Shown here: positions 1-43,543 of the stretch, in pieces
Numbering within the stretch: the stretch's first letter is position 1
Layout of the letters: the number at the start of each line of letters is the position of its first letter
Source: a virus
Taxonomy: Duplodnaviria; Heunggongvirae; Uroviricota; Caudoviricetes
Virus record (IMG/VR): IMGVR_UViG_2541047719_000002
Span: 1-43,543 of that record
Length of the DNA stretch: 43,543 bases
Reading direction: 5' to 3' (one strand)
Program-made: the position numbers and the translations under genes
Notes under the pieces: model-generated
Seen by the model: the letters and a program-made list of their open reading frames with translations, nothing else
What the model was told of the DNA's origin: nothing
Database searches by the model: none

Positions 1-1284
1 CTACTTCTTCGCCTCTGCAACCACTTTGCTACCCACGCCGCGGTTATTGTATTCCCACATGCGGTTGTAGTTAGTGTCATTCAGATTGCGCTGTACTTCG
101 TCGTTATCATCAACGCTGCCGGTGTTACCCGCAAATGGACGATTAGAGATCACCGCATCAGCCCACGGTTTGGCTGTGTTAAAACCTTCGTTGATGGCGC
201 TATCACGGATCACTACCTGACCGTTGGTATTGGCATCAACATCCAGCGAGCGGCCCAGTTGCGCCACGCCATCACCGGAAGCATTGAAACGGCTGTTTAC
301 GGCGAGGAAACCGTAGTAAATGTTGGACAGCGTAGCCGGTGCAAACACATACGCTTCTTGCTGGGTACGGGAGTTCACCACGCGGAATTCGGTGTTATCG
401 AACACCACTGCGCCGCGACCAGAAACGATATCCACATCCCCTTCAATATAGCTGTTGGTCACCAGCGTACGCGGCTGACGATTCGTTTCCAGACGGTTCT
501 GCACACCGCTGTTGGTGACAAAGAAGGTGTTCTGACGACCGAGAATGTTGACGTTATTGATCTGCACTTTGTCGCCATCAGTACGCAGTGCCACCGCCGG
601 ATGGTTACCCGCATCTACGCTATCGCCCAGCGTGTTTTCGATGGTCAGGTTTTGCAGTTGCAGGCCATTGTTTTGTGACCAGAAGACCGCAGAGCAGAGA
701 ACACCGATACTGTCGCTGCGTTTACTCTGGCAGCTATCGTACATATACCACGCCGGTTTACCTGGCATATATTTGCCGCGCGGGTTGACGTCGTGACGCC
801 AGTCGGCAGGGCTCATGCCACCATCAAGGGAAAGCCCAATCTTCACATCAATCGGTTTTTCACCTGTACCGTATAGAGTAATTCCACCCGGAGCGGCAGG
901 GACATACACCGTTCCCTGATACTCACCAGGCATCACGGCAATATACTGGCGCTTGTTGGTACGCTTGATAATTGCCGCATCTACCGCCGCCTGAATCGTG
1001 GTATGCGTTACACCTTGAGTACCCGCCGGGCCGACAACAAAGTCAGGTTGCGCAGGCAGGGTAATCGGGGAAGGATTCCACGCTGCCGCACCTGGTGTCA
1101 GGGATGCAAAATAGTGTTGAGCATCGAAATTCTGCGCTTCTTTTGCCGACAGAATCGGGCGAGAAGAGGTACCAGGCGCGGTTTGATCAGAAGGACGTTG
1201 ATCGGGCGGTGTTGAGCTACAGGCGGTCAGCGTCACGCCAAAAGCCAATGTCAGCGCCAGACGGGAAACTGAAAATGTGTTCAC
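1..1284 (-). CDS. ybhC: YbhC, pectinesterase-like outer-membrane lipoprotein (host gene flanking attB-lambda)
   Basis: 427-aa ORF with signal peptide and lipobox (LTACSS), recalled as E. coli YbhC; GTG start at 1282-1284; ends immediately left of the att core. Confidence 0.85.
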   Translation of the reverse strand: MNTFSVSRLALTLAFGVTLTACSSTPPDQRPSDQTAPGTSSRPILSAKEAQNFDAQHYFASLTPGAAAWNPSPITLPAQPDFVVGPAGTQGVTHTTIQAAVDAAIIKRTNKRQYIAVMPGEYQGTVYVPAAPGGITLYGTGEKPIDVKIGLSLDGGMSPADWRHDVNPRGKYMPGKPAWYMYDSCQSKRSDSIGVLCSAVFWSQNNGLQLQNLTIENTLGDSVDAGNHPAVALRTDGDKVQINNVNILGRQNTFFVTNSGVQNRLETNRQPRTLVTNSYIEGDVDIVSGRGAVVFDNTEFRVVNSRTQQEAYVFAPATLSNIYYGFLAVNSRFNASGDGVAQLGRSLDVDANTNGQVVIRDSAINEGFNTAKPWADAVISNRPFAGNTGSVDDNDEVQRNLNDTNYNRMWEYNNRGVGSKVVAEAKK

Positions 1285-1330
1285 AGGTTGCTCCGGGCTA
1301 TGAAATAGAAAAATGAATCCGTTGAAGCCT

Positions 1331-1345
1331 GCTTTTTTATACTAA
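1331..1345. repeat. attL: attL core (15-bp lambda att core GCTTTTTTATACTAA), followed by lambda P' arm
   Basis: Exact 15-mer identical to the copy at 41724..41738; flanked left by host sequence and right by lambda P' arm-like sequence leading into int. Confidence 0.85.
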
Positions 1346-1418
1346 GTTGGCATTATAAAAAAGCATTGCTTATCAATTTGTTGCAACGAACAGGTCACTA
1401 TCAGTCAAAATAAAATCA

Positions 1419-2489
1419 TTATTTGATTTCAATTTTGTCCCACTCCCTGCCTCTGTCATCACGATACTGTGATGCCATGGTGTCCGACTTATGCCCGAGA
1501 AGATGTTGAGCAAACTTATCGCTTATCTGCTTCTCATAGAGTCTTGCAGACAAACTGCGCAACTCGTGAAAGGTAGGCGGATCCCCTTCGAAGGAAAGAC
1601 CTGATGCTTTTCGTGCGCGCATAAAATACCTTGATACTGTGCCGGATGAAAGCGGTTCGCGACGAGTAGATGCAATTATGGTTTCTCCGCCAAGAATCTC
1701 TTTGCATTTATCAAGTGTTTCCTTCATTGATATTCCGAGAGCATCAACATGCAATGCAGTTGGGATGGCAATTTTTACGCCTGTTTTGCTTTGCTCGACA
1801 TAAAGATATCCATCTACGATATCAGACCACTTCATTTCGCATAAATCACCAACTCGCTGCCCGGTAACAACAGCCAGTTCCATTGCAAGTCTAAGCCAAC
1901 ATGGTGATGATTCTGCTGCTTGATAAATTTTCAGGTATTCGTCAGCCGTAAGTCTTGATCTCCTTACCTCTGATTTTGCTGCGCGAGTGGCTGCGACCGG
2001 GTTTGTTGTTATATGGCCTTCAGCTATAGCCTCTCGGAATGCATCGCTCAGTGTTGATCTGATTAACTTGGCTGATGCCGACTTGCCCTCGTCTATGTAT
2101 CCATTGAGCATTGCCGCAATTTCTTTTGTGGTGATGTCTTCAAGTGGAGCATCAGGCAGACCCCTCCTTATTGCTTTAATTTTGCTCATGTAATTTATGA
2201 GTGTCTTCTGCTTGACTCCTCTGCTGGCCAGGATTTTTTCGTAGCGATCAAGCCATGAATGTAACGTAACGGAATTATCACTGTTGATTCTCGCTGTCAG
2301 AGGCTTGTGTTTGTGTCCTGAAAATAACTCAATGTTGGCCTGTATAGCTTCAGTGATTGCTATCCTCCTGTCTCGGCCTAATCCAAACTCTTTACCCGTC
2401 CTTGGGTCCCTGTAGCAGTAATATCCATTGTTTCTTATATAAAGGTTAGGGGGTAAATCCCGGCGCTCATGACTTCGCCTTCTTCCCAT
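1419..2489 (-). CDS. int: Integrase, tyrosine recombinase (lambda Int)
   Basis: 356-aa ORF recalled as essentially identical to lambda Int (MGRRRSHERRDLPPNLYIRNNGYYCYRDPRTGKEF...); adjacent to attL; ATG at 2487-2489. Confidence 0.95.
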   Translation of the reverse strand: MGRRRSHERRDLPPNLYIRNNGYYCYRDPRTGKEFGLGRDRRIAITEAIQANIELFSGHKHKPLTARINSDNSVTLHSWLDRYEKILASRGVKQKTLINYMSKIKAIRRGLPDAPLEDITTKEIAAMLNGYIDEGKSASAKLIRSTLSDAFREAIAEGHITTNPVAATRAAKSEVRRSRLTADEYLKIYQAAESSPCWLRLAMELAVVTGQRVGDLCEMKWSDIVDGYLYVEQSKTGVKIAIPTALHVDALGISMKETLDKCKEILGGETIIASTRREPLSSGTVSRYFMRARKASGLSFEGDPPTFHELRSLSARLYEKQISDKFAQHLLGHKSDTMASQYRDDRGREWDKIEIK

Positions 2490-2685
2490 TTCTGATCCTC
2501 TTCAAAAGGCTACCTGTTACTGGTCGATTTAAGTCAACCTTTACCGCTGATTCGTGGAACAGATACTCTCTTCCATCCTTAACCGGAGGAGGGAATATCC
2601 TGCATTCGCGCACCCATCGACGAACTGTTTCAAGGCTTCTTGGGCGTCGCTGGCGAGCGTTCCACTCCTGAAGTGTCAAGTACAT
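2467..2685 (-). CDS. xis: Excisionase (lambda Xis), 72 aa
   Basis: Translation from internal ATG (MYLTLQEWNARQRRPRSLETVRRWVRECRIFPPP...) recalled as lambda Xis; 3' end overlaps int start by 23 nt as in lambda; the longer 102-aa ORF in the track is an upstream extension. Confidence 0.9.
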   Translation of the reverse strand: MYLTLQEWNARQRRPRSLETVRRWVRECRIFPPPVKDGREYLFHESAVKVDLNRPVTGSLLKRIRNGKKAKS

Positions 2686-2805
2686 CGCAAAGTCTCCGCA
2701 ATTACACGCAAGAAAAAGCCGCATTGATGCGGCGATGGTAGGTCTGGATATCATTGAGCAATGAACAGGCCTCATCGAGTATGAGGCGGTGTGATTTCTT
2801 TATTT

Positions 2806-3027
2806 TCACTCTTTATGTTTGTCAGTGAATGGTTTCTCCATCTCCATTAATGCCTTATTCATCTCATTTCGTAACTCTATAGCCATCCTGACGGCTTCAA
2901 CCTGTGCAGGATGTCGGTTAATTGCTGGAGAATATCGTCTGGAGCGAAGGATTGAGAAAACAAAGATAATGCAAGCAACTATCTGAATTGCATTGCATAT
3001 TATTGATACAATGTGAATTGCAGCCAT
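2806..3027 (-). CDS. Hypothetical small membrane protein
   Basis: 73-aa ORF with ATG start and hydrophobic N-terminal segment; position in early-left accessory region. Confidence 0.4.
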   Translation of the reverse strand: MAAIHIVSIICNAIQIVACIIFVFSILRSRRYSPAINRHPAQVEAVRMAIELRNEMNKALMEMEKPFTDKHKE

Positions 3028-3037
3028 CTACTACCCC

Positions 3038-3061
3038 AAATAAAAAACCGCCATCAGGCGG
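3038..3061 (-). terminator. Rho-independent terminator (minus strand)
   Basis: Minus-strand hairpin CCGCCTGATGGCGG followed by TTTTTTATTT, immediately downstream of the 3105..3416 gene. Confidence 0.5.
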
Positions 3062-3104
3062 ATTGGTGTTCTTTCAGTTCTTCAATTCGAATGTTGGTTA
3101 CGTC

Positions 3105-3416
3105 TTATTCGATACGCACTCCTGGTATTTCGCCTTTTGATATTGCTAAGTCATAAATTTGCGCGGCACTATACCCGTCTCGCATCCATGAATCTAAGGC
3201 GCGAACAGCCTCGCTACGCTTTTTATCTTCTCTCTCATTTTTGATATCAACGAGGACATCAACGCAATTAAGGCATATGTGGATTTTGTCCTTACATTCG
3301 ATCATGGCGGCTTTACCATGATTTCCGCCACACAGTGAGCATAAATCTTCAGGGTCTGGCTGGTATTTCTGTAACGTTAAAGGGTTGAATGTTGAACAGG
3401 CCATAATCATCTCCAT
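3105..3416 (-). CDS. Hypothetical protein with Cys-rich zinc-ribbon-like motifs
   Basis: 103-aa ORF, ATG start, CxxC...CxxC pattern (CSLCGG...CLNC). Confidence 0.5.
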   Translation of the reverse strand: MEMIMACSTFNPLTLQKYQPDPEDLCSLCGGNHGKAAMIECKDKIHICLNCVDVLVDIKNEREDKKRSEAVRALDSWMRDGYSAAQIYDLAISKGEIPGVRIE

Positions 3417-3475
3417 AAAACAAAACCCGCCGTAGCGAGTTCAGATAAAAGAAATCCCCGCGAGTGCGAGGATTG

Positions 3476-3760
3476 TTATTCAGTGCCGATATTCACCTTT
3501 ATCGCGAACACCTTTACCGGTTTATCGCCGAAGTGCGGATGTGTGATTGTCTTGATTTCATATCCGTCATACGGGACGTCAATTCTGCGACTGAAATCGT
3601 CGCGCTTCGGATATCCCCTTGTGATAATCAGGCGGTCATACTCGCGGAACATAATTCGCTTATTCCAGTAGTCATTACACAGGCGATACTCTTCCGTTTT
3701 ATCTCCGCGAATCATGGCATCGAAGTATTCACCTTTAACGGCAAGTTGCAGGTTAGCCAT
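3476..3760 (-). CDS. Hypothetical protein, ASCH/DUF3850-like
   Basis: ORF from ATG at 3758-3760 preceded by strong RBS GGAGGTGAGG and overlapping upstream stop (TAATG); motif EYFDAMIRGDKTEEYR resembles ASCH-type domains (recalled, unverified). Confidence 0.5.
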   Translation of the reverse strand: MANLQLAVKGEYFDAMIRGDKTEEYRLCNDYWNKRIMFREYDRLIITRGYPKRDDFSRRIDVPYDGYEIKTITHPHFGDKPVKVFAIKVNIGTE

Positions 3761-4017
3761 TACCTCACCTCCAGTCTCCATACCGCCTGACCAATCCGGC
3801 TGGCATGTTTATCTTTAGATACTGTTCCGTCTTTAGCAATCTCCATAAGAATTTTGCGCAAATCTGCCGAACGCCATTCTTCATCAGGAAATTCCTTCTC
3901 CATTGCCAACCGCAGACTCCAGGTTGCCATCCTGAATGGATATTCCCCGCCGAGAACTTTCTCTTGCAGGGCTGCACGGGAACGCATCACCTGCAAAACC
4001 TTCTCTTGAACATCCAT
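3760..4017 (-). CDS. Hypothetical protein
   Basis: 85-aa ORF from ATG at 4015-4017 with RBS AGGAGG; TAATG overlap with upstream gene. Confidence 0.45.
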   Translation of the reverse strand: MDVQEKVLQVMRSRAALQEKVLGGEYPFRMATWSLRLAMEKEFPDEEWRSADLRKILMEIAKDGTVSKDKHASRIGQAVWRLEVR

Positions 4018-4682
4018 TACGTCGCCTCCTGCGGCGGTTCCGGTAGCGGCATCCAATTGATTACATCGCATTCAGGGATGCTGATATCATCACCAAGCCA
4101 CCCTTGACCTTCAGACCAGCATTGCACGTAATACCCGTATTTTGTGTTCACTACGCACCACTGCGCGTCGTTCGGCATTCGCTCACTACAGCTTATCCAA
4201 CCATCCGGAGTTACCGGATAGTTGCCAGCCAGTCTACGCAAAACAGCCTTAACAGCCTCAATACGGTCATCATCGCAATTTTCCAGCGTATCTATGCGGT
4301 CGAGCATGATGATGGCGTTATCAATATCAGGATTGCCGGTCCACTCATTACCGCGATTGGATTCGGCAGCCTGGTTGCGCATAATCTCAGGCGTAAGCTC
4401 TTTGTAAGCATAAGCAAGAGGCTCTGATGCATTATCCGGCACAACCGACGCAGGCGCGGCAGCATAAACAGGAATAACGTCCGGTTGCTCTTTATTGCTT
4501 TCATCCGTTAAAGCCCAGAATAATTTCCCGGCAGGATGTTTGAAAATATAAGCAACTGGATCTGCTTCCAGCGATGCCAGTGCAATTTCATAAGCCCGGC
4601 GTTCAATATTGTCTCGAACGTCCAGGCTGCTGATACGCTCTTTGATTTCTTTAATCAGTTCTTTGTCGGTTAAAGTGGTCAT
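4017..4682 (-). CDS. Hypothetical phage protein with C-terminal DUF551-like domain
   Basis: 221-aa ORF; C-terminal W/C-rich segment (WISCSERMPNDAQWCVVNTKYGYYVQCWSEG...WMPLPEPP) resembles DUF551 (recalled). Confidence 0.55.
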   Translation of the reverse strand: MTTLTDKELIKEIKERISSLDVRDNIERRAYEIALASLEADPVAYIFKHPAGKLFWALTDESNKEQPDVIPVYAAAPASVVPDNASEPLAYAYKELTPEIMRNQAAESNRGNEWTGNPDIDNAIIMLDRIDTLENCDDDRIEAVKAVLRRLAGNYPVTPDGWISCSERMPNDAQWCVVNTKYGYYVQCWSEGQGWLGDDISIPECDVINWMPLPEPPQEAT

Positions 4683-4692
4683 AAATTATGCC

Positions 4693-4929
4693 TCAGTTGT
4701 ATCCGATTGGATTAACCGCAACAATAACGCCATCCGCGAACAAATCTTTAATGAGGTGTTCGCTCGGCTCGCCTTTTTCGTACTCTTCAATAAGGTAAGT
4801 GTCTCCATCCTCATTGATATAAACTGGAAGAATGGAACCGTTGATGAAGTAGGTTCCGTTGTTATCGAGGATTTTTGCCTCGGCGATTTGTTTTTTGGTA
4901 AAACGATCTTCTTTTTTCAAAGTTGCCAT
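4693..4929 (-). CDS. Hypothetical protein
   Basis: 78-aa ORF with ATG start, tightly packed in operon. Confidence 0.45.
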   Translation of the reverse strand: MATLKKEDRFTKKQIAEAKILDNNGTYFINGSILPVYINEDGDTYLIEEYEKGEPSEHLIKDLFADGVIVAVNPIGYN

Positions 4930-4930
4930 A

Positions 4931-5680
4931 TCACTCTCCTTTGATGCGAATGCCAGCGGCGCGGATTGCAGCGATGACTTCAGAAACTTTGTATGCCATT
5001 ACCGTTTGGTAATCATCGTGAAAATCTGTTCGATGAAGCATGCTGCTACGTTCCGGGAGCGATATTTCCCGAGCATCCAGTTCCTTAACGCGTTCCTCCA
5101 GTTCGTAGACCCTGCATTGTTCTCTATCATCAATCAGATATAACCCAAGACATTCGCTTTCTACCCAACCGCCAAAATCATGATCGTAACGCTCACATGA
5201 AAACTCACCGTCACCGTCCTTTGTTGGAATGGTGTAACTATCTAATGGGCCACCATATGTCGGCACATTCCCCAATGTTGGATGCTCAATCCACATGAAA
5301 AATGCACGTCCGGTTATTGGGCAAATATCTGGCCGCCATTGGTTACGAACAGCCTTGGTTTCGGATAATTCTTCAGCGTGTTGTTTTACTTCCTCAAGCT
5401 CAACTCTCAGCTTCCCAACCGTAAGAGCAATATCCTCGTTCTCCTGGTCACGGCGTTTGATGTATTGCTGGTTTCTTTCCCGTTCATCCAGTAGTGCCAG
5501 CACGGTTTCTGGTCCGGCCAGAAATTTGAAGGCGTTGAGCGCATCAATATCCACACCGTAATCTTTAAGTTCCTGTTCACTTAACAAATCATCATCAGCT
5601 GGCAACATTAACAGGCGTTCCATTGCTGGAATTGCACGTTCCGCCACCTCACGCAGTGCCTGGTAATTAATTTCGCTCAC
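4931..5680 (-). CDS. Ead/Ea22-like protein
   Basis: 249-aa ORF; N-terminus MSEINYQALRE, internal LLDERERNQQYIKRRDQENEDIALTVGKLRVELE and C-terminus AGIRIKGE match my recollection of lambda Ea22; GTG start with AGGAGG RBS. Confidence 0.65.
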   Translation of the reverse strand: MSEINYQALREVAERAIPAMERLLMLPADDDLLSEQELKDYGVDIDALNAFKFLAGPETVLALLDERERNQQYIKRRDQENEDIALTVGKLRVELEEVKQHAEELSETKAVRNQWRPDICPITGRAFFMWIEHPTLGNVPTYGGPLDSYTIPTKDGDGEFSCERYDHDFGGWVESECLGLYLIDDREQCRVYELEERVKELDAREISLPERSSMLHRTDFHDDYQTVMAYKVSEVIAAIRAAGIRIKGE

Positions 5681-5981
5681 TGGTTGCCTCCTTTGCTGGG
5701 CCTTCTAACTTCTGAGTGGTTGTATCAAACTCAAACAACTTAACCACGTCATCAAACAGGACATAATCGCCATCAGAATCTTCAGTCATGTCAGCGCCAC
5801 AATCCTGACCGCACGAGTCGCAACCTCCCATATCAAGCTCGTATCGCTTCAGGTTTGCGATATTTGATAAATTCAGCGCCAGTACAGCCAGGTCATAAAC
5901 CTCTTCGGCAGTGACATCGCTGTTCAGTCCCATTTCATGGCGATATATGATTTTTTCTACTCGTTGTTTTGTGATTGTCAT
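5667..5981 (-). CDS. Hypothetical protein
   Basis: 104-aa ORF, ATG start, acidic Cys-containing segment. Confidence 0.45.
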   Translation of the reverse strand: MTITKQRVEKIIYRHEMGLNSDVTAEEVYDLAVLALNLSNIANLKRYELDMGGCDSCGQDCGADMTEDSDGDYVLFDDVVKLFEFDTTTQKLEGPAKEATSERN

Positions 5982-6523
5982 TTTTGCTCGCCTCCCTGTT
6001 CTTCCAGAAAAATACGCATAGTCTCAAGCATCTCTTCGGTGTCATACGGTGACAACTTGTCACGCAGGATGTGTTCAATGCTGTTAATGAACTTTCGGAT
6101 TGCTTTGCGTTCAATTTCAGTCAGGAAAGCATCGGTGGCTGGGGTGTCTGATTGCATAGACTTTGCGCGATAGTCATTCCACCCTCTTGCATACATGGGA
6201 TTAACTTGCACTCCATCTTTTACGCAATATGCCTGCCCTCCACGGTTGATAACCTTGATTTCGTCCATAGCGCCAGACTTCAGCCCCGCATTCTCCGCCG
6301 CCAGCGCCGAAAACTTCTCGTGTGCCAACTTAACAGCCGCATCAGCCTGCTTAATTGACTCAATCGCTTTCTGGTGGTCTTCGGACAGAGCCGAAATCTT
6401 GGCCTCCGCTTCAGCAAATTTACGCACCAGATATTCAGCGTTTGTTTCGTTAACCTTTAAATCTCGTGGGATGCATTTACCTTTCAGAAATCCATCCATC
6501 TCAATTAGTGACATTTGTTTCAT
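5978..6523 (-). CDS. Hypothetical protein
   Basis: 181-aa ORF, ATG start, 4-nt overlap with neighbour. Confidence 0.5.
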
Positions 6524-6684
6524 TTCTTCCCACTCCGCAACATCGCATTCAGATATTTGTTGTCATTAACAGAACCGAAACTATTTCTCTTAAGCAATTC
6601 CTCTCTCGATGGCATTGGCTTTACGCGTTGGCGAATAATCATTTCTGCCGGAAGAATGCCGGGATTGTATGCAAGTCCTCTCAT
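6520..6684 (-). CDS. Hypothetical small protein (short form of the 105-aa track ORF)
   Basis: Internal ATG at 6682-6684 preceded by GAGGA RBS and lying just downstream of the stop of 6695..6991; the longer form would overlap the upstream gene. Confidence 0.3.
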
Positions 6685-6694
6685 GGTAAATTCC

Positions 6695-6991
6695 TCAGTC
6701 ATTACTGATAGCGCCATAGCGTGAGCGGTAATTACGCAGGCGCGGGTCGATATATTCAGGGAAGTGGGTATATGTGGCTTTGCGGAATGGTCGGATTGAT
6801 GTCTGGTAAATTCGCTCGCGTTCTTCTTTCTCTGCAAGCCATATACAGTGGCGAAATTCCTTTTCCTCTTTCGTTTCCTGCGGTAGCGACATTATCCGGT
6901 TGTAGTTTTTCCTGAATTTATCCAGCACCTCCGATACGGAATTGCCGGAACAGCGGCGCGCGTCATCCGCACCATACAGAGGCGCTGGCAT
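6695..6991 (-). CDS. Hypothetical protein
   Basis: 98-aa ORF, ATG start. Confidence 0.45.
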
Positions 6992-7004
6992 GATTTTCTC
7001 CTGA

Positions 7005-7511
7005 TTAAATTGCGTGAATAGCGTGACGAGGGAAGGGGAGAGTTACTGGTGCAAAGGGTATATCGTCGTCAAAATCCATCGGAGGTTCGTTGTGTTGTGC
7101 TGGTGATGATTGCTGCTGTGGCTTCTGTGATTGCCTGCTGGCTGCTTGTTGTTTGCTGTCGCCAATGCCGCCAAGCATTTGCATCACACCATTAATTCCG
7201 ACATGAACCTCGGTTGTGTAACGGTCTTGCCCTGACTGGTCTTTCCACTTTCTGGTTCTCAGCATTCCCTCGAAATAAATCTGATCACCTTTTTTCACAT
7301 ACTGCCCCACGACCTCAGCCAGTTTCCCGGATACAGCAACACGATGCCATTCAGTCAATTCCTTTTGCTCGCCAGTATTTTTATCTCGCCATTGTTCTGA
7401 CGTGGCTATTGTCAGGTTAGCGAACGCTGTTCCTGATGGTGAGTATCGAACTTCCGGGTCTTGTCCTACCCGACCAAGGATAATCACCTTATTTACGCCT
7501 CTGCTTGCCAT
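7005..7511 (-). CDS. ssb: Single-stranded DNA-binding protein
   Basis: 168-aa ORF with OB-fold SSB N-terminus ([23 protein letters not shown]...) and acidic C-terminal tail DFDDDIPF. Confidence 0.85.
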
Positions 7512-8219
7512 TTATGCCGCCTGTTTTAGTTCGTTAACTCTGATGTTCATTACCTGAACGCATTTAGCCTGCGCCTCCTCGTTGCCAGCCATTAATTGCC
7601 AGTCACGCTGATAACGCTCGATGAGTTTTTTCTTGTCAGTTTCTGTTGACGCATAATCGCTGAAGTCTTTCAGGATTTGTTCGCAGTCAACCGATGGAGA
7701 TTTCTGGTTGGTATTTTCTGGTGATGGTTTGTTATCTGATGCTGGGATTGCCCATCCCGGCAGCGATGGAGGGAGCCAGCAAAATCCTGTTCCATCCTTC
7801 AGTTTTGCCCTGTGCCACCCCTGCTTTTTATCGAGAGATGTTTGTGCGAAACCTTCCTCAAGGTTATACAGATACCGACCGATTCCCCACTGAACGGCAG
7901 CACGCTTCATTGCACCTGAACGACCACCTTTGACGGCTTCTACCTGCGTGTTTTCAGCAGCATCCCATTTGGTTACCCATTCGGAATCAATCTTGATTGA
8001 TATGCCGCATTCAACTCCGCCGTTGTTGGGAATATCGCGGTATTCATTGCGCCATCCTGCTTTGCCGCAAACATCGTCCAGGCGTTTCATGATTGCCCGG
8101 TTCGTGACATAAGCCAGCACCATAGCCCACACCTTGCCATCGCGTGTTTTACCGCTTTGCTGTATTCGCCATTCGATATCTTCAGGGCTGAATGGCTCAT
8201 CGAATTTGTTCAAATCCAT
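7512..8219 (-). CDS. Single-strand annealing recombinase (Erf/Rad52-like)
   Basis: 235-aa ORF directly upstream of ssb; C-terminal segment (ETDKKKLIERYQRDWQL...CVQVMNIRVNEL) resembles my recollection of the P22 Erf C-terminal domain; family assignment unverified. Confidence 0.65.
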   Translation of the reverse strand: MDLNKFDEPFSPEDIEWRIQQSGKTRDGKVWAMVLAYVTNRAIMKRLDDVCGKAGWRNEYRDIPNNGGVECGISIKIDSEWVTKWDAAENTQVEAVKGGRSGAMKRAAVQWGIGRYLYNLEEGFAQTSLDKKQGWHRAKLKDGTGFCWLPPSLPGWAIPASDNKPSPENTNQKSPSVDCEQILKDFSDYASTETDKKKLIERYQRDWQLMAGNEEAQAKCVQVMNIRVNELKQAA

Positions 8220-8744
8220 AATTCACCTCAGAATGGACACGGCCCAAGGAAATAACGCTGATTTAATACTTCGACTCGGGACAAATTAAGGCATACCCGC
8301 ATTCCTTGGCGGTCACCATTATGGCGATACCAGAGAGCTTTCTGCGTGTACATGCGTCTCTGTAACTTGCTCTCCTTCACTGTGGTTGCAAGTGACATGA
8401 ATATCTCCTTCGTTACCGATTAAATCTTTCATCTGACGAATGAATTCTTCGTCTGACCAGTTATCTGTAAAACTCATTTCCTGCGATACCACGGAAGGTT
8501 GATAGCTGATTTCATCGCTTTATTTGCTTCAAGCCACATTTTTGAATCACCAATAAATCTGGCTATTACTGCTTTGTTCTGTGCAGCACGAAGCATCTGG
8601 TGATTAATGGCTATTTCATTGCGCATAACGCCTCCAGTTGTTTCTTTGCTGCTCTGATTAATTGTTTAACTCGGCGTGATAATTCAGATTCGTGCGGGTA
8701 GAAAGCGGACATGACGCCGCTACCCGCTAAAATATATTCATTCA

Positions 8745-9257
8745 TTATTTGCTCCTGTAGAATTCGCCGTGATGCTTTCTGGCAAAGTCGCAGTAAGCTT
8801 TTTTGGCATCTTCTAATTCATTAAAGTACCCTAGATGTTTTTTCTTTCCGTTTAATTTACCATAGGCAGCCCACTTTCTACTTTCCTTCTTCCATGTGAC
8901 TCCTTTGCAACCTGATTTGTTGAGGGTGTTTATTTTACTATTCATTGAATTCTGTGAGTAAGTTGCAAGCCTCAGATTGCAAATTCTGTTATCTGTCTTA
9001 ATGCCATTTATATGGTCGATAATACCTTCAGGCTCAACACCGAAAGTGATAATCCATGCAAGTCTATGTGCAGCATAGTGTCTTCCGTTAATGAAAATCC
9101 TTAAGTAGCCGCTTGTTGTTATTGTTCCGGCAGTTCCACCTATCTTCCTTGCTCCATAAGATTTTAGCCATGTGAACTCACCAGAAATAGGGTTATATTT
9201 GACAACATTATTAATCTCACTTAGGGAAATTAATTCAAGAATCTTTATAAATGCCAT
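8745..9257 (-). CDS. HNH homing endonuclease with AP2-like DNA-binding domain (copy 1)
   Basis: HNH_3-type motif (HRLAW...IDHINGIKTDNRICNLR) plus C-terminal AP2-like segment (GVTW...KWAAYGK...LGYF); start set at ATG 9255-9257; AT-rich gene. Confidence 0.8.
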   Translation of the reverse strand: MAFIKILELISLSEINNVVKYNPISGEFTWLKSYGARKIGGTAGTITTSGYLRIFINGRHYAAHRLAWIITFGVEPEGIIDHINGIKTDNRICNLRLATYSQNSMNSKINTLNKSGCKGVTWKKESRKWAAYGKLNGKKKHLGYFNELEDAKKAYCDFARKHHGEFYRSK

Positions 9258-9341
9258 TTTATATCCTATCAACTGCGTTCATTAATCAGCGTTTACGCTC
9301 ATGAATAAACACCTCTCGTGAAGCGTTATTGGTATGCATAT

Positions 9342-9365
9342 AAAAAAGCCCTCACACTGGAGGGC
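9342..9365 (-). terminator. Rho-independent terminator (minus strand)
   Basis: Minus-strand hairpin GCCCTC-CAGTGT-GAGGGC followed by TTTTTTAT; lies between 9502..9702 and HNH copy 1. Confidence 0.5.
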
Positions 9366-9501
9366 AAAGAAGATTTCCAATAATCAGAACAAGTCGGCTC
9401 CTGTTTAGTTACGAGCGACATTGCTCCGTGTATTCACTCGTTGGAATGAATACACAGTGCAGTGTTTATTCTGTTGTTTATGCCAAAAATGAAGGCCACC
9501 A

Positions 9502-9702
9502 TCAGGCAGCCTTGTTATTCTGTTTACCAAGTTCTCTGGCAATCATTGCCGTCGTTCGTATTGCCCATTTATCGACATATTTCCCATCCTCCATTACAGG
9601 AAACATTTCTTCAGGCTTAACCATGCATTCCGATTGCAGCTTGCATCCATTGCATCGCTTGAATTGTCCACACCATTGATTTTTATCAATAGTCGTAGTC
9701 AT
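9502..9702 (-). CDS. Hypothetical small Cys-rich protein
   Basis: 66-aa ORF with CxxxxxC...CxxC pattern (CGQFKRCNGCKLQSEC). Confidence 0.4.
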   Translation of the reverse strand: MTTTIDKNQWCGQFKRCNGCKLQSECMVKPEEMFPVMEDGKYVDKWAIRTTAMIARELGKQNNKAA

Positions 9703-9829
9703 ACGGATAGTCCTGGTATTGTTCCATCACATCCTGAGGATGCTCTTCGAACTCTTCAAATTCTTCTTCCATATATCACCTCTGTGGCTTGCTGCCAAAA
9801 CAATGAACCATCCGGAAATTCCAGATAGT

Positions 9830-10054
9830 TCATAATTCACTCTTCAATACTTCCAGCTTACTAATAGCCGAAAGATATCCGCGCTGATAGGGCATCATCA
9901 TTCCTTCGAGCTTGCCACTTCTTAACTCATCCCTGAGCAATTGTATTGCTTTATCAATAACCTCTGACTTAGCGTCCTTTATGGCTTGCTTGCGGGGCTT
10001 TGCTTTCTGCTTTGGCAGATTTCTCAAGCATGATGGAATGTATGTCTGATTCAT
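9830..10054 (-). CDS. Hypothetical small basic protein (early-left; cIII/kil position)
   Basis: 74-aa ORF from ATG 10052-10054, starting just after the stop of the N-like remnant. Confidence 0.4.
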   Translation of the reverse strand: MNQTYIPSCLRNLPKQKAKPRKQAIKDAKSEVIDKAIQLLRDELRSGKLEGMMMPYQRGYLSAISKLEVLKSEL

Positions 10055-10057
10055 CAC

Positions 10058-10204
10058 TTACCTCGCTGTCAGTTGTTTTGATTTCCGGTAGCCTGCCGAG
10101 TAAATGGCTACGTTTGGCAGGCACACAGCACCACCTTCAACTTCCTTCTAACGCGTTCCTGCAAGCGAAATGGCTCTTGAAACACGTTTACTGGCTCCGT
10201 CCAT
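10058..10204 (-). pseudogene. C-terminal remnant of an N-type (P22 gene 24-like) antiterminator gene, with in-frame TAG
   Basis: Minus-strand translation ...DGASKRVSRAISLAGTR-TAG-KEVEGGAVCLPNVAIYSAGYRKSKQLTAR-TAA matches my recollection of the P22 gp24 C-terminus (KAISLAGTRQKEVEGGSVLLPGVALYAAGHRKSKQITAR); TAG at 10148-10150 sits where P22 has Gln; 5' end overlaps the 3' end of HNH copy 2. Confidence 0.45.
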
Positions 10205-10721
10205 GATTTTCATGAAAGCCATATAGTGCATTGGCTTCTTTCCTTGCTTGTTTGGCATCATCTAAAAGTTTGAATGAGCCTAGGTATTTTCGTTTTCCAT
10301 CCACAGTTATCGATGCAACATAAAACCCATGCTCTTTTCTTTCTTCAACACCTGTAACTCCAGTTGATGAAGATGATTTTAAAGGCATGTTTTTCATATT
10401 CTCTTTGAAAGAAACGCTTCTTAAATTGGAGATTCTGTTGTCATCCTTAACGCCGTTTATGTGATCAATCACATCAGGCCAGTAGCCATGCACGTAAAGC
10501 CATGCAAGTCTGTGAGACTTAAATTTTTTACCTCCAATATTTATTCTCAGATAACCCTTGTTGTCAGGTGAGCCAGCCTTTTTACCTGGATACTTCTTGT
10601 TCCACGTCAAGGCAGCTCTGTTATCCGCAAACAAATGCTTTGCTCTCGGCTTCCAATAAAAGTCACCACTCACAGGATTGTAATGAAGAATCTCCCTTAC
10701 AGACACTTGAGTAAGATCCAC
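10188..10721 (-). CDS. HNH homing endonuclease with AP2-like domain (copy 2)
   Basis: 177-aa ORF, GTG start with AGGAGG RBS; HNH_3 motif (HRLAWLYVHGYWPDVIDHINGVKDDNRISNLR) and AP2-like C-terminus (GVTGV...LGSF...ALYGFHENHGRSQ). Confidence 0.8.
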   Translation of the reverse strand: MDLTQVSVREILHYNPVSGDFYWKPRAKHLFADNRAALTWNKKYPGKKAGSPDNKGYLRINIGGKKFKSHRLAWLYVHGYWPDVIDHINGVKDDNRISNLRSVSFKENMKNMPLKSSSSTGVTGVEERKEHGFYVASITVDGKRKYLGSFKLLDDAKQARKEANALYGFHENHGRSQ

Positions 10722-10857
10722 TTAAACCTCCTAACAAAAACACTTCAATAACCCTCCGGTTATGGAAATGTTCTTTTGTAGTGAGCAGCATTGCCGTTCA
10801 TCCTGAACCCGCCGCGCTCCCGACGCATGGTTTAAAGACGCGCCGTTCGTCTATGGG

Positions 10858-10952
10858 CTTATGATGTACTTAAAGTTCATTAATGTAAAGTACCAATAGT
10901 ACATTTTATGGGTATAAAAAGCTCACTACATCATAAGTTAGTGAACTTTAAG
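10858..10952 (-). promoter_or_regulatory. Candidate PL promoter and OL operator(s)
   Basis: Minus strand TTTACA-17 bp-CATCAT with an operator-like TGAACTTTAAGTACA (12/15 match to the OR palindrome) inside the spacer; second TGAAC half-site near 10942; immediately left of cI 3' end. Confidence 0.35.
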
Positions 10953-10963
10953 GAAATTTATTT

Positions 10964-11671
10964 TTATCCGAATCGCTTGTAATCGATTGACTGCCTAATG
11001 AGGACTTTGGCTAGAATGTGAAGTTGCTCTTCTTCACCTTCTTCTATGTACCATCGATCATAAGCGGCATTGTCAGAGATGACGGCAAGCCTGTTCTTTT
11101 GCATTTGCAGGCGCTTAACGTGCATTGTTTTCCCGTATACAAACACATAAATGCCATCGCCATCAAAATAGGTTATGGATACATCAACAAAGATCTCATC
11201 TCCCGGATTGATGGTTCCCTCCATGCTGTCACCGCGAACCGTGATGACTTTTACGCTTTCCTGTGGCCTTCCATTAAATAAAATTCTTGCCTGCTCGGGC
11301 GTATATTCAATTGCTCTTATCTTTTCTATAAATTCATTGGAAACCATGGTTCCTGGCCCGGCGCTCGCCTGAACATCCAATACATCAACACGATAAGAAT
11401 CATTTGATCTTGATAGATGATTTACCGTGATACCGTCATAATCAGCATAGCCATGCAGATATGCAGCAGTAGTTCCCAGCACCGAAGCCAGAGATTCCAT
11501 CTTGTCTTTTCTTGGTATTGACTCCCCGTTGAACCATTTACTAATGGCTTTTGGTGTGACCTTAAGCCTGACAGCTAAATCAGCCTGCCTACCATGCAAA
11601 GGTAATCCCGCTTTATCACAGGCCAGCGCAAGCCTCTGCGAGAAAGTTTCACGCTCTTTCTGTTGAACCAT
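10964..11671 (-). CDS. cI: CI-like prophage repressor (HTH plus LexA-like S24 autopeptidase domain)
   Basis: N-terminal HTH region (TFSQRLALACDKAGLPLHGRQADLAVRLKVTPKAISKWFNG) and C-terminal S24 motifs (GDSMEGTINPGDEIFVD...VKRL); start set at ATG 11669-11671; upstream ATGs at 11716 and 11728 are alternatives. Confidence 0.8.
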   Translation of the reverse strand: MVQQKERETFSQRLALACDKAGLPLHGRQADLAVRLKVTPKAISKWFNGESIPRKDKMESLASVLGTTAAYLHGYADYDGITVNHLSRSNDSYRVDVLDVQASAGPGTMVSNEFIEKIRAIEYTPEQARILFNGRPQESVKVITVRGDSMEGTINPGDEIFVDVSITYFDGDGIYVFVYGKTMHVKRLQMQKNRLAVISDNAAYDRWYIEEGEEEQLHILAKVLIRQSIDYKRFG

Positions 11672-11740
11672 AAGTTCAACTATATTAGGTATTGACTGTA
11701 CTATCAGTTCCGTCATAATATGAACCATAAGTTCACCACA
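11661..11740. promoter_or_regulatory. Divergent PRM/PR region with two copies of a 17-bp palindromic operator
   Basis: TTGAACCATAAGTTCAA at 11663..11679 and TGAACCATAAGTTCA at 11721..11735; PR TTGACT (11692-11697), 16-bp spacer, CATAAT (11714-11719) reading toward cro; leftward TAATAT 10 nt before the cI ATG. Confidence 0.55.
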
Positions 11741-11750
11741 GGAGAGAAGC

Positions 11751-11981
11751 ATGAACGAAGTTACGTTTGCAGAAGTTATCAAATCCGTTCGAGTTTCTGT
11801 TGTGGCTGATGTTTGTGGACTTACGCCAAAAGCCATCTATAAGTGGCTTGAGCGTGGTTCTCTGCCGCGCACCGAGTTCACTGGTGAAACCGAATATGCG
11901 GATAAGATCGCCAAGGCATCAGGCGGCAAGTACTCAGCAGCACAGATTCGCCGTATCGGTAAACAGCAGTTTGTCATGTAA
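11751..11981 (+). CDS. cro: Cro-like transcriptional regulator
   Basis: 76-aa ORF divergent from cI, immediately downstream of PR/operator; HTH-like segment (CGLTPKAIYKWLERGSLP). Confidence 0.6.
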   Translation: MNEVTFAEVIKSVRVSVVADVCGLTPKAIYKWLERGSLPRTEFTGETEYADKIAKASGGKYSAAQIRRIGKQQFVM

Positions 11982-12102
11982 TAAAAATGTACTTTCAGTA
12001 CCGAACGGCCCGGTATACGGTCGGGTGCCCGGCGTGGTCAAGGATGACTGTCAATGGTGCACGATAAAAAACCAAATTATTTACCTATGGAGATAGTAAG
12101 AA

Positions 12103-12399
12103 ATGGCACAAGCAAGCTACAGCAAGCCAACACAGCGAGAAATTGATCGCGCTGAAACTGATTTACTCATCAACCTGTCAACGCTTACCCAGCGCGGTCT
12201 GGCAAAGATGATTGGCTGTCATGAATCGAAGATAAGCAGAACGGACTGGAGATTTATTGCTTCGGTCTTGTGTGCTTTCGGAATGGCATCAGACATCAGT
12301 CCGATTAGCAGGGCTTTTAAGTATGCGCTTGATGAAATCACAAAGAAAAAATCCCCGGCTGCCACCGAGGATTTTAAGCAAATTGATATGCAATTCTGA
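12103..12399 (+). CDS. cII: CII-like transcriptional activator
   Basis: 98-aa ORF; HTH segment and C-terminus (KKKSPAATEDFKQIDMQF) resemble lambda CII (…KKRPAATERSEQIQMEF) as recalled; GGAG RBS. Confidence 0.8.
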   Translation: MAQASYSKPTQREIDRAETDLLINLSTLTQRGLAKMIGCHESKISRTDWRFIASVLCAFGMASDISPISRAFKYALDEITKKKSPAATEDFKQIDMQF

Positions 12400-12431
12400 G
12401 GGAATTACTGGATCAATCCACAGGAGTAATT

Positions 12432-12587
12432 ATGACAAAACGTCGTAAGAAATACCAGGAAAAAGAAGAGATTCGACACCCTGATTCACCTGAGGGATTA
12501 GTGGTAGCCGCAGCAAATAACAGGGCGTTCGCAGAGCGCCTTGTTGGTGTTTACAGACTAGCCAAAGCAGGAGTGAAACATGGGCGT
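12432..12587 (+). CDS. Hypothetical small basic protein between cII and replication genes
   Basis: 51-aa ORF not in the track, ATG with AGGAG RBS at 5-nt spacing; 3' end overlaps start of O-like gene. Confidence 0.35.
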
Positions 12588-13401
12588 CGTTAAGTTAGCT
12601 GATTACAGGCCTCAACTGGAGGTCGTGGAGCATCGCGTGGCAGATACCGAAGATGGTTTCATGCGCGTTGCTAACGAGATTACCGACAGTCTGCTGATGG
12701 CTGATTTAACCGTCCGGCAGTTGAAGGTGATGCTCGCTATCATGCGCAAGACATACGGATTCAATAAGCCGATGGATCGACTCACAAACACGCAGATAGC
12801 AGCCATGACAGGTATTCATCACACTCATGTTTGCGCTGCCAAGCACCAGCTTATCGAGCGTAAATTCCTCATTGCTGATGGCGTGAAAATCGGAGTGAAC
12901 AAGGTGGTTTCTCAGTGGATTAGCCAGGACAGCTTAACATTAGCTAAAACAGCTAATAAAACATTAGCCAAGTCGGCTAATGGGTATAAGCCAAGTCAGC
13001 TAAACACAAAAGACAATATACAAAAGACAATAAATACAAATACCCCCTTACCCCCTAACGGGGGTGGCGATGGGCAGGTTAAACCTGAACGTCGCAAGGC
13101 AGAACGAATCGACTACGAATCCTTCCTGAACGCCTACAACACCGAAGTCGGTGACAGACTGCCACACGCTGTTGCGGTCAACGAGAAACGCAAACGCCGC
13201 CTGAAGAAAATCATCCCGCAACTGAAAACGCCAAACGTGGACGGTTTCAGAGCGTATGTCAGGGCGTTTGTGCATCAGGCCAAGCCGTTTTACTTCGGAG
13301 ACAACGACACGGGCTGGACAGCTGATTTTGATTACCTGCTGAGGGAAGATTCGTTAACGGGAGTACGGGAAGGGAAGTTTGCAGACAGGGGGATTGCATG
13401 A
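12580..13401 (+). CDS. Replication initiation protein (lambda O-like N-terminal domain)
   Basis: 273-aa ORF; N-terminal region typical of phage O-type initiators; contains internal iterons; ATGA overlap with helicase gene. Confidence 0.8.
12922..13045. repeat. ori: Candidate replication origin: four iterons AGCYAnnnCnGCTAA plus adjacent AT-rich tract, inside the O-like gene
   Basis: Iterons start at 12922, 12942, 12966, 12989 (spacing 20-24 bp), followed by AT-rich 13004..13045; same arrangement as lambda ori within O. Confidence 0.55.
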
Positions 13402-14774
13402 AACAGGATATCGAAGCGAGCGTTATCGGTGGACTGCTGATTGGTGGATTAACACCAACCGCCAGCGACGTTCTGGCAACGCTGGAGCCGGAAGCGTTTT
13501 CAATTCCGCTCTACAGGAAAGCCTTCGAGGTTATCCGCAAGCAGGCGAGAAACAGAAACCTAATCGATGCGCTGATGGTTGCCGAGGCGTGCGGAGAGGA
13601 GCATTTCACGTCAATCCTGATGACCAGCAAAAACTGCCCGAGTGCCGCAAACCTGAAGGGATATGCCGGAATGGTCGCGGATAACTATCACCGCCGTCTG
13701 GTGCTGGAAATCATGGATGAAATGCGTGAACCAATTCAGAGCGGAACCATCGACGCATCGAGTCAGGCGATGGATGAACTTGTAAAGCGTCTTTCAGTCA
13801 TCAGAAAGCCCCGTGACGAGGTTAAACCTGTACGGTTAGGGGAAATCATTACTGACTACACTGACACGCTTGACAGGCGTCTGAGGAACGGAGAAGAGTC
13901 AGATACCCTGAAGACCGGAATCGAAGAACTTGATGCCATCACCGGAGGGATGAACGCGGAAGACCTGGTGATAATCGCTGCTCGTCCTGGTATGGGGAAA
14001 ACCGAACTGGCGCTGAAGATTGCCGAAGGCGTTGCAAGCCGCGTTATTCCTGGTTCTGACGTCCGGCGCGGGGTATTGATTTTCTCAATGGAAATGAGCG
14101 CATTGCAGATTGCAGAGCGAAGCATTGCCAACGCCGGGAGGATGTCGGTTAGCGTACTGCGAAATCCTGCATCGATGGATGACGAAGGCTGGGCGCGTGT
14201 TGCTAACGGCATAAGTCAGCTTGCAGATTTGGATGTATGGGTAGTCGATGCCTCGCGGTTATCGGTCGAAGAAATACGCTCAATCGCAGAACGGCACAAA
14301 CAGGAAAATCCAAACCTCTCACTCATCATGGTGGATTATCTTGGCCTGATTGAGAAGCCGAAAGCAGATCGCAACGACCTCGCAATTGCTCACATCTCCG
14401 GAAGCCTGAAGGCGATGGCGAAAGACCTGAAAACGCCTGTTATCTCCCTAAGTCAGCTTTCACGCGATGTTGAGAAGCGACCAAACAAACGCCCGACAAA
14501 CGCAGATTTGCGTGATTCAGGAAGCATTGAACAGGACGCAGACTCAATCATCATGCTCTATCGGGAAGCGGTATATGACGAGAACAGTAGCGCCGCGCCA
14601 TTTGCTGAAATCATCGTGACGAAAAACCGTTTTGGCTCGCTTGGTACGGTTTACCAGCGGTTCTGCAACGGACACTTTGTTGCATGTGACCAGGATGAAG
14701 CCAGACAGATTTGCACAGCATCAAATGCACCTGCTGCACGTGGCAGACGATATGCACAAGGGGCTGACGTATGA
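13398..14774 (+). CDS. Replicative DNA helicase (DnaB family, P22 gene 12-like)
   Basis: 458-aa ORF with DnaB N-terminal domain and Walker A ([13 protein letters not shown]) and RecA-like core motifs. Confidence 0.9.
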
Positions 14775-14854
14775 CCATCTACATCACTGAGTTAATAACA
14801 GGCCTGCTGGTAATCGCAGGCCTTTTTATTTGGGGGAGAGTAAATCGTGGCTGA
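14771..14854 (+). CDS. Hypothetical 27-aa hydrophobic peptide
   Basis: ATG overlapping helicase stop (ATGA); single predicted TM segment; not in the track (below its length cutoff). Confidence 0.3.
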
Positions 14855-15053
14855 GTTAATTTTCTCTGCATTGAGGATTCTCGGTGCTATGTGGATGGTG
14901 GCGACGTTCATTGTTGTTGCCAGCAGTTTTGTCCGGTTGGTAGGCGAAGGTAAAGACCTGGTAGGTGTGCTTTTCGGTAGCATTTTCCTGTGGGTGATTA
15001 TCGGTGTTATGCCTGTCGCTGTAGCAAAAATGGCGTGGCGTTTTGTGAGTTGA
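14847..15053 (+). CDS. Hypothetical small membrane protein (two predicted TM segments)
   Basis: 68-aa ORF, GTG start preceded by GGGGGAGAG RBS, overlaps preceding ORF stop. Confidence 0.4.
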   Translation: MAELIFSALRILGAMWMVATFIVVASSFVRLVGEGKDLVGVLFGSIFLWVIIGVMPVAVAKMAWRFVS

Positions 15054-15070
15054 ACTGAGGGTAAGTATCG

Positions 15071-15391
15071 ATGGACGAATCAAGAAAGCAGTTTGAAGAA
15101 AGTTGGTTTCGACGTGGAGGCGAATCCTCAGACCTTATCCGTTACCCTGAAAATCACCATGAAATTGGCAGTGGTAATATTGGTGGTCAATACGTGATGG
15201 ACGATGTTCAAGGCCACTGGCAAACGTGGCAGGCATCGCGATCAGCTATTGAAATAACCGCGCCAAAGTTTATCGACAGCAGAGAAGCATTAGCCAAAGG
15301 GTTTACTGTTGATTATTCCAATGGCTTCGGTGATGCAATGGATGCTTATGAGGAAAACATCCGCTCTGCTGGAGTCAAAGTGAAGGAGTAA
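15071..15391 (+). CDS. Hypothetical nin-region protein
   Basis: 106-aa ORF, ATG start. Confidence 0.5.
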   Translation: MDESRKQFEESWFRRGGESSDLIRYPENHHEIGSGNIGGQYVMDDVQGHWQTWQASRSAIEITAPKFIDSREALAKGFTVDYSNGFGDAMDAYEENIRSAGVKVKE

Positions 15392-15393
15392 CG

Positions 15394-15804
15394 ATGAAGC
15401 AAACAATCTTCCTCCGAAGTAAGCAACAACAGCAAGCCGCAATAAATGCCATCCTCGCAACACCACTCGATAAAGACAAGCCAGTCACCATCCGCATTAC
15501 TGACTACAAGCGCAACCTTGACCAGAACGCAAAATTTCACGCGATGCTGGCGGATATCGCTTGTCAGGTTCAATGGTGCGGCAAATGGTTAAAACCAGAA
15601 CAATGGAAGGTTTTGTTGATAAGCGGTCATGCAGTGGCAACAAAGCAGGAAGCTGATGTTTTGCCCGGCCTTGAAGGCGAATACGTCAACATTCGCGAAA
15701 GCAGCGCGCAGATGAGTGTGAAGCGTATGGCAAGTCTGATTGAGTACACGACAGCATGGGCTATTGGTCAGGGTGTCAGATTTACCGACAGGAGGTACGA
15801 ATGA
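15394..15804 (+). CDS. ninB: NinB (Orf family recombination protein)
   Basis: 136-aa ORF similar to lambda NinB as recalled (…[27 protein letters not shown]…). Confidence 0.8.
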
Positions 15805-15977
15805 GACGACAGCGACGAAGTTTCACCGACATCATCTGCGAAAACTGCAAATACCTTCCAACGAAACGCTCCAGAAATAAACGCAAGCCAATCCCAAAAG
15901 AATCTGACGTAAAAACCTTCAACTACACGGCTCACCTGTGGGATATCCGGTGGCTAAGACATCGTGCGAGGAAATGA
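15801..15977 (+). CDS. ninE: NinE-like protein
   Basis: 58-aa ORF ([58 protein letters not shown]) matching recalled lambda NinE; GGAGG RBS; ATGA overlaps. Confidence 0.6.
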
Positions 15978-16924
15978 CGATGACTGCGTATTACAACGAA
16001 ATAGATCCGTATGCAGCGCAATGGCTGCGTAACTTAATTGACGCTGGAGAAATTGCCCCCGGTTATGTAGATGAAAGGAGTATTGAAGATGTCACACCAG
16101 GTGATTTGCGAGGATTTACCCAGCACCACTTTTTTGCAGGAATCGGAGTTTGGAGCTATGCACTTAGAAAAGCAGGATGGCCAGACAACAAGAGTATCTG
16201 GACAGGAAGTTGCCCATGCCAACCTTTCAGCTCGGCAGGCAAAGGAAAAGGGGTTGATGACGAGCGGCACTTATGGCCGGCATTCTTCTGGCTTATTGAA
16301 AAATGCAATCCTGGCATCGTTATTGGCGAACAGGTTGCAAGCGCAGACGGCCTCGCTTGGCTCGACCTTGTACAAACTGACTTGGAAGGTGCGAACTACA
16401 CCTCTGCAGGTACCGATATTTGCGCTGCGGGCTTCGGTTCTCCGCACATCAGGCAGCGATTGTATTGGGTGGCCTACTCCAACGACAAATATCAACTTTC
16501 AGCCAGAGACGCGCAGGGGAATTCAGAACCTATCTGGATGCGTGAGACTAGCGGGATGGCAAACTCCTTTAGCGAACGATGCAACAGGTTCAACGCATTG
16601 CTACAGCGGAAAAGACAAGAGCGGAACCCCAAGAATCTGCTTGAAACTTCCCGGGACGGTGAAGCTATGTACCCATTACCGGTTAACGGCTTCTGGAGAG
16701 ATGCAGACTGGCTTTACTGTAGAGATGAAAAATATCGTCCAGTTAGACCCGGCTCATTCCCGATGGTTAATGGCATTGCCAAAAGCTTGGGACGAGGCAA
16801 GTCCACACTGGGAAGAATGGCAAAGCGCAATCAAGATCAGCGAATTATTGGATATGGAAACGCAATCAATGCAGAAGTAGCAACGGCATTCGTGAAAGTT
16901 TGTATGGAGGTTGTTAATGCTTAG
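15974..16924 (+). CDS. Orphan DNA (cytosine-5) methyltransferase
   Basis: C5-MTase motifs: motif [10 protein letters not shown], motif [17 protein letters not shown]-like IGEQV; no adjacent restriction endonuclease gene. Confidence 0.8.
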
Positions 16925-17102
16925 CCCATCCCAATCCATTCAATACCAGAAAGAAAGCGTCGAGCGAGCTTTAACGTGCGCTAACTGCGGTAAGAAGCTG
17001 CGTGTGCTGGAAGTTCACGTGTGTGAGCGTTGTATATATGAATGCTTAAATATGGTGGAACATAATGAGAAATATAAGCAACATAGACGAATTAAGAAAT
17101 AA
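16917..17102 (+). pseudogene. ninF: ninF 5' fragment (NinF residues 1-39 fused to a 22-codon out-of-context tail), interrupted by HNH gene insertion
   Basis: [39 protein letters not shown] matches recalled lambda NinF up to codon 39 (17033); sequence diverges from 17034. Confidence 0.6.
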
Positions 17103-17571
17103 ATTATCATATGATGATGTTTTAGGTGTACTTAGATGGAAAGTGTCTCCTTCTAATAATGTTAAGGTTGGCAGTGTTGCTGGTTACATTAGGAGTGATG
17201 GTTATAGGATGTTAACTATCGATGGTGTAATTACTTATGCTCACCACGTTATATGGATGATAAATAATGGTGAGATTCCATTAGGGTATAAAATTGATCA
17301 TATAAATGGAGTAAGGTCAGATAATAGGCTATCTAATCTTCGATTGGTTACACACCAACAGAATGCACAGAACCAAAAGAGAAAAATAACCAATTCGTCA
17401 GGAGTGACTGGAGTATATTTCAATAAAGAGAGATGTAAGTGGATTGCGAATATATGCGTAGATGGGCGCACCAAATATCTTGGAATATTTGCTAGCATCA
17501 TTGACGCTATTGCAGAAAGGAAGAGGGCAGAAAAAGAACTGGGTTTTCATGAAAACCATGGTAGACCATAA
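17065..17571 (+). CDS. HNH homing endonuclease with AP2-like domain (copy 3), inserted within ninF
   Basis: 168-aa ORF, ATG with RBS; HNH_3 motif (HHVIWMINNGEIPLGYKIDHINGVRSDNRLSNLR) and AP2-like C-terminus (GVTGVYF...LGIF...LGFHENHGRP); AT-rich. Confidence 0.85.
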   Translation: MRNISNIDELRNKLSYDDVLGVLRWKVSPSNNVKVGSVAGYIRSDGYRMLTIDGVITYAHHVIWMINNGEIPLGYKIDHINGVRSDNRLSNLRLVTHQQNAQNQKRKITNSSGVTGVYFNKERCKWIANICVDGRTKYLGIFASIIDAIAERKRAEKELGFHENHGRP

Positions 17572-17572
17572 C

Positions 17573-17632
17573 TGCGCAGAACTGATGAGCGATCCGAATA
17601 GCTCAATGTACGAGGAAGAAGACGATGAGTGA
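17573..17632 (+). pseudogene. ninF: ninF 3' fragment (encodes CAELMSDPNSSMYEEEDDE)
   Basis: Directly after the HNH stop; in frame with the ninF 5' fragment if 17034..17572 is removed; matches recalled lambda NinF C-terminus. Confidence 0.5.
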
Positions 17633-17837
17633 TTACCTGAAATGGTATCTCTGCCACCGCTGGTTAATTAAGTTTGCTGTAAAAGACTGGATGACAGCGG
17701 ATGCCAACAAGCTTAAACAACGAAAGGACTATTACTACGCCAGAATGAAGGAAAACTACTGCTCAATTCGCACTCGCATATTTATTAAAAAAGACCTTCA
17801 GTCAATTCTTCAGTTGCGAGGGAAGGTAAATGGCTAA
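17625..17837 (+). CDS. Hypothetical nin-region protein
   Basis: 70-aa ORF, ATG overlapping the ninF stop (ATGAGTGA). Confidence 0.45.
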   Translation: MSDYLKWYLCHRWLIKFAVKDWMTADANKLKQRKDYYYARMKENYCSIRTRIFIKKDLQSILQLRGKVNG

Positions 17838-18120
17838 CCTACGCAAAGAAGCGCGCGGCAGAGAATGCCAGGTACGTATTTACGGCGTATGCAATGGCAA
17901 CCCTGAAACTACAGTTCTGGCACATTACCGGATGGCTGGAATTTGCGGAACTGGAATGAAGCCTGACGACCTGATCGGCGCATGGGCTTGTAGCGCGTGT
18001 CACGATGAAATCGACCGACGCACCCATAACCTCGACAACAAAGACGCCAGACTTTACCACCTCGAAGGCGTAATCAGGACGCAGGCGATACTGCTGAAGG
18101 AGGGGAAGATTAAGTCATGA
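17830..18120 (+). CDS. YbcO-like (DUF1364) putative zinc-binding nuclease
   Basis: 96-aa ORF with Cys/His cluster (C..C...H...C..C.H); same size and position upstream of rusA as DLP12 ybcO (recalled). Confidence 0.55.
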   Translation: MANLRKEARGRECQVRIYGVCNGNPETTVLAHYRMAGICGTGMKPDDLIGAWACSACHDEIDRRTHNLDNKDARLYHLEGVIRTQAILLKEGKIKS

Positions 18121-18479
18121 ACGAATATCAGTTTGTGCTTCCATATCCGCCGTCGGTGAACACCTACTGGCGAAGACGGGGAAGCCAATATTACATCAGC
18201 GATAAAGGCCAGAAATACCGAAAAGACGTTCAGCAAATCATCCGCCAACTCAAGTTAGACATTTTCACCAAATCACGACTCCGCATCAAAGTCATCGCAG
18301 ACGTTCCAGACTCCCGCCGCCGCGACCTCGATAACATCCTGAAAGGATTACTCGACTCCCTTATCCACGCCGGATTTGCGGAAGACGACGAGCAATTCGA
18401 TGACATTCGCGTAATTCGTGGCGTGAAAGTACCAGGCGGAAGGCTTGGAATAAAAATCACCGAACTGGAGAACGCATGA
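18117..18479 (+). CDS. rusA: Holliday junction resolvase RusA
   Basis: 120-aa ORF with RusA N-terminal motif (FVLPYPPSVNTYWRRRG) and acidic catalytic region. Confidence 0.85.
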   Translation: MNEYQFVLPYPPSVNTYWRRRGSQYYISDKGQKYRKDVQQIIRQLKLDIFTKSRLRIKVIADVPDSRRRDLDNILKGLLDSLIHAGFAEDDEQFDDIRVIRGVKVPGGRLGIKITELENA

Positions 18480-18664
18480 ACGCCACAATTCAAACAATAC
18501 CAGAGCTACTTATCCAGACACGAGGCAATCAGACCGAAGTGGCGAGGATGCTTTCCTGCGCAAGAGGAACAGTGCTCAAGTACAACCGAGACAGCAAAGG
18601 CGAGCGTCACGTAATAGTTAACGGCGTCCTGATGGTCAAACAGGGCAAGAGGGGAAGACCATGA
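18476..18664 (+). CDS. ninH: NinH-like protein
   Basis: 62-aa ORF similar to recalled lambda NinH (…GNQTEVARMLSCARGTVLKY…). Confidence 0.75.
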   Translation: MNATIQTIPELLIQTRGNQTEVARMLSCARGTVLKYNRDSKGERHVIVNGVLMVKQGKRGRP

Positions 18665-19284
18665 GACTCGAAAGCGTAGCTAAATTTCACTCGCCAAAAA
18701 GCCCGATGATGAGCGACTCACCACGGGCTACGGCTTCTGACTCTCTTTCCGGTACTGATGTGATGGCTGCTATGGGGATGGCGCAATCACAAGCCGGATT
18801 CGGAATGGCTGCATTCTGCGGTAAGCATGAACTCAGCCAGAACGACAAACAAAAGGCTATCAACTACCTGATGCAATTTGCACACAAGGTATCGGGGAAA
18901 TACCGTGGCGTGGCAAAGCTTGAAGGAAATACTAAGGCAAAGGTACTGCAAGTGCTCGCAACATTCGCTTATGCGGATTATTGCCGTAGTGCCGCGACGC
19001 CGGGCGCAAGATGCAGAGATTGCCACGGTACAGGCCGTGCGGTTGATATAGCAAAAACAGAGCAGTGGGGGAGAGTTGTTGAGAAAGAGTGCGGAAGATG
19101 CAAAGGTGTCGGCTATTCAAGAATGCCAGCAAGCGCCGCATATCGCGCTGTAACGATGCTAATCCCAAACCTTACCCAACCCACCTGGTCACGAACTGTT
19201 AAGCCGCTGTATGACGCTCTGGTGGTGCAATGCCACAAGGAAGAGTCAATCGCAGACAACATTTTGAACGCGGTCACACGTTAG
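18661..19284 (+). CDS. Q: Late-gene antiterminator Q (lambda Q)
   Basis: 207-aa ORF recalled as essentially identical to lambda Q (MRLESVAKFHSPKSPMMSDSPRATASDSLSGTDVMAAMGMAQSQ...). Confidence 0.95.
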   Translation: MRLESVAKFHSPKSPMMSDSPRATASDSLSGTDVMAAMGMAQSQAGFGMAAFCGKHELSQNDKQKAINYLMQFAHKVSGKYRGVAKLEGNTKAKVLQVLATFAYADYCRSAATPGARCRDCHGTGRAVDIAKTEQWGRVVEKECGRCKGVGYSRMPASAAYRAVTMLIPNLTQPTWSRTVKPLYDALVVQCHKEESIADNILNAVTR

Positions 19285-19326
19285 CAGCATGATTGCCACG
19301 GATGGCAACATATTAACGGCATGATA

Positions 19327-19355
19327 TTGACTTTTTGAATAAAGTTGGGTAAATT
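19327..19355 (+). promoter_or_regulatory. Late promoter PR' (TTGACT -35, TAAATT -10) with overlapping qut site
   Basis: TTGACT at 19327-19332, 17-bp spacer, TAAATT at 19350-19355; sequence matches recalled lambda PR' region. Confidence 0.7.
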
Positions 19356-19498
19356 TGACCCAACGATGGGTTAATTCGCTCGTTGTGGTAGTGAGATAAA
19401 AAGAGGCGGCGCTTACTACCGATTCTGCCTAGTTGGTCACTTCGACGTATCGTCTGGAACTCCAACCATCGCAGGCTGAGAGGTCTGCAAAATGCAAT

Positions 19499-19554
19499 CC
19501 CGAAACAGTTCGCAGGTAATAGTTAGAGCCTGCACAACGGTTTCGGGATTTTTT
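19499..19554 (+). terminator. tR' intrinsic terminator (3' end of the short 6S late leader transcript)
   Basis: Stem CCCGAAAC...GGTTTCGGG followed by TTTTTT (19549-19554); matches recalled lambda tR'. Confidence 0.7.
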
Positions 19555-19558
19555 ATTT

Positions 19559-19633
19559 GGGTCAGTCGTATAAAGGTAATCACGGAAGGCTGTTAACCTT
19601 CTTATCGTGGTTCGAGTCCACGCTGTCCCGCCA
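19559..19633 (+). tRNA. tRNA-Asn-like (anticodon GUU), atypical, possibly degenerate
   Basis: Anticodon stem GAAGG/CCTTC with loop CTGTTAA; T-arm CGTGG-TTCGAGT-CCACG; discriminator G and encoded CCA; acceptor stem 6/7 with a U-U mismatch; D-arm pairs poorly. Confidence 0.45.
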
Positions 19634-19638
19634 AACAT

Positions 19639-19714
19639 GCTGGTTTAGCTCCAATGGTAGAGCAGTCGCCTTGTAAGCGAATGGGTAGCGGTTCAAGTCC
19701 GTTAACCAGCACCA
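19639..19714 (+). tRNA. tRNA-Thr (anticodon UGU)
   Basis: 76-nt cloverleaf folded by hand: perfect 7-bp acceptor stem GCTGGTT/AACCAGC, D-arm GCTC-CAATGGTA-GAGC, anticodon loop CTTGTAA, T-arm AGCGG-TTCAAGT-CCGTT, encoded CCA. Confidence 0.75.
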
Positions 19715-19956
19715 TAACTGAGCCGTAGCCACTGGCTATCCTGAATTCATCAGTGATAGTTATGCTGCGGCCTTCTACACATGATCTTCGTGAAAGCGGG
19801 TGGCAAGAGGTCGCGCTAACAACCTCCTGCCGTTTTGCCCGTGCATATCGGTCACGAACAAATCTGATTACTAAACACAGTAGCCTGGATTTGTTCTATC
19901 AGTAATCGACCTTATTCCTAATTAAATAGAGCAAATCCCCTTATTGGGGGTAAGAC

Positions 19957-20280
19957 ATGAAGATGCCAGAAAAACATGACCTGTTAGCCGCCATTCTCGC
20001 GGCAAAGGAACAAGGCATCGGGGCAATCCTTGCGTTTGCAATGGCGTACCTTCGCGGCAGATATAATGGCGGTGCGTTTACAAAAACAGTAATCGACGCA
20101 ACGATGTGCGCCATTATCGCCTGGTTCATTCGTGACCTTCTCGACTTCGCCGGACTAAGTAGCAATCTCGCTTATATAACGAGCGTGTTCATCGGCTACA
20201 TCGGTACTGACTCGATTGGTTCGCTTATCAAACGCTTCGCTGCTAAAAAAGCCGGAGTAGAAGATGGTGGAAATCAATAA
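19957..20280 (+). CDS. S: Holin/antiholin S (lambda S107/S105 dual start)
   Basis: 107-aa ORF starting [22 protein letters not shown]..., recalled as lambda S; Met1 and Met3 dual-start motif present. Confidence 0.95.
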
Positions 20281-20740
20281 TCAACGTAAGGCGTTCCTCG
20301 ATATGCTGGCGTGGTCAGAGGGAACTGATAACGGACGACAGAAAACCAGAAATCATGGTTATGACGTCATTGTTGGCGGAGAGCTATTCACTGATTACTC
20401 CGATCACCCTCGCAAACTTGTCACGCTAAACCCAAAACTCAAATCAACAGCAGCCGGACGTTACCAGCTTCTTTCCCGTTGGTGGGATTCCTATCGTAAG
20501 CAGCTTGGCCTGAAAGACTTCTCTCCGAAAAGCCAGGACGCTGTTGCACTGCAGCAGATTAAGGAGCGTGGCGCTTTGCCGATGATTGATCGCGGTGATA
20601 TTCGTCAGGCTATCGACCGTTGCAGCAATATCTGGGCTTCACTGCCGGGCGCTGGTTATGGTCAGTTCGAGCATAAGGCTGACAGCCTGATTGCAAAATT
20701 CAAAGAAGCGGGCGGAACGGTCAGAGAGATTGAGGTATGA
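20264..20740 (+). CDS. R: Endolysin R (lambda-type lytic transglycosylase)
   Basis: 158-aa ORF recalled as near-identical to lambda R ([39 protein letters not shown]...). Confidence 0.95.
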
Positions 20741-21204
20741 GCAGAGTAACCGCGATTATCTCCGCTCTGGTTATCTGCATCATCGTTTGCCTGTCATGGG
20801 CTGTTAATCATTACCGTGATAACGCCATCGCCTACAAAGAACAGCGTGATAAAAAAGGCAGTGAGCTGAAGCAGGCGACCGCCACCATTACTGACATGCA
20901 GCAGCGCCAGCGGGATGTTGCTGCACTCGATGCAAAATACACGAAGGAGTTAGCTGATGCGCAAGCTGAAAATGATGCTCTTCGGCGTAAGCTTGATAAT
21001 GGTGGTCGGGTGCTCGTCAAAGGAAAATGCCCTGTGCCAGCCTCAGCCAAAACTTCCAGCGCCTCCGGCATGGGCAATGATGCCACCGTCGAACTCTCTT
21101 CAGTTGCTGGACGAAACGTTCTCGGTATCCGGGAAGGAATTATCCGCGACCAAACAGCACTGAGAGCGCTTCAGGAATACATCAGGACGCAATGCCTTCG
21201 ATGA
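20737..21204 (+). CDS. Rz: Inner-membrane spanin Rz
   Basis: 155-aa ORF with N-terminal TM segment and coiled-coil periplasmic domain; contains embedded +1 frame Rz1. Confidence 0.85.
20957..21163 (+). CDS. Rz1: Outer-membrane lipoprotein spanin Rz1 (embedded in Rz, +1 frame)
   Basis: 68-aa ORF with AAGGAG RBS, signal peptide and lipobox (VVGC), Pro-rich mature region. Confidence 0.7.
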
Positions 21205-21644
21205 TAGCGATAATTTTACTCATCATCCTTCACATCTGGCTCTGTAGACAGGGTGGTGATCACTTCTGGAGTGAATCCAGATTAAACATCTCATTGCTGA
21301 TGCTTGAAGTTGAGCATCTGGCGCGCGGTAAGGGGCTGCGTTGAGATAAGAGCCAGTTCATTACAAAGCCCATCTACGGGTGGGCTTGATAATGAAACCG
21401 TGATTTACATCCCTCACAATCCAGGTATGTAAAAGCTGGATCATGCGAGAACGGATTTAACTAAATCTGTGCACCACCAGTTACGGCAGTACAGCGAAAC
21501 AACCCAAGCCAGTAAGTGGGGAAATAACACTGGCAGCCACTGAAAGATGAACCTCCTGCCTTATGGCAAAAAAGATTCTTTGTGGTGGCGGACTGATGGA
21601 AAGACATCCGCTGAATCGATAACGAACAAGTGGAAGATGTTGCG

Positions 21645-21818
21645 ATGGTTTCCGTAAACAAAGACCAGAAGGAAGGCGTTGAATACATCACTGGTGCTGA
21701 TGGTGTGAAAAGGCCAATGGCTTATTACAAATCGGCTGAAGAGAGAGCAAGAATGGAAAATCCCCCTAAATGCGGCTCATTTTTCGACATGCTGAACCTT
21801 CAGCAATGGAAGTTGTGA
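21645..21818 (+). CDS. Hypothetical small protein
   Basis: 57-aa ORF from internal ATG of the 21630..21818 track ORF; weak support. Confidence 0.3.
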   Translation: MVSVNKDQKEGVEYITGADGVKRPMAYYKSAEERARMENPPKCGSFFDMLNLQQWKL

Positions 21819-21956
21819 ACAACTAACAGGTCGCTCAGGCGGCCTTTTTATCGCCATCACAAAAGCCATTCCTTACTGAGTGGCTTTGACAATGGCTTAT
21901 ACCCTACACGGGATAACTTAACTGATATCCCTTTTAACGGATAAACGGAGCCAACA

Positions 21957-22199
21957 ATGGCAGAGATTATTCCCATGACTGAAGAACAGAAATTCCAGTT
22001 AGAGATTTACAAACTGGTCATGAACCAGAACGCAGCCGCAGAAGAAGCATTTCAATTCATTGGTACTGACGAGCTGAAGCTTGAGCTATTCAAAATTCAC
22101 TTCCAGTCAGGCGGCGCTAATTCAGATATCACGACCCGCACTATCGAAGCGGTGCGTAAATCGAAGGAAGCGTTAGACCTGTTCACTACCGGAGCATAA
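21957..22199 (+). CDS. Hypothetical protein upstream of terminase genes
   Basis: 80-aa ORF, ATG start with GGAG RBS. Confidence 0.45.
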   Translation: MAEIIPMTEEQKFQLEIYKLVMNQNAAAEEAFQFIGTDELKLELFKIHFQSGGANSDITTRTIEAVRKSKEALDLFTTGA

Positions 22200-22278
22200 T
22201 CATGGCAACTCAAGGTTTCGACAACCCATCCAAATTCCGCGATGAATGGGATAAGCAAGCAGAAGGGAAATAATCAAT

Positions 22279-22704
22279 ATGGCGACTGAGAAAAAGAATG
22301 TCGGTCGCCCTTCGGATTACCTGCCGGAGGTGGCTGATGATATCTGTGCGCTGCTTGCCTCCGGGGAAAGTCTGGTTAAGGTTTGCAAGCGCCCCGGCAT
22401 GCCAGCAAAGGCTACTGTATTTCGCTGGCTGTCAGAGCATGACGAATTTAGAGACAAGTACGCGAAGGCAACTGAGGCGCGAGCTGATTCTATTTTCGAA
22501 GAGATATTCGAAATTGCTGACACTGCGATTCCAGATGCTGCTGAGGTGGCAAAGGCAAGACTTCGCGTTGATACCCGTAAATGGGCGTTGGCCCGAATGA
22601 ATCCCCGTAAGTATGGCGACAAGGTAACTAACGAGCTTGTCGGCAAAGACGGCGGCGCAATCCAGATTGAAACATCACCGATGAGCACTCTATTCGGAAA
22701 ATGA
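22279..22704 (+). CDS. Terminase small subunit (Sf6 gp1-like)
   Basis: 141-aa ORF closely resembling recalled Sf6 small terminase (…GRPSDY.PEVADDIC.LL.SGESL.KVCKRPGMP…); directly upstream of and overlapping the large terminase. Confidence 0.8.
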   Translation: MATEKKNVGRPSDYLPEVADDICALLASGESLVKVCKRPGMPAKATVFRWLSEHDEFRDKYAKATEARADSIFEEIFEIADTAIPDAAEVAKARLRVDTRKWALARMNPRKYGDKVTNELVGKDGGAIQIETSPMSTLFGK

Positions 22705-24116
22705 CCTCGATTAATCCTATCTTTGAACCGTTCATTGAGGCGCATCGCTACAAAGTCGCCAAAGGCGGTCGAGGTAGCGGTAAGTCATGGGCAATTGCGA
22801 GACTGCTTGTTGAAGCGGCGCGTCGGCAGCCAGTGCGTATTCTCTGCGCTCGTGAACTGCAAAACAGTATCAGCGATTCGGTAATCCGGTTGCTTGAAGA
22901 TACCATCGAGCGTGAAGGGTATTCGGCTGAGTTTGAAATTCAGCGTTCCATGATTCGTCATCTCGGAACGAATGCTGAGTTCATGTTCTACGGCATCAAA
23001 AACAACCCGACGAAGATTAAATCGCTCGAAGGCATTGATATCTGCTGGGTGGAAGAAGCGGAAGCGGTAACGAAGGAATCATGGGATATCCTGATTCCAA
23101 CCATCCGTAAGCCGTTCTCTGAAATATGGGTGAGCTTTAACCCGAAGAACATCCTCGACGATACCTATCAGCGATTCGTCGTAAATCCTCCTGATGATAT
23201 TTGTCTGCTGACGGTGAACTACACCGACAACCCGCACTTTCCTGAAGTTCTCCGTCTGGAGATGGAAGAGTGCAAACGCAGAAACCCGACACTGTATCGT
23301 CACATCTGGCTTGGTGAGCCAGTGAGCGCAAGTGATATGGCAATCATCAAACGTGAATGGCTTGAAGCTGCTACCGATGCGCACAAGAAACTCGGATGGA
23401 AAGCGAAAGGCGCTGTTGTCTCTGCGCATGACCCGTCAGATACAGGACCAGATGCTAAAGGTTATGCATCGCGTCACGGTTCGGTAGTTAAGCGCATTGC
23501 CGAAGGTCTGCTGATGGACATCAACGAGGGTGCTGACTGGGCTACTTCGCTGGCGATTGAAGACGGCGCTGACCATTACCTGTGGGATGGTGATGGTGTT
23601 GGTGCCGGGCTACGCAGACAGACAACGGAAGCGTTCTCCGGCAAGAAAATCACCGCCACGATGTTCAAGGGCAGCGAATCGCCATTCGATGAAGATGCAC
23701 CATATCAGGCCGGAGCATGGGCTGATGAAGTCGTGCAGGGCGACAACGTTCGCACTATTGGCGATGTGTTCCGTAATAAGCGAGCGCAATTCTATTACGC
23801 GCTGGCTGACAGGCTGTATCTGACATATCGGGCGGTTGTCCACGGTGAGTATGCAGACCCCGACGACATGCTGAGTTTCGACAAAGAAGCGATAGGCGAG
23901 AAGATGCTGGAGAAGCTGTTTGCAGAACTGACGCAGATTCAGCGCAAATTCAATAACAACGGGAAGCTGGAGCTTATGACTAAGGTCGAAATGAAGCAGA
24001 AGCTCGGTATTCCATCTCCTAACCTGGCTGATGCGCTGATGATGTGTATGCATTGCCCGGAGTCGGCTGCGCAACCCGACTATTCCAGTTACTCAATTCC
24101 TTGTGGTGTAGGTTGA
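22701..24116 (+). CDS. Terminase large subunit (P22/Sf6 gp2-like, headful packaging)
   Basis: 471-aa ORF with Walker A GGRGSGKS and C-terminal nuclease domain. Confidence 0.95.
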   Translation: MTSINPIFEPFIEAHRYKVAKGGRGSGKSWAIARLLVEAARRQPVRILCARELQNSISDSVIRLLEDTIEREGYSAEFEIQRSMIRHLGTNAEFMFYGIKNNPTKIKSLEGIDICWVEEAEAVTKESWDILIPTIRKPFSEIWVSFNPKNILDDTYQRFVVNPPDDICLLTVNYTDNPHFPEVLRLEMEECKRRNPTLYRHIWLGEPVSASDMAIIKREWLEAATDAHKKLGWKAKGAVVSAHDPSDTGPDAKGYASRHGSVVKRIAEGLLMDINEGADWATSLAIEDGADHYLWDGDGVGAGLRRQTTEAFSGKKITATMFKGSESPFDEDAPYQAGAWADEVVQGDNVRTIGDVFRNKRAQFYYALADRLYLTYRAVVHGEYADPDDMLSFDKEAIGEKMLEKLFAELTQIQRKFNNNGKLELMTKVEMKQKLGIPSPNLADALMMCMHCPESAAQPDYSSYSIPCGVG

Positions 24117-24117
24117 T

Positions 24118-26316
24118 ATGGCAGAAAAAAAGATGACTGACTGGCATCGCAAGGTGCTGTGCAACTTTGATAATGCCTGGTCAGCAACGCAGGATATGCG
24201 TGAGCAGATTATTGAGGCTCAACGTTTCGTCCGGGTATCCGGCGCACAGTGGGAAGGCAGCACAAACGCTGGTTACTCATTTGATGAAGGCAGGTTTGAG
24301 CATTATCCGCGCTTTGAACTAAATAAGATTTCCCGTGAATGTGATCGCATCATTGGCGAGTATCGGCAGAATCGCATCAGCGTTAAATTCAGGCCGAAGG
24401 ATGACAAGGCATCGGAAGCGTTAGCCGAAAAGATGAACGGCAAATTCCGCGCTGATTATCAGGAAACATCCGGTGGCGAAGCGTGTGATAACGCATTTGA
24501 TGATGCTGTAACGGGCGGATTCGGTTGTTTCCGCATGTGTGCTGATTACGAAGATGAAATGGATCCGAGTAACGAGCAGCGACGCATCAGCCTTCTTCCT
24601 GTTTACGACCCAGCGACATGCGTCTTCTTCGATCAGGACAGCAAGCAATATGACCGCTCTGATGCTATGTGGGCTATGGAAATGTTCTCCATGACGCCTA
24701 AAGCGTTCGAGGCTGAATACCCTGATTCCATCGCGGCAAGCCTTTCTCGTGATGACACTGGCACTCAATATGACTGGTCAACGCCAGATGCCATCTATGT
24801 TGGACGTTACTACGAAGTCCGCATAGAGAAGGTGAAGCTCACAGCATGGCGTAACCCTGTCAGCGGAGAAACGGCAATCTATGATGAAGAGCAAATCAAA
24901 GATATTGTCGACGAGCTGACCGATGGTGCATTCGAACTGATTGGCGAGCGAACGGTGAAGAAGCGCCGCGTTTATTGCGGTCTTCTGTCTGGCGCTGAAT
25001 GGCTGGAAGAACCGAAGCGTATTCCGGGCGAACATATTCCTCTCATCCCGGTATATGGGCGTCGCTCATTTGTTGATAATCAGGAGCGAATCGAAGGCCA
25101 CGCAGCAAAAGCGATGGATGCGCAGCGTCTTGAGAACCTGATGGTTTCCATGATTGCAGATAACGCTACTCAGGCTGGCGGTGATGGCATTCCTGTAGTT
25201 GATGTTGACATGATTCCTGGTCCTCTTGCCACTCATTGGGCGGAGCGCAACAAAAAGCGCCCGGCGTTCCTGCCGATGGTCAGTCTGAAAAACAAAAACG
25301 GAGATATTACTGCGCAGGCTCAGGTCAGCAGTTATACACCTCCGACACAAATGCCGCCAGCTCTTGCCGGGCTATTGCAGTACACCGGAACGGCTATTCA
25401 GCAAATTACAGGTGCGTCGCAGCTTGAGAACATGCCGAGCAACGTCGCCACCGATACCGTTGATAGCATCTTTAACCGGATGGATACGCAGTCCTATATC
25501 TACATGGACAACATGGCTAAATCCATGCGTCGCGCTGGCGTTGTGTGGCTTTCTATGGCGCGTGAAGTCTATGGCAGCGATACGCCAATGCGCATCGTTA
25601 ATGAGGACGGCAGCGATGACGTGGCGCTGATGACTGGTGAAGTGGTTGACCGTCAGACAGGGCAGGTTATCGCGCTTAACGACCTTTCGCAGGGTAACTA
25701 TGAAGTGACTGTCGATGTCGGTCAGTCGTTCGCTACTCGCCGTGATGCAACGGTTAAGTCGTTACTTTCCATGCTGGCACTTATCCCACCAGGAACGCCG
25801 AAGCACGACCTTGTATCGTCGATGATTCTCGACAATATGGATGGCGAAGGGATGGACGACCTTAAAGAATACAACCGCAATCAGTTGCTTCTGTCTGGAG
25901 TTATCAAGCCGAGAACGCCAGAAGAGCAGCAGATGGTTGAGCAGGCGAAACAACAACAGGCCAGTCAGCCAGATCCGGCTATGGTTGCTGCGCAAGGTCA
26001 GCTTCTTGCTGGTCAGGCTGAATTGCAGAAAGCGCAGAACGAACAGGCAGCCATTCAGGTTAAAGCATTCCAGGCACAGACGGATGCTCAGGTTGCTGCG
26101 GCAAATGTTGTGAAAATCCTCGCATCTGCCGATAGCCAGCAAAAATCTGATATCCGTGAGGCGCTGAAACTGCTCGGACAGTTCCAGCAACAGCAAGGAG
26201 ATAATGCCCGTGCTGATGCAGAGCTTGTCCTGAAAAGTCAGGCACAGGGCCATGCGCAGCGCATGGACATCAGCAGCATCCTGCAAAAATTAACTCAGCA
26301 ACAACCACAGCAGTAA
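24118..26316 (+). CDS. Portal protein (P22 gp1-like)
   Basis: 732-aa ORF in P22 gene order after terminase; Gln-rich C-terminal barrel region. Confidence 0.9.
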   Translation: MAEKKMTDWHRKVLCNFDNAWSATQDMREQIIEAQRFVRVSGAQWEGSTNAGYSFDEGRFEHYPRFELNKISRECDRIIGEYRQNRISVKFRPKDDKASEALAEKMNGKFRADYQETSGGEACDNAFDDAVTGGFGCFRMCADYEDEMDPSNEQRRISLLPVYDPATCVFFDQDSKQYDRSDAMWAMEMFSMTPKAFEAEYPDSIAASLSRDDTGTQYDWSTPDAIYVGRYYEVRIEKVKLTAWRNPVSGETAIYDEEQIKDIVDELTDGAFELIGERTVKKRRVYCGLLSGAEWLEEPKRIPGEHIPLIPVYGRRSFVDNQERIEGHAAKAMDAQRLENLMVSMIADNATQAGGDGIPVVDVDMIPGPLATHWAERNKKRPAFLPMVSLKNKNGDITAQAQVSSYTPPTQMPPALAGLLQYTGTAIQQITGASQLENMPSNVATDTVDSIFNRMDTQSYIYMDNMAKSMRRAGVVWLSMAREVYGSDTPMRIVNEDGSDDVALMTGEVVDRQTGQVIALNDLSQGNYEVTVDVGQSFATRRDATVKSLLSMLALIPPGTPKHDLVSSMILDNMDGEGMDDLKEYNRNQLLLSGVIKPRTPEEQQMVEQAKQQQASQPDPAMVAAQGQLLAGQAELQKAQNEQAAIQVKAFQAQTDAQVAAANVVKILASADSQQKSDIREALKLLGQFQQQQGDNARADAELVLKSQAQGHAQRMDISSILQKLTQQQPQQ

Positions 26317-26406
26317 TTAACCCATAACGTGCAATGGCTGTCTTTATGAGGCCTGGCACCCTATTGCCTTCCGATGGGCTGAACATCGAGTAAACAGGGG
26401 GAACAA

Positions 26407-27300
26407 ATGGACCAGATGGCAGAAAACACACCAGAAGTTGAAATCGAAACCGATACATCAGAGAAGATTCCTGATGATGTCGAACTGGCTGAAGAAGTCG
26501 AAACAGAAGATGGCAGTGAGTCCTCCGGCAATGATGCAGAGGAAGCTACTGAAACTGATGACGACGAATCAGAACAGGAATTCTACTTTGGTGATGAAAA
26601 GCTGGATTCGCCAACCAGCGAAGATAGCGCAGAGCATGGACTGGTAAAACACCTGCGCAAGACGATTAAAGAGAAAGACCGTGAGCTGAAAGAGCTGATG
26701 CGTCAGTCCCAGAAACCCGTCGAGCAGCAGCCGGTAATCACTCAACCACCGCGAATGCCAAAACTGGATGATGAGGACATCGGTTTCGATGAAGAAATCT
26801 ACCAGCAACGCATGGCTAAGTGGGCAGAGGATAACGGAAAGTACCAGCAACAGGAGATGGCTCGCAAGCAGAAGGAGCAGGAGCTTCAGGCTGCTTATCA
26901 AGAGCGATTATCCAAATATCAGCAACGTGTTAAGGCTCTCAAGGTTCCTGGCTATCAGGAAGCAGAACAGGCCGTACTCGAGGAAATCCCCATCGAGACA
27001 CAAAACGCGATCCTGTTTGAGTCAGAGAAGCCGGAAATCGTTGTTCTGGCGCTTGGTCGCAACGCTGAACTGCGCAAGCAACTGGCAGAAGCTACCAACC
27101 CCGTAGCAATTGGTCGTCTGCTGGAACGTATCGAATCTAAGGCCAGAATCATGCCAAAAGCAAAAACCACGGCAGCCACAACCCCGACAGTTAAGGGGAG
27201 CAACGGCGCAGTAATCAATAACCTCGACAAACTGAAAGCCAAGGCGCTGGAAACTGGTGACTGGACGCCGTATTTCGCCGCTAAAAAGGCAAAAAAATAA
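26407..27300 (+). CDS. Scaffolding protein (P22 gp8-like)
   Basis: 297-aa acidic, helical, Glu/Lys/Gln-rich ORF between portal and coat. Confidence 0.8.
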   Translation: MDQMAENTPEVEIETDTSEKIPDDVELAEEVETEDGSESSGNDAEEATETDDDESEQEFYFGDEKLDSPTSEDSAEHGLVKHLRKTIKEKDRELKELMRQSQKPVEQQPVITQPPRMPKLDDEDIGFDEEIYQQRMAKWAEDNGKYQQQEMARKQKEQELQAAYQERLSKYQQRVKALKVPGYQEAEQAVLEEIPIETQNAILFESEKPEIVVLALGRNAELRKQLAEATNPVAIGRLLERIESKARIMPKAKTTAATTPTVKGSNGAVINNLDKLKAKALETGDWTPYFAAKKAKK

Positions 27301-27318
27301 CCTATCGGAGCATTAAGC

Positions 27319-28572
27319 ATGGCTAACCAATTAGCAAAAGACCTTGAAATCATGTTCGAAAACTACGTTGAAGGCTTTGAGGCCGCCTGCGTAGTTTCCC
27401 GCAACGCTAAAAAATTCCGTCCCGGTGATACAGCAATGCAGCGAGCAGGTGATGTTCTGTATCGTCCGCAGCATTACCACATGAACATTGAGGAAGGCCT
27501 CGATCTCAGCAGCAAAACGCCAACAGCACTGGTTCAGCGCCTTGTTCCTTCTGTGTTCAAGGAGCCGAAAAACATTCTGTACACTCTGGATGCGCGTGAA
27601 ATGCGTGACCCGGAACATAAAACTGAAGCTGGTCGAGCCGCAGGTATGCGCCTTGCTGCACAGATTGACTCTGACCTGATTTCCATGGTTACGCAGCGTG
27701 CTACTAACGTGATCACGATGGCTGACTCAACCACAGGTACACAGGGCCGTGATTTGTGGAACTGTGCGGCAGGTATTGATGCCACCATGACGGCGATAGG
27801 TGTACCGCAGGGTATCAACCGTCGCTCTTTCTGGAACCCCTTCAACTACAAAGACCTTGCTGGCGAGCTTGGTCACCGTGCCTATGCTCAGGGCGCAACC
27901 CTGACAGCATACGAAAAAGCGCAGATCCCTCCGGTTGCGTCCTTTGATAGCTACAAGACCGATATTTCTGGTCGATTACCGAAAGGAAGCACTGAATCCT
28001 TGACAGTATCAGGCCAACCTGAACACAAGGTTGAAGCGAAAGATTCAAATGGTATGCCAGTTGATAACCGACAGGGGACTATTACGGTATCTGCATCTGG
28101 CTTGCAGGTTGGTGATGCGTTCACCATTGCCGGTGTGAATTCCGTACACCAGATCACAAAAGATACCACCGGGCAACCGCAGGTATTCCGTGTTCTGGCT
28201 GTTAGCGGAACTACCGTAACAATCTCTCCAAAGATTCTCCCTGTTGAAAATGCCGATGTTGCGAGTCGTCCATATGCAAACGTCGATGCCAAACCGGCAG
28301 CATCAGCAGCAATCACCATTCTCAACAAGAACGCAGCACCTGCTAACCTGTTCTGGGCTGATGGTTCTGTTGAGCTGATGTACGGCAAACTGGCGTTCCC
28401 GACTGGTCAGGGTCCACAGGTAATGACAGCAACCACCGAGCAGGGCGCTACGCTGATCATGTCTTACGCCTTCGACCACATCAAAGGCGTAACCACTGCT
28501 CGTTTCACCACTCTGTACGGTTGCTCTGTACTTGTTCCTGAATATACGGGCATCGTTATTGCCGGGCAGTAA
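27319..28572 (+). CDS. Major capsid (coat) protein (P22/Sf6 gp5-like)
   Basis: 417-aa ORF in conserved position, followed by an intrinsic terminator. Confidence 0.9.
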   Translation: MANQLAKDLEIMFENYVEGFEAACVVSRNAKKFRPGDTAMQRAGDVLYRPQHYHMNIEEGLDLSSKTPTALVQRLVPSVFKEPKNILYTLDAREMRDPEHKTEAGRAAGMRLAAQIDSDLISMVTQRATNVITMADSTTGTQGRDLWNCAAGIDATMTAIGVPQGINRRSFWNPFNYKDLAGELGHRAYAQGATLTAYEKAQIPPVASFDSYKTDISGRLPKGSTESLTVSGQPEHKVEAKDSNGMPVDNRQGTITVSASGLQVGDAFTIAGVNSVHQITKDTTGQPQVFRVLAVSGTTVTISPKILPVENADVASRPYANVDAKPAASAAITILNKNAAPANLFWADGSVELMYGKLAFPTGQGPQVMTATTEQGATLIMSYAFDHIKGVTTARFTTLYGCSVLVPEYTGIVIAGQ

Positions 28573-28579
28573 TTTTGGT

Positions 28580-28599
28580 GGGGCTTCGGCCCCATTTTT
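28580..28599 (+). terminator. Rho-independent terminator after coat gene
   Basis: GGGGC-TTCG-GCCCC hairpin followed by ATTTTTA. Confidence 0.6.
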
Positions 28600-28613
28600 A
28601 TTGGGAGAAGACA

Positions 28614-28802
28614 ATGGCACAAACAATGCTCTATAAGCCTGGAAACATGATCACCTGTGGTCAGTTTGCTGTCGATTACATCATTGTTGATGACGAAGAA
28701 GTTAAATCTCACCTGAAAAAAGGTTGGGTAAAAACTCCTGAAGAAACCGCAACGAAGCAAAAAGTGGCTAAGGCGGAAGAAGATGGCGAAAACGAAGGGT
28801 GA
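28614..28802 (+). CDS. Hypothetical small virion-module protein
   Basis: 62-aa ORF from ATG 28614 with GGGAGAAG RBS; the track ORF began upstream inside the terminator. Confidence 0.45.
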   Translation: MAQTMLYKPGNMITCGQFAVDYIIVDDEEVKSHLKKGWVKTPEETATKQKVAKAEEDGENEG

Positions 28803-29244
28803 TCTCGTTCTAAAGGCTTTGCGAAAAGCCGGGCTGTATTCCAATGCCACGTTGACAGATGCTGACCCTCAGGCAATTGAAGATGCCATTAATGATCTCG
28901 AAGACATGATGGCAGCATGGCAGGCGAAAGGTATCGAGCTTGGATATCAGTTTGCTGATACAGAAAACGGCATCATGCCGTTACCTGACGATGATTCAGG
29001 TATCCCTGCATGGGCAAATGATGGCGTCGCTTTGAAGCTCGCTGTGCAGATGTGCATGGATAACGTCATTCAGCCGTCGGATGCTCTCCTTACCGCTGCT
29101 GACAGTGCATATCAGACAATCTGTATCGCTTTAACCAAAATACCACCACTTGAGCGGCGAAATGACATGCCTCGCGGTAGTGGTAACAAAAGCGCGTTTA
29201 CGTGGAATCGGTTTTACATCGAGAAAGATAATCCGAGTACGTGA
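28783..29244 (+). CDS. Head-to-tail adaptor / head completion protein (P22 gp4-like)
   Basis: 153-aa ORF in conserved gene order after coat. Confidence 0.75.
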   Translation: MAKTKGDLVLKALRKAGLYSNATLTDADPQAIEDAINDLEDMMAAWQAKGIELGYQFADTENGIMPLPDDDSGIPAWANDGVALKLAVQMCMDNVIQPSDALLTAADSAYQTICIALTKIPPLERRNDMPRGSGNKSAFTWNRFYIEKDNPST

Positions 29245-29253
29245 GGTGAATAA

Positions 29254-30672
29254 ATGCCGATTCAGCAACTTCCGCTTATGAAAGGTGTCGGCAAAGACTT
29301 TCGAAGCGCCGACTATATCGACTATCTGCCAGTGAATATGCTGGCTACACCCAAAGAAATCCTCAACAGCAGCGGATATCTTCGCTCATTCCCGGGCATT
29401 GCCAAACGTTCCGACGTGAACGGCGTATCGCGGGGCGTCGAGTACAACATGGCGCAGAATGCTGTTTATCGCGTATGTGGTGGCAAGCTGTATAAGGGCG
29501 AAAGTGAAGTCGGTGATGTTGCCGGAAGTGGTCGTGTATCAATGGCGCATGGTCGTACATCTCAGGCTGTAGGCTTTAATGGTCAACTGGTCGAGTATCG
29601 CTATGATGGCACGGTTAAAACCGTCTCAAACTGGCCTACAGACAGCGGATTCACGCAGTATGAGTTAGGTTCGGTTCGCGACATTACGCGCTTGCGTGGG
29701 CGTTATGCGTGGTCAAAAGACGGCACTGATTCATGGTTTATCACTGACCCTGAAGACGAATCACATCCTGACCGATACAGCGCACAATATCGTGCTGAGT
29801 CTCAGCCTGACGGTATTATCGGCATCGGAACATGGCGAGACTTCATCGTCTGCTTTGGTTCATCGACGATTGAATATTTCTCCCTGACTGGTGCAACCAC
29901 CGTTGGTGCTGCTTTGTATGTCGCACAGCCATCACTGATGGTGCAAAAAGGCATCGCCGGGACTTACTGCAAAACGCCGTTTGCTGATTCGTATGCGTTC
30001 ATCAGCAATCCGGCAACAGGTGCGCCGTCTGTGTACATCATCGGTTCCGGTCAGGTATCACCAATCGCCAGCGCGAGCATTGAGAAAATTCTCCGCTCCT
30101 ACACTGCTGATGAACTGGCTGATGGCGTAATGGAATCGCTGCGGTTTGATGCGCATGAGTTGCTGATTATCCATCTTCCGCGTCACGTCCTCGTGTACGA
30201 CGCATCTTCAAGCGCAAATGGTCCGCAATGGTGTGTGTTGAAAACAGGCCTGTATGACGATGTGTACCGCGCTATCGACTTCATTTATGAAGGCAATCAG
30301 ATAACGTGCGGAGATAAGCTGGAGTCCGTGACCGGGAAATTGCAGTTCGATATCAGCAGCCAGTATGGGCTACAGCAAGAACACCTGCTGTTTACTCCGT
30401 TGTTCAAAGCGGATAACGCCAGAGTGTTCGATCTTGAGGTTGAATCGTCAACCGGCGTTGCGCAGTACGCCGACCGCCTGTTCCTCTCTGCAACCACTGA
30501 CGGCATAAATTACGGACGTGAGCAGATGATTGAACAGAATGAACCGTTCGTTTACGACAAACGCGTTTTGTGGAAGCGTGTCGGGCGAATCAGGAAAAAT
30601 GTCGGCTTCAAATTGCGCGTTATCACGAAGTCACCTGTCACTCTGTCTGGCTGCCAGATAAGGATTGAGTAA
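29254..30672 (+). CDS. Tail hub protein (P22 gp10-like)
   Basis: 472-aa ORF, same length and position as P22 gp10. Confidence 0.8.
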
Positions 30673-31625
30673 TGGCTGATTCGAATCTCAATGAGCCGGT
30701 AATCATTCAGGCTACACGACTCGACACATCAGTCCTTCCACGCAATATCTTCTCGCAGTCGTATCTGTTGTACGTTATCGCACAGGGTGCTGATGTTGGT
30801 AACGTGGCGAACAAGGCCAACGAAGCAGGGAAGGGGGCTTATGATGCACAGGTGAAGAATGATGAGCAGGATGTCACCCTTGCAGACCATGAATCCAGAA
30901 TTGCTGCTGCTGAAGCAACTCTCGTCAATCATGAACATAGAATCGCAGCAGCGGAAAGCACTCTTGCAGATCATGAAACAAGGATTACTGCTGCCGAAAC
31001 AGAGCTGGCTGATCACGAGACGCGAATTGCTGCCAATGAATCTGAGTTAGCAAACCATGATGCGCGAATAACTCAGAATACAACCGATATCGACGCACTT
31101 GATACTAGGCTCACAGCGGCAGAGGGAAGTATTTCGACGCTACAAAGCACAGTTGGTGATCACTCAACAAGAATATCTGCGCTTGAGTATGCCATCACGC
31201 GAAAGAAATCAGAGGTTGTTTACTCAGGGGTATCGGTAACAATTCCGACAGCGCCTACCAACCTTGTTAGCCTGCTGAAAACGCTCACGCCGTCATCCGG
31301 CACGTTGGCACCATTCTTCGACACCGTTAACAACAAGATGGTTGTGTTCAACGAGAACAAAACCTTGTTCTTCAAGCTGTCGATCGTCGGGACGTGGCCC
31401 AGCGGAACAGCCAACAGGTCAATGCAGCTAACCTTTTCCGGCTCTGTTCCTGACACACTGGTAAGCAGCCGCAACTCGGCGACAACAACCGATAACATCC
31501 TGTTAGCTACGTTCTTCAGTGTGGATAAAGACGGCTTTCTTGCCACAAATGGCAGTACGTTAACCATTCAGTCTAATGGTGCGGCGTTTACTGCCACAAC
31601 CATCAAAATCATTGCGGAGCAGTGA
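30672..31625 (+). CDS. Tail needle protein (P22 gp26-like trimeric coiled coil with C-terminal knob)
   Basis: 317-aa ORF; heptad repeats ([14 protein letters not shown] / [14 protein letters not shown] / [14 protein letters not shown]) and beta-rich C-terminal extension. Confidence 0.75.
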
Positions 31626-32104
31626 TGGAAATAAAGCTCATCGATAATCCGGTGAAGCTTGCAGAATTCCTCAACAACCCGGCAAACACGGGAAATATCG
31701 TAGACAGTGGAGACAAATACTACATCAAGCCTGATGCGGTATACCTCGGCATCTACGAAGGATTAGTGCTGGCTGGCGTTCATGAAGTGCGTAACTTCTG
31801 GCATAGCGTTGTTGAATGCCATGCGGTGTACGACCCCGGATTCCGTGGTGAATATGCACTGCAAGGGCATCGATTATTCTGCAAATGGCTTCTCGAAAAC
31901 TCACCATTCCTTAACAGCATCACTATGGTTCCTGACACCACGAAATACGGACGGGCAATTATCCGTTTGCTTGGCGCTACCCGTGTTGGTCACCTTGATG
32001 ATGCTTATACCAGCAATGGAAAGCCTGTAGGCATCACGATTTATCAGTTACCGCGCTCAAAATACGAGGAGCTAAAGAATGTTAATTTTCCAGATTGCCA
32101 ATAA
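31625..32104 (+). CDS. Virion assembly / ejection-associated protein (P22 gp14 position)
   Basis: 159-aa ORF, ATG overlapping needle gene stop (TGATG); assigned by gene order only. Confidence 0.5.
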   Translation: MEIKLIDNPVKLAEFLNNPANTGNIVDSGDKYYIKPDAVYLGIYEGLVLAGVHEVRNFWHSVVECHAVYDPGFRGEYALQGHRLFCKWLLENSPFLNSITMVPDTTKYGRAIIRLLGATRVGHLDDAYTSNGKPVGITIYQLPRSKYEELKNVNFPDCQ

Positions 32105-32753
32105 GCACCTCAGCAAAGCTGTTTACTGCAAAGGCGGCAGTGATGGCGGTTCAAAAGCCCAGGCACGCGCAACTGAAAAGGGTATCGAATTGCAGCGTGA
32201 AATGTGGCAAACGAACATGCAAAACCTTGCACCGTTCACGCCACTCGCTCAACAGTACGTATCAGAGTTGCAGAATCTTTCCTCTCTTCAGGGGCAAGGT
32301 CAGGCGCTTAACCAGTATTACAACTCCCAGCAGTATAAAGACCTTGCAGGGCAGGTGCGCTATCAGAGTCTGGCAGCAGCAGAGGCAACGGGTGGATTAG
32401 GCTCTACAGCAACAGGAAACCAGTTAGCAGCAATCGCACCTACACTCGGTCAAAACTGGTTGTCAGGTCAGATGAACAACTACAACAATCTGGCAAACAT
32501 TGGCCTTGGTGCCCTTACAGGTCAGGCAAACGCCGGGCAGAACTACGCTAACAACGTCAGCCAATTGTATCAACAGCAGGCGGCAGCATCTGCGGCGAAT
32601 GCTAACCGACCATCAGGATTGCAATCAGCTTTGGGCGGTGCCATGAGCGGTGCTGCATCAGGGGCGATGATTGGCTCTGTGGTGCCAGGAATAGGTACGG
32701 CTGTTGGCGCTATTGGTGGCGGCATTATCGGTGGTCTTGGATCATTGTTTTAA
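32079..32753 (+). CDS. Ejection protein (P22 gp7-like)
   Basis: 224-aa ORF with Gln/Asn/Gly/Ala-rich low-complexity region and hydrophobic Gly-rich C-terminus. Confidence 0.7.
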   Translation: MLIFQIANKHLSKAVYCKGGSDGGSKAQARATEKGIELQREMWQTNMQNLAPFTPLAQQYVSELQNLSSLQGQGQALNQYYNSQQYKDLAGQVRYQSLAAAEATGGLGSTATGNQLAAIAPTLGQNWLSGQMNNYNNLANIGLGALTGQANAGQNYANNVSQLYQQQAAASAANANRPSGLQSALGGAMSGAASGAMIGSVVPGIGTAVGAIGGGIIGGLGSLF

Positions 32754-32762
32754 GGTGGGAAT

Positions 32763-34109
32763 ATGGCTACTTGGCAACAAGGAATCAACTCAGGCGGTTT
32801 TCTTGCTGGTATCGGTGGGCAAAACTCAAATGCGCCAAAGGCAAGTGATGTAAGTGAGGCGTTGGCCTATATTCGCCAGAACAACGAAATGGAGCGTTCA
32901 GGTCGCAATAACATCGGCCTTCAGGCGTTGCAGGGACTTGGTAGTGTCGCTCAAACATATCAAGCTGCAAAGCAACAGGAAGCGGATGCTGCATTCCAAA
33001 AAGAATATGCGGCAGCCATCCAGTCCGGTGATCGACAGCAGGTTCGAGATCTGATGACCAAATATCCTGGTCAATTAGAGAAGATTCAGTCTGGTATGAA
33101 GTGGGCAGACGAAGAACAGCGCAACTCTATCGGCACATTAGCAGCTGGAGCACGCCTTGCGTCATCGTCTCCAGACGCAATGCAATCATGGCTGCAAAAC
33201 AACGCCAAGGAACTGACTCGCGTCGGTGTTGACCCTAATAACGTTGCTCAGATGTATCAGCAGAACCCTTCAGGATTTGGTGAGTTTGTTGATCACCTTG
33301 GAATGGCTGCTCTTGGTCCGATTGACTACTTCAATGTTCAGGACAAGATGGTTGGCCGCCAACTAGAGAAAGGGCGATTGGATGAAAGCATTCGTCAGGC
33401 TGATATGGAGAATGCGAGAGGATGGGCAAATATCCAGAACGCTCAACTAGACAGGGCTCAGCGGGCACAAATGCATAATGATAACGTAGCCCTGAAGTTG
33501 CAGGAATTAGGGATGAAACAACAGGAAAGCGGAAAGATTGACCCAAAACTTGTTCGAGATCTGAATAGTGATATTAATGGGTTCTCAAAGAATTATTCTG
33601 CAATGCGCAGTGCTTCTGACAACCTACAAGCCCTTGGGAAGCGCAACACTCCAGCAGCGCAGTTGGGAATGATTTTCAACTATATGAAATCGCTGGATCC
33701 GCAATCTGTGGTACGCGAAGGTGAGCAAGTGCAGGTAAAACGCACTGATGGAATATTCGGCACACTTGGTAACTATGTTAGCCAATTATCTAACGGCAAG
33801 ATGCTGAATAATGAGCAAGTCCAAGACTTAATCAACACCTCAAAACTGATGGCAAATACTGAAGGCGAAAAGTTTAATCAGCAAATGGATGATTATCTTT
33901 CAACTTATGGAGATTCTCTCCCCAGCGGACTAACTAAGCAATTGCAATCCAGAAAAGCCAAGCTGTATGAAGATATTCAGCAGCCTGCGCAACAACAGAC
34001 ACAACAAGCAACATCTGGCGGTCAAACATTTCGAGAAGGTATGACCGCGAAAAATCCTAAAACTGGTCAGAAAATTATTTACAGGAACGGACAATGGCAA
34101 CCAATGTAG
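32763..34109 (+). CDS. Ejection protein (P22 gp20-like)
   Basis: 448-aa ORF in conserved order. Confidence 0.7.
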   Translation: MATWQQGINSGGFLAGIGGQNSNAPKASDVSEALAYIRQNNEMERSGRNNIGLQALQGLGSVAQTYQAAKQQEADAAFQKEYAAAIQSGDRQQVRDLMTKYPGQLEKIQSGMKWADEEQRNSIGTLAAGARLASSSPDAMQSWLQNNAKELTRVGVDPNNVAQMYQQNPSGFGEFVDHLGMAALGPIDYFNVQDKMVGRQLEKGRLDESIRQADMENARGWANIQNAQLDRAQRAQMHNDNVALKLQELGMKQQESGKIDPKLVRDLNSDINGFSKNYSAMRSASDNLQALGKRNTPAAQLGMIFNYMKSLDPQSVVREGEQVQVKRTDGIFGTLGNYVSQLSNGKMLNNEQVQDLINTSKLMANTEGEKFNQQMDDYLSTYGDSLPSGLTKQLQSRKAKLYEDIQQPAQQQTQQATSGGQTFREGMTAKNPKTGQKIIYRNGQWQPM

Positions 34110-36217
34110 GTTTACCAGAGGGGTTTGTTCTGGATGAACAGCCTGATAACTCACAACTTCCTGATGGCTTTGTGCTTGATTCCCAACCAGAACAGCAGCA
34201 ATCTCCTTTGGTTTCACCAGAGGAAAATTCCAGACAGGAAAATGTTGTTAATAATGCTAACGGTTTCGACCGTTTTATGTATGGCGTTCTCAGTGGATTG
34301 ATGGATGTTGGTAAAGGTGTTGGCCTGTTTCAGGATATGACACCAGAAGAGCAAGCCGCAATTCAGTCTCTACAGCAGAAGTTAGCGGCAAAACCATCAA
34401 CCGCACAAGATGTTGGTGAGTTTGTTGGACAAGCAGCGCCATTTGTTAGTGGTGGTGGGATTATTTCTCAGGTTCCGAAAGGGGCGGCAAGGCTGGCTGC
34501 CGCCGCAGGGCTTGGTGCTGGAGAAGGGGCTATTGTAGCCAATGGAACAAATGGCGATGTTGCTTCCGGCGCTGCTATTGGCGCTGTGGCTGGCCCTGTA
34601 GCCGAGATTGTTGGTCCAGCGCTTGGGAAGATTGCAGGAAAAATTAAAAATAGTGCCGGGGATATTTATCGCTCATCCGTAGGGATGGGGAGTAAATCAT
34701 CTAAAGCAACGTTAAAGAAAGCTGCTGGCGCAATGGATAATAAATTTATTGGCGGGCAACGAGCTATTCAAGGTTTCGCCAATGAAGTTAATCCTGATTT
34801 TAACGCGATAAATGCCATCCGTGAGCTAGAACTGGAAAATTATGCCACTCCAGGAATGATCTCTAATAATCCTGCTGTCAGGGCTCTTGATAATGCAGTG
34901 GCAAGTCTCCCTGGAACAGAGATTAGTGAGGCGCATAAGCGCTTTATTACTGAATTAGGAAGAAAAGCTGATGAAATGATAACTTCATTTGGGGGAAACC
35001 TTGATAAGCAACTGGTTTCTGACAGGCTTGCAGATAATTTTGATAAAACCATTTCATCATTACAAAATCAGTCAGATAACATCTACAACAAAATTGCCGA
35101 AAAGGTTCCAGTAAGAGACCGTATTGAGGCAACCAATACATTGAATTTTTTAGAGGATTTTGCTGATGACATAGGTGGAATTGATGAATTATCTCCAATA
35201 ATGAAGCGGACATTGAACCGACTTGATCCAAACACCTTGCCAACGTATGGGCGTTTAGATCTCGCTAGAAAGCAGGTTGGGCAAGCTATTGGCAAAGGCT
35301 CTGGCCCATTCAAGGATGAAGAAACAGGTGTTCTTAAAAAGTTATATGCAGCTATAACAGATGACCAACAGGCTGTCGCAGAAAAATATGGCGCAGGGGA
35401 GTTATGGACGCTTGGTAAGGAGTTGGTAAAAAAACGAAAATCCATTGAAGATGATGCCGTAACCGTTTTGGGTAGAAAACTTCAGCAATCAGCAATTCCA
35501 AAAGTTGAAAGTGCCGTTGTTAATATGGCAAAAGGAAACGGTGGTGACTTTAGGCAATTAATGAAGTCAATTCCAAAGGATATGCGGCAGGAAGTTGCGC
35601 TCACCTCAATGAATAAAGCATTTACCAGCTATGCTAAATCACCAGGTCAGCAATTAGGGGTTGATGGATTTGTAAAATGGTATAACGGAATGTCACGCAA
35701 TGGGGCCAATATGAAGGCTCTCCGTGATGCTATTGGCACAGATGCATCAAAGCGCCTTGATACGATTTATCAAGCTGCCAAGGCTATGAATAGACTCAAT
35801 ACTGGTAAGCAGTATGCTAGCAGCCTTGTGGATCAGCAAGTTAATAACTTTCTGAAGGAAAAGGGTAGTCTAGCAAAAATTTATGGAATAGCCTCAAAAG
35901 CTGCTGCGGCGGAAGGTGTTACAAGCTTATCTGGTCTTCCTGGTGTAGGTGCAACAGGGGTGATAACGTCCGCATTGATGTCAGGGAAAACAAGCAGGAT
36001 AAAGGCTGCTGATGCTCTACTGTCTTCTCCTGAGTTTAAATCAATGCTATTTCGCCTGCAAAACGCACCAGTAGACAGAGCAGAAGTGAGACGCGCAATA
36101 GAAAGGAAACTGATGCAATCTGGGGCATTTAAGAGATGGGAGAAAACCCTATCAACAGATGAAGCAAAAACCATTGCCCGCACGGGGATTATTACATGGC
36201 TCGCTAGTGACAGTTAG
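34094..36217 (+). CDS. Ejection protein (P22 gp16-like)
   Basis: 707-aa ORF, last gene of the ejection-protein set. Confidence 0.7.
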   Translation: MATNVGLPEGFVLDEQPDNSQLPDGFVLDSQPEQQQSPLVSPEENSRQENVVNNANGFDRFMYGVLSGLMDVGKGVGLFQDMTPEEQAAIQSLQQKLAAKPSTAQDVGEFVGQAAPFVSGGGIISQVPKGAARLAAAAGLGAGEGAIVANGTNGDVASGAAIGAVAGPVAEIVGPALGKIAGKIKNSAGDIYRSSVGMGSKSSKATLKKAAGAMDNKFIGGQRAIQGFANEVNPDFNAINAIRELELENYATPGMISNNPAVRALDNAVASLPGTEISEAHKRFITELGRKADEMITSFGGNLDKQLVSDRLADNFDKTISSLQNQSDNIYNKIAEKVPVRDRIEATNTLNFLEDFADDIGGIDELSPIMKRTLNRLDPNTLPTYGRLDLARKQVGQAIGKGSGPFKDEETGVLKKLYAAITDDQQAVAEKYGAGELWTLGKELVKKRKSIEDDAVTVLGRKLQQSAIPKVESAVVNMAKGNGGDFRQLMKSIPKDMRQEVALTSMNKAFTSYAKSPGQQLGVDGFVKWYNGMSRNGANMKALRDAIGTDASKRLDTIYQAAKAMNRLNTGKQYASSLVDQQVNNFLKEKGSLAKIYGIASKAAAAEGVTSLSGLPGVGATGVITSALMSGKTSRIKAADALLSSPEFKSMLFRLQNAPVDRAEVRRAIERKLMQSGAFKRWEKTLSTDEAKTIARTGIITWLASDS

Positions 36218-36441
36218 TCAACTTTGGTTATTTTGCCTTCTTTTTCTTGATGAACTTTGCATCCATCATCTTTTGATAGCCAAACTAAAAACTTTAAAAC
36301 CTTAAACACAAGTACGGATACTGTAATGAAAGCACCAATTGCAATTATTGCCAGTGAAATTATTTGCATTGGTGCTTTTAATGCAGGGAAAATAGCGTAA
36401 ATGATCGCGAAAACAGTAATTATGAGGAACCATCGCTTCAC
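36214..36441 (-). CDS. Hypothetical two-TM inner-membrane protein (moron; SieA position)
   Basis: 75-aa ORF, GTG start with AAGGAGG RBS; two hydrophobic helices; convergent with gene 16. Confidence 0.5.
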   Translation of the reverse strand: MKRWFLIITVFAIIYAIFPALKAPMQIISLAIIAIGAFITVSVLVFKVLKFLVWLSKDDGCKVHQEKEGKITKVD

Positions 36442-36471
36442 ACCAACCTCCTTAGTTTTTCACAGGATACC

Positions 36472-36837
36472 ATGAAAAAAGTTAACATTGGAAACGTACC
36501 AAAGATGCTCGTTCCGCTCTTTGAGAGCGGTACAATTGTGTTTTGTAGAGACTTTCCAGAATGGCAACGCCTGCATCAAAAACTTGGCGTTGACGTGCAT
36601 GACTCGGACGCCAACGGAGCATCTCATACAATGAGTAGCGAGAATGGTGTTTTGCATGTGATAGGCGTGTTCAATGGCAAACTATCTACCATTGCCCATG
36701 AGTGCGCTCACATGGCATTCGATATCTGCTCAAGGGTCGGTGTTGATGTTGAACCAGGAAGAGCCAACGAGACTTACTGCTACTTAATGAGCAGGCTTGT
36801 TGAGTTCTGCGAGAGACATATCAAAAAGCCGGAGTGA
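36472..36837 (+). CDS. Hypothetical small protein with HExxH zinc-metallopeptidase-like motif
   Basis: 121-aa ORF, ATG start; motif AHECAHMAFD with downstream Glu candidates (VEPGRANE). Confidence 0.55.
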   Translation: MKKVNIGNVPKMLVPLFESGTIVFCRDFPEWQRLHQKLGVDVHDSDANGASHTMSSENGVLHVIGVFNGKLSTIAHECAHMAFDICSRVGVDVEPGRANETYCYLMSRLVEFCERHIKKPE

Positions 36838-36845
36838 CCCGGCTT
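36828..36845. terminator. Candidate bidirectional terminator between convergent moron genes
   Basis: GCCGG-AGTGAC-CCGGC hairpin flanked by A-run on one side and T-rich tract on the other. Confidence 0.45.
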
Positions 36846-36850
36846 GATTA

Positions 36851-37030
36851 TTACTTTTTGCTGTCTGGAGTTCGCTTATCCAATACCCAGCCATGACCTG
36901 GCTTTGTTGTTGGTGGAAGCCTTTCGTTGTCCTTGACGGTGGCAAAATTGTCTTTCTTACCGCCGCGTGGGCCAACTTCTTGGTATATTCCGCCGTTTTT
37001 TCCTGTGTTTTCACCTGGTTTTTTCGCCAT
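36851..37030 (-). CDS. Hypothetical small hydrophilic protein (possibly YjzC-like)
   Basis: 59-aa ORF from ATG 37028-37030 with GAGGT RBS; Gly/Lys/Pro-rich; own promoter-like TTGACT-18-AATATT upstream (37095..37066, minus strand). Confidence 0.45.
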   Translation of the reverse strand: MAKKPGENTGKNGGIYQEVGPRGGKKDNFATVKDNERLPPTTKPGHGWVLDKRTPDSKK

Positions 37031-37117
37031 GATATACCTCAACATACACCCGTTATTGGGCGATTAAATATTGATCTCATTTTATAAGTAGTCAATATGG
37101 CCCAGGTAAATGAAAAA

Positions 37118-37135
37118 ATTAACCAGCCATCAGGC
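37118..37135 (-). terminator. Rho-independent terminator (minus strand)
   Basis: Minus-strand CCAGCC-TGAT-GGCTGG followed by TTAATTTTTT, just downstream of 37141..37323. Confidence 0.45.
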
Positions 37136-37140
37136 TGGTA

Positions 37141-37323
37141 TTAGTCACATTCTATTTCTTTTGTCGAGGTCCATACATAAGGATCTGAGCAAACAACCTC
37201 TCCATTTATCATGACGTCATAGCCCATTAGATATGAGTTACCACCAACAATCTGAGCGGCTATGACGCTAATGCTGGCGGCGCAGGCTGCACCAAAAACG
37301 AAACCAATTAATATATTTTTCAT
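37141..37323 (-). CDS. Hypothetical small exported or membrane-anchored protein
   Basis: 60-aa ORF, ATG start, hydrophobic N-terminus, two Cys in the mature part. Confidence 0.4.
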
Positions 37324-37354
37324 TTTAATTCCAAATAGTTATAGGATGAAAGTT

Positions 37355-37540
37355 ATGACCATAGAAGAACGTCTGAACAACATTGAGTTGAACCAAACCC
37401 TGCTTGACCAGCGACTTTCAGATCTTGAGCTTAAAGATCTAGATGCGCAAATATCAGAAGCAGAAGCCAAACTCTCCAGCTTAAATCACCGTAAGAAGCA
37501 AATCCGCGACAGAATTACTCAGGGACGCGGAAGTTGTTGA
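37355..37540 (+). CDS. Hypothetical small coiled-coil protein
   Basis: 61-aa ORF from ATG 37355 (AGGA RBS at 8-nt spacing); heptad-like Leu pattern. Confidence 0.35.
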   Translation: MTIEERLNNIELNQTLLDQRLSDLELKDLDAQISEAEAKLSSLNHRKKQIRDRITQGRGSC

Positions 37541-37549
37541 AATCCTAGT

Positions 37550-43543: not shown

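Follow-up and report, generated by a model that had tools for sequence, protein, structure and literature searches.

Three separate HNH_3/AP2-type endonuclease genes, probably site-specific homing genes, in the early region of a P22-like Escherichia coli prophage

The window, by which we mean the whole stretch of 43,543 nucleotides analysed here (IMG/VR record IMGVR_UViG_2541047719_000002), represents one P22-like E. coli prophage with an integrase gene (1419-2489), terminase, portal, sar RNA and tailspike. Its early region carries three endonuclease genes, whose positions, strands and lengths agree with the preliminary description of this DNA:

8745..9257, minus strand: HNH1, HNH_3/AP2-type endonuclease gene, ORF of 170 aa (Pfam HNH_3 E=1.7e-15, AP2 29-31 bits; phrog_99 E=1.5e-68)
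10188..10721, minus strand: HNH2, HNH_3-type endonuclease gene, ORF of 177 aa (Pfam HNH_3 E=2.7e-15; phrog_99 E=6.9e-66)
17065..17571, plus strand: HNH3, HNH_3/AP2-fold endonuclease gene, ORF of 168 aa (Pfam HNH_3 E=1.2e-19; phrog_99 E=3.4e-70)

All three ORFs are intact and, as was noted earlier, AT-rich relative to their neighbours (GC of 0.372, 0.399 and 0.353, respectively, vs 0.47 for the window). HNH1 and HNH2 belong to the pL operon and HNH3 to the nin region of the pR operon; each is co-oriented with its early operon, and no sense-strand promoter was found within any of the three cassettes. A tblastn search of the window with all three proteins returned exactly three copies, with no fourth copy or extra fragments. 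A terminase-associated HNH gene of cos phages (HK97 gp74 type) was rejected as an identification because the large terminase gene (22701-24116) is 5-14 kb away from the three genes, which belong to the pL operon and the nin region, and a fourth copy is missing.

The shared catalytic core is well supported. Pfam HNH_3 (PF13392) scores of 56.8, 56.2 and 70.1 bits for HNH1, HNH2 and HNH3 exceed the cut-off of 24.8, all three proteins match phrog_99 “HNH endonuclease” (E from 1e-66 to 1e-70), and in the three-way alignment the core IDHINGxxxDNRxxNLR does not vary. Among 52 homologues, D78, N91, R93 and N103 are invariant, while H79, N87 and N100 are nearly so. A profile match to I-HmuI (1U3E, E=1.5e-7) aligns the D-H...N...N pattern with the I-HmuI segment VVDHKDGN...NLR...N, and all three copies keep the Asp-His, Asn and Asn residues of the beta-beta-alpha-metal motif. 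The assignment to genes of the HNH-AP2 homing endonuclease type, made earlier from the letters of the DNA, is thereby borne out at the level of an intact core. PADLOC gave only weak matches, to models labelled “homing endonuclease”; since nothing beyond these was obtained, a component of an anti-phage defence system was rejected.

The AP2-like C-terminal domain is less evident from profiles, as Pfam AP2 stays below its cut-off of 33.3 bits for HNH1 (31.2) and HNH3 (16.9) and does not match HNH2. Nevertheless, many homologues possess the PF00847 and PF13392 pair, and the HNH3 structure model (pLDDT 90.2) has three strands (117-120, 125-132, 135-142) followed by a helix (145-159). In a fold search the top match of this model was I-HmuI, and it also matched the AP2 domains of the plant protein TEM1 (rmsd of 2.0 A over 54 columns, probability 1.00), ERF1, WRI1 and PF14_0633. 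For the AP2-like domain proposed earlier, an AP2 fold is thus confirmed in the model of HNH3, and alignment to HNH3 predicts the same fold in HNH1 and HNH2.

Pairwise protein identity among the three genes is 37-40%, and a DNA comparison of the three gave no real match. This combination points to three independent acquisitions of different alleles rather than to duplications inside the genome, and the earlier suggestion of paralogue spread is not supported. The likeness reported for the 3' ends of HNH2 and HNH3 is real in that the 20-mer GGYTTTCATGAAAAYCATGG occurs there exactly twice in the window (chance expectation 0); however, it codes for the family-wide C-terminal motif GFHENHG, in the region of which H162, H165 and G166 are nearly invariant in the 52 homologues. 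The sharing therefore reflects conservation of the protein rather than a repeat or scar in the DNA, and the TTTCATGAAA palindrome results from Phe-His-Glu codons.

The surroundings of the genes add three features that had not been described: HNH1 rewrites the start of cIII, HNH2 closely follows an HK022-type putL within an N gene that has decayed, and HNH3 interrupts ninF. At the first locus we distinguish:

8728..9306, minus strand: HNH1 cassette, 579 bp in place of the same 49 bp of empty sites
8611..8745, minus strand: cIII-like ORF of 44 aa (translation compared with HK022 CIII and with ET245; HK022 annotation)
9348..9365, minus strand: terminator-like hairpin upstream of HNH1 in the pL operon, in a flank shared by empty and occupied loci alike

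The empty loci ET245, S56 and HK022 align with the window up to 8727 and again from 9307, so that the boundaries are the same in three independent cases. HNH1 is located directly upstream of cIII, for which the cassette provides the ribosome-binding site and the first six codons (MNEYIL instead of MMHFQL), the ATG overlapping the HNH1 stop codon (TAATG). In other loci the DNA variants of HNH1 are all synonymous, and the cassette occurs on at least three kil/cIII haplotypes that are also present among empty loci.

The second locus comprises the following:

10135..10857, minus strand: HNH2 shared block, defined by blastn block boundaries and alignments, common to all HNH2-occupied loci examined (the window, GPEC1446, LWY24 and Salmonella phage UPF_BP1)
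10058..10187, minus strand: remnant of P22-type gene 24 (N), from translation and blastn against P22 gene 24
10779..10963, minus strand: HK022-type oL/pL and putL region, identical to HK022

HNH2, which starts with GTG behind a GGAGG Shine-Dalgarno sequence, sits between the HK022-type putL and the decayed N gene and is the first gene after pL/putL, with a promoter-like site at 10889-10861 in the oL/pL-putL region. This region stops exactly at the start of the HNH2 cassette, and HK022 is 99.4% identical to window positions 10779-11900. The N remnant corresponds to gp24 residues ~55-100, with an internal TAG and the N-terminal part missing; in GPEC1446, PGAP labels it “N peptide, missing N-terminus”. 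Relative to HK022-type empty sites the new DNA extends over 10070-10778, which represents a replacement of about 150 bp by about 710 bp, its left boundary varying with the comparator (10069, 10127 or 10135). Repressors of at least three types accompany HNH2, which is found in the Salmonella phage as well; its few variants are mostly nonsynonymous (6/8 in UPF_BP1 and 2/2 in LWY24).

The third locus is the clearest:

17029..17571, plus strand: HNH3 insert, exactly 543 bp, inside ninF
16917..17102, plus strand: NinF', the ninF 5' part reading into the insert (compared with empty NinF alleles)
17572..17632, plus strand: orphaned ninF 3' fragment (CAELMSDPNSSMYEEEDDE and stop), out of frame with HNH3

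The junctions, GAGC/GTTGTATAT on the left and CCATAA/CTGCGCAGAA on the right, are identical in 7 loci with differing backbones, in which the upstream neighbour is ninX, ninE, a hypothetical gene or a C5-methyltransferase gene and the downstream one ninG or others ahead of DUF1364/RusA. NinF' retains both CxxC pairs (CANC...CERC) and has a new, basic tail. The HNH3 variants are 13 synonymous vs 5 nonsynonymous. PGAP labels occupied loci “NinF (x2)”, which carries a lesson for annotation: pipelines report this label together with partial HNH pseudogenes for one clean insertion. An intron- or intein-encoded endonuclease was rejected here because the Rfam search found no intron in the window and the 543-bp insert holds a 507-bp ORF out of frame with both ninF parts.

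We surveyed 5,426 complete E. coli genomes. HNH1 was found in 10 of them, HNH2 in 8 and HNH3 in 45, against about 1,500-2,300 genomes possessing the cognate flanks, which corresponds to an occupancy of such loci of about 0.4%, 0.5% and 2.2%, respectively. For ninF, of which 1,695 genomes contain 2,119 copies in all (a single genome having as many as 6), 47 of the 2,119 are occupied. On mosaic backbones of different make-up, copies of one allele show about 98-100% identity, and near-identical backbones are empty at exactly the HNH1, HNH2 and HNH3 positions. No genome of the 5,426 had two of the three alleles, so the exact trio is rare.

Vertical inheritance of the genes as lineage-typical components would agree with the constant position of each allele. 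It is nevertheless extremely improbable: most related prophages are empty at these exact positions even when the backbone is nearly the same, carriers are few compared with genomes having the flanks, and one allele stands beside unrelated modules and occurs even in a Salmonella phage.

The earlier view that a high density of such genes is unusual for a temperate lambdoid phage is not supported. Among 10 HNH2-carrying lambdoid prophages one has four HNH_3 genes (L034), two have three (L026, L031) and three have two (L025, L029, L032). At least nine alleles of the HNH_3/AP2 family are present in the prophage pool, at about seven sites between pL and the Q-holin gap, with one allele per site: the ybcO/rusA allele is 99% identical between L009 and L031, while alleles from different sites share 28-52% identity. 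Full-length copies are all intact; IS-disrupted copies were found in L012, L019 and L022.

We suggest that HNH1, HNH2 and HNH3 are probably free-standing genes for homing endonucleases of HNH_3/AP2 (I-HmuI-like) type, separate from one another and each specific for its own lambdoid site. With no promoter of their own and with the orientation of the early operons, the nucleases are expected to be silent in the lysogen and to be produced upon induction or infection, HNH2 first after pL/putL and HNH1 from a more distal place in the pL operon, beyond terminator-like hairpins. When a cassette carrier shares its cell with a related phage or a co-resident prophage whose site is empty, the enzyme would nick or cut at or near the cognate empty site, and phage or host recombination would mend the break from the cassette-bearing copy, so that a cassette of roughly 0.55-0.7 kb would be copied in. 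The analysis establishes the family, the intact core, the precise presence or absence at each site and the recurrence of one allele on different backbones; cleavage, the targets and super-Mendelian transfer are inferences, and ongoing homing of the three genes, as suggested at the outset, is plausible. In this reading the cassettes have become adapted to their positions: HNH1 gives cIII a new in-frame start and HNH3 restores the second CxxC of NinF, while HNH2 occupies an N gene that is probably dispensable given the HK022-type put site.

Several observations count against homing. HNH1 and HNH2 are replacements, not clean insertions; a frequency of 0.4-2.2% is low for an efficient drive element; HNH2 varies mostly nonsynonymously, and IS-disrupted copies occur. 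We saw no occupancy-diagnostic SNP gradient in the flanks; occupied and empty loci have several flank haplotypes in common. Since co-conversion should leave such a gradient, the flank SNPs are no proof of break-driven conversion, and the pattern could also reflect ordinary homologous recombination between mosaic lambdoid phages. One can therefore consider passive accessory cassettes (“morons”) moved solely by general homologous or illegitimate recombination, whose nucleases have no role, or never had one, in their own transfer at these sites. Low occupancy would suit such cassettes, as would the comparator-dependent boundaries of the HNH1 and HNH2 blocks, which resemble ordinary mosaic joints, and the highly mosaic surroundings, in which no record covers at least 80% of the 11.5 kb tested around the genes. 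We consider this explanation rather unlikely because the 543-bp HNH3 insert has base-identical junctions within coding sequence on at least four backbones, the pairing of allele and site recurs over about seven sites, and the conservation of ORFs and catalytic residues, together with the synonymous-only variation of HNH1, is not expected of a passive passenger.

The same nucleases might have been co-opted for cutting rival lambdoid phages or co-resident prophages (marker exclusion, interference) or for stimulating recombination, being kept by benefit to the phage rather than by selfish drive. Early lytic expression is expected for all three, HNH2 being the very first pL gene; the inferred targets, such as ninF, are common in E. 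coli prophages, and several prophages gather three or four such genes. Published work reports competitive and anti-defence roles of phage homing endonucleases. However, the act of cutting would be mechanistically the same as in plain homing, and nothing separates the two; PADLOC recognised no defence component apart from “homing endonuclease”, and low population frequency speaks against a strong benefit. We regard co-option as improbable and retain homing as the preferred explanation.

Free-standing HNH-AP2 homing endonuclease genes are well known in phages, and the three genes described here are ordinary phage biology. A wider hypothesis can be offered tentatively, with the odds rather against it: enterobacterial lambdoid and P22-like prophages may harbour a guild of HNH-AP2 nucleases that are site-specific (nine or more alleles, distributed over about seven fixed positions) and whose breaks are a major, so far unappreciated cause of mosaic module boundaries; the cassettes may have evolved replacement gene ends (the new cIII start, the restored NinF zinc knuckle) to live in coding sequence without an intron, and prophages with three or four of them, the present one included, may be recombination hubs. 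The gain is a set of concrete, testable candidate pairs of nuclease and target in the best-studied temperate phage group, namely the cIII start region, the putL boundary and the NinF zinc knuckle, for which lambda, HK022 and P22 offer natural empty alleles. Should the enzymes be active, these pairs provide a direct route to testing nuclease-induced breaks as shapers of lambdoid mosaic boundaries, as well as the survival of homing genes in coding sequence without an intron.

Among known systems, I-HmuI is encoded within a group I intron of the Bacillus phage SPO1; its C-terminal domain is a helix-turn-helix, and it nicks a single strand. It is the best match of our proteins in sequence (PDB 1U3E, E=1.5e-7) and in fold (probability 1.00): the alignment takes in the N-terminal DNA-binding region as well as the HNH core with its D-H...N...N residues, and the HNH motif of the three sequences likewise lacks zinc-binding cysteines. 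Overall, the proteins are about 20% identical and superpose poorly at the global level (TM 0.46). Unlike I-HmuI, the three genes are free-standing, with no intron and no room for one in the insert, and the C-terminal domain is of the AP2 fold.

The combination of HNH and AP2 is the architecture of an established family of homing endonuclease genes (Magnani et al. 2004, Plant Cell), which, as cited in PMC10448857, was described from cyanobacteria, protists and phages. As summarised there, its members share with our proteins an N-terminal HNH and a C-terminal AP2 DNA-binding domain, whereas the present alleles occupy fixed sites in E. coli lambdoid/P22-like prophages and score below the Pfam AP2 cut-off. 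Barth et al. (2023, PMC10448857) described the IPA-HNH homing endonucleases and “nuclease genes at boundaries of genetic exchange” and found HNH+AP2 nuclease genes enriched in phage genomes, at recombination boundaries. The cassettes studied here are similarly placed where mosaic modules of the lambdoid early region join. IPA-HNH domains have diverged too far to be recognised by the Pfam HNH_3 profile, of which our three genes are canonical members. In the text of that paper, “temperate”, “prophage” and “lambd...” do not appear. In the P22-like temperate phage epsilon34, gene 31 of the early-left operon encodes a putative HNH homing endonuclease related to endonucleases of phages of Gram-positive bacteria (PMC2629481). 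This homing-type gene, which we compare by description only, resembles ours in its setting and differs in its site and in being fused in frame to eaE.

The free-standing Seg and Mob genes of T4-type phages represent “intronless homing” (reviewed in PMC2988022; for mobE, see PMC2790892). Like HNH1, HNH2 and HNH3, they are small nuclease genes situated inside other phage genes or between them, at fixed sites that are occupied in some relatives and empty in others; they have no intron or intein and presumably spread via break repair with co-conversion of flanks. Seg and Mob belong to virulent phages, several having demonstrated cleavage and homing, whereas the genes described here reside in a temperate prophage, rely on the early operons for their expression and encode putative enzymes. 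In Aeromonas phage Aeh1, insertion of a mobE-type HNH gene reportedly divides nrdA in two, the nearest precedent for HNH3 within ninF. Unlike the split nrdA, NinF does not form two working halves and instead receives a substitute C-terminus.

The three HNH-AP2-type endonuclease genes named in the preliminary description (HNH1, HNH2 and HNH3) have exactly the coordinates and strands ascribed to them there:

8745-9257, minus strand: HNH1, ORF of 170 aa
10188-10721, minus strand: HNH2, ORF of 177 aa
17065-17571, plus strand: HNH3, ORF of 168 aa

Their products all match Pfam HNH_3, far over the cut-off, and PHROG family 99 "HNH endonuclease" (E 1e-66 to 1e-70), and clearly belong to one family. 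Zero NCBIfam matches were obtained for the three proteins or for NinF' (the 5' part of ninF reading into the HNH3 insert). The shared HNH_3 core noticed earlier is confirmed by the full-length alignment of the three proteins, where IDHINGxxxDNRxxNLR is invariant, as is the AT-richness of the genes (GC 0.35-0.40 vs 0.47 for the window). The single convincing solved-structure match to a profile of the three proteins is I-HmuI (1U3E, E=1.5e-7), which spans the N-terminal DNA-binding region and the HNH core with Asp-His, Asn and Asn aligned; 52 homologues show no or almost no variation at these positions, and the active site is intact. The Pfam AP2 model stays under the cut-off for HNH1 (31.2 bits) and HNH3 (16.9 bits) and has no match in HNH2, and PF13392 and PF00847 occur together in many homologues. 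In the AlphaFold model of HNH3 (mean pLDDT 90.2), the C-terminal part forms a three-stranded sheet plus helix, which Foldseek relates to plant and apicomplexan AP2 domains (TEM1 AP2: rmsd 2.0 A, 54 columns, probability 1.00), the top overall match of the model being again I-HmuI. The HNH + AP2 architecture is that of an established homing endonuclease family, according to Magnani et al. 2004 as cited in PMC10448857.

Other roles for these genes were considered and rejected. A group I intron or intein context is contradicted by the Rfam search of the window, which returned only the sar RNA and two tRNAs, and by the unfit reading frames. For a terminase-associated HNH the location is wrong, and tblastn with each of the three proteins revealed neither a fourth copy nor degraded fragments in the window. 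As to a defence-system component, PADLOC gives weak "homing endonuclease" models only.

The "paralogue spread" proposed for the window does not agree with the pairwise comparison, since the proteins are 37-40% identical and DNA similarity is essentially nil; a recent intragenomic duplication is rejected on the same grounds, the DNA likeness being limited to one 20-mer. This 20-mer, common to HNH2 and HNH3, is real (2 matches vs 0 expected), but it codes for the family-wide C-terminal motif GFHENHG, so that the likeness reflects protein conservation and is neither a DNA-level repeat nor a target scar. The three genes are different alleles and arrived independently. Inspection by eye found no obvious motif common to the three empty (cassette-free) sites.

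HNH3 is located within the coding sequence of ninF, for which the cassette-free versions are as follows:

Intact ninF, empty site: ...GTGTGTGAGCACTGCTGCGCAGAACTG...
Empty ninF allele: ...GTGTGTGAGCACTGCTG(C/T)GCAGAA... (VCEHCCAE)

In 7 occupied loci the insert measures exactly 543 bp and has the same junctions throughout, GAGC being followed by GTTGTATAT... on the left and ...CCATAA by CTGCGCAGAA on the right. NinF' reads into the insert as ...VHVCERCIYECLNMVEHNEKYKQHRRIKK and a stop, which keeps both CxxC pairs and turns the acidic tail into a basic one, and the 3' fragment of ninF is orphaned out of frame. This interruption accounts for the "NinF (x2)" and occasional partial HNH pseudogene calls at intact HNH3 loci. 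In loci L007, L010 and L011 (~2001-2568 in each), PGAP gives a partial or pseudogene HNH and a 51-aa "NinF" CDS, although the HNH3 ORF there has its full length and is intact. Upstream neighbours of the insert are ninX, ninE, a hypothetical gene or a C5-methyltransferase, and downstream ones are ninG, a 70-aa ORF with DUF1364 and RusA, or a 130-aa ORF. The block common to all occupied ninF alleles includes the insert with ~70 bp upstream and ~56 bp downstream, beyond which ninF itself is not conserved. A further prophage locus (L014:2018-2696) has a ninF allele with CSDCC in place of CEHCC precisely where HNH3 inserts, with a NUMOD4-HNH gene directly after; this allele may be a cleavage-resistant variant of the target, and the region a hot spot of nuclease genes.

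The HNH1 cassette replaces the start of cIII, as the small ORF upstream of kil is annotated in HK022. Three independent empty loci (E. coli ET245, E. coli S56 and phage HK022) agree with the window as far as 8727 and again from 9307, the window having 579 bp in place of the same 49 bp in all three. The cassette thus replaces the RBS and first six codons of cIII (MNEYIL for MMHFQL, the remainder being identical), and the new start overlaps the HNH1 stop codon in TAATG. In each of the 14 occupied loci inspected, cIII and kil come immediately after HNH1; the genes on its other side vary. HNH1 is preceded by three terminator-like hairpins, so antiterminated transcription would be needed. At least three kil/cIII haplotypes are found both with the cassette and at empty loci, exchange having taken place no more than ~120-150 bp from the junction; this shows that HNH1 moved between backgrounds. 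In Combat2C1 (loci L018 and L042), a 138-aa zf-His_Me/HNH_3 endonuclease (L042:9334-9750), unrelated to HNH1-HNH3 (no blastp match), is situated between the repressor and HNH1, so that two different nuclease genes stand side by side in the pL operon.

The HNH2 cassette begins where likeness to HK022 ends. Over cI, oL/pL and the putL region, the window sequence is the same as that of HK022 (10779-10975, minus strand, for the oL/pL and putL side), from which it departs at ...GCTGCTCA (10779), the empty HK022 putL-nun junction being ...GCAATGCTGCTCA followed by TTAGCGAGAAGG... HNH2, the first gene behind pL/putL, has a GTG start after a GGAGG Shine-Dalgarno sequence. Downstream of it, a remnant of the P22-type gene 24 (N; 10058-10187, minus strand) retains residues ~55-100 only and has an internal TAG, so the N-terminal part of the protein, which in N carries the RNA-binding arginine-rich motif, is missing. 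HK022 achieves antitermination by the cis-acting put RNA without N protein, which would account for the tolerance of a decayed N. Given the HK022-identical putL and the N remnant, the window phage probably relies on put-type cis-RNA antitermination. The block common to every HNH2-occupied locus (10135-10857) co-occurs with three or more repressor types and is also present in UPF_BP1, a P22-like phage of Salmonella.

A single P22-like prophage makes up the window. It has an early-left region of Erf/Rad52 type, HK022-type immunity, a nin region, terminase, portal and tailspike, and is a mosaic of HK022 immunity, P22-type N remnant and P22-like virion module. Its other features are:

1-1284, minus strand: 427-aa ybhC-like pectinesterase gene, beside the integrase
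1419-2489, minus strand: lambda-type integrase
19559-19714, plus strand: tRNA-Asn (GTT) and tRNA-Thr (TGT), downstream of the Q region
38357-38423, minus strand: sar antisense RNA (Rfam RF00262, 71.6 bits), marking the P22-type immI region
42413-43543, plus strand: transposase ORF (phrog_506), just past the tailspike and continuing beyond the right window edge

The related prophages L025, L031, L040 and L041 are likewise flanked by this neighbourhood of integrase, pectinesterase and aconitase, a hint that integration occurred close to the classical lambda attachment region. The tRNA pair after Q is also found in ETEC4091 (L011).

The genes are horizontally distributed, and each keeps to its own site. 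Among 5,426 complete E. coli genomes, HNH1 was found in 10, HNH2 in 8 and HNH3 in 45 (full-length matches ~98-100% identical), and the corresponding flanks or ninF in about 2,279 (HNH1), 1,541 (HNH2) and 1,695 (ninF). HNH3 matches always overlap a NinF annotation, occupying 47 of 2,119 ninF copies (2.2%). No accession occurs in two of the three carrier lists, and the trio is rare because the expected frequency of triple carriers is ~5e-7 if the genes are independent, a value to be read knowing that the window was picked for attention precisely for having three such genes. The 50,697 deposited phage genomes contain HNH2 in UPF_BP1 only and, at the DNA level, neither HNH1 nor HNH3; tblastn with HNH3 gave 2,900 records from virulent Klebsiella, Escherichia and Salmonella phages (as many as 6 copies in one genome), with zero protein matches of ≥60% identity. 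In a larger assembly collection, the exact HNH1 protein is indexed in 905 blocks and HNH2 in 257.

All full-length copies examined are intact. Variants are synonymous throughout for HNH1, DNA-search loci included; HNH3 has 5 nonsynonymous vs 13 synonymous changes, and most of the few HNH2 variants are nonsynonymous. Decay in resident prophages is seen in other E. coli genomes, where HNH3 is interrupted by an IS3 family element (L012:763-1991), HNH1 by IS1A (L019:2155-2852) and HNH2 by IS100 (L022:2317-4030).

The density of these genes was earlier called unusual for a temperate lambdoid phage; this is not upheld, since 6 of 10 HNH2-carrying lambdoid prophages, examined with 10-kb flanks, have 2-4 HNH_3 genes (four in L034, three in L026 and L031, two in L025, L029 and L032). 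The family is represented by nine or more alleles at ~7 fixed sites, with 28-52% identity between alleles.

Sites of same-family alleles, from pL to the Q-holin gap
between pL/putL and N
upstream of cIII: two different alleles
between P and nin
between ninB and dam
inside ninF
between ybcO and rusA: 99% identical in two prophages
between Q and holin: three alleles

More distant HNH genes are the NUMOD4-HNH gene immediately behind ninF, an ea-region gene of 230 aa and the 138-aa zf-His_Me/HNH_3 gene beside the repressor. One allele per site on varied backbones is what site-specific homing would predict.

HNH1-HNH3 are best read as three putative free-standing homing endonuclease genes. Each nuclease would cut or nick the cassette-free version of its own site, its presumed target, in another lambdoid genome, resident in the same cell or co-infecting it; repair by recombination would bring a copy of the cassette into the empty site, and cassette transmission would be biased. 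As the genes are co-oriented with the early operons, expression should be confined to lytic growth; no sense-strand promoter-like sites were found inside the three cassettes. Since an E. coli genome has up to six ninF copies, induction of a polylysogen would give ample opportunity for transfer. Appreciable weight nevertheless belongs to the view that the genes are passive cassettes moved by ordinary recombination, because the flank patterns, including the several haplotypes of HNH1, fit it as well as break-driven conversion; a co-conversion signature was sought in the ninF and cIII/kil flanks, and no diagnostic one was found. The genes may also have a competitive or helper role for the phage, which is mechanistically the same act as homing. 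The earlier observation is borne out, and its interpretation is supported in part.

Three details had escaped the preliminary description: ninF is interrupted and its zinc knuckle restored, the start of cIII is rewritten, and HNH2 stands between a putL of HK022 type and a defunct P22-type N. Together with the inventory of site-specific alleles found across lambdoid prophages, they are what the analysis mainly adds. Published precedents are HNH genes located in ninR regions (PMC4118853) and a putative homing HNH in the P22-like phage epsilon34 (PMC2629481); the alleles and sites of HNH1-HNH3 are new, and the kind of element is already known.

What the first reader, a model, noticed from the sequence alone, without database searches (positions are those of the whole stretch)
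10058..10829. N-type antiterminator gene apparently disrupted by homing-endonuclease insertion, with an in-frame TAG in the remnant
Immediately 3' of HNH copy 2 the minus strand encodes ...AISLAGTR-TAG-KEVEGGAVCLPNVAIYSAGYRKSKQLTAR, which matches my recollection of the P22 gene 24 (N analogue) C-terminus with TAG where P22 has Gln. Upstream of the HNH gene a 22-codon ORF (10760..10828, MRRERGGFRMNGNAAHYKRTFP) is Arg-rich and contains GNA, reminiscent of an N arginine-rich motif. If N is split and also carries an amber codon, the prophage is either defective for delayed-early expression, N-independent, or dependent on an amber-suppressor host.
Basis: partly seen in the sequence, partly recalled or inferred. 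Interest (0 to 1): 0.75.

Follow-up and report, generated by a model that had tools for sequence, protein, structure and literature searches.

The report
Leftover N-gene fragment beside putL antiterminator RNA
The stretch holds a dead 3' remnant of a phage N antiterminator gene next to an HNH endonuclease gene. The supposed N-terminal half is actually the HK022-type putL RNA, which lets this prophage read through terminators without any N protein, so the arrangement is ordinary and already explained.

Summary
The sequence facts hold. The minus strand at 10192..10058 encodes the last 44 codons of an N-family antiterminator (Pfam N_peptide, E 3e-16; 73% identical to P22 gp24). TAG at 10150..10148 sits where P22 gp24 has Gln71 and where relatives have CAG. 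An intact HNH gene (10721..10188) lies just upstream.

The 22-codon "Arg-rich ORF" is not an N fragment. It lies inside putL, the cis-acting antiterminator RNA of phage HK022. The window matches HK022 putL at nucleotides +1..+73 (10854..10782). It also carries an exact putR (12006..12062) between cro and cII.

No N 5' half, arginine-rich motif, nut site, Nun or suppressor tRNA is found anywhere in the window. The phage is therefore N-independent by the known put mechanism, and the N piece is a mosaic relic. NCBI's pipeline already annotates it as a pseudogene in sister prophages.

The same putL-HNH-N' module occurs in plaque-forming Salmonella phage UPF_BP1 and about 15 other prophage loci. 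The TAG allele is in 10 of them. Relatives lacking the HNH gene keep even less of N, so the HNH gene cannot be shown to have broken N.

Low interest; new member of a known kind.

The parts
10964..11671 (-). HK022-type cI repressor gene (235 aa). The mechanical ORF list over-extends it to 11836.
   Evidence: 99.5% DNA identity to HK022/O276 over window 11000..10779. PGAP annotates a 708-nt CDS in sister prophages, which maps to these coordinates.
10861..10889 (-). PL promoter (TTTACA, 17-nt spacer, CATCAT). The transcript starts at the A at 10854.
   Evidence: Promoter scan. O276 annotates the HK022 pL -35/-10 at the homologous positions. The start site is set by matching residue numbers in the cryo-EM paper PMC9378689.
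10781..10854 (-). putL, the cis-acting antiterminator RNA, nucleotides +1..+74. The structured part, A3..C72, is 10852..10783.
   Evidence: 100% identical to HK022, HK75, O276 and APC_JM3.2 putL over +1..+73. The only difference is C for U at +74, beyond the last paired residue C72. Residues named in PMC9378689 (A3-G7, A8, A9, U21, C25, U28, U32, G35, G43, G45, A64, U68, C72) all fall on the right letters (sequence).
10760..10828 (-). Not a gene: it spans putL nucleotides +27 to +95.
   Evidence: Coordinates. No family hit and no similarity to N or Nun. No Shine-Dalgarno sequence precedes its ATG (sequence).
10736..10775 (-). Long hairpin in the 59-nt spacer between putL and the HNH gene. It has an A-tract 5' arm and a U-tract 3' arm and looks like a terminator. 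It is part of the HNH cassette.
   Evidence: MFE -23.6 kcal/mol, z -3.3, 0 of 200 shuffles fold as well. The spacer is identical in 16 related loci and differs by one loop base in a 17th, L022.
10188..10721 (-). HNH endonuclease gene (177 aa, GTG start after AGGAGG). First gene of the PL operon.
   Evidence: Pfam HNH_3 E 2.7e-15. 96% aa identity to the UPF_BP1 HNH endonuclease, otherwise below 60% identity to 3452 phage records. Reading frame open to within one codon of full length in all 17 related loci (16 full length, L022 one codon short), 11 alleles, pN/pS 0.31.
10058..10192 (-). N' pseudogene: the last 44 codons of an N-family antiterminator plus its stop codon. In-frame TAG at 10150..10148.
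   Evidence: PGAP annotates the homologous stretch in E. coli prophages as 'transcriptional antitermination N peptide, incomplete, missing N-terminus'.
9830..10057 (-). orf75 (phrog_5305, function unknown). This gene normally follows N in mEp213/mEpX2-type phages, and its ribosome-binding site (GAGG) lies in the last N codons.
   Evidence: sequence.
12006..12062 (+). putR, the second put antiterminator RNA, between cro (11751..11981) and cII (12103..12399).
   Evidence: Exact 57/57 match to the putR annotated in O276 (HK022 putR).

Best explanation
This is the left early region of a P22-like E. coli prophage of the Kapi1/CUS-3 type. It carries the HK022 immunity and antitermination module: cI, PL, putL, and cro-putR-cII.

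Inferred mechanism, by identity with HK022: RNA polymerase starting at PL transcribes the 73-nt putL RNA. That RNA folds into two stem-loops, binds the beta-prime zinc-binding domain of the same polymerase, and makes it resistant to pausing and to intrinsic and Rho-dependent terminators. putR does the same for the PR transcript. No N protein is needed.

In HK022 the slot after putL holds nun. Here it holds a cassette made of a terminator-like hairpin, an intact HNH endonuclease gene, and the last 44 codons of an N gene. That N piece is a non-functional relic of mosaic recombination with an N-encoding lambdoid phage. It has no start codon in context, no arginine-rich motif and no nut sites to act on. 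Its CAG-to-TAG change is a neutral mutation inherited by a sub-lineage of the cassette.

Shown here: the sequence identities, the domain content and the distribution among relatives. Inferred: that put actually works in this prophage and that N' is untranslated or functionless.
For: putL matches HK022 at 73 of 73 positions. putR matches at 57 of 57. Residue numbering agrees with the cryo-EM and mutagenesis paper at every residue checked. That paper states that HK022 lacks an N-like factor and relies solely on put.

The only N-family match in all six frames of the window is residues 44-87 at 10192..10061. There is no Nun and no boxA/boxB or P22/mEpX2 nut-like sequence near PL or PR. PHROG scans of ten PL-operon ORFs find ral, kil, erf, ssb and abc2, and six unknowns, but no antiterminator.

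Terminator-like hairpins lie downstream in the PL operon at 9513..9492 and 9365..9348.

The same putL-HNH-N' module is present at 97.9% identity in Salmonella phage UPF_BP1. UPF_BP1 was isolated as a phage with lytic activity. Phage APC_JM3.2 has putL followed by only 27 N codons.

The TAG allele is found in L007, L008, L010-L013 and L018-L020. CAG is found in UPF_BP1, L009, L014-L017 and L022. PGAP already calls the remnant a pseudogene.
Against: No functional data exist for this prophage. put activity also depends on the host rpoC allele and on correct co-transcriptional folding.

The sequence downstream of putL differs from HK022 from +74 on, so the known put-dependent pause 21 nt after stem II is not conserved.

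A role for the short N' peptides cannot be excluded. These are an 18-aa ORF from the ATG at 10204, a 22-aa ORF from the GTG at 10126, and 48-58 aa versions in loci with the CAG allele.

Rfam has no put family, so the RNA call rests on identity to annotated phage records and to the literature, not on a curated model.
Confidence: 0.88

Rival explanations
1. One reading: an N gene was split by insertion of the homing-endonuclease gene. The 22-codon ORF is the N-terminal RNA-binding fragment and the TAG-bearing piece is the C-terminal fragment, so the phage is N-defective or depends on a suppressor.
For: The C-terminal piece is truly N-derived, and the TAG sits at the position of Gln71 of P22 gp24. 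N homology begins within 2 codons of the HNH stop codon.
Against: The 22-codon ORF is putL sequence shared with HK022, a phage that has no N. It shows no similarity to any N terminus. About 43 N codons are missing altogether, and there are no nut sites. Alleles without the HNH gene but with identical flanks have a shorter N remnant, not an intact N. The window encodes no suppressor tRNA.
Confidence: 0.03
2. The prophage is defective for delayed-early expression. It is a decaying prophage in which N has been lost and put is only a vestige.
For: The N remnant carries a nonsense codon. Two HNH genes sit in the PL operon. No experimental data are available.
Against: putL and putR are both letter-perfect copies of the characterised HK022 elements. 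The window encodes what looks like a full P22-type set of integrase, recombination, replication, Q, lysis, terminase, portal, coat and tailspike ORFs. It is 96% identical to the isolated phage Kapi1 over 73% of the right arm. Isolated phages UPF_BP1 and APC_JM3.2 share the N-less arrangement.
Confidence: 0.07
3. The N' remnant is kept because it is functional. One possibility is a short C-terminal N peptide that contacts RNA polymerase. Another is a sequence needed in cis by the HNH cassette, such as a co-converted homing flank or an immunity polymorphism of the endonuclease target.
For: N codons 44-62 travel with the HNH gene in all 17 loci, while the sequence further 3' is of at least four different kinds. 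In CAG-allele loci an ATG-started ORF of 48-58 aa exists and is annotated 'gp24 protein' in UPF_BP1. In loci without the HNH gene a 27-codon piece follows an AAGGAGG motif and is annotated as a CDS.
Against: Ten loci, including the window, carry TAG, which cuts the ORF to 18 codons. There is no Shine-Dalgarno sequence before the ATG at 10204. Linkage to the HNH gene is expected from simple physical proximity. The 3' end of N also carries the ribosome-binding site of the next gene, which explains why it persists.
Confidence: 0.1

Closest known systems
Phage HK022 early region (cI-PL-putL-nun; cro-putR-cII), also HK75 and O276
   Same: The cI 3' end, the operators, PL and putL are 99.5% identical over 222 nt, and putL itself is 73/73. 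putR is 57/57. The put elements sit in the same positions relative to PL and to cro/cII.
   Different: The gene after putL is not nun but an HNH endonuclease gene plus an N 3' remnant. Identity stops at putL +74. The virion and replication modules are P22-like (Kapi1/CUS-3), not HK97-like.
Salmonella phage UPF_BP1 (KX776161, Lederbergvirus)
   Same: It has the same putL, 59-nt hairpin spacer, HNH gene and N codons 44-62 at 97.9% identity. The HNH protein is 96% identical.
   Different: It has a different repressor and operators. Its putL stem I carries compensatory changes. It has CAG instead of TAG. After codon 62 its remnant continues into unrelated sequence, giving a 58-aa ORF annotated 'gp24 protein'.
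Antiterminators P22 gp24, lambda N, and mEpX2/mEp213 N (Pfam PF25694 N_peptide)
   Same: The C-terminal 44 residues are homologous: 73% identity to gp24 and 70% to mEpX2 N.
   Different: The N-terminal 43 residues with the arginine-rich motif are missing. There is an in-frame TAG, and the genome has no nutL or nutR. This is a relic of the family, not a functional member.
Free-standing HNH homing endonucleases of phages (HNH_3 with or without AP2 type)
   Same: It has the HNH_3 domain. Distribution across unrelated phages is patchy, with 3454 records mostly below 50% identity. Presence and absence both occur at the same locus in two different immunity backgrounds.
   Different: Cleavage specificity and homing have not been demonstrated. 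The alleles with and without the HNH gene differ by a replacement, not by a clean insertion.

Membership tests
N-family transcription antiterminator (P22 gp24 / lambda N; Pfam PF25694) | Sequence homology to the family | tested here: met
   Met for the C-terminal part only. Pfam E 3.1e-16, profile positions 57-100 of 100. 73% identity to P22 gp24 residues ~57-100.
N-family transcription antiterminator (P22 gp24 / lambda N; Pfam PF25694) | N-terminal arginine-rich motif that binds boxB RNA | tested here: not met
   tblastn with two intact N proteins finds nothing for residues 1-43 anywhere in the window (best E 0.015-0.17, unrelated loci). The 22-codon ORF does not align with the motif.
N-family transcription antiterminator (P22 gp24 / lambda N; Pfam PF25694) | Complete, uninterrupted reading frame | tested here: not met
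   In-frame TAG at 10150..10148. Homology begins at codon 44, immediately after the HNH gene.
N-family transcription antiterminator (P22 gp24 / lambda N; Pfam PF25694) | Cognate nut sites (boxA + boxB) downstream of PL and PR | tested here: not met
   No boxA consensus in the early region, and no match to P22 nutL/nutR or to the mEpX2 nutL region. Those positions hold putL and putR.
HK022 put antiterminator RNA | ~70-nt two-stem-loop RNA with the conserved, mutation-sensitive residues (A3-G7, U28, G35, G45, A64) | tested here: met
   +1..+73 is identical to HK022 putL. Residue positions agree with PMC9378689. Variant putL sequences in sister loci change A3-U19 and A5-U17 to U-A, which is compensatory (read).
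HK022 put antiterminator RNA | putL directly after the PL start site, and a second copy (putR) downstream of cro | tested here: met
   PL -10 ends at 10861 and putL +1 is at 10854. putR lies at 12006..12062 between cro and cII.
HK022 put antiterminator RNA | Factor-independent antitermination through the RNA polymerase beta-prime zinc-binding domain | not testable with these tools
   Needs reporter assays or in vitro transcription, and rpoC mutants.
Free-standing HNH homing endonuclease | HNH catalytic domain in an intact ORF | tested here: met
   HNH_3 E 2.7e-15. Frame open to within one codon of full length in all 17 related loci (L022 stops one codon early), pN/pS 0.31.
Free-standing HNH homing endonuclease | Presence/absence polymorphism at one locus among otherwise similar genomes | tested here: met
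   HK022-type cI background: the window, L007 and L008 have the gene; S56 lacks it. XRE-type repressor background: L010 and L011 have it; PEC122 and APC_JM3.2 lack it.
Free-standing HNH homing endonuclease | Site-specific cleavage of the allele that lacks the gene, followed by gene conversion | not testable with these tools
   Requires purified enzyme or co-infection crosses.
Nun (HK022 exclusion/termination factor) | A nun gene in the slot after putL | tested here: not met
   tblastn with O276 Nun gives no hit better than E 0.29.

The most novel reading that the evidence does not exclude
The cassette (hairpin, HNH gene, N codons 44-62) may be a homing element specialised for the first slot of the PL operon of put-type lambdoid phages. 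Its endonuclease would cut the conserved AISLAGTRQKEVEGG-coding segment of N genes, or the allele lacking the HNH gene, in co-infecting or resident phages. That would spread the cassette and erode N genes, and the carried N' piece (including its TAG/CAG polymorphism) would be the co-converted or cleavage-immune flank. A second, unrelated HNH gene inserted inside putL in two sister loci hints that this PL-proximal spot is a hotspot for homing endonucleases.
Probability: 0.1. Interest if true: 0.5.

Novelty: new member of a known kind. Interest (0 to 1): 0.18.

Why it matters
It matters mainly as a correction. A stretch that looks like a broken, amber-bearing N gene is a harmless relic in a phage that uses the well-described HK022 put RNAs instead of N.

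It adds a small amount of natural history. put-type antitermination is rare: 37 of 5426 complete E. coli genomes and 8 distinct phages in the collections searched. It occurs in P22-like podoviruses as well as in HK022-like siphoviruses. The slot behind putL is a variable cargo site holding nun, an HNH gene, N relics or unknown genes.

No open question becomes newly testable.

Tried and rejected
- **Rfam.** A scan of window 9000-13000 at E<=1 found no put, nut or other relevant family, only sub-threshold noise such as mir-7927 on the spacer hairpin. Rfam appears to have no put model.
- **NCBIfam.** Nothing for the remnant, the 22-aa ORF or the HNH protein.
- **Other N or Nun copies.** tblastn for the N 5' half and for Nun across all six frames found none.
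- **nut sites.** A search for boxA/boxB and for the P22 and mEpX2 nut regions found none.
- **Empty site.** I looked for a clean empty site for the HNH gene. The HNH-less alleles (S56, PEC122, APC_JM3.2) share the left boundary (putL +73/74) and a right boundary at the N-gene hexamer TTGAAG. Between these they carry about 60 nt of HK022 sequence plus 27 nt of unknown origin. The difference is therefore a cassette replacement, not an insertion or excision.
- **Intron in L015/L016.** I considered that the second HNH gene inside putL might be a group I intron. Rfam finds no intron there, and I did not pursue it.
- **Suppressor tRNA.** I considered a phage-encoded amber suppressor. The only tRNAs are Asn(GTT) and Thr(TGT).
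- **Not used.** The large protein searches, structure prediction and metagenome scans were not run, because the DNA-level identities settled the question.

Full report
**What is in the sequence**

All features below are on the minus strand, read from 11671 down to 9830.
- A repressor gene at 11671..10964.
- A sigma-70 promoter, TTTACA-17-CATCAT, at 10889..10861.
- A GC-rich leader.
- A 177-aa HNH ORF at 10721..10188.
- A frame reading SKRVSRAISLAGTR-TAG-KEVEGGAVCLPNVAIYSAGYRKSKQLTAR-TAA, at 10192..10058.
- A 75-aa ORF at 10057..9830.

**The C-terminal piece is a real N remnant**

- With TAG read as Q, the 48-aa translation hits Pfam PF25694 "Transcriptional antitermination N peptide". E is 3.1e-16 and the score 60 bits (cut-off 27.9), matching only profile positions 57-100 of 100.
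- tblastn with the intact N of phage mEpX2 aligns residues 44-87 to window 10192..10061 (E 2e-16).
- P22 gene 24, fetched from NC_002371, aligns at 73% identity. Gln71 of gp24 falls on the TAG.
- DNA alignments show CAG at that codon in mEpX2 N and in UPF_BP1.

**The "N-terminal fragment" is putL**

megablast of window 11000..9800 against phage records shows that the first 222 nt (window 11000..10779) are 99.5% identical to HK022, HK75 and O276. That stretch covers the cI 3' end, OL/PL and the element those records annotate as "putL antiterminator RNA".

I took the A at 10854 as +1. The transcript then begins AUAGACGAACGGCGCGUCUUUAAACCAUG... This numbering reproduces every residue named in the cryo-EM and mutagenesis study of HK022 putRNA (PMC9378689):
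- the A3-G7 / C15-U19 duplex;
- U21-C25;
- the -10-like AACCAU at +23..+28, with U28;
- U32, G35, G43, G45 and A64;
- the U68 wedge;
- the last paired residue, C72.

The window matches HK022 at +1..+73 and first differs at +74 (C for U).

The 22-codon ORF starts at +27. Its Arg codons are the stem sequence CGUCGGGAGCGCGG. In HK022 the same frame is open for 16 codons (read). It has no Shine-Dalgarno sequence, no family hit and no similarity to the arginine-rich motif of N or Nun.

**The second put site is present too**

The 57-nt putR annotated in O276 occurs exactly at window 12006..12062, between cro (11751..11981) and cII (12103..12399).

**Nothing N-like or nut-like is found elsewhere**

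- Six-frame searches with two intact N proteins and with Nun give only the remnant.
- There is no boxA/boxB and no match to P22 nutL/nutR or the mEpX2 nutL region in the early region.
- PHROG scans of ten PL-operon ORFs find ral, kil, erf, ssb and abc2, and six with no known function, but no antiterminator.
- The window's two tRNAs are Asn and Thr, not suppressors.

**How the locus most likely works**

[quoted passage not shown] The nascent put RNA binds the beta-prime zinc-binding domain of the polymerase that made it. It suppresses pausing and both intrinsic and Rho-dependent termination, for at least 10 kb.

This window has letter-perfect putL and putR in the canonical positions. The best explanation is therefore that the prophage is N-independent by the same mechanism.

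Polymerase modified by putL would read through three structures:
- the hairpin in the 59-nt spacer (10775..10736; z -3.3);
- the hairpin at 9513..9492;
- the hairpin at 9365..9348.

It would then express the HNH gene first, followed by orf75, ral, a second HNH gene, kil, erf, ssb and abc2.

The identities are shown. That put functions here is inferred.

**Relatives**

The module of putL, 59-nt spacer, HNH gene and N codons 44-62 is found in:
- Salmonella phage UPF_BP1, at 97.9% identity, which was isolated as a phage with lytic activity;
- several E. coli prophages;
- ten IMG/VR viral contigs, one of which (L021) appears to be the UPF_BP1 genome itself.

In the sister prophages NCBI's PGAP pipeline already annotates the remnant as [quoted passage not shown].

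Codon status at the TAG position:
- TAG: L007, L008, L010-L013 and L018-L020.
- CAG: UPF_BP1, L009, L014-L017 and L022.

So the TAG is a natural, inherited allele, not a sequencing error or a laboratory amber.

Beyond codon 62 the remnant continues in at least four different ways: mEp213-like, mEpX2-like, P22-like, and unrelated non-N sequence. This is the usual lambdoid mosaicism.

The HNH ORF is full length in 16 of the 17 loci and one codon shorter in L022 (11 alleles, pN/pS 0.31). It belongs to a very large family of phage HNH endonucleases with patchy distribution.

**Did the HNH gene break N?**

This cannot be shown. Genomes with the same flanks but no HNH gene exist in both immunity backgrounds:
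- E. coli S56, with HK022-type cI;
- E. coli PEC122 and phage APC_JM3.2, with an XRE-type repressor.

In these, putL is followed by about 60 nt of HK022 sequence, 27 nt of unknown origin, and only the last 27 N codons. The two allele types share their boundaries (putL +73/74 on the left; the hexamer TTGAAG in N on the right) but differ by replacement.

N is truncated in both, and more severely where the HNH gene is absent. Other put phages carry nun (HK022, HK75, O276) or an unknown 157-aa gene (phiEt88) in this slot.

The simplest reading is that put-type phages do not need N. The slot behind putL is then free to hold variable cargo and relics. The extreme 3' end of N tends to survive because it is a module boundary and carries the ribosome-binding site of the next gene.

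**Verdict**

- **Observation:** partly confirmed. The N remnant, the TAG and the HNH gene are real. The resemblance to an arginine-rich motif is not.
- **Interpretation:** partly supported.
- **Novelty:** a further member of a known kind, namely an HK022-type put early region in a P22-like prophage with an HNH gene in place of nun.
- **Interest:** low.

Noticed in passing
L015 ~1378-1945 (also L016); IMG/VR UViG_2721755627_000002 and UViG_2939071209_000003: A second, unrelated HNH ORF (138 aa, L015 1484..1900) sits inside putL. Stem I (...CCATGCGTCGG) is separated by about 500 nt from the rest (GGCGGGTTCAGG...GCTGCTCAC), and put nucleotides ~+36..+41 are missing. The usual spacer-HNH-N' cassette follows. 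putL looks disrupted in these two prophages. Rfam finds no intron.
   Followed up: partly
window 10775..10736 (-): The 59-nt spacer between putL and the HNH start codon forms a long hairpin with an A-tract 5' arm and a U-tract 3' arm (-23.6 kcal/mol, z -3.3). It is identical in 16 HNH-bearing loci and differs by one loop base in L022. It looks like an intrinsic terminator that put-modified polymerase would have to read through. The terminator scan missed it because it has few G-C pairs.
   Followed up: partly
window 8745..9272 (-), with hairpin 9365..9348 (-): A second HNH endonuclease gene (175 aa; HNH_3 plus a weak AP2 match) lies further down the PL operon between ral and kil. It is only 38% identical to the first and is preceded by a good terminator-like hairpin, GCCCTC-N6-GAGGGC-TTTTTT.
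   Followed up: partly
putL of L002, L010, L011, L014, L018-L022 versus the window (upstream rows): putL variants linked to other immunity types read AUGUCG...CGACA where HK022 reads AUAGACG...CGUCU. Pairs A3-U19 and A5-U17 of the cryo-EM stem I duplex become U-A (compensatory changes), while everything from about +23 onward is unchanged.
   Followed up: partly
L005 ~1770-1884 and L006 1658..1741: In alleles without the HNH gene, the last 27 N codons follow AAGGAGG-N6-TTG and are annotated by PGAP as an intact 27-aa 'N peptide' CDS. I did not examine whether this micro-ORF is translated or has any role.
   Followed up: no
window 19559..19714 (+): Two adjacent tRNA genes, tRNA-Asn(GTT) and tRNA-Thr(TGT), lie between the Q-like gene (18661..19284) and the lysis genes.
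   Followed up: no
window 10964..11836 (-): The mechanical ORF list gives a 290-aa repressor ORF. The HK022-type cI annotated in relatives is 235 aa (11671..10964). The extension runs across the PR/PRM region and is an artefact of taking the first ATG.
   Followed up: yes
whole window: The backbone is a P22-like podovirus prophage. The right arm is 96% identical to phage Kapi1 over 73% of 24.5 kb, and also close to CUS-3. It combines this with HK022 immunity and put. A putL-like sequence occurs in only 37 of 5426 complete E. coli genomes.
   Followed up: partly

What the first reader, a model, noticed from the sequence alone, without database searches (positions are those of the whole stretch)
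11661..11740. Immunity-region operators: a 17-bp palindrome repeated twice, one copy spanning the likely cI start codon
TTGAACCATAAGTTCAA (11663..11679) and TGAACCATAAGTTCA (11721..11735) flank a good PR (TTGACT-16-CATAAT). The left copy contains the ATG I take as the cI start, implying a near-leaderless PRM transcript as in lambda. Only two strong sites roughly 57 bp apart were found rather than a tight tripartite OR.
Basis: seen in the sequence. Interest (0 to 1): 0.45.

Follow-up and report, generated by a model that had tools for sequence, protein, structure and literature searches.

The report
Phage HK022 right operator (OR)

Summary
TGAACCATAAGTTCA occurs exactly at 11664-11678 and 11721-11735, flanking TTGACT-16-CATAAT. 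Window 10779-12164 is 99% identical to the phage HK022 immunity region (X16093). So OR is tripartite: OR1 lies over the PR start, weak OR2 over the PR -35 and spacer, and OR3 is centred exactly on the A of the cI ATG (11671).

Three independent annotations use that ATG. So do 32 distinct relatives' OR sequences, where the ATG in the OR3 spacer is invariant while neighbouring spacer bases and the OR1 spacer vary. A Rahnella variant with changed half-sites (TTAAC) has an in-frame stop two codons upstream.

A conserved TAnnnT hexamer 7-8 nt upstream of the ATG and the absence of a Shine-Dalgarno sequence support a leaderless maintenance transcript. The 5' end was not mapped here.

Cooperative binding of HK022 repressor and OL-OR looping are published. 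Verdict: already known, low interest. One open detail is that the predicted PM -35 is the nearly invariant spacer of OR2, centred at -33 rather than lambda's -42.

The parts
11721..11735 (.). OR1, TGAACCATAAGTTCA. Strong repressor site covering the predicted PR start region.
   Evidence: Exact motif match. Annotated 'oR pot. repressor binding site' in X16093 (3057-3071, offset 8664) and 'oR1' in HK75. In 32 distinct relatives the half-sites are conserved while the spacer takes 12 forms.
11697..11711 (.). OR2, TGTACTATCAGTTCC. Weak site with one mismatch to TGWAC-N5-GTWCA. It overlaps the last base of the PR -35 hexamer and the PR spacer, and its own spacer is the predicted PM -35.
   Evidence: It lies 24 bp centre-to-centre from OR1 in 32 of 32 distinct relatives, and its spacer is only TGATA or TGAAA.
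11664..11678 (.). OR3, TGAACCATAAGTTCA (17-bp symmetric form 11663-11679). The core is identical to OR1, and the dyad centre falls on the A of the cI ATG.
   Evidence: The same arrangement (half-site, 2 nt, ATG, half-site) is seen in 57 loci giving 32 distinct OR sequences.
10964..11671 (-). cI repressor gene (235 aa), an HTH_3 domain plus a Peptidase_S24 (LexA-like) domain. The start codon is at 11671-11669, inside OR3.
   Evidence: Pfam. The same start is used in X16093, AF069308 and a RefSeq PGAP annotation. Homologues align from residue 1.
11692..11719 (+). PR: -35 TTGACT (11692-11697), 16-bp spacer, -10 CATAAT (11714-11719).
   Evidence: Consensus scan, 10 of 12 matches. Annotated pR -35 and -10 in X16093. 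TTGAC is invariant in the alignment of seven OR regions.
11679..11707 (-). Predicted maintenance promoter PM: -35 CTGATA (11707-11702), 17-bp spacer, -10 TATAGT (11684-11679). This places the transcript start at or 1 nt before the A of the cI ATG.
   Evidence: Consensus scan, 9 of 12 matches. A TAnnnT hexamer is conserved at -13..-8 (+/-1) in all 32 distinct relatives. A 'PM-10' label accompanies this stretch in the supplement of PMC8053113. The 5' end was not mapped here.
11740..11981 (+). cro: ribosome-binding site AGGAG (11740-11744) and CDS 11751-11981 (76 aa).
   Evidence: X16093 annotation. ORF list. Cro residues 24-42 share 10 of 19 residues with the cI recognition-helix region.
11988..12002 (.). 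OFR, TGTACTTTCAGTACC. An extra repressor site just downstream of cro.
   Evidence: Motif match with 1 mismatch. 88% identical to OR2 over 16 nt. Annotated OFR in HK75. Described as a CI operator ~300 bp downstream of OR involved in immunity (PMC8053113).
10865..10903 (.). OL1 (10865-10879, TGTACTTAAAGTTCA) and OL2 (10889-10903, AGTACCAATAGTACA), 24 bp apart, over PL (-10 at 10861-10866, -35 at 10884-10889, minus strand).
   Evidence: Conserved in relatives.
10911..10956 (.). OL3 region with two candidates: 10911-10925 (GGTATAAAAAGCTCA, the HK75 annotation) and 10942-10956 (TGAACTTTAAGGAAA, 53 bp from OL2).
   Evidence: The '53 bp between OL2 and OL3' statement is in PMC8053113. Which of the two is the footprinted site was not resolved here.

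Best explanation
This is the right operator (OR) of an HK022-immunity prophage. The cI repressor (HTH plus LexA-like S24 domain) recognises 15-bp sites of consensus TGwAC-N5-GTwCA.

Layout:
- OR1 (11721-35) lies over the PR start.
- Weak OR2 (11697-711) lies over the PR -35 and spacer. OR1 and OR2 are 24 bp apart.
- OR3 (11664-78) has the same 15-bp core as OR1 but has no partner at 24 bp. It is centred on the A of the cI ATG.

Proposed mechanism:
- OR1 and OR2 are filled together by strongly cooperative binding, which shuts off cro and the lytic right operon.
- OR3 covers the start of the leaderless maintenance transcript from PM (-10 TATAGT at 11684-79). Its occupancy at higher repressor levels, possibly helped by looping to OL, turns cI synthesis down (negative autoregulation).
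- Cro shares the TPKAIxKW recognition-helix motif with cI, so it most likely uses the same sites.

Shown here: the sequences, positions, identity to HK022 and conservation pattern.
Taken from the literature: binding, cooperativity of about 2000-fold, and OL-OR looping.
Inferred: the leaderless start, the order in which the sites fill, Cro's targets, and any effect of OR2-bound repressor on PM.
For: - 99.1-99.3% identity to the HK022 immunity region. All five operators annotated in X16093 are base-for-base identical.
- GenBank annotations of HK022 and HK75 place oR1, oR2, oR3, pR, oL sites and OFR at the mapped positions.
- The motif is enriched and clustered in the immunity region.
- cI has HTH_3 and Peptidase_S24 domains, and cII matches Phage_CII.
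- Across 57 loci (32 distinct OR sequences) the OR1-OR2 spacing is 24 bp in all 32, and OR2-OR3 is 32-34 bp. Half-sites are conserved, the OR1 spacer is free (12 variants), the OR3 spacer is NNATG with ATG invariant, and a TAnnnT hexamer sits at -13..-8.
- Against relatives L006-L008, cI third-codon positions are only 43-50% identical, while the 79-nt cI-cro spacer is 82-87% identical.
- The Rahnella loci L011 and L061 keep the same architecture with TTAAC half-sites and have a TAA two codons upstream of the ATG.
- Literature: cooperative binding, the extra downstream operator (OFR) and demonstrated OL-OR looping (PMC8053113); cooperativity of about 2000-fold, or -4.7 kcal/mol (PMC7498355).
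- cI and Cro share their recognition-helix motif.
Against: - No binding or transcript-mapping data could be generated here. The primary papers (Oberto 1989; Carlson & Little 1993) are not in the held library and were read only through citing papers and GenBank annotation.
- OR3 has the same core as OR1. 'OR3 fills later' therefore rests entirely on cooperativity at OR1-OR2 and on the differing flanking bases. This is an inference.
- The predicted PM -35 lies inside OR2, centred at -33. Repressor bound at OR2 might therefore hinder PM rather than leave it free, and how cI is maintained is not settled by sequence.
- The window is not HK022 itself: nun is replaced, and the rest of the window is P22-like.
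Confidence: 0.93

Rival explanations
1. OR here is bipartite: only the two identical strong sites bind repressor, 57 bp apart, and the sequence between them is promoter only.
For: Only two exact copies exist. The middle site deviates from the motif at one half-site base and has a different spacer.
Against: - 11697-11711 matches TGWAC-N5-GTWCA with a single mismatch.
- It is annotated as an oR site in two GenBank records.
- It keeps both half-sites and an invariant 24-bp distance to OR1 in 32 of 32 distinct relatives, including the TTAAC-specificity variant, where it changes in step to TTAACTGAAAGTTAT.
- The literature describes cooperative binding to adjacent operators within OR.
Confidence: 0.03
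2. cI starts upstream, at the in-frame ATG at 11716 or 11729, and is translated from a conventional leader. The ATG inside OR3 would then be an internal methionine.
For: The frame upstream of 11671 stays open for 55 codons and contains ATGs at codon offsets 15, 19, 27 and 55. The automatic annotation of Salmonella phage S9-5 uses a longer ORF.
Against: - The offset-19 ATG (11729) is present in only 4 of the 32 distinct relatives' OR sequences, because the OR1 spacer varies.
- The offset-15 ATG is the complement of the PR -10 hexamer CATAAT.
- Residues between the candidate starts are not conserved as protein: I-P-N becomes S-T-D in S9-5.
- The Pantoea locus L009 has an in-frame stop 30 codons upstream, and the Rahnella locus has one 2 codons upstream.
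- Homologues align from M1-V2, which are invariant.
- X16093, AF069308 and PGAP all use 11671.
- The published expression construct starts at ATGGTTCAACAG.
Confidence: 0.03
3. Mechanistic variant: as in lambda, repressor bound at OR2 activates PM by contacting sigma region 4 (positive autoregulation), rather than being neutral or inhibitory.
For: - The overall layout is lambda-like.
- The predicted PM has a poor -35 (CTGATA, 4 of 6), typical of an activator-dependent promoter.
- The OR2 spacer cTGAwA is nearly invariant (2 variants against 12 for OR1), which suggests that RNA polymerase reads it.
- The repressor half-sites (-40..-36 and -30..-26) flank the -35 core rather than overlapping it.
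Against: OR2 is centred at -33 from the predicted start, not at -42 as in lambda. The promoter-proximal repressor subunit would therefore sit in the -35/-10 spacer. No experimental statement on this point was found in the accessible literature. PMC8053113 notes only that the operator arrangement differs from lambda's and may control the immunity promoter differently.
Confidence: 0.3
4. The repeat is a chance or non-regulatory duplication.
For: None beyond the short length of the repeat.
Against: Expected recurrence of the 15-mer is 8e-5. The motif clusters at OL, OR and OFR. It is conserved across relatives whose cI third-codon positions are close to saturation.
Confidence: 0.005

Closest known systems
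Phage HK022 OR (oR1, oR2, oR3; GenBank X16093 and AF069308; Oberto et al. 1989; Carlson & Little 1993)
   Same: 99% identical DNA over window 10779-12164. All annotated OR and OL operators, the PR hexamers, the cI start and cro are identical in position and sequence. OFR, putL and putR are also present.
   Different: - The window is not phage HK022. nun is replaced by an HNH endonuclease gene, and the rest of the window is a P22-like mosaic.
- There are 13 base differences in the immunity region. None lies in the OL or OR operators and one lies in the OFR spacer.
- cI differs at 4 residues, all outside the HTH.
Phage lambda OR (OR1-OR2-OR3, PR and PRM, leaderless cI mRNA)
   Same: - Divergent cI and cro genes.
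- Three partly symmetric sites.
- The OR1-OR2 pair is 24 bp apart and binds cooperatively over PR.
- OR3 lies over the maintenance promoter.
- The cI message is predicted to start at its AUG.
- There is a second operator set at PL, and OL-OR looping occurs (PMC8053113).
   Different: - The recognition sequence is unrelated: TGwAC-N5-GTwCA, 15 bp, against lambda's 17-bp TATCACCGC-type sites.
- OR3 has the same core as OR1 instead of being intrinsically weak.
- OR3 is centred at +1 of PM and contains the start codon. In lambda it is centred at about -19 (own knowledge of the lambda sequence).
- OR2 is centred at -33, not -42.
- OR2-OR3 spacing is 33 bp, not 23.
- Cooperativity is reported as about 2000-fold, against 60-130 for lambda (PMC7498355).
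- There is an extra operator, OFR.
- There is no significant sequence match of cI to any solved structure.
HK022-immunity modules in other phages (HK75, the O276 hybrid, Salmonella P22-like phage S9-5, prophages of Kluyvera, Pantoea and Rahnella)
   Same: The same tripartite architecture and spacings, and the same placement of the start codon within OR3.
   Different: Relatives differ in spacer bases and, in Rahnella, in half-site specificity (TTAAC). In relatives that have the homologous C-terminal domain but a different N-terminal domain (for example L062 and L082), the region upstream of cI is unrelated to this OR; several show a GGAG or AGGG just before the ATG.

Membership tests
Lambdoid cI/Cro immunity switch (tripartite OR) | Divergently transcribed repressor and cro genes separated by a short regulatory spacer. 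| tested here: met
   cI is at 10964-11671 (-) and cro at 11751-11981 (+), with a 79-nt spacer.
Lambdoid cI/Cro immunity switch (tripartite OR) | The repressor has an N-terminal HTH domain and a C-terminal LexA-like S24 self-cleavage and oligomerisation domain. | tested here: met
   Pfam HTH_3 (residues 28-72, E = 2e-9) and Peptidase_S24 (residues 101-223, E = 2e-19).
Lambdoid cI/Cro immunity switch (tripartite OR) | Three related, partly symmetric operator sites in the spacer. Two overlap PR and one overlaps the maintenance promoter. | tested here: met
   OR1, OR2 and OR3 are at 11721-35, 11697-711 and 11664-78. They are conserved in 32 distinct relatives.
Lambdoid cI/Cro immunity switch (tripartite OR) | A second operator set with the same motif at PL. 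| tested here: met
   OL1 at 10865-79 and OL2 at 10889-903 lie over a TTTACA-17-CATCAT promoter on the minus strand.
Lambdoid cI/Cro immunity switch (tripartite OR) | The repressor physically binds these sites and represses PR and PL. | not testable with these tools
   Known only from the literature for HK022 (Carlson & Little 1993, as summarised in PMC8053113 and PMC7498355).
HK022 immunity type (imm HK022) | Operator sequences and repressor identical or nearly identical to those of HK022. | tested here: met
   All five annotated operators are identical. cI DNA has 4 differences in 708 nt.
HK022 immunity type (imm HK022) | The extra operator OFR downstream of cro, and the putL and putR antitermination RNA sites. 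| tested here: met
   OFR is at 11988-12002, putL at 10783-10845 and putR at 12002-12063, mapped by alignment to the HK75 annotation.
Phage HK022 itself | The nun gene to the left of PL, and an HK022 (HK97-like siphovirus) backbone. | tested here: not met
   The nun region of X16093 (1603-1941) has no counterpart in the window; an HNH_3 ORF lies at 10188-10721 instead. The best whole-window matches are P22-like phages such as Kapi1 and CUS-3, and a sar RNA is present.
Leaderless repressor mRNA (as for lambda cI from PRM) | A -10 hexamer about 7 nt upstream of the A of the AUG, and no Shine-Dalgarno sequence. | tested here: met
   TATAGT at 11684-11679 is followed by TGAACTT and then ATG, and nothing resembling GGAG lies upstream. 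The hexamer position is conserved in all 32 distinct relatives.
Leaderless repressor mRNA (as for lambda cI from PRM) | A mapped 5' end at the start codon. | not testable with these tools
   No transcript data were available. Only a 'PM-10' label on this stretch in the supplement of PMC8053113.

The most novel reading that the evidence does not exclude
In the HK022-type switch, the -35 element of the maintenance promoter is the nearly invariant 5-bp spacer of OR2 (cTGAwA, centred at -33). Repressor at OR2 and sigma region 4 would then occupy the same 15 bp, perhaps from opposite faces of the helix. This geometry differs from lambda's -42 activation site. It would mean either a new mode of co-occupancy or activation, or a switch with no positive autoregulation in which all asymmetry between PR and PM comes from cooperativity. 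Embedding the start codon at the OR3 dyad would also tie codons 2-3 of cI (GTT CAA in HK022-type loci, GTT AAA in Rahnella) to operator specificity. I could not establish whether Carlson & Little already settled the PM question.
Probability: 0.2. Interest if true: 0.4.

Novelty: already known. Interest (0 to 1): 0.1.

Why it matters
It matters little as a discovery. The sites are the operators of a phage whose immunity region was sequenced in 1989 and footprinted in 1993, and they are annotated in GenBank.

The useful outcomes are practical:
- The window can be labelled as an HK022-immunity, P22-like mosaic prophage lacking nun.
- The cI start and the three-site OR are fixed with comparative evidence.
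- The HK022-type layout turns out to be conserved across enterobacterial relatives, even where the half-site specificity has changed. That layout is OR3 centred on the start codon, OR1-OR2 at 24 bp and OR2-OR3 at about 33 bp.
- HK022 immunity is rare: 10 of 5426 complete E. coli genomes carry it.

Tried and rejected
- Reading the primary papers failed. PMC206910 (Carlson & Little, J Bacteriol 1993) is not held, and the two JMB papers are not in the library. I relied on citing papers and GenBank annotation.
- Literature searches for HK022 PM autoregulation or a leaderless cI found nothing specific.
- Rfam gave no family for the put RNAs or anything else in the immunity region.
- Sequence search of the PDB gave no hit for cI and only a marginal one for Cro (N15 Cro, 2HIN, E = 0.045).
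- I considered an ACTG-N6-CAGT palindrome within 11695-11708 as a separate operator, and rejected it in favour of the register 11697-11711, which matches the family motif.
- I considered TAATAT (11687-11682) as the PM -10. It is not conserved in relatives, whereas TATAGT-type hexamers at 11684-11679 are.
- The extra one-mismatch site inside cI (11370-84) has a changed half-site in S9-5 (read), and the count outside the immunity region is compatible with chance.
- Structure prediction and the large protein searches were not used, because the identification was already unambiguous.

Full report
**Observation.** The sequence reads ...ctgTTGAACCATAAGTTCAActatattaggtaTTGACTgtactatcagttccgtCATAATaTGAACCATAAGTTCAccacAGGAGagaagcATG.
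- The 17-mer TTGAACCATAAGTTCAA is at 11663-11679 and the 15-mer TGAACCATAAGTTCA at 11721-11735. They form an exact 15-nt direct repeat with a spacing of 57 bp.
- Each copy is an inverted repeat of 5-6 bp arms around an asymmetric 5-bp spacer (CATAA), not a full palindrome.
- A given 15-mer is expected to recur 8e-5 times in 43.5 kb.
- The promoter TTGACT-16-CATAAT is at 11692-11719, with 10 of 12 consensus matches.

**Identity.**
- Window 10900-12100 is 99.3% identical to the phage HK022 immunity region (X16093, AF069308). It is 99.2% identical to the HK022/lambda hybrid O276 and 94.8% to HK75. The collinear match to X16093 runs over window 10779-12164 with 13 substitutions.
- With the offset of 8664, the X16093 annotation places 'oR potential repressor binding sites' at 11664-11678, 11697-11711 and 11721-11735. 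It places pR -35 at 11692-11697 and pR -10 at 11714-11719, the cro ribosome-binding site at 11740-11744 and cro at 11751-11981. It places cI at 10964-11671, oL sites at 10865-10879 and 10889-10903, and pL.
- The HK75 record names the OR sites oR3, oR2 and oR1. It adds oL3, OFR, putL, putR and pE.
- All five X16093 operators are base-for-base identical in the window. None of the 13 differences touches OL or OR, and one lies in the OFR spacer.

**The missed third site.**
TGWAC-N5-GTWCA occurs 3 times with no mismatch (OL1, OR3, OR1), against 0.15 expected.
- With at most 1 mismatch it occurs 12 times, against 3.8 +/- 2.0 expected. Seven of these lie within 10865-12002: OL1, OL2, a site inside cI, OR3, OR2, OR1 and OFR.
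- OR2 (TGTACTATCAGTTCC, 11697-11711) lies 24 bp from OR1 and 33 bp from OR3, centre to centre.

**Comparative test.**
- I collected relatives of cI from genome contigs and viral contigs, plus Salmonella phage S9-5.
- In 57 loci, giving 32 distinct OR sequences with cI 55-100% identical, the OR1-OR2 distance is 24 bp in all 32. OR2-OR3 is 33 bp in 29, 34 bp in 1 and 32 bp in 2.
- The half-sites are conserved. The OR1 spacer takes 12 different forms. The OR2 spacer is only TGATA or TGAAA. The OR3 spacer is NNATG, with seven forms of NN and an invariant ATG.
- Against relatives L006-L008, cI third-codon positions are only 43-50% identical, while the 79-nt cI-cro spacer is 82-87% identical.
- Two Rahnella-type loci (L011, L061) keep the whole layout with a changed half-site: TTAACTACGAGTTAA at -56, TTAACTGAAAGTTAT at -32 and TTAACGAATGGTTAA at 0. 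Their cI has a different recognition-helix region.
- Relatives with a homologous C-terminal domain but a different N-terminal domain have an upstream region unrelated to this OR. Several show a GGAG or AGGG just before the ATG.

**The cI start.**
- X16093, AF069308 and a RefSeq PGAP annotation of an E. coli prophage all start cI at the ATG equivalent to 11671. A published expression construct also starts at ATGGTTCAACAG.
- Homologues align from M1-V2, which are invariant.
- The in-frame ATG at 11729 sits in the OR1 spacer and is present in only 4 of the 32 distinct OR sequences.
- The in-frame ATG at 11716 is the complement of the PR -10 hexamer.
- The Rahnella locus has a TAA two codons upstream of the start, and the Pantoea locus has a stop 30 codons upstream.

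**Maintenance promoter.**
- On the minus strand the scan finds CTGATA-17-TATAGT (11707-11679, 9 of 12 matches). TATAGT is followed by TGAACTT and then ATG.
- This puts the predicted start at 11672 or 11671, so the cI message would be leaderless or have a 1-nt leader. No Shine-Dalgarno sequence precedes the ATG.
- A TAnnnT hexamer occupies -13..-8 (+/-1) in every relative: TATAGT, TACAGT, TATGCT, TATATT, TATGAT, TATACT and GATACT. The neighbouring TAATAT is not conserved.
- The supplement of PMC8053113 labels this stretch 'PM-10'. No 5'-end mapping was available to me, so the leaderless start remains an inference, though a well-supported one.
- The predicted -35 (CTGATA) is the OR2 spacer plus one base. 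OR2 is thus centred at -33, compared with -42 in lambda (own knowledge of the lambda sequence). The near-invariance of that spacer suggests that something other than repressor, plausibly RNA polymerase, reads it.
- Whether repressor bound at OR2 activates PM, is neutral, or hinders it cannot be decided from sequence.

**How it most likely works.**
- From the literature: HK022 CI binds cooperatively to adjacent operators in OR and OL. It induces loop-like DNase sensitivities in the 53 bp between OL2 and OL3. It has an extra operator about 300 bp downstream of OR that is involved in immunity. It loops OL to OR in vivo (PMC8053113). Its pairwise cooperativity is about 2000-fold, or -4.7 kcal/mol (PMC7498355).
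- Combining this with the anatomy: strong OR1 recruits repressor to weak OR2, 24 bp away, and this closes PR.
- OR3 has the same core as OR1 but no partner at 24 bp. It should fill at higher repressor levels and block PM at its start site, giving negative autoregulation. Looping to OL may assist this. The order of filling is inferred.
- cI residues 38-56 and Cro residues 24-42 share 10 of 19 residues (TPKAIxKW...PR) over the predicted recognition helix. Cro therefore probably reads the same half-sites, which is also an inference.

**Comparison with known systems and novelty.**
- This is the HK022 OR itself, carried on a different phage backbone. The window lacks nun; an HNH_3 endonuclease ORF lies at 10188-10721 instead.
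- Overall the window matches P22-like phages (Kapi1, CUS-3) best. It carries a sar RNA and two tRNA genes.
- The same module occurs in 10 of 5426 complete E. coli genomes.
- Relative to lambda the logic is the same, but the motif, the spacing, the OR3-OR1 core identity, the positions relative to PM and the extra OFR site all differ.
- The finding is already known, and interest is low.

**Not done or unresolved.**
- The primary HK022 papers could not be read.
- Which of the two OL3 candidates (10911-25 or 10942-56) is the footprinted site remains unresolved. Each has one well-conserved half-site.
- The effect of OR2 occupancy on PM is open.

Noticed in passing
window 9480-10778 (ORF 10188-10721, minus strand) and 8745-9272 (minus strand): The nun gene of HK022 is absent. 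Its place downstream of PL and putL is taken by an HNH_3 endonuclease ORF (177 aa). A second HNH_3 + AP2 ORF (175 aa) lies further left. The same layout, with an adjacent truncated 'regulator' pseudogene, is annotated in the prophage of E. coli S1-CAM-01-C.
   Followed up: partly
window 10783-10845 (minus strand) and 12002-12063 (plus strand): putL and putR, the RNA elements of HK022-type protein-independent antitermination, are retained. They were mapped from the HK75 annotation. No Rfam family matched them at gathering score.
   Followed up: partly
window 11988-12002: OFR (TGTACTTTCAGTACC), just after the cro stop codon, is 88% identical to OR2 over 16 nt and abuts putR. It differs from the HK022 sequence by one spacer base, at 11996.
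   Followed up: partly
window 10911-10956: There are two candidate OL3 sites, each with only one good half-site: GTTCA at 10921-25 and TGAAC at 10942-46, facing away from each other 16 bp apart. Both half-sites are conserved in relatives. The HK75 annotation picks the first. The '53 bp between OL2 and OL3' in PMC8053113 fits the second.
   Followed up: partly
window 11534-11557 and 11823-11846: A 24-nt inverted repeat (79% complementary) is the DNA trace of a shared peptide motif, TPKAI(S/Y)KW...(I/L)PR, in the recognition-helix regions of cI and Cro, which are encoded on opposite strands.
   Followed up: yes
window 11672-11836 (minus-strand frame of cI): The cI reading frame stays open for 55 codons upstream of the start, running antisense through OR and the beginning of cro. 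This holds in nearly all HK022-like relatives. It is 30 codons in the Pantoea locus and 1 in the Rahnella locus. It is probably a by-product of conserved regulatory and cro sequence, but transcripts from PE would carry it.
   Followed up: partly
window 11370-11384: A one-mismatch operator-like site (TGAACATCCAATACA) lies inside the cI coding sequence. One half-site is changed in S9-5, so it is probably chance.
   Followed up: partly
window 12112-12125 (minus strand): The cII-binding boxes at PE form a perfect TTGC-N6-TTGC in the window. The X16093 sequence of HK022 has TTGT in one box. Three of the 13 differences from HK022 cluster here.
   Followed up: no
window 38357-38423 (minus strand) and 19559-19711 (plus strand): A sar antisense RNA (from the P22 immI region) and two tRNA genes are present. 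Together with the best matches to Kapi1, CUS-3 and similar phages, they show that the window is a P22-like mosaic carrying HK022 immunity. It may therefore also have an antirepressor (immI) circuit.
   Followed up: no
L011 1438-1508 and 3632-3712; L061: Rahnella-type relatives keep the OR geometry (site centres at -56, -32 and 0) with TTAAC half-sites. They have a cluster of four related sites about 2.1 kb downstream of the cI start, beyond two extra genes. This looks like a probable OL placed as in lambda, beyond rexAB-like cargo.
   Followed up: partly
L007 (NZ_JBEOWA010000103.1, 1026 bp): A contig labelled Streptomyces sp. carries an enterobacterial HK022-type cI and OR (79% amino-acid identity). 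It is most likely a contaminant in that assembly.
   Followed up: no

Follow-up and report, generated by a model that had tools for sequence, protein, structure and literature searches.

The window analysed here is the whole stretch of 43,543 nucleotides from a virus of the Caudoviricetes, and the locus described below occupies positions 15974–16924 on its + strand. The annotated ORF, in frame 0, runs from an ATG at 15974 to a TAG at 16922–16924 and encodes a protein of 316 aa, called alpha here, which is predicted to be the catalytic and SAM-binding subunit of a C5-cytosine methyltransferase; in a sister prophage, PGAP places the start at the ATG at 15980. The alpha ATG overlaps the stop codon of ninE (ATGA) and the alpha stop codon overlaps the start of ninF, a position in agreement with the preliminary description of this DNA, which had assigned the gene to the nin region. 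Its neighbours are NinB, NinE, NinF, YbcO, RusA, NinH and Q, and no cognate restriction endonuclease gene was found among them, as had also been stated. An HNH_3 ORF at 17065–17571 was ruled out as the cognate nuclease, since its matches are to homing-endonuclease models and the sister prophage, whose methyltransferase gene is 100% identical, does not have it. In the absence of a restriction partner the methyltransferase is, by gene content, an orphan. A plasmid search for family members beside restriction genes returned phage-plasmids and prophages only; a Klebsiella aerogenes match in this search was a fragmented phage region.

PF00145 (Pfam) matches alpha with a score of 52.6 bits (E 6.3e-14; cut-off 22) in an alignment that spans profile positions 64–196 only, and PHROG 363 ('DNA methyltransferase') matches it with an E value of 9e-92. 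The closest solved structure is M.HhaI, with an E value of about 1e-6 by sequence and 6e-9 by Foldseek. The score against TIGR00675 (NCBIfam dcm), at 42.2 bits, does not reach the cut-off of 100.65 because the annotated frame lacks a TRD and motif IX. PADLOC returned generic MTase core matches only at the locus, with no membership in a defence system. Judged by its sequence, the ORF at 15974–16924 is a genuine C5-cytosine-methyltransferase homologue, though not a complete ordinary enzyme. The preliminary description had reported clear C5-methyltransferase motifs, and this holds for the homology itself, as seen in the PF00145 match and a catalytic Cys82, but motif VI reads EQV and motif I is out of order.

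Motif I (FxGxG) does not stand at the N-terminus of alpha, ahead of motifs II and III. Together with helix A it occupies residues 51–68 (16124–16177), between motif III and motif IV, and reads FFAGIGV at about 16130–16150 (FAGIGV in alpha, FAGIGG in relatives). The extreme N-terminus consists instead of a motif II-like segment, corresponding to strand 2/helix B, at residues 5–21 (15986–16036), and the TIGR00675 alignment accordingly starts at profile position 25. The same segment forms the N-terminus in nearly all family members, residue 1 of the representatives corresponding to query residue 3. In de-permutation tests, moving the motif I segment to the N-terminus gained 22 bits over the native arrangement; relative to shuffled or reversed controls the gain was 7–13 bits. 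The de-permuted alignment begins at profile position 4–5. A truncated or decayed gene without motif I was ruled out, as the N-terminus is family-wide and motif I is there but displaced.

Motif IV covers residues 79–93 (16208–16252), with PCQ at 16214–16222 and the catalytic Cys82 at 16217–16219; SCPCQPFS, including Cys82, is invariant in 37 sequences, and the 3′ part of this motif is also a putative internal ribosome-binding site for a second ORF. Motif VI is GEQV (16325–16336), with Glu119, the motif VI Glu that protonates N3, kept and Gln where Asn is usual, and motif VIII lies at 16442–16477, with R160 and R162 in PHIRQR at 16442–16459. The preliminary description had named inactivating substitutions in the catalytic Cys or the ENV motif as grounds for rejecting its reading. 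The catalytic residues are intact; ENV has become EQV, but the Gln is invariant across the family and the replacement is therefore unlikely to be a sign of decay.

Between motifs VIII and X, alpha is of low complexity, disordered in AF2 models and devoid of a TRD or motif IX. The 'passenger' linker at residues 169–237 (16478–16684) has an AF2 pLDDT below 50, and its GMAN/LADA-type repeats are, as seen in homologues, out-of-frame shadows of a WPTP motif encoded in the other frame. Together with codon-position entropies and the lack of alpha-frame stops, these features indicate that the alpha frame is kept open along the linker, yet is not the selected frame there. Motif X, where the DNA is single-coded again, lies at 16850–16900, with GYGNAI at 16850–16867 and an Asn296 (equivalent to HhaI Asn304) that is invariant in the family. 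The motif order of alpha, as read here, is II-III-I-IV-V-VI-VIII, followed by a disordered read-through linker and then by X.

The second ORF lies inside the alpha ORF in the +1 frame, which is open for 810 nt, from 16071 to 16880, with a TAG just upstream at 16068–16070. The long form of its predicted product, beta (263 aa, 16089–16880, + strand), would start at ATG 16089 after a Shine-Dalgarno (SD) sequence, AAAGGAG at 16074–16080, that is a perfect match in the window; P0390, also 263 aa, is 100% identical to this form. The conserved core of beta comprises 207 aa and begins at TTG 16254/ATG 16257, which follow an internal SD-like AAGGAAAAGGGG in a + strand site spanning 16242–16259. A +1-frame start codon follows the conserved GGCAAAGGAG (SD) in 72 of 77 homologues, while the internal site is without a start codon in five of the 77 genes, K1H among them. 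In the record of phage K1H both frames carry the annotation DNA methyltransferase, and PHROGs 1008 and 31772, which match the beta frame, are labelled in the same way.

The conserved N-terminal region of beta (16257–16469; MTSGT...SLLANRLQ......LRAS..RTS) may be the part that docks on alpha, by analogy with M.EcoHK31I, in which beta depends on its N-terminus for association (PMC2836561). It is followed by putative target-recognition modules at 16470–16670, composed of WPTPTTN... (16470–16556) and WQTPLAND...KLPGTVKLC (16557–16670), and by a candidate motif IX at 16740–16796 that was placed by hhalign to motif IX of the methylase of Mycobacterium phage WillSterrel. The WPTP modules are shuffled among homologues, and beta is modular and protein-like where alpha is of low complexity. 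The +1 product had no match in Pfam and beta none in PADLOC, the beta profile found no match among PDB sequences, and AF2 modelled beta alone with low confidence (pLDDT 47).

The WillSterrel methylase (gp71) has motifs I–VIII, LLPTP..D repeats, LNPAFPEWMMGWPTGW and IGNGV in one frame. As one of the single-chain actinophage methylases with PTP-repeat TRDs, it shares with our locus the PCQPFS.AG..G..DERH.WP core, GAPH.R.R, repeated (L/W)PTP..D modules, a motif IX of the form LNPA...W(L/M)MG.P.GW and the GN of motif X, and its PTP..D repeats occupy the same place as the modules of beta. The hhalign match of the beta profile to its motif IX has an E value of 1.9e-4 and a probability of 48%, over 28 columns only. 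Unlike the alpha/beta locus, gp71 is encoded in one frame throughout, with canonical motif order and ENV.

The case for beta rests on family-wide evidence, since the open frame of this single window is only modestly unlikely: about 4.4 +1 stops are expected per gene, and a Poisson estimate gives an open frame a P of about 0.01. In each of the 79 homologous genes examined, which are 47–100% identical in aa sequence, an open +1 frame spans 82–98% of the gene, and the +2 frame of the same genes contains 9–26 stops. In a GC3 frame plot, the RcSalem homologue lacked the normal GC3 enrichment, and the plot showed nothing further. The loci were the best tblastn matches, a selection that favours intact alpha ORFs, and expected stop numbers were computed given the alpha protein. 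When total +1 stops were compared with synonymous shuffles of the whole gene, the result was not significant alone; this comparison is uninformative because stops cluster at the gene ends, and segment-wise tests were used instead. Across 59 non-redundant genes, +1 stops numbered 124 against 117 expected over alpha residues 3–39, 6 against 41 over residues 40–83, 0 against about 220 over residues 84–285, and 71 against 49 over residues 286–314.

Synonymous-codon entropy in alpha is 0.74–0.85 over residues 1–83, falls to 0.2 at P84 and stays at 0.2–0.5 up to residue 165. The minimum, 0.11, marks the strongest constraint and coincides with the motif IX of beta at alpha residues 256–270; past about residue 286 the entropy is back to 0.75–0.84. 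Within the variable region, variability is highest at the third positions of the beta frame, a coding pattern in that frame, and alpha-frame stops number 0 against 200 expected. Across the family, both frames are kept open and are under purifying selection, and the start signals are conserved.

A precedent for such an arrangement is M.EcoHK31I (E. coli HK31, YGGCCR), whose subunits are similar in size to the proteins of the window: reportedly 309 aa for alpha and 176 aa for beta in Lee et al. 1995, compared with 316 aa and 207–263 aa here. In M.EcoHK31I, the alpha gene contains the whole of beta in a second reading frame and alternative internal beta starts are used; alpha carries motifs I–VIII and X, beta carries motif IX, and neither subunit is dispensable (PMC2836561; PMC3404938). 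The window is like it in that the second polypeptide (+1 ORF 16071/16089–16880) is wholly inside the alpha gene in the other frame and in that motif IX falls on beta and motif X on alpha, a likeness of architecture; motif I is displaced in the window's alpha. The differences are that M.EcoHK31I, unlike the orphan nin-operon enzyme, belongs to a restriction-modification pair, and that its predicted TRD is placed on alpha in the literature, whereas in the window it is the beta frame that is selected in the variable region.

M.AquI (CYCGRG) is a C5 enzyme of two polypeptides that must assemble (PMC3404938). It is split within the variable region, with motifs I–VIII on the large subunit and IX–X on the small one; here, in contrast, motif X remains on alpha and the whole of beta is nested in a different frame. 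With the monomeric enzymes M.HhaI and Dcm (PF00145), alpha shares the PCQ nucleophile, the motif VI Glu, the RxR of motif VIII and the GN of motif X, but those enzymes have the order I-II-III-IV, a TRD and motif IX on the same chain, and ENV where the window's family has EQV. CmoX, which is defined by Arg350 replacing HhaI Asn304 (PMC12783734), resembles the window's enzyme in having a C5-MTase fold (PDB 8yf3), in being phage-borne and in some family contexts with ParB-like neighbours. It differs in having Arg for the motif X Asn, SPPC and a linked CmoA, where the window has the invariant Asn296, SCPC and no CmoA nearby. Literature searches found nothing specific that described the nested family or the motif permutation before.

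With these comparisons in mind, we consider it probable that the locus represents an orphan, prophage-borne C5-cytosine methyltransferase of two polypeptides, nested in one DNA stretch of the nin operon. Where the preliminary description assumed a single ordinary gene, the annotated ORF is most likely alpha only, and the nested +1 ORF (16089/16257–16880) appears to encode the recognition modules and motif IX. Frame 0 (15974–16924) would give rise to alpha, with the SAM-binding and catalytic core, the linker and motif X, and the +1 frame, with a start at 16089 and/or 16254/16257 and a stop at 16880, would give rise to beta, with its N-terminal part, two WPTP modules and motif IX. Beta would dock on alpha and rebuild the small (DNA-recognition) domain as it exists in M.HhaI; the association of the two, and the need for both, are suggested by analogy. 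Cys82 of alpha would then attack C6 of a flipped-out cytosine, with the SAM methyl group passing to C5, and since Asn296 is kept the expected cofactor is SAM, not carboxy-SAM.

In lambdoid phages, nin-region genes are carried on the delayed-early rightward transcript during lytic growth. A + strand scan for promoters and terminators within the gene pair found none. With no promoter of its own, and with stop and start codons overlapping between ninE and ninF, the pair is expected to lie on that transcript, from which both proteins would be made during lytic growth. Replicating phage DNA would be methylated as a result, most plausibly to blunt host restriction, and protection of this kind is a reasonable role for the enzyme.

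The two frames could alternatively be joined into one polypeptide by programmed frameshifting, with the alpha core running into the +1 frame or with two shifts that return for motif X. Database ORFs fused at the DNA level show that such a topology is conceivable (P0504 joins alpha 1–162 to beta, and P0501 joins the alpha N-terminus, beta and motif X), but only 3 of the best 120 are of this kind, possibly through assembly errors, and an inspection by eye, not systematic, saw no slippery site around residues 160–175. Frameshifting requires neither the +1 opening from alpha residue 40 nor an open frame-0 linker, and has no need of the conserved SD and start at residues 92–96. M.EcoHK31I also initiates beta separately (PMC2836561), and we regard frameshifting as unlikely.

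It is quite unlikely that beta is a real protein unrelated to the methyltransferase, such as an overprinted accessory or anti-defence product, with alpha working alone or inactive. In favour of this reading, neither Pfam nor PADLOC matches beta, and its fold is not predicted; however, it has motif IX and PTP-type modules, which canonically lie between motifs VIII and X, alpha is without precisely those elements, and M.EcoHK31I shows the same division. Very unlikely, in our estimation, is an ordinary single-polypeptide orphan enzyme in which the 316-aa protein is everything and the +1 ORF a meaningless shadow. This corresponds to current database annotation, in which PGAP annotates the alpha frame only, and both the Pfam and PHROG matches fall on that frame; the whole-gene shuffle, taken alone, also gives it no contradiction. 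Against it stand the absence of any +1-frame stop over alpha residues 84–285, where 220 are expected, and alpha synonymous sites that are frozen exactly over the overlap, together with the conserved internal SD and start. A lone alpha would, moreover, be without a TRD or motif IX and have a low-complexity middle, and the in-frame motif IX and PTP repeats of the single-chain relative fall in the +1 frame here. Finally, a non-methyl transfer, for example of carboxymethyl as by phage CmoX, which would open a DNA hypermodification pathway, is so improbable that we ruled it out: E. coli makes carboxy-SAM and CmoX (8yf3) is among the top Foldseek matches, but the Asn of YGNAI is invariant here and is Arg in CmoX, and the neighbourhood contains neither CmoA nor a CmoY-like gene.

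The two-polypeptide reading may extend well beyond this prophage. At 50% identity (E<1e-30) the family falls into more than 3,000 clusters, and it is quite possible, though we stop short of calling it probable, that the whole phage/prophage family consists of obligate nested pairs in which 600–1,000 nt are dual-coded on the same strand, with swappable WPTP modules in the +1 protein, an annotated frame that acts there as a spacer to motif X, and a SAM-binding motif that is internally permuted. Long same-strand dual coding is seen here in a clean, statistically strong case that spans the family. An overlap of this kind guarantees co-inheritance and co-expression, and lets modules shuffle while the other frame merely stays open. 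C5-methyltransferases are already known to be structurally plastic, and the internal motif permutation extends this.

There are also practical consequences. Codon-optimised or recoded expression would probably yield a false negative, because recoding destroys the nested gene, and cloners who recode the annotated ORF would be likely to detect no methylation and to conclude, mistakenly, that the gene is inactive. PGAP and most phage records list one of the two proteins, and thousands of beta ORFs stand as unnamed hypotheticals. Assignments of methylomes to genes in E. coli and Salmonella prophages, including those of ST131 lysogens, may need both proteins. If true for the family as a whole, these pairs would rank among the longest same-strand gene overlaps of bacteria or phages, and among the most widespread, largely missed by databases.

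The annotated reading frame at 15974–16924 (+ strand; ATG 15974, TAG 16922–16924; 316 aa), here termed alpha, is a C5-cytosine methyltransferase gene in the nin region, as the preliminary description had proposed. Profile hits are Pfam PF00145 (52.6 bits, E = 6e-14) and PHROG 363, 'DNA methyltransferase' (E = 9e-92), and among proteins of solved structure the product is closest to M.HhaI and other C5 enzymes. The gene is carried by a lambdoid or P22-like prophage in the order NinB, NinE, methyltransferase, NinF, HNH_3 ORF, YbcO, RusA, NinH, Q, and its ATG shares the sequence ATGA with the ninE stop. Identical or near-identical copies, annotated 'DNA cytosine methyltransferase', are present in 11 of 5,426 complete E. 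coli genomes, in the ninE-ninF interval every time. HK629, HK630 and the other closest sequenced phages have ninB, ninE and ninF, and the methyltransferase gene is absent from them. Directly downstream of the Q antiterminator gene are tRNA genes for Asn-GTT and Thr-TGT (19559–19714, + strand).

The view of the enzyme as an orphan was also borne out, as no restriction gene was found among the neighbouring genes. The free-standing HNH_3 ORF that separates ninF from the following nin gene (17065–17571, + strand) was considered as a cognate restriction gene and rejected: it fits PADLOC homing-endonuclease models, and it is missing from the sister prophage of E. coli K56-43-un, whose methyltransferase gene is 100% identical. 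Because of that absence, we regard the ORF as an independent insertion. In the K56-43-un prophage (locus L001) the alpha CDS, 6007–6990, is annotated as 984 nt and runs 46 nt into ninF, which implies an altered sequence at or near the stop codon in a prophage that is otherwise identical.

Description of the locus as a plain single-gene methyltransferase has to be revised, since a conserved and selected +1-frame ORF carrying motif IX, here termed beta, is nested inside alpha. The 'disordered' middle of long alpha homologues contains G[LM]A[DN][AT] repeats, which are the out-of-frame shadow of WPTP: CTG GCC GAC GCC, read one base on, is TGG CCG ACG CC. The window's +1 frame stays open across 810 nt, between TAG 16068–16070 and TAG 16878–16880. 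It is likewise open in the very distant homologues of Rhodobacter phage RcSalem and coliphage K1H, and the K1H record has a DNA methyltransferase annotation on both frames. From 80 homologous loci we recovered 79 genes with 47–100% identity; the +1 frame was open over 82–98% of the gene in all 79, and the +2 frame contained 9–26 stops.

Stop avoidance was evaluated by resampling synonymous codons with the alpha protein held fixed in the 59 genes below 85% identity. Observed versus expected +1 stops, which carry some selection bias as the loci were best tblastn matches, were 33 versus 36 at alpha residues 3–20, 91 versus 81 at 21–39, 6 versus 41 at 40–83, 0 versus 105 at 84–169, 0 versus 84 at 170–237, 0 versus 31 at 238–285 and 71 versus 49 at 286–314; with beta held fixed and the same bias, alpha-frame stops in the variable region numbered 0 versus 200 expected. 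Conserved alpha residues have a synonymous-codon entropy of 0.74–0.85 up to residue 83; it drops suddenly to 0.2 at P84, stays at 0.2–0.5 through residue 165, reaches 0.11 at 256–270 and is 0.75–0.84 from about residue 286. Across the variable region, values for beta-frame codon positions (third, 1.52–1.68; first, 1.34–1.45; second, 1.28–1.36) form a coding signature. Stop avoidance, entropy and codon-position pattern therefore indicate that both frames are kept by selection, and the selected frame is beta in the middle and alpha at both ends. The homologue in RcSalem, a phage of 63% GC (locus L002, 3983–5143), has a GC3 of about 0.65 versus 0.8–0.9 for the neighbouring terS, which fits an overlapping frame that constrains third positions.

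The onset of constraint, at alpha residues 84–99, coincides with a conserved GCA GGC AAA GGA G.. followed by a +1-frame TTG and/or ATG. This internal signal occurs in 72 of 77 unique genes; its window version is AAGGAAAAGGGG, followed by TTG 16254 and ATG 16257 (+ strand). In 75 of the 77 the first +1 ATG arises from conserved GAT-G codons at alpha residue 33, 39 or 43. That ATG, together with stop avoidance from residue 40, points to a second, upstream beta start, for which the window candidate is ATG 16089 (+ strand), 8 nt past a perfect AAAGGAG. The upstream extension stays open, and its protein sequence lacks conservation. The long form of beta would comprise 263 aa and the conserved core 207 aa.

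Alpha itself has an unusual order of motifs. The PF00145 match spans profile positions 64–196 only, and the alignment to the NCBIfam dcm model (TIGR; 42 bits versus a cut-off of 100.65) begins at profile position 25. The N-terminus is a motif II look-alike followed by DERSIEDV (motif III-like); a motif I/helix A look-alike comes after motif III, directly before SCPCQPFS (motif IV, Cys82). Downstream are GEQV (motif VI, with Gln in the Asn position) and PHIRQR (motif VIII), and a low-complexity stretch of 69 residues then leads to GYGNAI (motif X). Across 37 diverse family members, EQV, FFAGIG, PCQPFS and YGNAI do not vary. An exhaustive search returned 16,125 clusters at E < 1e-3 and 3,235 at E < 1e-30, and truncation of the gene was rejected as an explanation, since in nearly all of the best 150 clusters residue 1 pairs with query residue 3. 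Native alpha scores 52.6/42.2 bits (Pfam/TIGR). Deletion of residues 46–69 gives 61.8/52.9, and moving them to the N-terminus gives 74.8/65.1, with alignment from profile position 4–5, versus just 63–65/54–55 for shuffled or reversed segments. The distant members K1H, RcSalem, XAP3, P0339 and P0320 behave in the same way, scoring 6.7 to 12.6 bits higher than with the reversed segment. On the basis of these in silico relocations, the SAM-binding motif I unit of the family sits between motifs III and IV. AlphaFold gives a pLDDT of 80–90 for alpha residues 1–170 and below 50 for 173–296.

Some homologues carry further insertions. In P0284 (766 aa) and P0369 (842 aa) an intein-like insertion interrupts motif IV at the catalytic cysteine, alpha's most conserved residue (SCP/C FPAG...VVHN/CQPFS, slashes marking the junctions). 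P0244, P0247, P0258, P0291 and P0307, as well as P0281 and P0293, have an additional domain of about 150–200 aa, which in some follows the RPV.P block and precedes motif X and in others stands directly past EQV.

Beta matches 3,904 predicted database proteins, almost all unnamed and lacking a Pfam domain. Aligned beta homologues show a conserved N-terminal part, shuffled modules and a conserved C-terminus. The modules vary in number (two in the window), are 35–45 aa each and start with WPTP or WQTP; the C-terminus, RLT..GEM.TG..., fits the C5 motif IX pattern (cf. HhaI, RKLHPRECARVMGYPDSY). The related methylase of Mycobacterium phage WillSterrel, which serves as a key to the nested arrangement, is a single chain in one frame and canonical order, with motifs I–VIII first, then three LLPTP..D modules, ARLNPAFPEWMMGWPTGW and IGNGV. 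The beta profile matches exactly its motif IX (E = 1.9e-4), a specific match but a short one of 28 columns. The nested layout recurs in Xanthomonas phage XAP3, where the middle differs. In the rare database ORFs P0501, P0504 and P0505 the alpha N-terminal core is joined in frame to beta-frame modules, and P0501 then returns to motif X; these may represent single-chain derivatives that arose naturally, or frameshifts introduced in assembly. A PDB sequence-profile search with beta gave no match, and AF2 modelled beta alone poorly (pLDDT 47).

In M.EcoHK31I, beta is read in another frame wholly within the alpha gene, motifs I–VIII and X are on alpha and motif IX is on beta, both polypeptides are needed, and beta can initiate at internal Met codons (PMC2836561; PMC3404938). 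This characterised enzyme is a precedent for the nested architecture, and the window pair has the architecture of the EcoHK31I type. It differs in lying without a restriction partner in the nin operon of a prophage, in its displaced motif I, and in that the TRD is predicted on alpha in the EcoHK31I literature, whereas the selected variable-region frame here is beta. M.AquI, the other natural two-subunit C5 enzyme, is split differently (PMC3404938). CmoX, a newly reported phage carboxymethyltransferase, was among the fold matches of alpha and is defined by Arg replacing HhaI Asn304 (PMC12783734); alpha keeps Asn at this position and CmoA is absent, so CmoX identity was rejected. A ParB-like gene adjoins the homologous methyltransferase gene in several Klebsiella and Escherichia phages (matches H33 and H43), and a ParB-like neighbour has likewise been reported for CmoX-type enzymes (PMC12783734). 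Taken together, the locus most likely encodes a nested alpha/beta C5-methyltransferase of the EcoHK31I type, from a very large phage family whose beta genes generally go without annotation. A literature search of incomplete coverage, weak evidence of novelty, returned no description of nesting or permutation in the phage family; we tentatively suggest that the scale of nesting across the family, the presence of modules on beta and the permuted position of motif I may be previously undescribed.

We infer that beta is translated from its own start or starts on the same mRNA as alpha, and that the two proteins associate and are both needed. Alpha would supply SAM binding (motifs I–III and X) and catalysis (Cys82, Glu119, Arg160, Arg162); beta would use its conserved N-terminal part together with motif IX to dock on it and would hold the WPTP modules towards the major groove, and the heterodimer would methylate cytosine C5 in its target sequence, with SAM as the presumed cofactor. 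A scan for + strand promoters and terminators found none inside the gene pair, and the alpha start and stop codons overlap the ninE stop and ninF start. In lambdoid phages, nin-type genes are expressed on the delayed-early rightward transcript in lytic growth. For these reasons the pair is probably expressed with that transcript, a timing that would fit a role in protecting the phage's own progeny DNA from restriction by the host. The nested beta has a practical consequence for any expression experiment on the annotated gene, and the gene pair is of value as a clear case of extended dual coding on one strand.

What the first reader, a model, noticed from the sequence alone, without database searches (positions are those of the whole stretch)
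17034..17572. Homing endonuclease gene inserted exactly at a codon boundary inside ninF
NinF codons 1-39 (ending CERC at 17033) and the NinF C-terminus (CAELMSDPNSSMYEEEDDE from 17573) flank a 539-bp AT-rich insert carrying HNH copy 3 with its own RBS. Deleting the insert restores an in-frame lambda-like NinF. The insert is too short to contain a group I ribozyme core and does not end in G, so this looks like a free-standing homing endonuclease that invaded ninF; the frame-preserving junction is still striking.
Basis: partly seen in the sequence, partly recalled or inferred. Interest (0 to 1): 0.7.

Follow-up and report, generated by a model that had tools for sequence, protein, structure and literature searches.

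The report
Homing endonuclease gene splitting phage ninF
A small selfish gene for a DNA-cutting enzyme (an HNH homing endonuclease) sits inside the dispensable phage gene ninF. It is always at the same spot in many unrelated E. coli prophages, which makes it an ordinary but clean example of a known kind of mobile element, not an intron.

Summary
ninF codons 1-39 end at 17033. A 539-bp, 35% GC insert follows, and the last 19 ninF codons resume at 17573. Removing the insert gives a 58-aa NinF that is 55/58 identical to that of phage vB_EcoP-683R2.

The insert is 31 nt of leader with a ribosome-binding site, one 168-aa ORF and 1 nt. The ORF has a Pfam HNH_3 domain, an I-HmuI-like fold and an AP2-like C-terminal domain. 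I found no ribozyme, no intein-style fusion, and no terminal repeats or target duplication.

The same insert (98-100% identical) occurs in 44 of 5426 complete E. coli genomes and in 28 IMG/VR contigs, always in ninF at the same junction. The flanking genes differ widely. The insert is 3-7 times less diverse than the adjacent ninF sequence. 24 of 25 copies are intact, and dN/dS against an 85% relative at the same site is 0.07.

The "codon boundary / frame-preserving" remark carries no weight: the boundary is ambiguous by 1 nt, and excising any clean insertion restores the frame. Cleavage and homing are inferred, not shown. This is a new member of a known kind, of modest interest.

The parts
16917..17033 (+). 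ninF 5' part, codons 1-39. It holds all four zinc-ribbon cysteines (CANC...CERC).
   Evidence: Translation. Pfam NinF 2e-11 on the truncated product. Aligns to intact ninF of ON470594 and lambda.
17029..17033 (+). Junction-linked substitutions: CGT TGT here, against CAC TGC in the commonest intact alleles.
   Evidence: 36/36 insert-bearing alleles have CGTTGT and 0/112 empty alleles do. An exact scan of 2.9 M viral contigs for the restored CGTTGY junction found 0.
17034..17572 (+). The 539-bp insert. An equally valid placement is 17033-17571.
   Evidence: Absent from intact ninF. GC 0.349 against about 0.49 in the flanks. No terminal inverted repeats or target duplication. No Rfam match.
17034..17102 (+). 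Read-through tail of truncated NinF (IYECLNMVEHNEKYKQHRRIKK*). It is encoded by the insert and overlaps the endonuclease start by 38 nt.
   Evidence: ORF 16911/16917-17102. The tail is not conserved in the 85% relative (IYVLLNAGDDHEDNN*), so it is probably incidental.
17054..17059 (+). Ribosome-binding site GGTGGA of the endonuclease gene, 5 nt before the ATG.
   Evidence: Read directly from the sequence.
17065..17571 (+). HNH homing endonuclease gene, 168 aa: N-terminal beta domain, HNH_3 nuclease motif, AP2-like DNA-binding domain.
   Evidence: Pfam HNH_3 1.2e-19. PHROG 99 3e-70. AF2 model pLDDT 89.6. Best PDB fold match is I-HmuI 1u3e, and AP2 domains match the C-terminus. D78/H79/N91/N100 are conserved in 56 homologues. 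dN/dS is 0.069.
17573..17632 (+). ninF 3' remnant, codons 40-58 plus stop. It has no convincing start of its own. It carries the ribosome-binding site and overlapping start of the next gene.
   Evidence: Translation. Identical in DNA to intact ninF of ON470594 and mEp043. The next ORF starts at 17625 within GACGATGAGTGA.
17625..17837 (+). Downstream 70-aa nin-region gene (PHROG 3973). Its start overlaps the end of ninF.
   Evidence: It has the same arrangement in ON470594 and mEp043.

Best explanation
The insert is a free-standing HNH homing endonuclease gene of the I-HmuI-like HNH_3 + AP2 type. It consists of a short leader with its own ribosome-binding site and a single ORF, and it sits in the non-essential lambdoid gene ninF at or next to codon 39.

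Proposed mechanism, with what is shown and what is inferred:
1. Inferred: the gene is transcribed with the early-right (nin) operon. No promoter of its own was found.
2. Inferred: during mixed infection, or when an infecting phage meets a prophage, the enzyme nicks or cuts an uninterrupted ninF at or near ...GAGCACTGC|TGCGCAGAAC.... Lambda itself carries this sequence.
3. Inferred: phage or host recombination repairs the break from the insert-bearing copy. This copies the endonuclease gene in, together with the few bases next to it.
4. Inferred: the carrier is protected because the insertion splits the site, and perhaps also through the three linked substitutions at -5, -4 and -1.

Shown: the insertion, its single fixed site, its presence/absence polymorphism, its spread across many ninF haplotypes and gene contexts, and purifying selection on the protein.

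Consequences for ninF: a 61-aa product that keeps the zinc ribbon but ends in a foreign tail, and an orphaned 3' remnant that still supplies the ribosome-binding site of the next gene.
For: Anatomy:
- ninF halves flank a low-GC insert holding one ORF with its own ribosome-binding site.

Enzyme:
- HNH_3 1.2e-19 and PHROG 99 3e-70.
- Catalytic D-H...N...N are conserved.
- The AF2 model (pLDDT 89.6) best matches I-HmuI, with an AP2-like C-terminal domain.

Site specificity:
- All 45 E. coli genomes with the insert have it in ninF.
- The IMG/VR loci that span the left junction (27 of L007-L034) and the four E. coli loci examined all share the junction GAGCGTTGT|ATATATG.
- An 85% aa / 80% nt relative has the same left junction in a divergent ninF.

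Presence/absence:
- 44 of about 1418 E. coli genomes that match the region carry the insert.
- 112 empty ninF alleles were sampled from IMG/VR.

Spread:
- 21 distinct insert-bearing contexts fall into 12 upstream and 7 downstream sequence clusters. Neighbours include NinE, NinX or a C5 methylase upstream, and a 70-aa gene, NinG, a KilAC antirepressor or a 130-aa gene downstream.
- Insert-bearing exons carry the same distal polymorphisms as empty alleles.
- Nucleotide diversity is 0.0053 in the insert against 0.037 and 0.016 in the adjoining 85-nt and 55-nt ninF segments.

Function retained:
- 24/25 distinct copies are intact and 18 encode the identical protein. dN/dS is 0.069 against the 85% relative.
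Against: - No cleavage or homing was observed, and the target site is inferred only from the insertion point.
- The population pattern is also what one ancient insertion, followed by ordinary lambdoid homologous recombination within and around the conserved ninF, would give. That pattern is low insert diversity, many contexts, and fixed SNPs within 5 nt of the insert.
- No sequenced phage in the INPHARED collection carries the insert. All carriers are prophages or UViGs.
- Several insert-bearing E. coli records show a second match to the region. If those are intact ninF copies, the enzyme is silent in lysogens or does not cut them.
- The linked substitutions fall on the naturally variable 'xx' of the second CxxC, so they may be founder variation and not immunity changes.
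Confidence: 0.7

Rival explanations
1. Passive passenger. The endonuclease gene was inserted into ninF once, long ago, and no longer homes. It reached many prophage backgrounds by the ordinary homologous recombination that shuffles lambdoid nin regions. It is kept for some other benefit, for example damaging competing phages, or it has simply not yet decayed.
For: - ninF is a short conserved island in a highly mosaic region. Mosaic joints lie inside it, at about 16951, in both insert-bearing and empty alleles.
- SNPs fixed within 5 nt of a 539-nt heterology are expected from linkage alone.
- No isolated phage record carries the insert.
- One copy is broken by an IS3 element and one is frameshifted.
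Against: - dN/dS of 0.069 and 24/25 intact ORFs argue for continuing selection on the enzyme.
- The insert is 3-7 times less diverse than the ninF sequence touching it. This fits recent spread into pre-existing alleles better than old co-residence.
- A lineage with 20% DNA divergence keeps the same insertion point.
Confidence: 0.22
2. Self-splicing intron (group I or II) or intein, with the endonuclease as its mobility protein. An intact NinF would then still be made.
For: - The 5' ninF part ends in T (U), as group I 5' exons do.
- Deleting the insert restores NinF exactly.
- HNH_3 enzymes such as I-HmuI are intron-encoded in Bacillus phages (established knowledge; 1u3e is the best fold match).
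Against: - Only 31 nt before and 1 nt after the ORF are non-coding.
- There is no Rfam hit of any kind at E<=10 in 16500-18100.
- The insert ends in A or C, not G.
- The junction regions do not fold better than shuffles in the relative (z = 0.24). The 3' junction region in the window also does not (z = -0.06).
- The ORF is out of frame with both ninF parts, and stop codons intervene. That excludes an intein.
Confidence: 0.02
3. Split but functional ninF. The insertion turned NinF into a working truncated zinc-ribbon protein, with or without a separately made C-terminal peptide, as homing endonucleases have split nrd genes in some T4-like and FelixO1-like phages.
For: - All four cysteines are kept in the 61-aa product, and the Pfam NinF model still matches it (2e-11).
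- PGAP annotates two 'protein NinF' pieces in most carriers.
- Split nrdD interrupted by a homing endonuclease gene is documented (PMC4837284).
Against: - The 3' remnant has no convincing start or ribosome-binding site. The only in-frame ATGs lie inside the endonuclease ORF.
- The new tail is not conserved between the two endonuclease lineages, and the 85% relative has lost the ninF 3' part altogether.
- NinF function is unknown, so nothing can be scored.
Confidence: 0.1

Closest known systems
I-HmuI / I-HmuII / I-BasI-type HNH homing endonucleases of Bacillus phages SPO1, SP82 and Bastille (PDB 1u3e)
   Same: - The HNH_3 nuclease motif has the same conserved D-H...N...N residues.
- I-HmuI is the best structural match over 165 columns (Foldseek probability 1.00, E = 8e-4).
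- The size is similar (168 aa against 174 aa), and both are modular: nuclease plus DNA-binding domain.
   Different: - Those enzymes are encoded inside group I introns of DNA polymerase genes. This one has no intron around it.
- Sequence identity is only about 22%.
- The C-terminal domain here has the AP2 fold, not I-HmuI's helix-turn-helix.
Free-standing homing endonuclease genes of T-even phages (seg and mob genes, e.g. MobE, SegF, SegG) and of T5 (F-Tfl enzymes)
   Same: - Each is a stand-alone ORF with its own translation signals, present or absent between otherwise homologous phage genomes.
- The presumed spread is by a break in the endonuclease-less genome, followed by repair with co-conversion of adjacent markers (established knowledge of 'intronless homing').
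   Different: - Those usually lie between genes. This one lies inside a coding sequence and truncates it.
- The host here is a temperate lambdoid / P22-like phage.
- Activity is untested.
Homing-endonuclease-split genes (nrdD in FelixO1-like phages, PMC4837284; eaE::HNH fusion in P22-like phage epsilon34, PMC2629481)
   Same: - An endonuclease ORF interrupts a phage gene and leaves two recognisable halves.
- Epsilon34 shows that HNH genes do occur inside genes of P22-like phages.
   Different: - The nrd halves are both long and are thought to function. Here the 3' remnant is 19 codons.
- In epsilon34 the HNH is fused in frame to eaE. Here it is out of frame and translated separately.
HNH-AP2 endonucleases (AP2 domain fused to HNH in bacterial and phage homing endonucleases)
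   Same: - The AP2 fold appears at residues about 112-160. Matches to AtERF1 (1gcc) and TEM1 (7et5) have probability 1.00 and rmsd 1.8-2.8 A.
- Several homologues carry precomputed PF00847 + PF13392, and paralogue 1 in the window hits AP2 at 1.2e-6.
   Different: By sequence, the AP2 match of this copy is below Pfam's threshold (E = 0.024, 15 bits against a cut-off of 33).

Membership tests
HNH (beta-beta-alpha-metal) endonuclease, Pfam HNH_3 | Match to the HNH_3 profile above the curated cut-off | tested here: met
   70.1 bits against a cut-off of 24.8, E = 1.2e-19, profile positions 2-46 of 46.
HNH (beta-beta-alpha-metal) endonuclease, Pfam HNH_3 | Catalytic His (general base) and metal-binding Asn/His retained | tested here: met
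   D78-H79, N91 and N100 align with I-HmuI's DH...N...N. Across 56 homologues D78, N91 and N103 are invariant, and H79 and N100 are at least 90% conserved.
HNH (beta-beta-alpha-metal) endonuclease, Pfam HNH_3 | Fold like a solved HNH homing endonuclease | tested here: met
   AF2 model pLDDT 89.6. The top PDB hit is 1u3e (I-HmuI), E = 8e-4, probability 1.00. The global TM-score is only 0.46 because the domains are arranged differently.
HNH (beta-beta-alpha-metal) endonuclease, Pfam HNH_3 | Endonuclease activity on DNA | not testable with these tools
   Needs purified protein and ninF substrates.
Free-standing homing endonuclease gene | Stand-alone ORF with its own translation signals, not inside an intron or intein | tested here: met
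   GGTGGA lies 5 nt before the ATG. The ORF is out of frame with ninF. No RNA family matched.
Free-standing homing endonuclease gene | Presence/absence polymorphism at one fixed site among homologous genomes | tested here: met
   All 45 E. coli genomes that hold the insert have it in ninF, and all 31 sequenced left junctions are identical. Most ninF alleles are empty.
Free-standing homing endonuclease gene | Enzyme cuts the empty allele and the gene is copied in (super-Mendelian inheritance) | not testable with these tools
   Only indirect support: spread over 12 x 7 flanking contexts, insert diversity 3-7 times below the adjacent exons, and dN/dS of 0.069.
Group I intron | Ribozyme core (P3-P9) and terminal G | tested here: not met
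   No Rfam match at E<=10. Only 32 non-coding nt. The insert ends in A or C.
Group II intron | Six-domain RNA, GUGYG...AY ends, reverse-transcriptase ORF | tested here: not met
   No Rfam match. The insert starts (T)ATATAT. The ORF is an HNH nuclease, not a reverse transcriptase.
Intein | In-frame insertion translated as one polypeptide with the host protein | tested here: not met
   The ninF frame stops at 17100-17102. The endonuclease is in another frame, and the insert is 539 nt, not a multiple of 3.
Insertion sequence / transposon / MITE | Terminal inverted repeats, target-site duplication, transposase | tested here: not met
   No terminal inverted repeats or flanking direct repeats at the boundaries. 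The only ORF is the HNH protein.
NinF (Pfam PF05810) for the interrupted gene | Flanks join into a full-length NinF | tested here: met
   Pfam NinF 8e-13. PHROG 672 positions 1-58 of 58, 6e-36. 55/58 identical to URC09324.1, and aligned with lambda NP_040638.1.

The most novel reading that the evidence does not exclude
The endonuclease is active and targets the one short, highly conserved sequence (ninF codons about 36-45) in an otherwise mosaic nin region. Its breaks would then not only spread the gene but act as a recombination hotspot that drives module exchange between lambdoid and P22-like phages. Insert-bearing ninF is found joined to at least 12 different upstream and 7 different downstream sequences. 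Because phage lambda carries the intact site, this could be tested directly with classical lambda crosses.
Probability: 0.2. Interest if true: 0.55.

Novelty: new member of a known kind. Interest (0 to 1): 0.3.

Why it matters
Free-standing homing endonuclease genes are well studied in virulent phages such as T4, T5 and SPO1. They have hardly been studied in temperate lambdoid phages, where genome mosaicism is usually attributed to recombinases alone.

This case gives a precisely defined element and site:
- the insertion point is fixed;
- lambda itself carries the intact site;
- dozens of natural carriers exist in E. coli and E. albertii prophages, including EPEC E2348/69 and ETEC B7A.

Homing, co-conversion and any effect on nin-region shuffling could therefore be measured in the best genetic system available.

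For annotation, it explains the paired 'protein NinF' fragments in RefSeq E. coli genomes. It also explains the partial or mislabelled calls between them: 'HNH endonuclease, partial' and even 'serine/threonine protein phosphatase, partial'.

Tried and rejected
- **Intron or other RNA element.** The permissive Rfam scan of 16500-18100 found nothing. Folding of the 5' junction gave a weak hairpin around the ribosome-binding site (z = -2.2), but it is not conserved in the 85% relative (z = 0.24). The 3' junction is no better than shuffles. I dropped both the intron idea and the idea of a T4-style hairpin hiding the ribosome-binding site.
- **Transposon or MITE.** No terminal inverted repeats or target duplication.
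- **Own promoter or terminator.** None was found on the + strand beyond chance.
- **Immunity substitutions.** CGTTGT is exclusive to insert-bearing alleles (36/36 against 0/112, and 0 in an exact scan). However, it falls on the variable 'xx' of CxxC, and complete linkage is expected this close to the insert. I therefore report it only as a possibility.
- **Host range.** A junction pattern scan of one genome per species (GTDB representatives) found nothing. Cluster members are from E. coli and E. albertii only.
- **Isolated phages.** No phage record holds the insert at DNA level, and the best protein identity there is below 60%. None was found in plasmids.
- **Literature.** Four searches (ninF + homing endonuclease; ninF + HNH; lambdoid + homing endonuclease + nin region; free-standing homing endonuclease + lambdoid) found no description of this element.
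- **Polylysogens.** I wanted to see which ninF junction types coexist with the insert in the same genome. The search tool lists only the best place per record, so this could not be done.
- **My own memory.** The lambda NinF sequence I recalled was wrong at the N-terminus, so I replaced it with the record's own sequence.

Full report
**1. What is in the sequence**

ninF starts at ATG 16917, overlapping the stop of an upstream C5-methylase-like gene. It reads [39 protein letters not shown] up to 17033. From 17034 the sequence turns AT-rich. GC is 0.349 over 17034-17572, against 0.497 for the ninF parts and 0.484 and 0.493 for the 2-kb flanks.

The ninF frame runs on for 22 foreign codons to a TAA at 17100-17102. 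A separate ORF in another frame runs from 17065 to 17571 (168 aa), with GGTGGA 5 nt before its ATG. At 17573 the sequence TGC GCA GAA CTG... encodes CAELMSDPNSSMYEEEDDE*, ending at 17632. There the next nin gene starts inside GACGATGAGTGA.

Joining 16917-17033 to 17573-17632 gives a 58-aa protein. It hits Pfam NinF (8e-13) and PHROG 672 over its whole length (6e-36). It is 55/58 identical to NinF of Escherichia phage vB_EcoP-683R2. That phage's DNA is collinear with the window on both sides of the insert, so it shows the empty site. Lambda NinF (NP_040638.1) aligns over residues 10-58, and lambda DNA reads GTGTGTGAGCACTGC|TGCGCAGAAC at the same point.

**2. Boundary and 'frame'**

Intact alleles read ...GAG CAC TGC | TGC GCA G. 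The window reads ...GAG CGT TGT [ATATAT...CCATAA C] TGC GCA G.

The C at 17572 can equally be the original last base of codon 39. In that case the insert is 17033-17571, lies after the second base of codon 39, and ends exactly at the endonuclease stop codon. That reading needs one substitution fewer. It also fits a second, 20%-diverged copy of the element that has TGT|ATATATG too.

So 'exactly at a codon boundary' cannot be asserted, and it would mean nothing if it could. Removing any clean insertion restores the frame. The insert is 539 nt, not a multiple of 3, and its ORF is out of frame with both ninF parts.

**3. What the insert encodes**

- The ORF matches Pfam HNH_3 over the full profile (70 bits, 1.2e-19) and PHROG 99 'HNH endonuclease' (3e-70).
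- It aligns with the catalytic segment of I-HmuI. D78, N91 and N103 are invariant, and H79 and N100 are at least 90% conserved, among 56 homologues.
- An AlphaFold model built on that alignment is confident (pLDDT 89.6). Its best PDB match is I-HmuI (1u3e, probability 1.00).
- The C-terminal third matches AP2 DNA-binding domains (1gcc, 7et5; rmsd 1.8-2.8 A). By sequence, AP2 is only a sub-threshold hit for this copy (E = 0.024). It is clearer in paralogue 1 (1.2e-6) and is precomputed in several homologues.

**4. What it is not**

- **Not an intron.** A permissive Rfam scan of 16500-18100 returns nothing at E<=10. Only 31 + 1 nt are non-coding, and the element ends in A or C.
- **No special RNA fold.** In the window the 5' junction folds slightly better than shuffles (z = -2.2), but not in the relative (z = 0.24). 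The 3' junction gives z = -0.06.
- **Not an intein.** The frames differ and stop codons intervene.
- **Not a transposon.** There are no terminal inverted repeats, no target duplication and no transposase.
- **No own transcription signals.** No promoter or terminator beyond chance was found, so transcription with the early-right operon is assumed.

**5. Distribution**

- The 539-bp insert occurs at 98-100% identity in 44 of 5426 complete E. coli genomes. A 45th copy is split by an IS3 element. All are under NinF annotations.
- About 1418 genomes match some part of the 801-nt region around it.
- It is absent from the plasmid collection and from all 50,697 phage records. The best protein identity among phage records is below 60%.
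- IMG/VR holds 28 contigs with an endonuclease that is 99-100% identical in protein.
- The 90% protein cluster has 369 members. Those that carry a source name are from E. coli or E. albertii.
- Carriers include EPEC E2348/69 and ETEC B7A.
- A junction-pattern scan of one genome per bacterial species found nothing.

**6. Population evidence**

All 31 carrier loci that span the left junction share GAGCGTTGT|ATATATG.

The genes on either side differ:
- upstream: NinE, NinX, or in the window a C5 methylase;
- downstream: a 70-aa gene, NinG, a KilAC antirepressor, or a 130-aa gene.

Among 21 non-redundant carrier contexts, the 400 nt upstream fall into 12 clusters and the 400 nt downstream into 7, giving 16 combinations.

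I compared 36 insert-bearing and 112 empty ninF alleles:
- Polymorphisms at least 13 nt to the left and at least 33 nt to the right of the insert are the same in both sets and are shuffled among carriers (16 haplotypes).
- The bases at -5, -4 and -1 (CGT TGT) are fixed in carriers and absent from every empty allele. Empty alleles read GAGCACTGC, CTCCGATTGC or GAAGCGTGC.
- An exact scan of 2.9 million viral contigs for an uninterrupted CGTTGY junction found none.

Nucleotide diversity is 0.0053 in the insert, against 0.037 in the adjoining 85 nt and 0.016 in the adjoining 55 nt of ninF.

24 of 25 distinct copies keep the 168-aa ORF, and 18 encode the identical protein. Against the only intermediate relative (P0002, 85% aa), dN/dS is 0.069 with dS = 1.24. 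That relative lies on a 909-bp contig. It has the same left junction in a divergent ninF (...IHVCEKC) but runs directly into ybcO, with the ninF 3' part gone.

**7. Interpretation**

The simplest account is a free-standing HNH homing endonuclease gene specific for ninF.

- **Shown:** the insertion, the single site, the presence/absence polymorphism, the spread over many ninF haplotypes and contexts, and selection for an intact enzyme.
- **Inferred:** the enzyme cuts or nicks empty ninF near codon 39. Repair from a carrier copies the gene in. The split site, perhaps with the three linked substitutions, protects carriers.

The main rival is a single old insertion redistributed by ordinary lambdoid recombination. 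ninF is a conserved island with mosaic joints inside it, at about 16951. The sequence data alone cannot exclude this. The low diversity of the insert relative to its flanks and the strong purifying selection favour continued activity. The linked substitutions lie on the naturally variable 'xx' of the second CxxC, so they may simply be founder variation.

**8. Consequences for the phage**

- NinF becomes a 61-aa protein that keeps all four cysteines but replaces the acidic tail. The new tail is not conserved between the two endonuclease lineages, so it is probably incidental.
- The 3' remnant has no credible start of its own, but it still provides the ribosome-binding site and start context of the next gene.
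- ninF lies in the region removed by the lambda nin5 deletion (established knowledge), so it is dispensable for lytic growth and the cost of the insertion is probably small.

**9. Comparison and novelty**

- **Enzyme type:** an I-HmuI-like HNH_3 nuclease with an AP2-type DNA-binding domain.
- **Genetic type:** a free-standing homing endonuclease gene like the T4 seg/mob genes, but lying inside a coding sequence. In that respect it resembles the endonuclease-split nrdD of FelixO1-like phages (PMC4837284) or the eaE::HNH fusion of the P22-like phage epsilon34 (PMC2629481).
- **Prior description:** four literature searches found none for a ninF-specific element. RefSeq annotates the pieces generically and inconsistently.

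It is a new member of a known kind, and interest is modest (0.3). The most novel reading still open is that cutting at this conserved spot promotes module exchange in the nin region. Because lambda has the intact site, that idea is directly testable.

Noticed in passing
window 8745-9272 (-) and 10188-10721 (-): Two further HNH_3 (+AP2-like) endonuclease genes lie in the early-left region, near cIII (8611-8745) and ral (9502-9702). They are about 40% identical to the ninF copy and also low in GC (0.37 and 0.40). Related phages match the surrounding DNA but skip these segments, so they look like independent free-standing insertions.
   Followed up: partly
window 17542-17557 and 10201-10222: A perfect 16-nt palindrome, GGTTTTCATGAAAACC, encodes the near-invariant C-terminal motif GFHEN(HG) of this endonuclease family. 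It is shared at DNA level by copies 2 and 3, although the proteins are only 40% identical. I did not establish whether the palindrome matters as DNA or RNA, or merely follows from the peptide.
   Followed up: no
window 15938-16924 (+) and 16071-16880 (+): In this phage the gene just upstream of ninF is a 328-aa ORF with only a partial C5 cytosine methyltransferase match (residues 87-214, Pfam 6.6e-14). A 269-aa ORF in another frame of the same strand overlaps almost all of it and has no Pfam hit. Other insert-bearing prophages have NinX or NinE at this position.
   Followed up: partly
L005 (NZ_CP018953.1) 4084-4608: E. coli Ecol_276 carries the ninF insert and also a second, different 174-aa HNH gene between the DUF1364/ybcO gene and rusA in the same nin region. 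The nin region seems to collect such genes.
   Followed up: no
L156 (Logan SRR25288770 contig, 909 bp) 1-585: The only relative of intermediate identity (85% aa, 80% nt) has the same left junction in a divergent ninF (..IHVCEKC, TGT|ATATATG). It is 8 aa longer and abuts ybcO directly, so the ninF 3' part and the 70-aa gene are missing there.
   Followed up: partly
L158 (NZ_CM160040.1) 1263-2491: In E. coli Eco_70239 the ninF endonuclease gene is itself interrupted by an IS3-family element. This is one mobile element inside another, inside ninF.
   Followed up: no
L003, L004 (E2348/69, B7A) and cluster of P0001: RefSeq annotation of identical DNA is inconsistent. The endonuclease is called complete in some genomes and 'incomplete, missing C-terminus' in others, including B7A, whose insert is 100% identical to the window. 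Short ORFs inside it are named 'protein NinF', and several partial GenBank proteins of this cluster are labelled 'serine/threonine protein phosphatase'.
   Followed up: partly
window 16917-16950 versus L002 (mEp043) and 18 of 32 carrier loci: ninF has two unrelated 5' ends, ATGCTTAGCCCATCC... and GTGATTGACCCAAATCG.... They join the common sequence at about 16951, which is a mosaic joint inside this 58-codon gene. It is present in both insert-bearing and empty alleles.
   Followed up: partly

Follow-up and report, generated by a model that had tools for sequence, protein, structure and literature searches.

A pair of tRNA genes, Asn(GUU) and Thr(UGU), directly behind the late terminator tR' of a lambdoid prophage: probable nuclease-resistant substitutes for host tRNAs

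The window, by which we mean the whole stretch of 43,543 nucleotides that was analysed, represents an E. coli prophage with P22-like virion genes and an immI region with sar RNA; the prophage lies between ybhC and ybhB, which is the lambda attB locus and not a tRNA gene. In the entire 43.5-kb window ARAGORN finds exactly two tRNA genes, both on the + strand, and their surroundings are organized as follows:

18661–19284, + strand, late antiterminator gene Q, lambda-type, 207 aa (open reading frame; annotated as Q in homologous records)
19327–19355, + strand, late promoter PR' (−35 TTGACT at 19327–19332, −10 TAAATT at 19350–19355)
19496–19558, + strand, terminator tR' of the 6S leader (long hairpin 19496–19550, U-tract UUUUUUAUUU at 19549–19558)
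19559–19633, + strand, tRNA-Asn, anticodon GUU, 75 nt, CCA encoded, discriminator G (ARAGORN, Rfam)
19634–19638, + strand, 5-nt spacer AACAU between tRNA-Asn and tRNA-Thr (AAUAU in many relatives)
19639–19714, + strand, tRNA-Thr, anticodon UGU, 76 nt, CCA encoded (ARAGORN, Rfam)
19716–19956, + strand, untranslated leader up to S, common to lambda, Sf6 and Kapi1 by alignment
19957–20280 (S), 20264–20740 (R) and 20737–21204 (Rz), + strand, lambda-type lysis cassette (open reading frames)

All elements of a lambda-type late leader (Q, PR', 6S RNA and tR') are present and co-linear with lambda, and the protein genes of the late operon begin with S, R and Rz (19957–21204), homologues of which are annotated in Sf6, Kapi1 and lambda. 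PR' aligns with lambda PR' and with the promoter annotated in HK446. The terminator matches lambda tR' in the alignment, and its hairpin, folded directly, has a dG of −27.2 kcal/mol (z −5.6; 0 of 200 shuffles equally stable); a simple terminator scan does not report it on the + strand because of its loop limit of 3–8 nt. The U-tract ends one base before G1 of tRNA-Asn. From the start of Q to this U-tract, 870 of 896 bases are identical to lambda, and from 19716, after the CCA of tRNA-Thr, to the stop codon of S the count is 554 of 565; the interval separating them holds 159 bp in the window (19557–19715) where lambda has 163 unrelated bp (44782–44944). The preliminary description of this DNA had placed two tRNA genes directly after tR', replacing lambda sequence within lambda-like flanks, and these two stretches of identity bear it out. 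A decayed tRNA within the 163-bp block of lambda was considered and ruled out, ARAGORN calling none there and a permissive Rfam search returning chance hits (E ~5).

It had also been proposed that the pair would be transcribed only under Q antitermination. A sigma-70 scan of 19200–20000 finds PR' as the sole promoter-like site, with no further one internal to the Q–S interval that could serve the tRNAs, and together with the adjacency to tR' this makes Q-dependent late expression plausible. The word "only" is too strong, since lambda biology leads one to expect some leak of tR' as well as N-antiterminated read-through from PR. In the RNA-seq study of BTP1 lysogens the tRNA pair is set aside in the list of highly expressed prophage genes, with no values given.

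Rfam model RF00005, which is independent of ARAGORN, gives 61.5 bits for tRNA-Thr (E 4.7e-11) and 49.8 bits for tRNA-Asn (E 7.6e-8), both above the gathering score of 29, and two such calls at 19559–19714 are far beyond what chance can account for. With both predictors calling them, the genes for tRNA-Asn(GUU) and for tRNA-Thr(UGU) are real, and the two scores agree with the earlier wording of an "Asn-like" and a "clean" Thr gene. Direct reading reveals canonical anticodon loops of 7 nt that have U33 and, at position 37, a purine (CUGUUAA in tRNA-Asn, CUUGUAA in tRNA-Thr), the D-loop GG and the encoded 3' CCA in both molecules, and T arms, GGTTCGAGTCC and GGTTCAAGTCC, that fit the T loop GGTTCRANTCC. 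The E. coli identity elements are present by sequence as well, namely G34, U35, U36 and G73 for Asn, and G1-C72, C2-G71, G35 and U36 for Thr. The D stem of tRNA-Thr is intact. tRNA-Asn is an odd, low-scoring tRNA: its acceptor stem contains a U4.U mismatch, its D stem is weak, and even the consensus of its family reaches 55.3 bits against 73 for host asnT in Rfam.

The pair as such is already known as a widespread cassette of lambdoid phages, annotated in Sf6, phage 21, Kapi1, BTP1 and others; 369 of 5,426 complete E. coli genomes (~7%) carry it. The window shares with phage 21, Sf6, HK446, Kapi1 and BTP1 the two genes, their order, the 5-nt spacer and the position of tRNA-Asn right after the tR' U-tract; tRNA-Thr is 100% and the 156-bp block 98.1–98.7% identical. 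With HK446, Kapi1 and mEp506 the lambda-type Q and S flanks are shared too (98.3% over 711 bp). It differs from the five phages in two private substitutions in the D arm of tRNA-Asn and in the rest of its mosaic (P22-like virion, att-lambda, immI with sar RNA). The neighbours of the cassette vary: phage 21 carries it next to 21-type Q and tR', S21 pinholin and lambda-like virion genes, Sf6 and Kapi1 next to P22-like virions, and HK446 next to a lambda-type Q and an HK97-like virion. In all of the ~120 further loci examined (122, from IMG/VR and GTDB) tRNA-Asn lies directly 3' of the tR' U-tract, which is of the phage-21 type in ~95 and of the lambda type in ~20 of them, and at every locus examined the cassette is linked with tR' and not with int or att.

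Nucleotide diversity across these loci is 0.006 for tRNA-Asn and 0.011 for tRNA-Thr, compared with 0.037 for the adjacent leader (19716–19956), which served as the non-coding reference; segregating sites are likewise fewer in the tRNAs than in the leader (Fisher p 5e-4 for Asn and 8e-4 for Thr). The pattern points to purifying selection on both tRNAs. Within the cassette, polymorphism is highest in the spacer (diversity 0.11). Compensatory stem changes occur among relatives, namely G5-C68 to U-A (5 loci) and A49-U65 to G-C in tRNA-Thr and A28-U42 to C-G in tRNA-Asn; their small number reflects the youth and near-invariance of the family.

The window tRNA-Thr is identical at 76 of 76 positions to "tRNA-Thr21" of phage 21 and to the tRNA-Thr of HK446, so that the RNA itself does not differ from these OLD-resistant molecules. 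Its anticodon stem (GUCGC/GCGAA) carries a G27.A43 mismatch, U28-A42 and G39; positions 28–30 read UCG and 40–42 CGA, where host thrU has CUG and CAG. The G27.A43 and U28-A42 features have been tied to resistance against the P2 nuclease OLD (PMC12445682). In the same study the unmodified tRNA-Thr21 transcript resisted P2 OLD, almost fully so at site 1, and tRNA-Thr21 protected Old+ Gam+ cells, the rescue being partial, with small colonies, and dependent on the UGU anticodon. Plasmid-borne host thrU fails to rescue where the phage versions do. A second report found that the Thr(UGU) tRNA of HK446 brings the plaquing of the OLD-sensitive phages HK97, HK542 and Bas34 back near wild type, and that a single Thr tRNA rescues neither lambda nor the recB toxicity (bioRxiv 10.64898/2026.07.10.737580); in contrast, the title of Figure 2 of the NAR paper speaks of phage tRNAs helping lambda survive OLD restriction. 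The published rescues used plasmid-expressed tRNA and not the native late leader (PMC12445682; bioRxiv 10.64898/2026.07.10.737580). The window tRNA-Thr thus fits the OLD-resistant rescue class by its UGU anticodon, its identity with validated members, its shortened anticodon stem and its altered CNG motif, and resistance and rescue have been shown by others on the identical sequence.

The prophage also carries genes that bear on an encounter with OLD:

8319–8492, − strand, homologue of HK446/HK75 gp33 (tblastn 86.5% over 52 aa, E 1.4e-28)
6695–6991, − strand, Abc2 anti-RecBCD protein (phrog_656 "abc2 anti-RecBCD", E 8.9e-56, full length)
5978–6523, − strand, distant relative of Oad2, the OLD inhibitor gp27 of HK446 (EaE family; tblastn 39% over 190 aa, E 1.9e-35)

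In HK446, gp33 is the trigger of P2 OLD (bioRxiv 10.64898/2026.07.10.737580). By homology the gp33 relative would trigger OLD here as well, and a prophage encoding both this protein and Abc2 should provoke the nuclease. In HK446 itself the main means of escaping OLD is the protein Oad2, and a primarily anti-OLD role of the tRNA is doubted by the authors (bioRxiv 10.64898/2026.07.10.737580); the relative in the window is 39% identical to Oad2.

A second nuclease of interest is AriB of the PARIS system, which cuts host Lys(UUU), Thr(UGU) and Asn(GUU) at 40/41 beside U36-A-A-U39 (PMC12409363). Around this bond, marked by the slash, the window has UAAGC/G in Thr and UAACC/U in Asn, and the host tRNAs have UAAUC/A and UAAUC/C. 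Host Thr(UGU) and Asn(GUU) carry U39 and paired CNG motifs, and neither feature is found in the window tRNAs: the tRNA-Asn anticodon stem (GAAGG/CCUUC) has C39 and a CNG on neither strand. Taken alone this joint loss is weak evidence, because the stems of diverged tRNAs are likely to differ from the host anyway. The pair covers 2 of the 3 AriB target isoacceptors. Like the T5 variants, its members have a base other than U at position 39 (G in Thr, C in Asn) and depart from the host at nucleotide 41. The tRNAs themselves are ~63–66% identical to those of T5, and a two-gene cassette in a temperate late leader is unlike the 24-tRNA array of T5. tRNA-Lys(UUU), which AriB targets above all, is not among the ARAGORN calls for the window, so that the target coverage of T5 is not reached. 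As the tRNA-Lys of T5 was found to be required against PARIS (PMC12409363), the cassette cannot defeat a B185-type PARIS on its own. Temperate or lambdoid phages do not come up in the AriB paper (PMC12409363).

We propose that the main value of these tRNAs is to serve as nuclease-resistant substitutes for host tRNAs and not to add decoding capacity, and put the probability of this reading at about 0.7. PR' would be constitutively active, with transcription halting at tR'; once Q is made, RNA polymerase would read through tR', and the tRNA pair would come first on an abundant late transcript. We infer that host enzymes would excise both tRNAs, the CCA being encoded, and that host AsnRS and ThrRS would charge them. 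Toprim tRNases of rival mobile elements destroy host tRNA-Thr(UGU), the product of the single gene thrU: P2 OLD is one of them, and PARIS AriB additionally cuts tRNA-Asn(GUU). The phage tRNA-Thr escapes OLD owing to its shortened anticodon stem (G27.A43) and its altered CNG cleavage motif (U28-A42), and ACA codons would therefore stay readable during late protein synthesis. As these motifs are gone from tRNA-Asn too, it probably plays the same role, if it plays any. One counterpoint is that the late timing may follow nuclease activation by the trigger genes of the early-left operon.

A stronger version, in which the two genes form a matched counter-defence cassette and tRNA-Asn is a nuclease-resistant replacement too, rests on the loss of both CNG motifs and of U39 from tRNA-Asn; we hold it tentatively, at somewhat less than even odds. 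Such a pair would cover the prime P2 OLD target and the two non-Lys targets of AriB, tRNases encoded by P2 prophages and by P4-like satellites, competitors of lambdoid phages in E. coli, and its adjacency to tR' would deliver a burst of resistant tRNA exactly at late protein synthesis.

The most obvious alternative is the one that the preliminary description favoured, namely that the tRNAs add decoding of ACA and AAC/AAU and so speed up late protein synthesis irrespective of any defence. The prophage is indeed rich in ACA, with 17.0 per 1000 codons compared with 5.4 in a sample of 42 K-12 genes and a share of Thr codons of 31% against 10% (3.2-fold, p ~1e-19); its late genes use 18.1 ACA per 1000 codons where those of lambda use 8.1 (p 1e-6). 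Asn codons are enriched 1.2-fold only, and there are four tRNA-Asn genes in E. coli. K-12 reads ACA with a single tRNA, tRNA-Thr(UGU), the product of one gene, thrU (PMC12445682). A codon benefit is accordingly possible, and the two explanations are compatible; ACA-rich genes also heighten the sensitivity of a phage to the loss of thrU. The roughly 3-fold enrichment is nevertheless equal in early and late genes (ACA share 0.30–0.32 and 0.32, p > 0.3), and among related phages, in a panel limited to five, the presence of the cassette does not track ACA demand: phage 21 and HK446, with an identical cassette, have lambda-like late-gene shares (15% each against 12% in lambda; p = 0.26 for phage 21 versus lambda), and P22, without any tRNA, reaches 22% ACA and 53 Asn codons per 1000. 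Codon demand also leaves unexplained why both tRNAs have lost the features that the nucleases recognize, and why plasmid-borne host thrU fails where phage tRNAs rescue. As the main purpose, codon supplementation is therefore weakly supported and in our estimate improbable, roughly a one-in-six chance; for the suggested supply of moron genes no link was found. Much less probable still is compensation at the integration site, by which a phage tRNA would replace a host tRNA gene disrupted by integration. It was proposed for HK446 in the OLD preprint (bioRxiv 10.64898/2026.07.10.737580), and the attP of HK446 lies in thrW, but thrW encodes Thr(CGU), an isoacceptor other than UGU, integration of Kapi1 at argW regenerates argW, and tRNA-Asn would be left wholly unexplained. 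With the cassette tied to tR' instead of int or att at every locus, and with this prophage inserted at ybhC/ybhB outside any tRNA gene, we reject it.

More serious is the reading that the window tRNA-Asn is decaying, poorly functional or non-functional, so that effective selection acts on tRNA-Thr only. One of the two private D-arm changes, 19578 C>A, falls in the D loop, and the other, 19581 T>C, disrupts the pair A12-U23. The consensus D stem consists of 3 pairs and a U.U; in the window copy, where 19581 T>C yields A12.C23, only 2 Watson-Crick pairs are left. This change was seen in 0 of the 122 other loci; a 34-nt exact pattern scan found the window variant in none of 185,579 species genomes, and an identical block is absent from 50,697 phage records and 5,426 E. 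coli genomes, the best BLAST match being 98.7%, so that the variant looks private in all three collections. It lowers the Rfam score from 55.3 (consensus) to 49.8 bits and weakens the cloverleaf from −19.1 to −16.7 kcal/mol, and a competing fold becomes stronger, from −21.6 to −24.2 kcal/mol. In the K56-43-un prophage, at the same att site, tRNA-Asn lacks 1 nt of the D-loop GG and PGAP calls tRNA-Thr only, and a few other loci have 1-nt deletions or a change of U33 in tRNA-Asn. On the other side, the window copy is still well over threshold in ARAGORN and Rfam, an A.C mismatch in the D stem is tolerable, position 19578 takes all four bases among relatives, and sequencing error is possible at these changes. 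The energies come from models without tertiary contacts or base modifications, and minimum-energy folding is an unreliable guide to tRNA integrity, host thrU and asnT themselves not folding as cloverleaves, for which reason explicit cloverleaf energies were compared. Across the population tRNA-Asn is, moreover, less polymorphic than tRNA-Thr (0.006). We regard decay of this tRNA-Asn as unlikely, at around three chances in ten.

In itself the present finding is a correct re-finding of an annotated and common phage feature and adds little. Its value lies in the link between a 156-bp cassette found in ~7% of complete E. coli genomes and a tRNA that blunts the exclusion of lambdoid phages by P2 OLD. 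If tRNA-Asn were a nuclease-resistant substitute as well, one small mobile cassette would counter the tRNA-cutting defences of the P2/P4 family, and it could be a simple marker for prophages, or therapeutic and temperate phages, able to grow in hosts with such defences. The link to a matched Asn and Thr counter-defence is not made in the OLD and AriB papers (bioRxiv 10.64898/2026.07.10.737580; PMC12445682; PMC12409363), and a search of the literature on tRNA-Asn and tRNA-Thr of Sf6 and P22 gave nothing useful on function. Two points of the record can be corrected: HK446 has two tRNAs where the preprint (bioRxiv 10.64898/2026.07.10.737580) describes a single one, and its "integration-site compensation" is ill-fitting for this cassette.

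Comparable pairs occur elsewhere. The trnA-trnT genes of P1 and P7 are likewise adjacent Asn(GUU) and Thr(UGU) genes with a short spacer, and they are expressed in lytic growth only, with control exerted through the C1 operator Op(ban). In its details the P1-type tRNA-Asn is not related to the one here (45 of 76 positions identical). N4-like phages have a cluster for Asn, Ser, Thr and Pro, whose tRNA-Thr is identical to that of the window at 67 of 76 positions. Genomic setting and promoter control differ from the window in both P1/P7 and N4. If the cassette is a matched counter-defence pair, the P1/P7 pair and the presence of both isoacceptors in the N4 cluster would reflect the same pressure. 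Phage Cyrano was considered as a T5-like link to PARIS and rejected, its pair being of the P1/P7 type (92–93% identity). Stx-converting lambdoid phages resemble the window in carrying tRNAs in the late leader after Q, with different isoacceptor sets; the classical example is 933W with ileZ, argN and argO. In JLK-2012 the same tRNA-Asn is followed by a Thr-like gene, chimeric with host thrU and not called by ARAGORN, and by a tRNA-Gly(UCC).

Analysis of the window with ARAGORN reveals exactly two tRNA genes in 43.5 kb, both on the + strand and both recovered independently by the Rfam tRNA model (threshold 29 bits). They lie in the late leader, between the late antiterminator gene Q and the lysis gene S:

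19327–19355: PR', the sole sigma-70-like promoter between Q and S
19496–19550: tR' hairpin (dG −27.2 kcal/mol, z −5.6)
19559–19633, + strand: tRNA-Asn, anticodon GTT (ARAGORN; Rfam 49.8 bits, E 7.6e-8)
19639–19714, + strand: tRNA-Thr, anticodon TGT (ARAGORN; Rfam 61.5 bits, E 4.7e-11)

The preliminary description had placed two tRNA genes at 19559–19714, which is borne out to the base, and had proposed that they replace lambda sequence between two lambda-like stretches, which also holds. Indeed, 870/896 bases are identical to lambda from the start of Q to the U-tract of tR', and 554/565 from just past the CCA of tRNA-Thr to the S stop; between them, 159 bp (19557–19715) stand in place of 163 unrelated lambda bp (44782–44944), a block in which no tRNA or tRNA remnant was detectable. 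G1 of tRNA-Asn comes one base after the end of the tR' hairpin and U-tract, and the CCA end is encoded in both tRNAs. Known identity elements of the E. coli synthetases are G34, U35, U36 and G73 for AsnRS and G1-C72, C2-G71, G35 and U36 for ThrRS; judged from their sequences, the two tRNAs carry these elements. The position after tR' and the lack of any other promoter between Q and S suggest that transcription of the pair would depend on Q. Placement in the late leader was thus correctly recognized, but the claim that the tRNAs would be transcribed only under Q antitermination is too strict, since some leak at tR' and read-through from PR by N-modified polymerase are expected in lambda biology. 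In the BTP1 RNA-seq paper, "two tRNA genes" were excluded from the list of highly expressed prophage genes, no values being given, and the start of the lytic operon was placed "directly after" the tRNA genes. For the Kapi1 lysogen, an RNA-seq paper describes clear antisense transcription across from the tRNAs and refers to comparable antisense transcription in BTP1, located between the tRNA genes and the holin gene; no Rfam family matched the − strand of 19559–19956.

The Asn-Thr cassette is an already known, common feature. In GenBank, this pair is annotated at the corresponding position in Sf6 (whose record notes "similar to phage 21"), phage 21, Kapi1, mEp506, BTP1, vB_SosS_Oslo and others; the 156-bp block occurs in 369 of 5,426 complete E. 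coli genomes, and an exact-pattern scan found the cassette in at least 119 IMG/VR contigs and 5 species genomes. Among the matches listed, tRNA-Asn directly follows a tR' U-tract ending TTTTTTATTT, the tR' being of the phage 21 type in about 95 and of the lambda type in about 20. The cassette is found next to two types of Q and tR' (lambda, phage 21), two holin families (lambda S, S21) and together with three virion modules, P22-like (the window, Sf6, Kapi1), lambda-like (phage 21) and HK97-like (HK446). The cassette thus acts as a small mobile unit that goes with the late terminator and not with a structural gene set. HK446 has been described as encoding a single tRNA (bioRxiv 10.64898/2026.07.10.737580), but ARAGORN calls both in its genome (JQ086372.1, 35097–35252), neither being annotated in the GenBank record. 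Short contigs from Segatella copri and Collinsella MAGs (GTDB; L135 and L138) match the pattern as well; they are most likely mis-binned enterobacterial phage fragments.

The function of tRNA-Thr has been shown experimentally by others on an identical molecule: at 76/76 bases, the tRNA-Thr of the window matches that of phage 21 and that of HK446. P2 OLD, which is responsible for classical P2-lambda interference, is lethal because it cleaves host tRNA-Thr(UGU), the sole UGU tRNA of E. coli K-12; the cuts fall at paired CNG motifs of its anticodon stem (PMC12445682, NAR 2025). In the same work, the phage 21 "tRNA-Thr21" protected Old+ Gam+ cells, and its unmodified transcript withstood OLD cleavage, with site 1 almost completely resistant; the C28U/G42A pair change alone in host thrU gave no protection, and the authors concluded that resistance requires a shortened stem and an altered CNG motif together. 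In the window, the anticodon stem of tRNA-Thr is GUCGC/GCGAA, with a G27.A43 mismatch and a U28-A42 pair, and positions 28–30/40–42 read UCG/CGA versus CUG/CAG in host thrU. Independently, the HK446 Thr(UGU) tRNA brought plaquing of the OLD-sensitive phages HK97, HK542 and Bas34 back to near wild type whereas host thrU had no effect (bioRxiv 10.64898/2026.07.10.737580, July 2026). These published rescues are plasmid-based (PMC12445682; bioRxiv 10.64898/2026.07.10.737580), and suppression was partial. In the preprint, one tRNA by itself did not rescue lambda and did not relieve toxicity linked to recB, and HK446 itself depends mainly on the protein inhibitor Oad2 (bioRxiv 10.64898/2026.07.10.737580).

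The tRNAs had originally been interpreted as codon supplementation for virion or moron genes, and comparison with the host supports this weakly. ACA is used 17.0 times per 1000 codons in the prophage versus 5.4 in 42 K-12 genes, making up 31% versus 10% of Thr codons (p about 1e-19), but Asn codons are enriched only 1.2-fold relative to the K-12 sample. Moreover, early-left, early-right and late genes use ACA equally often, and across five phages the presence of the cassette does not track the use of ACA and Asn codons in late genes:

Late-gene codon use and presence of the cassette (ACA share of Thr codons; Asn codons per 1000)
Window: cassette present; 0.32; 48.5
P22: cassette absent; 0.22; 53.1
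Phage 21: cassette present; 0.15; 35.2
HK446: cassette present; 0.15; 49.7
Lambda: cassette absent; 0.12; 36.0

The late-gene ACA share does not differ significantly between phage 21 and lambda (p = 0.26). The prophage, being rich in ACA, may still gain some codon benefit, but codon supplementation is not the best explanation: codon demand does not account for the accompanying tRNA-Asn, for the missing nuclease motifs or for the failure of host thrU to rescue. The ACA richness would also raise the sensitivity of the prophage to loss of thrU.

On the side of counter-defence, tRNA-Asn may be the second half of a two-part cassette directed against OLD- or PARIS-type tRNases. Among host tRNAs, AriB, the nuclease of PARIS, depletes Lys(UUU) and Thr(UGU) and, to a lesser degree, Asn(GUU), cutting at 40|41 beside U36-A-A-U39; the T5 Lys, Thr and Asn tRNAs together suffice to rescue growth, Lys and Thr being enough at higher induction (PMC12409363). 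Host asnT and thrU have U39 and CNG on both strands; in the phage tRNA-Asn, whose stem is GAAGG/CCUUC, nucleotide 39 is C and neither strand contains CNG. If the published rules apply, neither OLD nor AriB should cut it, a prediction weak by itself because a diverged stem often differs by chance. No published test of the cassette tRNA-Asn was found in the literature. Without a tRNA-Lys, the cassette alone cannot overcome a B185-type PARIS.

To see whether the tRNA genes are under selection, diversity was analyzed in 73 loci that combine a 21-type tRNA-Thr with a lambda-type S leader:

tRNA-Asn, first 50 nt: pi 0.006; segregating sites 7/50
tRNA-Thr: pi 0.011; segregating sites 14/76
Adjacent untranslated leader: pi 0.037; segregating sites 93/236

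Relative to the leader, the difference in segregating sites has a Fisher p = 5e-4 for tRNA-Asn and 8e-4 for tRNA-Thr. Compensated stem changes occur in tRNA-Thr (G5-C68 to U-A in five loci; A49-U65 to G-C) and in tRNA-Asn (A28-U42 to C-G).

The block of the window differs from every other copy found by two changes in the D-arm of tRNA-Asn. 19578 C>A affects a D-loop position taking all four bases in relatives (A in 2/122 loci listed); 19581 T>C disrupts the pairing of A12 with U23 in the D stem, occurs in 0/122 loci listed and is absent from the phage, E. coli and species-genome collections searched. In this copy, the Rfam score falls from 55.3 to 49.8 bits, the cloverleaf becomes weaker (−19.1 to −16.7 kcal/mol) and a competing fold becomes stronger (−21.6 to −24.2 kcal/mol). 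In strain K56-43-un (L012, NZ_CP053079.1 3383905–3384120), the D-loop GG of tRNA-Asn carries a 1-nt deletion (AAAGGT to AAAGT), and PGAP annotates tRNA-Thr only. The changes in both prophages suggest that tRNA-Asn may be dispensable and decaying in some lineages; those of the window may also be sequencing errors.

Related sets are found in other phages. In P1 and P7, tRNAs Asn(GUU) and Thr(UGU) likewise lie side by side, controlled by the lytic operator Op(ban); N4-like phages encode tRNAs Asn, Ser, Thr and Pro(UGG), and JLK-2012 has an additional tRNA-Gly(UCC), another reported OLD target. These sets suggest a common pressure. In the P22-like Salmonella phage L (L005, 1581–1652), ST64T, PS3 and ST-87, tRNA-Asn is identical and the second gene, annotated as a 72-nt "tRNA-Leu(TAA)", has a 4-nt deletion removing the anticodon region; with no ARAGORN call and 42 bits in Rfam, it may be a decayed or repurposed tRNA-Thr. 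JLK-2012 (L006, 1581–1734) and 10/122 IMG/VR loci listed have an alternative second gene, also without an ARAGORN call, which resembles the phage tRNA-Thr in its 5' part and is nearly host thrU in its 3' part (identical in one locus), as if recombined from phage and host sequences. Downstream of this gene, JLK-2012 has tRNA-Gly(UCC) and next tciA/tciB. Genes terB/tciA and tciB ("tellurite or colicin resistance") follow the Asn-Thr pair in P7/P1 (P7: L008, 2374–2972) and JLK-2012 (L006, 1903–2495), which hints at a larger common module.

The prophage is a P22-like mosaic, nearest overall to Kapi1, CUS-3 and HK97-type early regions, with lambda-type Q, S, R and Rz. Despite its P22-like nature it is inserted at the lambda attB locus, with ybhC and ybhB on either side, and a related prophage occupies the same att site in K56-43-un. 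The following features are relevant:

1–1284, − strand: ybhC, E. coli flank
5978–6523, − strand: Oad2 relative, EaE family (39% identity), early-left operon
6695–6991, − strand: Abc2 anti-RecBCD protein, early-left operon
8319–8492, − strand: gp33 homologue (86.5% identity to HK446 gp33), early-left operon
38357–38423, − strand: sar antisense RNA (Rfam 71.6 bits), overlapping the start of an ant-like ORF (38359–39303)
41828–42304, − strand: ybhB, E. coli flank
42413–43543, + strand: TnpB/InsQ-family gene after ybhB

The early-left operon encodes Erf and SSB along with Abc2, and no Gam homologue was found in the prophage. Since it encodes Abc2 and a homologue of gp33, the published trigger of P2 OLD, the prophage would be expected to provoke OLD-type systems. 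The sar RNA is the mark of an immI region of the P22 type. The early-left region also contains two inserted, paralogous genes for HNH endonucleases (8745–9272 and 10188–10721, both − strand; phrog_99, E about 1e-66 to 1e-68).

Follow-up and report, generated by a model that had tools for sequence, protein, structure and literature searches.

The window, a 43,543-nt stretch of phage DNA analysed here as a whole, carries a genuine tRNA-Asn(GUU) gene whose apparent defects are of two kinds. Two of them, U4·U69 in the acceptor stem and U13·U22 in the D-stem, are conserved traits of the family to which the gene belongs, tolerated or selected, whereas the third, A12·C23, is a rare derived change that probably weakens the copy in the window. 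With the tRNA-Thr(UGU) gene on its 3' side, the gene makes up a small mobile unit, Asn(GUU)+Thr(UGU), that follows the late leader terminator tR' in many lambdoid and P22-like phages. Set against the published targets of tRNA-cutting defence nucleases, the sequences of the two tRNAs make it rather likely, in our view, that they replace host tRNAs destroyed by the nucleases of competing elements.

Identity and Cloverleaf of the tRNA-Asn Gene

ARAGORN calls a tRNA-Asn(gtt) at 19559-19633 on the + strand, with the CCA inside the call, and the Rfam model RF00005 aligns over its full length (1-71/71) with positions 19559-19630 at 49.8 bits (E = 7.6e-8, whole window searched), the gathering score being 29. 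This signal is far above chance. A preliminary description, made by reading the letters, had placed a tRNA-Asn-like element here with exactly these ends, had ascribed to it a U-U mismatch at pair 4-69 and a D-arm in which two of four pairs form, and had named a canonical alternative fold found by a covariance model as the result that would speak against it. The model yields no canonical alternative fold, so that objection falls away. In its alignment, the pairs 4-69 (U·U), 12-23 (A·C), and 13-22 (U·U) are marked as non-standard, which bears out both irregularities and leaves G10-C25 and U11-A24 as the standard pairs of the D-stem.

The other parts of the molecule are regular, as had also been described: the anticodon stem (GAAGG/CCUUC) and loop (CUGUUAA), the T-stem (CGUGG/CCACG) and T-loop (UUCGAGU), the discriminator G, and the encoded CCA, with both loops and the discriminator equal to those of E. 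coli tRNA-Asn. The nucleotides of the loops and tertiary contacts are in place as well, namely U8, A14, A15/U48, G18G19, U33, A37, the UUCGA of the T-loop, and U54-A58. The identity elements of E. coli tRNA-Asn are G34, U35, U36, and the discriminator G73; at the level of sequence, the phage gene has the GUU anticodon and G73 recognized by AsnRS, the same as the host tRNA.

Genomic Setting of the Late-Operon Cassette

The window represents an E. coli phage or prophage that is P22-like and mosaic, with Kapi1, CUS-3, and phiv205-1 as the nearest relatives; it encodes a P22 coat protein and a tailspike with the P22 head-binding domain, and it carries a sar RNA at 38357-38423. The tRNA genes lie at the start of the late operon (Table 1).

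Table 1. Features of the late-operon start in the window, in order along the strand.
Feature	Position	Strand	Basis
Q late antiterminator gene	18661..19284	+	207-aa ORF; Pfam Antiterm on identical proteins; aligns with lambda Q
PR'-type late promoter, TTGACT-17-TAAATT	19327..19355	+	Promoter scan
tR' leader terminator, hairpin CCCGAAAC...GUUUCGGG then AUUUUUUAUUU	19499..19558	+	Sequence inspection
tRNA-Asn(GUU) gene, encoded CCA	19559..19633	+	ARAGORN, Rfam, variant survey, and pair table with covariation count
Spacer AACAT between the tRNAs, 5 nt	19634..19638	+	Sequence; AATAT in about half of copies
tRNA-Thr(UGU) gene, encoded CCA	19639..19714	+	ARAGORN (TGT); Rfam 61.5 bits; equal to tRNA-Thr21
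Holin S, first protein-coding gene of the late operon 3' of the cassette	19957..20280	+	ORF; lambda-family holin in homologous loci

The late-promoter region is 96-98% identical to those of lambda and HK446, and the promoter scan found no promoter-like site upstream of the tRNAs besides PR'. From the leader through the hairpin to the run of six T (19480-19557), the window differs from lambda by 1 mismatch, and the T-tract of tR' ends one base ahead of position 1 of tRNA-Asn. An equivalent terminator immediately 5' of tRNA-Asn is annotated in Sf6 and phage 21, and the layout as a whole, with Q, tR', the tRNAs (19559-19714), and the holin, matches the annotated order in these two phages. At the cassette position, lambda carries instead an unrelated stretch of ~160 bp that joins the shared sequence sharply at the T-tract and at AACTGAGCCGTAGCC; the two tRNAs thus form a discrete mosaic module. 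A degraded tRNA copy in lambda was considered (the same 601 bases aligned, similar length) and rejected, since this stretch bears no relation to the cassette and gives no ARAGORN call. None of ten fetched loci with an identical Q protein has tRNAs, which makes the slot variable and the cassette dispensable. In Stx phages such as 933W, the tRNA genes ileZ-argN-argO, found upstream of stx, likewise lie just 3' of a Q-dependent late promoter and terminator, with other tRNA identities and other cargo.

Known Carriers and Other tRNA-Asn Genes

As a gene, this tRNA-Asn is already known and ordinary. The tRNA-Asn/tRNA-Thr pair is annotated in Sf6 ('similar to phage 21'), phage 21, SfI, and Kapi1, and further in mEp506, SPN9CC, BTP1, and RefSeq E. 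coli prophages; of 5426 complete E. coli genomes, 368 have a match to the 75-nt gene, as have 58 phage records. Phages 21, Sf6, SfI, ST64T, and PS3 are like the window both in position (at tR', between Q and the holin) and in the two anticodons. The tRNA-Asn of Sf6 and phage 21 is identical to that of the window at 73 of 75 positions; the window has A rather than C at linear position 20, in the D-loop, and C rather than U at 23, in the D-stem. The tRNA-Thr of the window equals that of phage 21 (76/76). Such a late-leader cassette has been described (PMC3636060, PMC8022706), and the phage L paper reports that P22 is without tRNAs while some P22-like phages have them at the same place, leaving open whether the late mRNA is cut to release them (PMC8022706).

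Beyond the cassette, blastn found as relatives the tRNA-Asn genes of virulent phages, T4-like (Mosigvirus, Gualtarvirus), Stephanstirmvirinae, and jumbo (Eneladusvirus); these genes are 79-84% identical over positions 7-65 at most. They share with the window the D-arm GUAU-AAAGGUyA-UUAC with U13·U22, a 4-nt variable loop UUAU, and A15/U48, but differ in having other acceptor stems, with U4·G69 or C4-G69, and in lying in large tRNA clusters rather than behind a late terminator. In a generic viral scan for the GUU anticodon, the ~120 tRNA-Asn genes returned were all unrelated to the cassette. The E. coli tRNA-Asn (asnT/U/V/W), whose sequence we confirmed at 100% identity in 5425 of 5426 genomes, has the same anticodon loop, T-loop, and G73 as the phage gene and six pairs in common with it (G10-C25, U11-A24, G30-C40, U51-A63, G52-C62, and G53-C61), whereas the other stem sequence differs. 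In the host tRNA, the acceptor and D-stem are paired throughout, the anticodon stem contains CGG/CCG, the variable loop has 5 nt, and G15/C48 and U16 are present.

Conservation of the Family and Its Irregular Pairs

Nucleotide diversity across 118 copies of the cassette, among them 108 distinct segments, amounts to 0.004 for tRNA-Asn and 0.058 for tRNA-Thr, against 0.16-0.39 for the flanks. Of the 75 tRNA-Asn positions, 29 were fixed by the fetch pattern, and the 46 free ones taken alone give a diversity of ~0.0065; another sample, for which the neighbouring tRNA-Thr served as the only anchor, agrees with the low value. The relaxed constraint by which a pseudogene is recognized is not seen, the diversity of tRNA-Asn being far under that of the flanks.

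More distant relatives show that the cloverleaf itself is maintained by compensation. Over seven relatives, 93.2% of the cells are paired and 10 of 21 pairs are changed on both sides, whereas none of 500 shuffles scored as high and slid controls were 36-47% paired. These counts rest on a position-anchored table and a gap-free alignment of the 7 relatives; a MAFFT alignment that put the variable-loop gap inside the T-stem was left out. Among the relatives is the tRNA-Asn of Klebsiella phage Mulock, found by blastn, which is 88% identical and occupies the same genomic position in an Asn-Phe-Thr-Arg cassette. A further form, allele 2, stands in the same slot in four loci (L258, L259, L262, L264) and also in temperate phages of Enterobacter and Klebsiella. 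The D-stem, anticodon stem, variable loop, and T-stem of this allele are wholly different from those of the window and perfectly paired, and its acceptor stem is GGGUCAG/CUGUCCC as in the window, U4·U69 included. The tertiary Levitt pair covaries between the two, with A15/U48 in the one and G15/C48 in allele 2.

Against this background, two of the three irregular pairs are seen to be inherited with the family. U13·U22 is common to six of seven close-core relatives, with C-G in FBKp34 and allele 2. At 4-69, U·U is found in the lambdoid forms, whereas WFK, pEa47, and FBKp34 have U·G and PSTRCR127 has C-G; U4·U69 persists in three diverged forms, and Mulock keeps it while its pairs 6-67, 7-66, and 28-42 are compensated. 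Variants at this pair are rare among the IMG/VR copies, with G4 once, G69 once, and C69 three times. For comparison, we took 91 unrelated viral tRNA-Asn genes from the generic scan in a rough parse, in which 14 genes with at least three acceptor 'mismatches' were treated as mis-registered; one or two non-standard acceptor pairs occur in ~11 of the 77 well-parsed genes, so that a lone acceptor mismatch is uncommon but not exotic in phage tRNAs.

The preliminary description had left it open whether the element is a decaying pseudogene or a functional but atypical phage tRNA. For the family, the latter reading is upheld by the near-invariance of the gene, the 10 of 21 compensated pairs, and the intact identity and tertiary nucleotides. 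The pseudogene reading does not hold for U4·U69 and U13·U22, which are family traits, and is a fair one for the A12·C23 of the window allele only.

The Rare A20/C23 Allele of the Window

To the copy in the window we can add 117 further IMG/VR copies, fetched with a pattern in which the acceptor and D arms were unconstrained, of which 102 have the same tRNA-Asn as Sf6 and phage 21. In this consensus allele, U23 gives a D-stem with three standard pairs (G10-C25, U11-A24, and A12-U23) plus U13·U22. The window allele is absent from the 117 copies, from the 58 phage records, where the best matches are 2 positions off, and from the 368 E. coli genomes, where the best matches are 1 or 2 positions off. 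The tRNA-Asn of E. coli AR_0118 has A20 alone, so that C23 is the later change, on a rare A20 background. In targeted scans, the exact window allele was found once more, in the IMG/VR contig L285, and was not found in the metagenome collection. L285 is 98.1% identical to the window, with 30 mismatches over the shared 1.6 kb, but has another spacer and is diverged further upstream; as the allele thus occurs in a different mosaic prophage, it was inherited or transferred rather than being a fresh lesion, and a sequencing error as the source of C23 is rejected on the same ground.

The pair that C23 breaks, A12-U23, is kept in the consensus allele, allele 2, Mulock, WFK, pEa47, FBKp34, PSTRCR127, and the host tRNA, and A12·C23 stands in the pair table for the window alone. 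Since all the other relatives examined keep this pair, the window copy may be weakened. The covariance score is 55.3 bits for the consensus allele versus 49.8 bits for the window, a cost of 5.5 bits for C23. In ViennaRNA, the minimum-free-energy (MFE) fold of the window allele lies at -24.2 kcal/mol and its cloverleaf at -16.7 kcal/mol, making the predicted misfold 7.5 kcal/mol more stable; the misfold joins AAUCACG, on the 3' side of the D-arm, to CGUGGUU, the 5' strand of the T-stem, in a competing helix that both private changes, A20 and C23, strengthen. The consensus allele has a cloverleaf-like MFE fold at -21.6 kcal/mol. The prediction is a weak one, however, because the authentic E. coli tRNA-Asn, run as a control, also misfolds in silico, with an MFE fold that is not the cloverleaf (-24.5 versus -23.3).

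A Proposed Role in Replacing Cleaved Host tRNAs

Two Toprim nucleases reported as tRNA-cutting defence systems bear on the cassette. P2-OLD kills by a cut in the anticodon stem of host tRNA-Thr(UGU) and also cleaves other tRNAs with a paired CNG at positions 28-30/40-42 plus A37; in the P2-OLD northern blots, the cleavage of host tRNA-Asn(GUU) and of two further tRNAs was followed for comparison with tRNA-ThrU (PMC12445682). The tRNA-Thr of phage 21 resists cleavage, protects against P2-OLD, and decodes ACA in vivo (PMC12445682). The AriB nuclease of PARIS has host tRNA-Asn(GUU) as a target that is secondary yet of biological relevance; recognition involves a U36-A-A-U39 context and U16 in the D-loop, and the Lys, Thr, and Asn tRNAs of T5 together rescue from PARIS (PMC12409363).

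At each of these reported sites, the phage tRNA-Asn departs from the host target. At positions 28-30/40-42, the OLD motif, the host tRNA-Asn has CGG/CCG and the phage tRNA-Asn AAG/CUU; at positions 36-41, the AriB site, the host has UAAUC^C and the phage UAACC^U; and in the D-loop, the host has U16 where the phage tRNA has AAAGGUAA, with A16 and without a U before G18. The likeness to the known rescue tRNAs (tRNA-Thr21 against P2-OLD, those of T5 against AriB) is therefore twofold, in that the phage tRNA-Asn has the anticodon of the host target and is altered at the reported sites, with no CNG, C39 for U39, and no U16. Moreover, the gene is physically linked to a validated rescue tRNA, the tRNA-Thr, whose own anticodon stem has a G27·A43 mismatch and is without the CNG motif. 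The window phage also encodes Abc2, a modulator of RecBCD and a candidate trigger of OLD; OLD is triggered by RecBCD inhibitors. Because the partner is a protective tRNA-Thr, host tRNA-Asn is a target, and the recognition motifs are missing, a nuclease-resistant replacement is the most likely role for the gene; from the same comparison we infer that the phage tRNA-Asn may be resistant to these nucleases.

Several observations qualify this. At 28-30/40-42, the tRNA-Asn of Mulock has CAG/CUG again, and in allele 2 a CGG/CCG pair lies one position off, so that the missing OLD motif is not universal in the cassette; at 36-41, the PSTRCR127 tRNA-Asn is host-like, with UAAUC^C. Of the 245 coliphage tRNAs tried as suppressors of P2-OLD, Thr(UGU) tRNAs alone were enriched (PMC12445682), which implies, within that library, that a tRNA-Asn alone gives no rescue. 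The T5 tRNA-Asn is only distantly related to that of the window and has another anticodon stem and loop, and T5 has annotated promoters dedicated to its tRNAs, whereas the tRNA-Asn of the window belongs to a temperate phage and would be expressed within the late operon.

A pathway for the tRNA can be proposed from its position and sequence, on which we also base our inference of its expression, processing, and charging and of the effect of C23. Transcription from PR' would reach tRNA-Asn only upon antitermination by Q, late in lytic growth; with the gene lying behind tR', the tRNA is expected only when Q permits read-through. Host RNase P would then free the 5' end of the tRNA from the long late transcript, and host processing its 3' end, with CCA already encoded; host AsnRS would charge it by way of G34-U35-U36 and G73, and the charged tRNA would decode AAC and AAU in late proteins. 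We expect that the cassette pair stands in for host tRNAs cleaved by a nuclease, the phage versions being changed at the reported recognition sites, and that codon supply might come as an added benefit, strong for ACA and weak for Asn.

Codon supply might also be the whole of the explanation, the tRNA-Asn serving to raise the level of Asn-tRNA for late proteins that are rich in Asn and biased towards AAC, with no link to defence. The proteins do have this composition: Asn accounts for 48 per 1000 codons in the ORFs of the window and for 6.6-8.5% in several ORFs of the tail region, and the coat gene uses AAC for 15 of its 18 Asn codons, much as phage L, for which codon supply has also been argued, has 24 of 25 AAC in its coat gene (PMC8022706). 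For the partner, the argument is credible, with ACA at 16-17 per 1000 in the window, at 25 of 44 Thr codons in the tailspike, and at 17.3 versus 7.1 in SfI and its host. For tRNA-Asn itself it is weak, since E. coli has a median of 4 identical tRNA-Asn genes and Asn decoding is therefore not limited by a rare tRNA, and the differences at the reported nuclease contact sites in the anticodon stem, at position 39, and in the D-loop are left unexplained; we judge it unlikely that codon supply alone accounts for the gene. Still further from our expectation, and very improbable, is that the tRNA shape serves mainly as a signal for RNA processing, whereby an RNase P cut at position 1 would free the terminator leader and decoding would be secondary. 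The start of the tRNA one base past the T-tract of tR' would suit such a signal, as would the finding that tRNA-Asn is usually the first element across cassettes of differing composition, but conservation of the anticodon loop, G73, T-loop, and tertiary-pair nucleotides goes far past what processing needs, the partner tRNA decodes ACA in vivo (PMC12445682), and lambda and many phages with the same Q have no tRNA in the slot.

It is also conceivable that, while the family is functional, the copy in the window is a failing or non-functional gene, a prophage lesion on its way to a pseudogene. This would fit the loss of a pair conserved in the consensus, allele 2, five distant relatives, and the host, by a change absent from all 117 IMG/VR copies, 58 phage records, and 368 E. 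coli genomes and marked by the drop from 55.3 to 49.8 bits, and it would fit the predicted helix favoured by A20 and C23 (-24.2 versus -16.7 kcal/mol). We nevertheless consider it quite improbable: the same allele persists in the second mosaic prophage L285, every other conserved tRNA nucleotide is intact, MFE prediction cannot be relied on for tRNAs, given the misfolding of the E. coli tRNA-Asn control, and A·C can be accommodated as a protonated wobble. Replacement of cleaved host tRNAs remains the reading that we prefer for the cassette.

Concluding Remarks

By comparison, the 'defects' of a single sequence were split into family traits, U4·U69 and U13·U22, and a rare lesion, A12·C23, and such splitting is the right way of judging atypical phage tRNAs. 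A more specific proposal, which we offer tentatively, is that the whole Asn(GUU)+Thr(UGU) cassette is a two-part countermeasure to the Toprim tRNA nucleases P2-OLD and PARIS AriB, which are carried by competing mobile elements; the reported host targets of these nucleases, tRNA-Lys apart, include exactly tRNA-Asn and tRNA-Thr. The 'atypical' traits of the tRNA-Asn might then be escape changes, a possibility that we hold equally loosely, comprising the absence of a U before G18G19, C39, the absence of CNG, and perhaps the fixed U4·U69. The SfI paper of 2013 explicitly called the role of the tRNA-Asn unclear (PMC3636060), and a two-part countermeasure, if true, would answer why these phages carry a tRNA-Asn without a codon-usage rationale. 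The lambdoid tRNA-Asn, mentioned in neither of the two nuclease papers (PMC12445682, PMC12409363), is a specific and cheaply testable candidate for the missing part of lambdoid resistance to these nucleases.

Alleles of the tRNA-Asn gene

The window copy of tRNA-Asn(GUU) departs from the consensus allele of Sf6 and phage 21 at window positions 19578 (linear tRNA position 20, C to A) and 19581 (linear position 23, U to C). A20 and C23 each strengthen the same predicted competing helix, formed between the 3' side of the D-arm and the 5' strand of the T-stem.

We also observed a second, deeply diverged tRNA-Asn allele in the same slot, present in four IMG/VR loci (L258, L259, L262, and L264) and in Enterobacter phage BHUENT6 (L287 701-775). 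The D-stem, the anticodon stem, the variable loop, and the T-stem of this allele have all changed but are perfectly paired. The acceptor stem GGGUCAG/CUGUCCC, with its U4·U69 pair, is identical despite the different flanks, and the mismatched acceptor stem is the constant part between the two alleles. One copy of the second allele, in Klebsiella phage 2b LV-2017 (L286 701-775), carries C69, giving U4·C69, together with a C56-to-A change in a T-loop that is otherwise invariant. Judged by its sequence, this copy looks like a genuinely degenerating gene, unlike that of the window.

Composition of the tRNA array

Behind the late terminator, the slot is occupied by tRNA genes in a modular array of variable composition, as observed in Klebsiella phage Mulock (L267 1501-1820), phage 2b LV-2017 (L286 701-857), phage BHUENT6 (L287 701-935), and a further fetched locus, L261. 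The compositions found are Asn-Thr, Asn-Arg, Asn-Gly-Thr, Asn-Phe-Thr-Arg, and Arg-Gly-Thr, with tRNA-Asn usually in first position; an Asn-Leu array has been reported for phage L (PMC8022706).

The genome contig scan also returned two short contigs with this enterobacterial phage tRNA that are binned into Segatella copri and Collinsella sp. MAGs (L244 and L246), a placement that probably reflects a mis-binned E. coli phage contig.

For the close relative Kapi1, transcriptome work is reported to show a clear antisense signal opposite the tRNAs, which in BTP1 likewise occurs in the interval from the tRNAs to the holin gene (PMC12922286). A simple scan of window positions 19715-19956, from tRNA-Thr to holin S, found no minus-strand promoter.

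Other genes and RNAs of the window

The sar RNA, a regulator of the P22 immI region, identifies the window as P22-like, with a secondary immunity region. The Abc2 gene adjoins genes for an SSB and for a Rad52/Erf-type recombinase.

Features of the window other than tRNA-Asn
Feature	Position	Strand	Evidence or remark
Partial ORF	1-933	-	Runs off window start; Pectinesterase (beta-helix) family match; 10.3% Asn
Abc2, P22-type anti-RecBCD protein	6695-6991	-	Pfam PF11043, 201.5 bits
HNH_3 endonuclease gene	8745-9257	-	Also AP2 match below threshold (29.2 bits vs cut-off 33.3)
HNH_3 endonuclease gene	17065-17571	+	
tRNA-Thr(UGU)	19639-19714	+	Neighbour of tRNA-Asn
sar antisense RNA	38357-38423	-	Rfam RF00262, 71.6 bits

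Other genomes also have an HNH_3/AP2 gene near these elements: one lies inside the Q-holin interval itself (fetched locus L282, 2249-2587), and in E. coli JNE131328 (match H56) another falls under the same match as the tRNAs. This arrangement is reminiscent of T5, whose tRNA genes have HNH genes interspersed among them.

tRNA-Thr(UGU) and tRNA-cleaving nucleases

The partner gene is identical to the phage 21 tRNA-Thr (76/76), which protects cells against the tRNA-cleaving nuclease P2-OLD (PMC12445682). The anticodon stem of this tRNA is mismatched at G27·A43 and reads UCG/CGA, without the CNG motif, and its AriB site is UAAGC|G. Since P2-OLD is triggered by RecBCD inhibitors, Abc2 is relevant here as a candidate trigger.

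A minority tRNA-Thr(UGU) allele was observed in 10 of the 117 further IMG/VR cassette copies. In its two commonest variants (9 copies), from which its anticodon arms were taken, the 5' anticodon-stem strand is the host-like ACUGA and the 3' strand is UCAUC, which shortens the anticodon stem and removes the 3' CNG. The allele resembles a way of resisting OLD that has been described for other phage tRNA-Thr genes, in which the anticodon stem is shorter.
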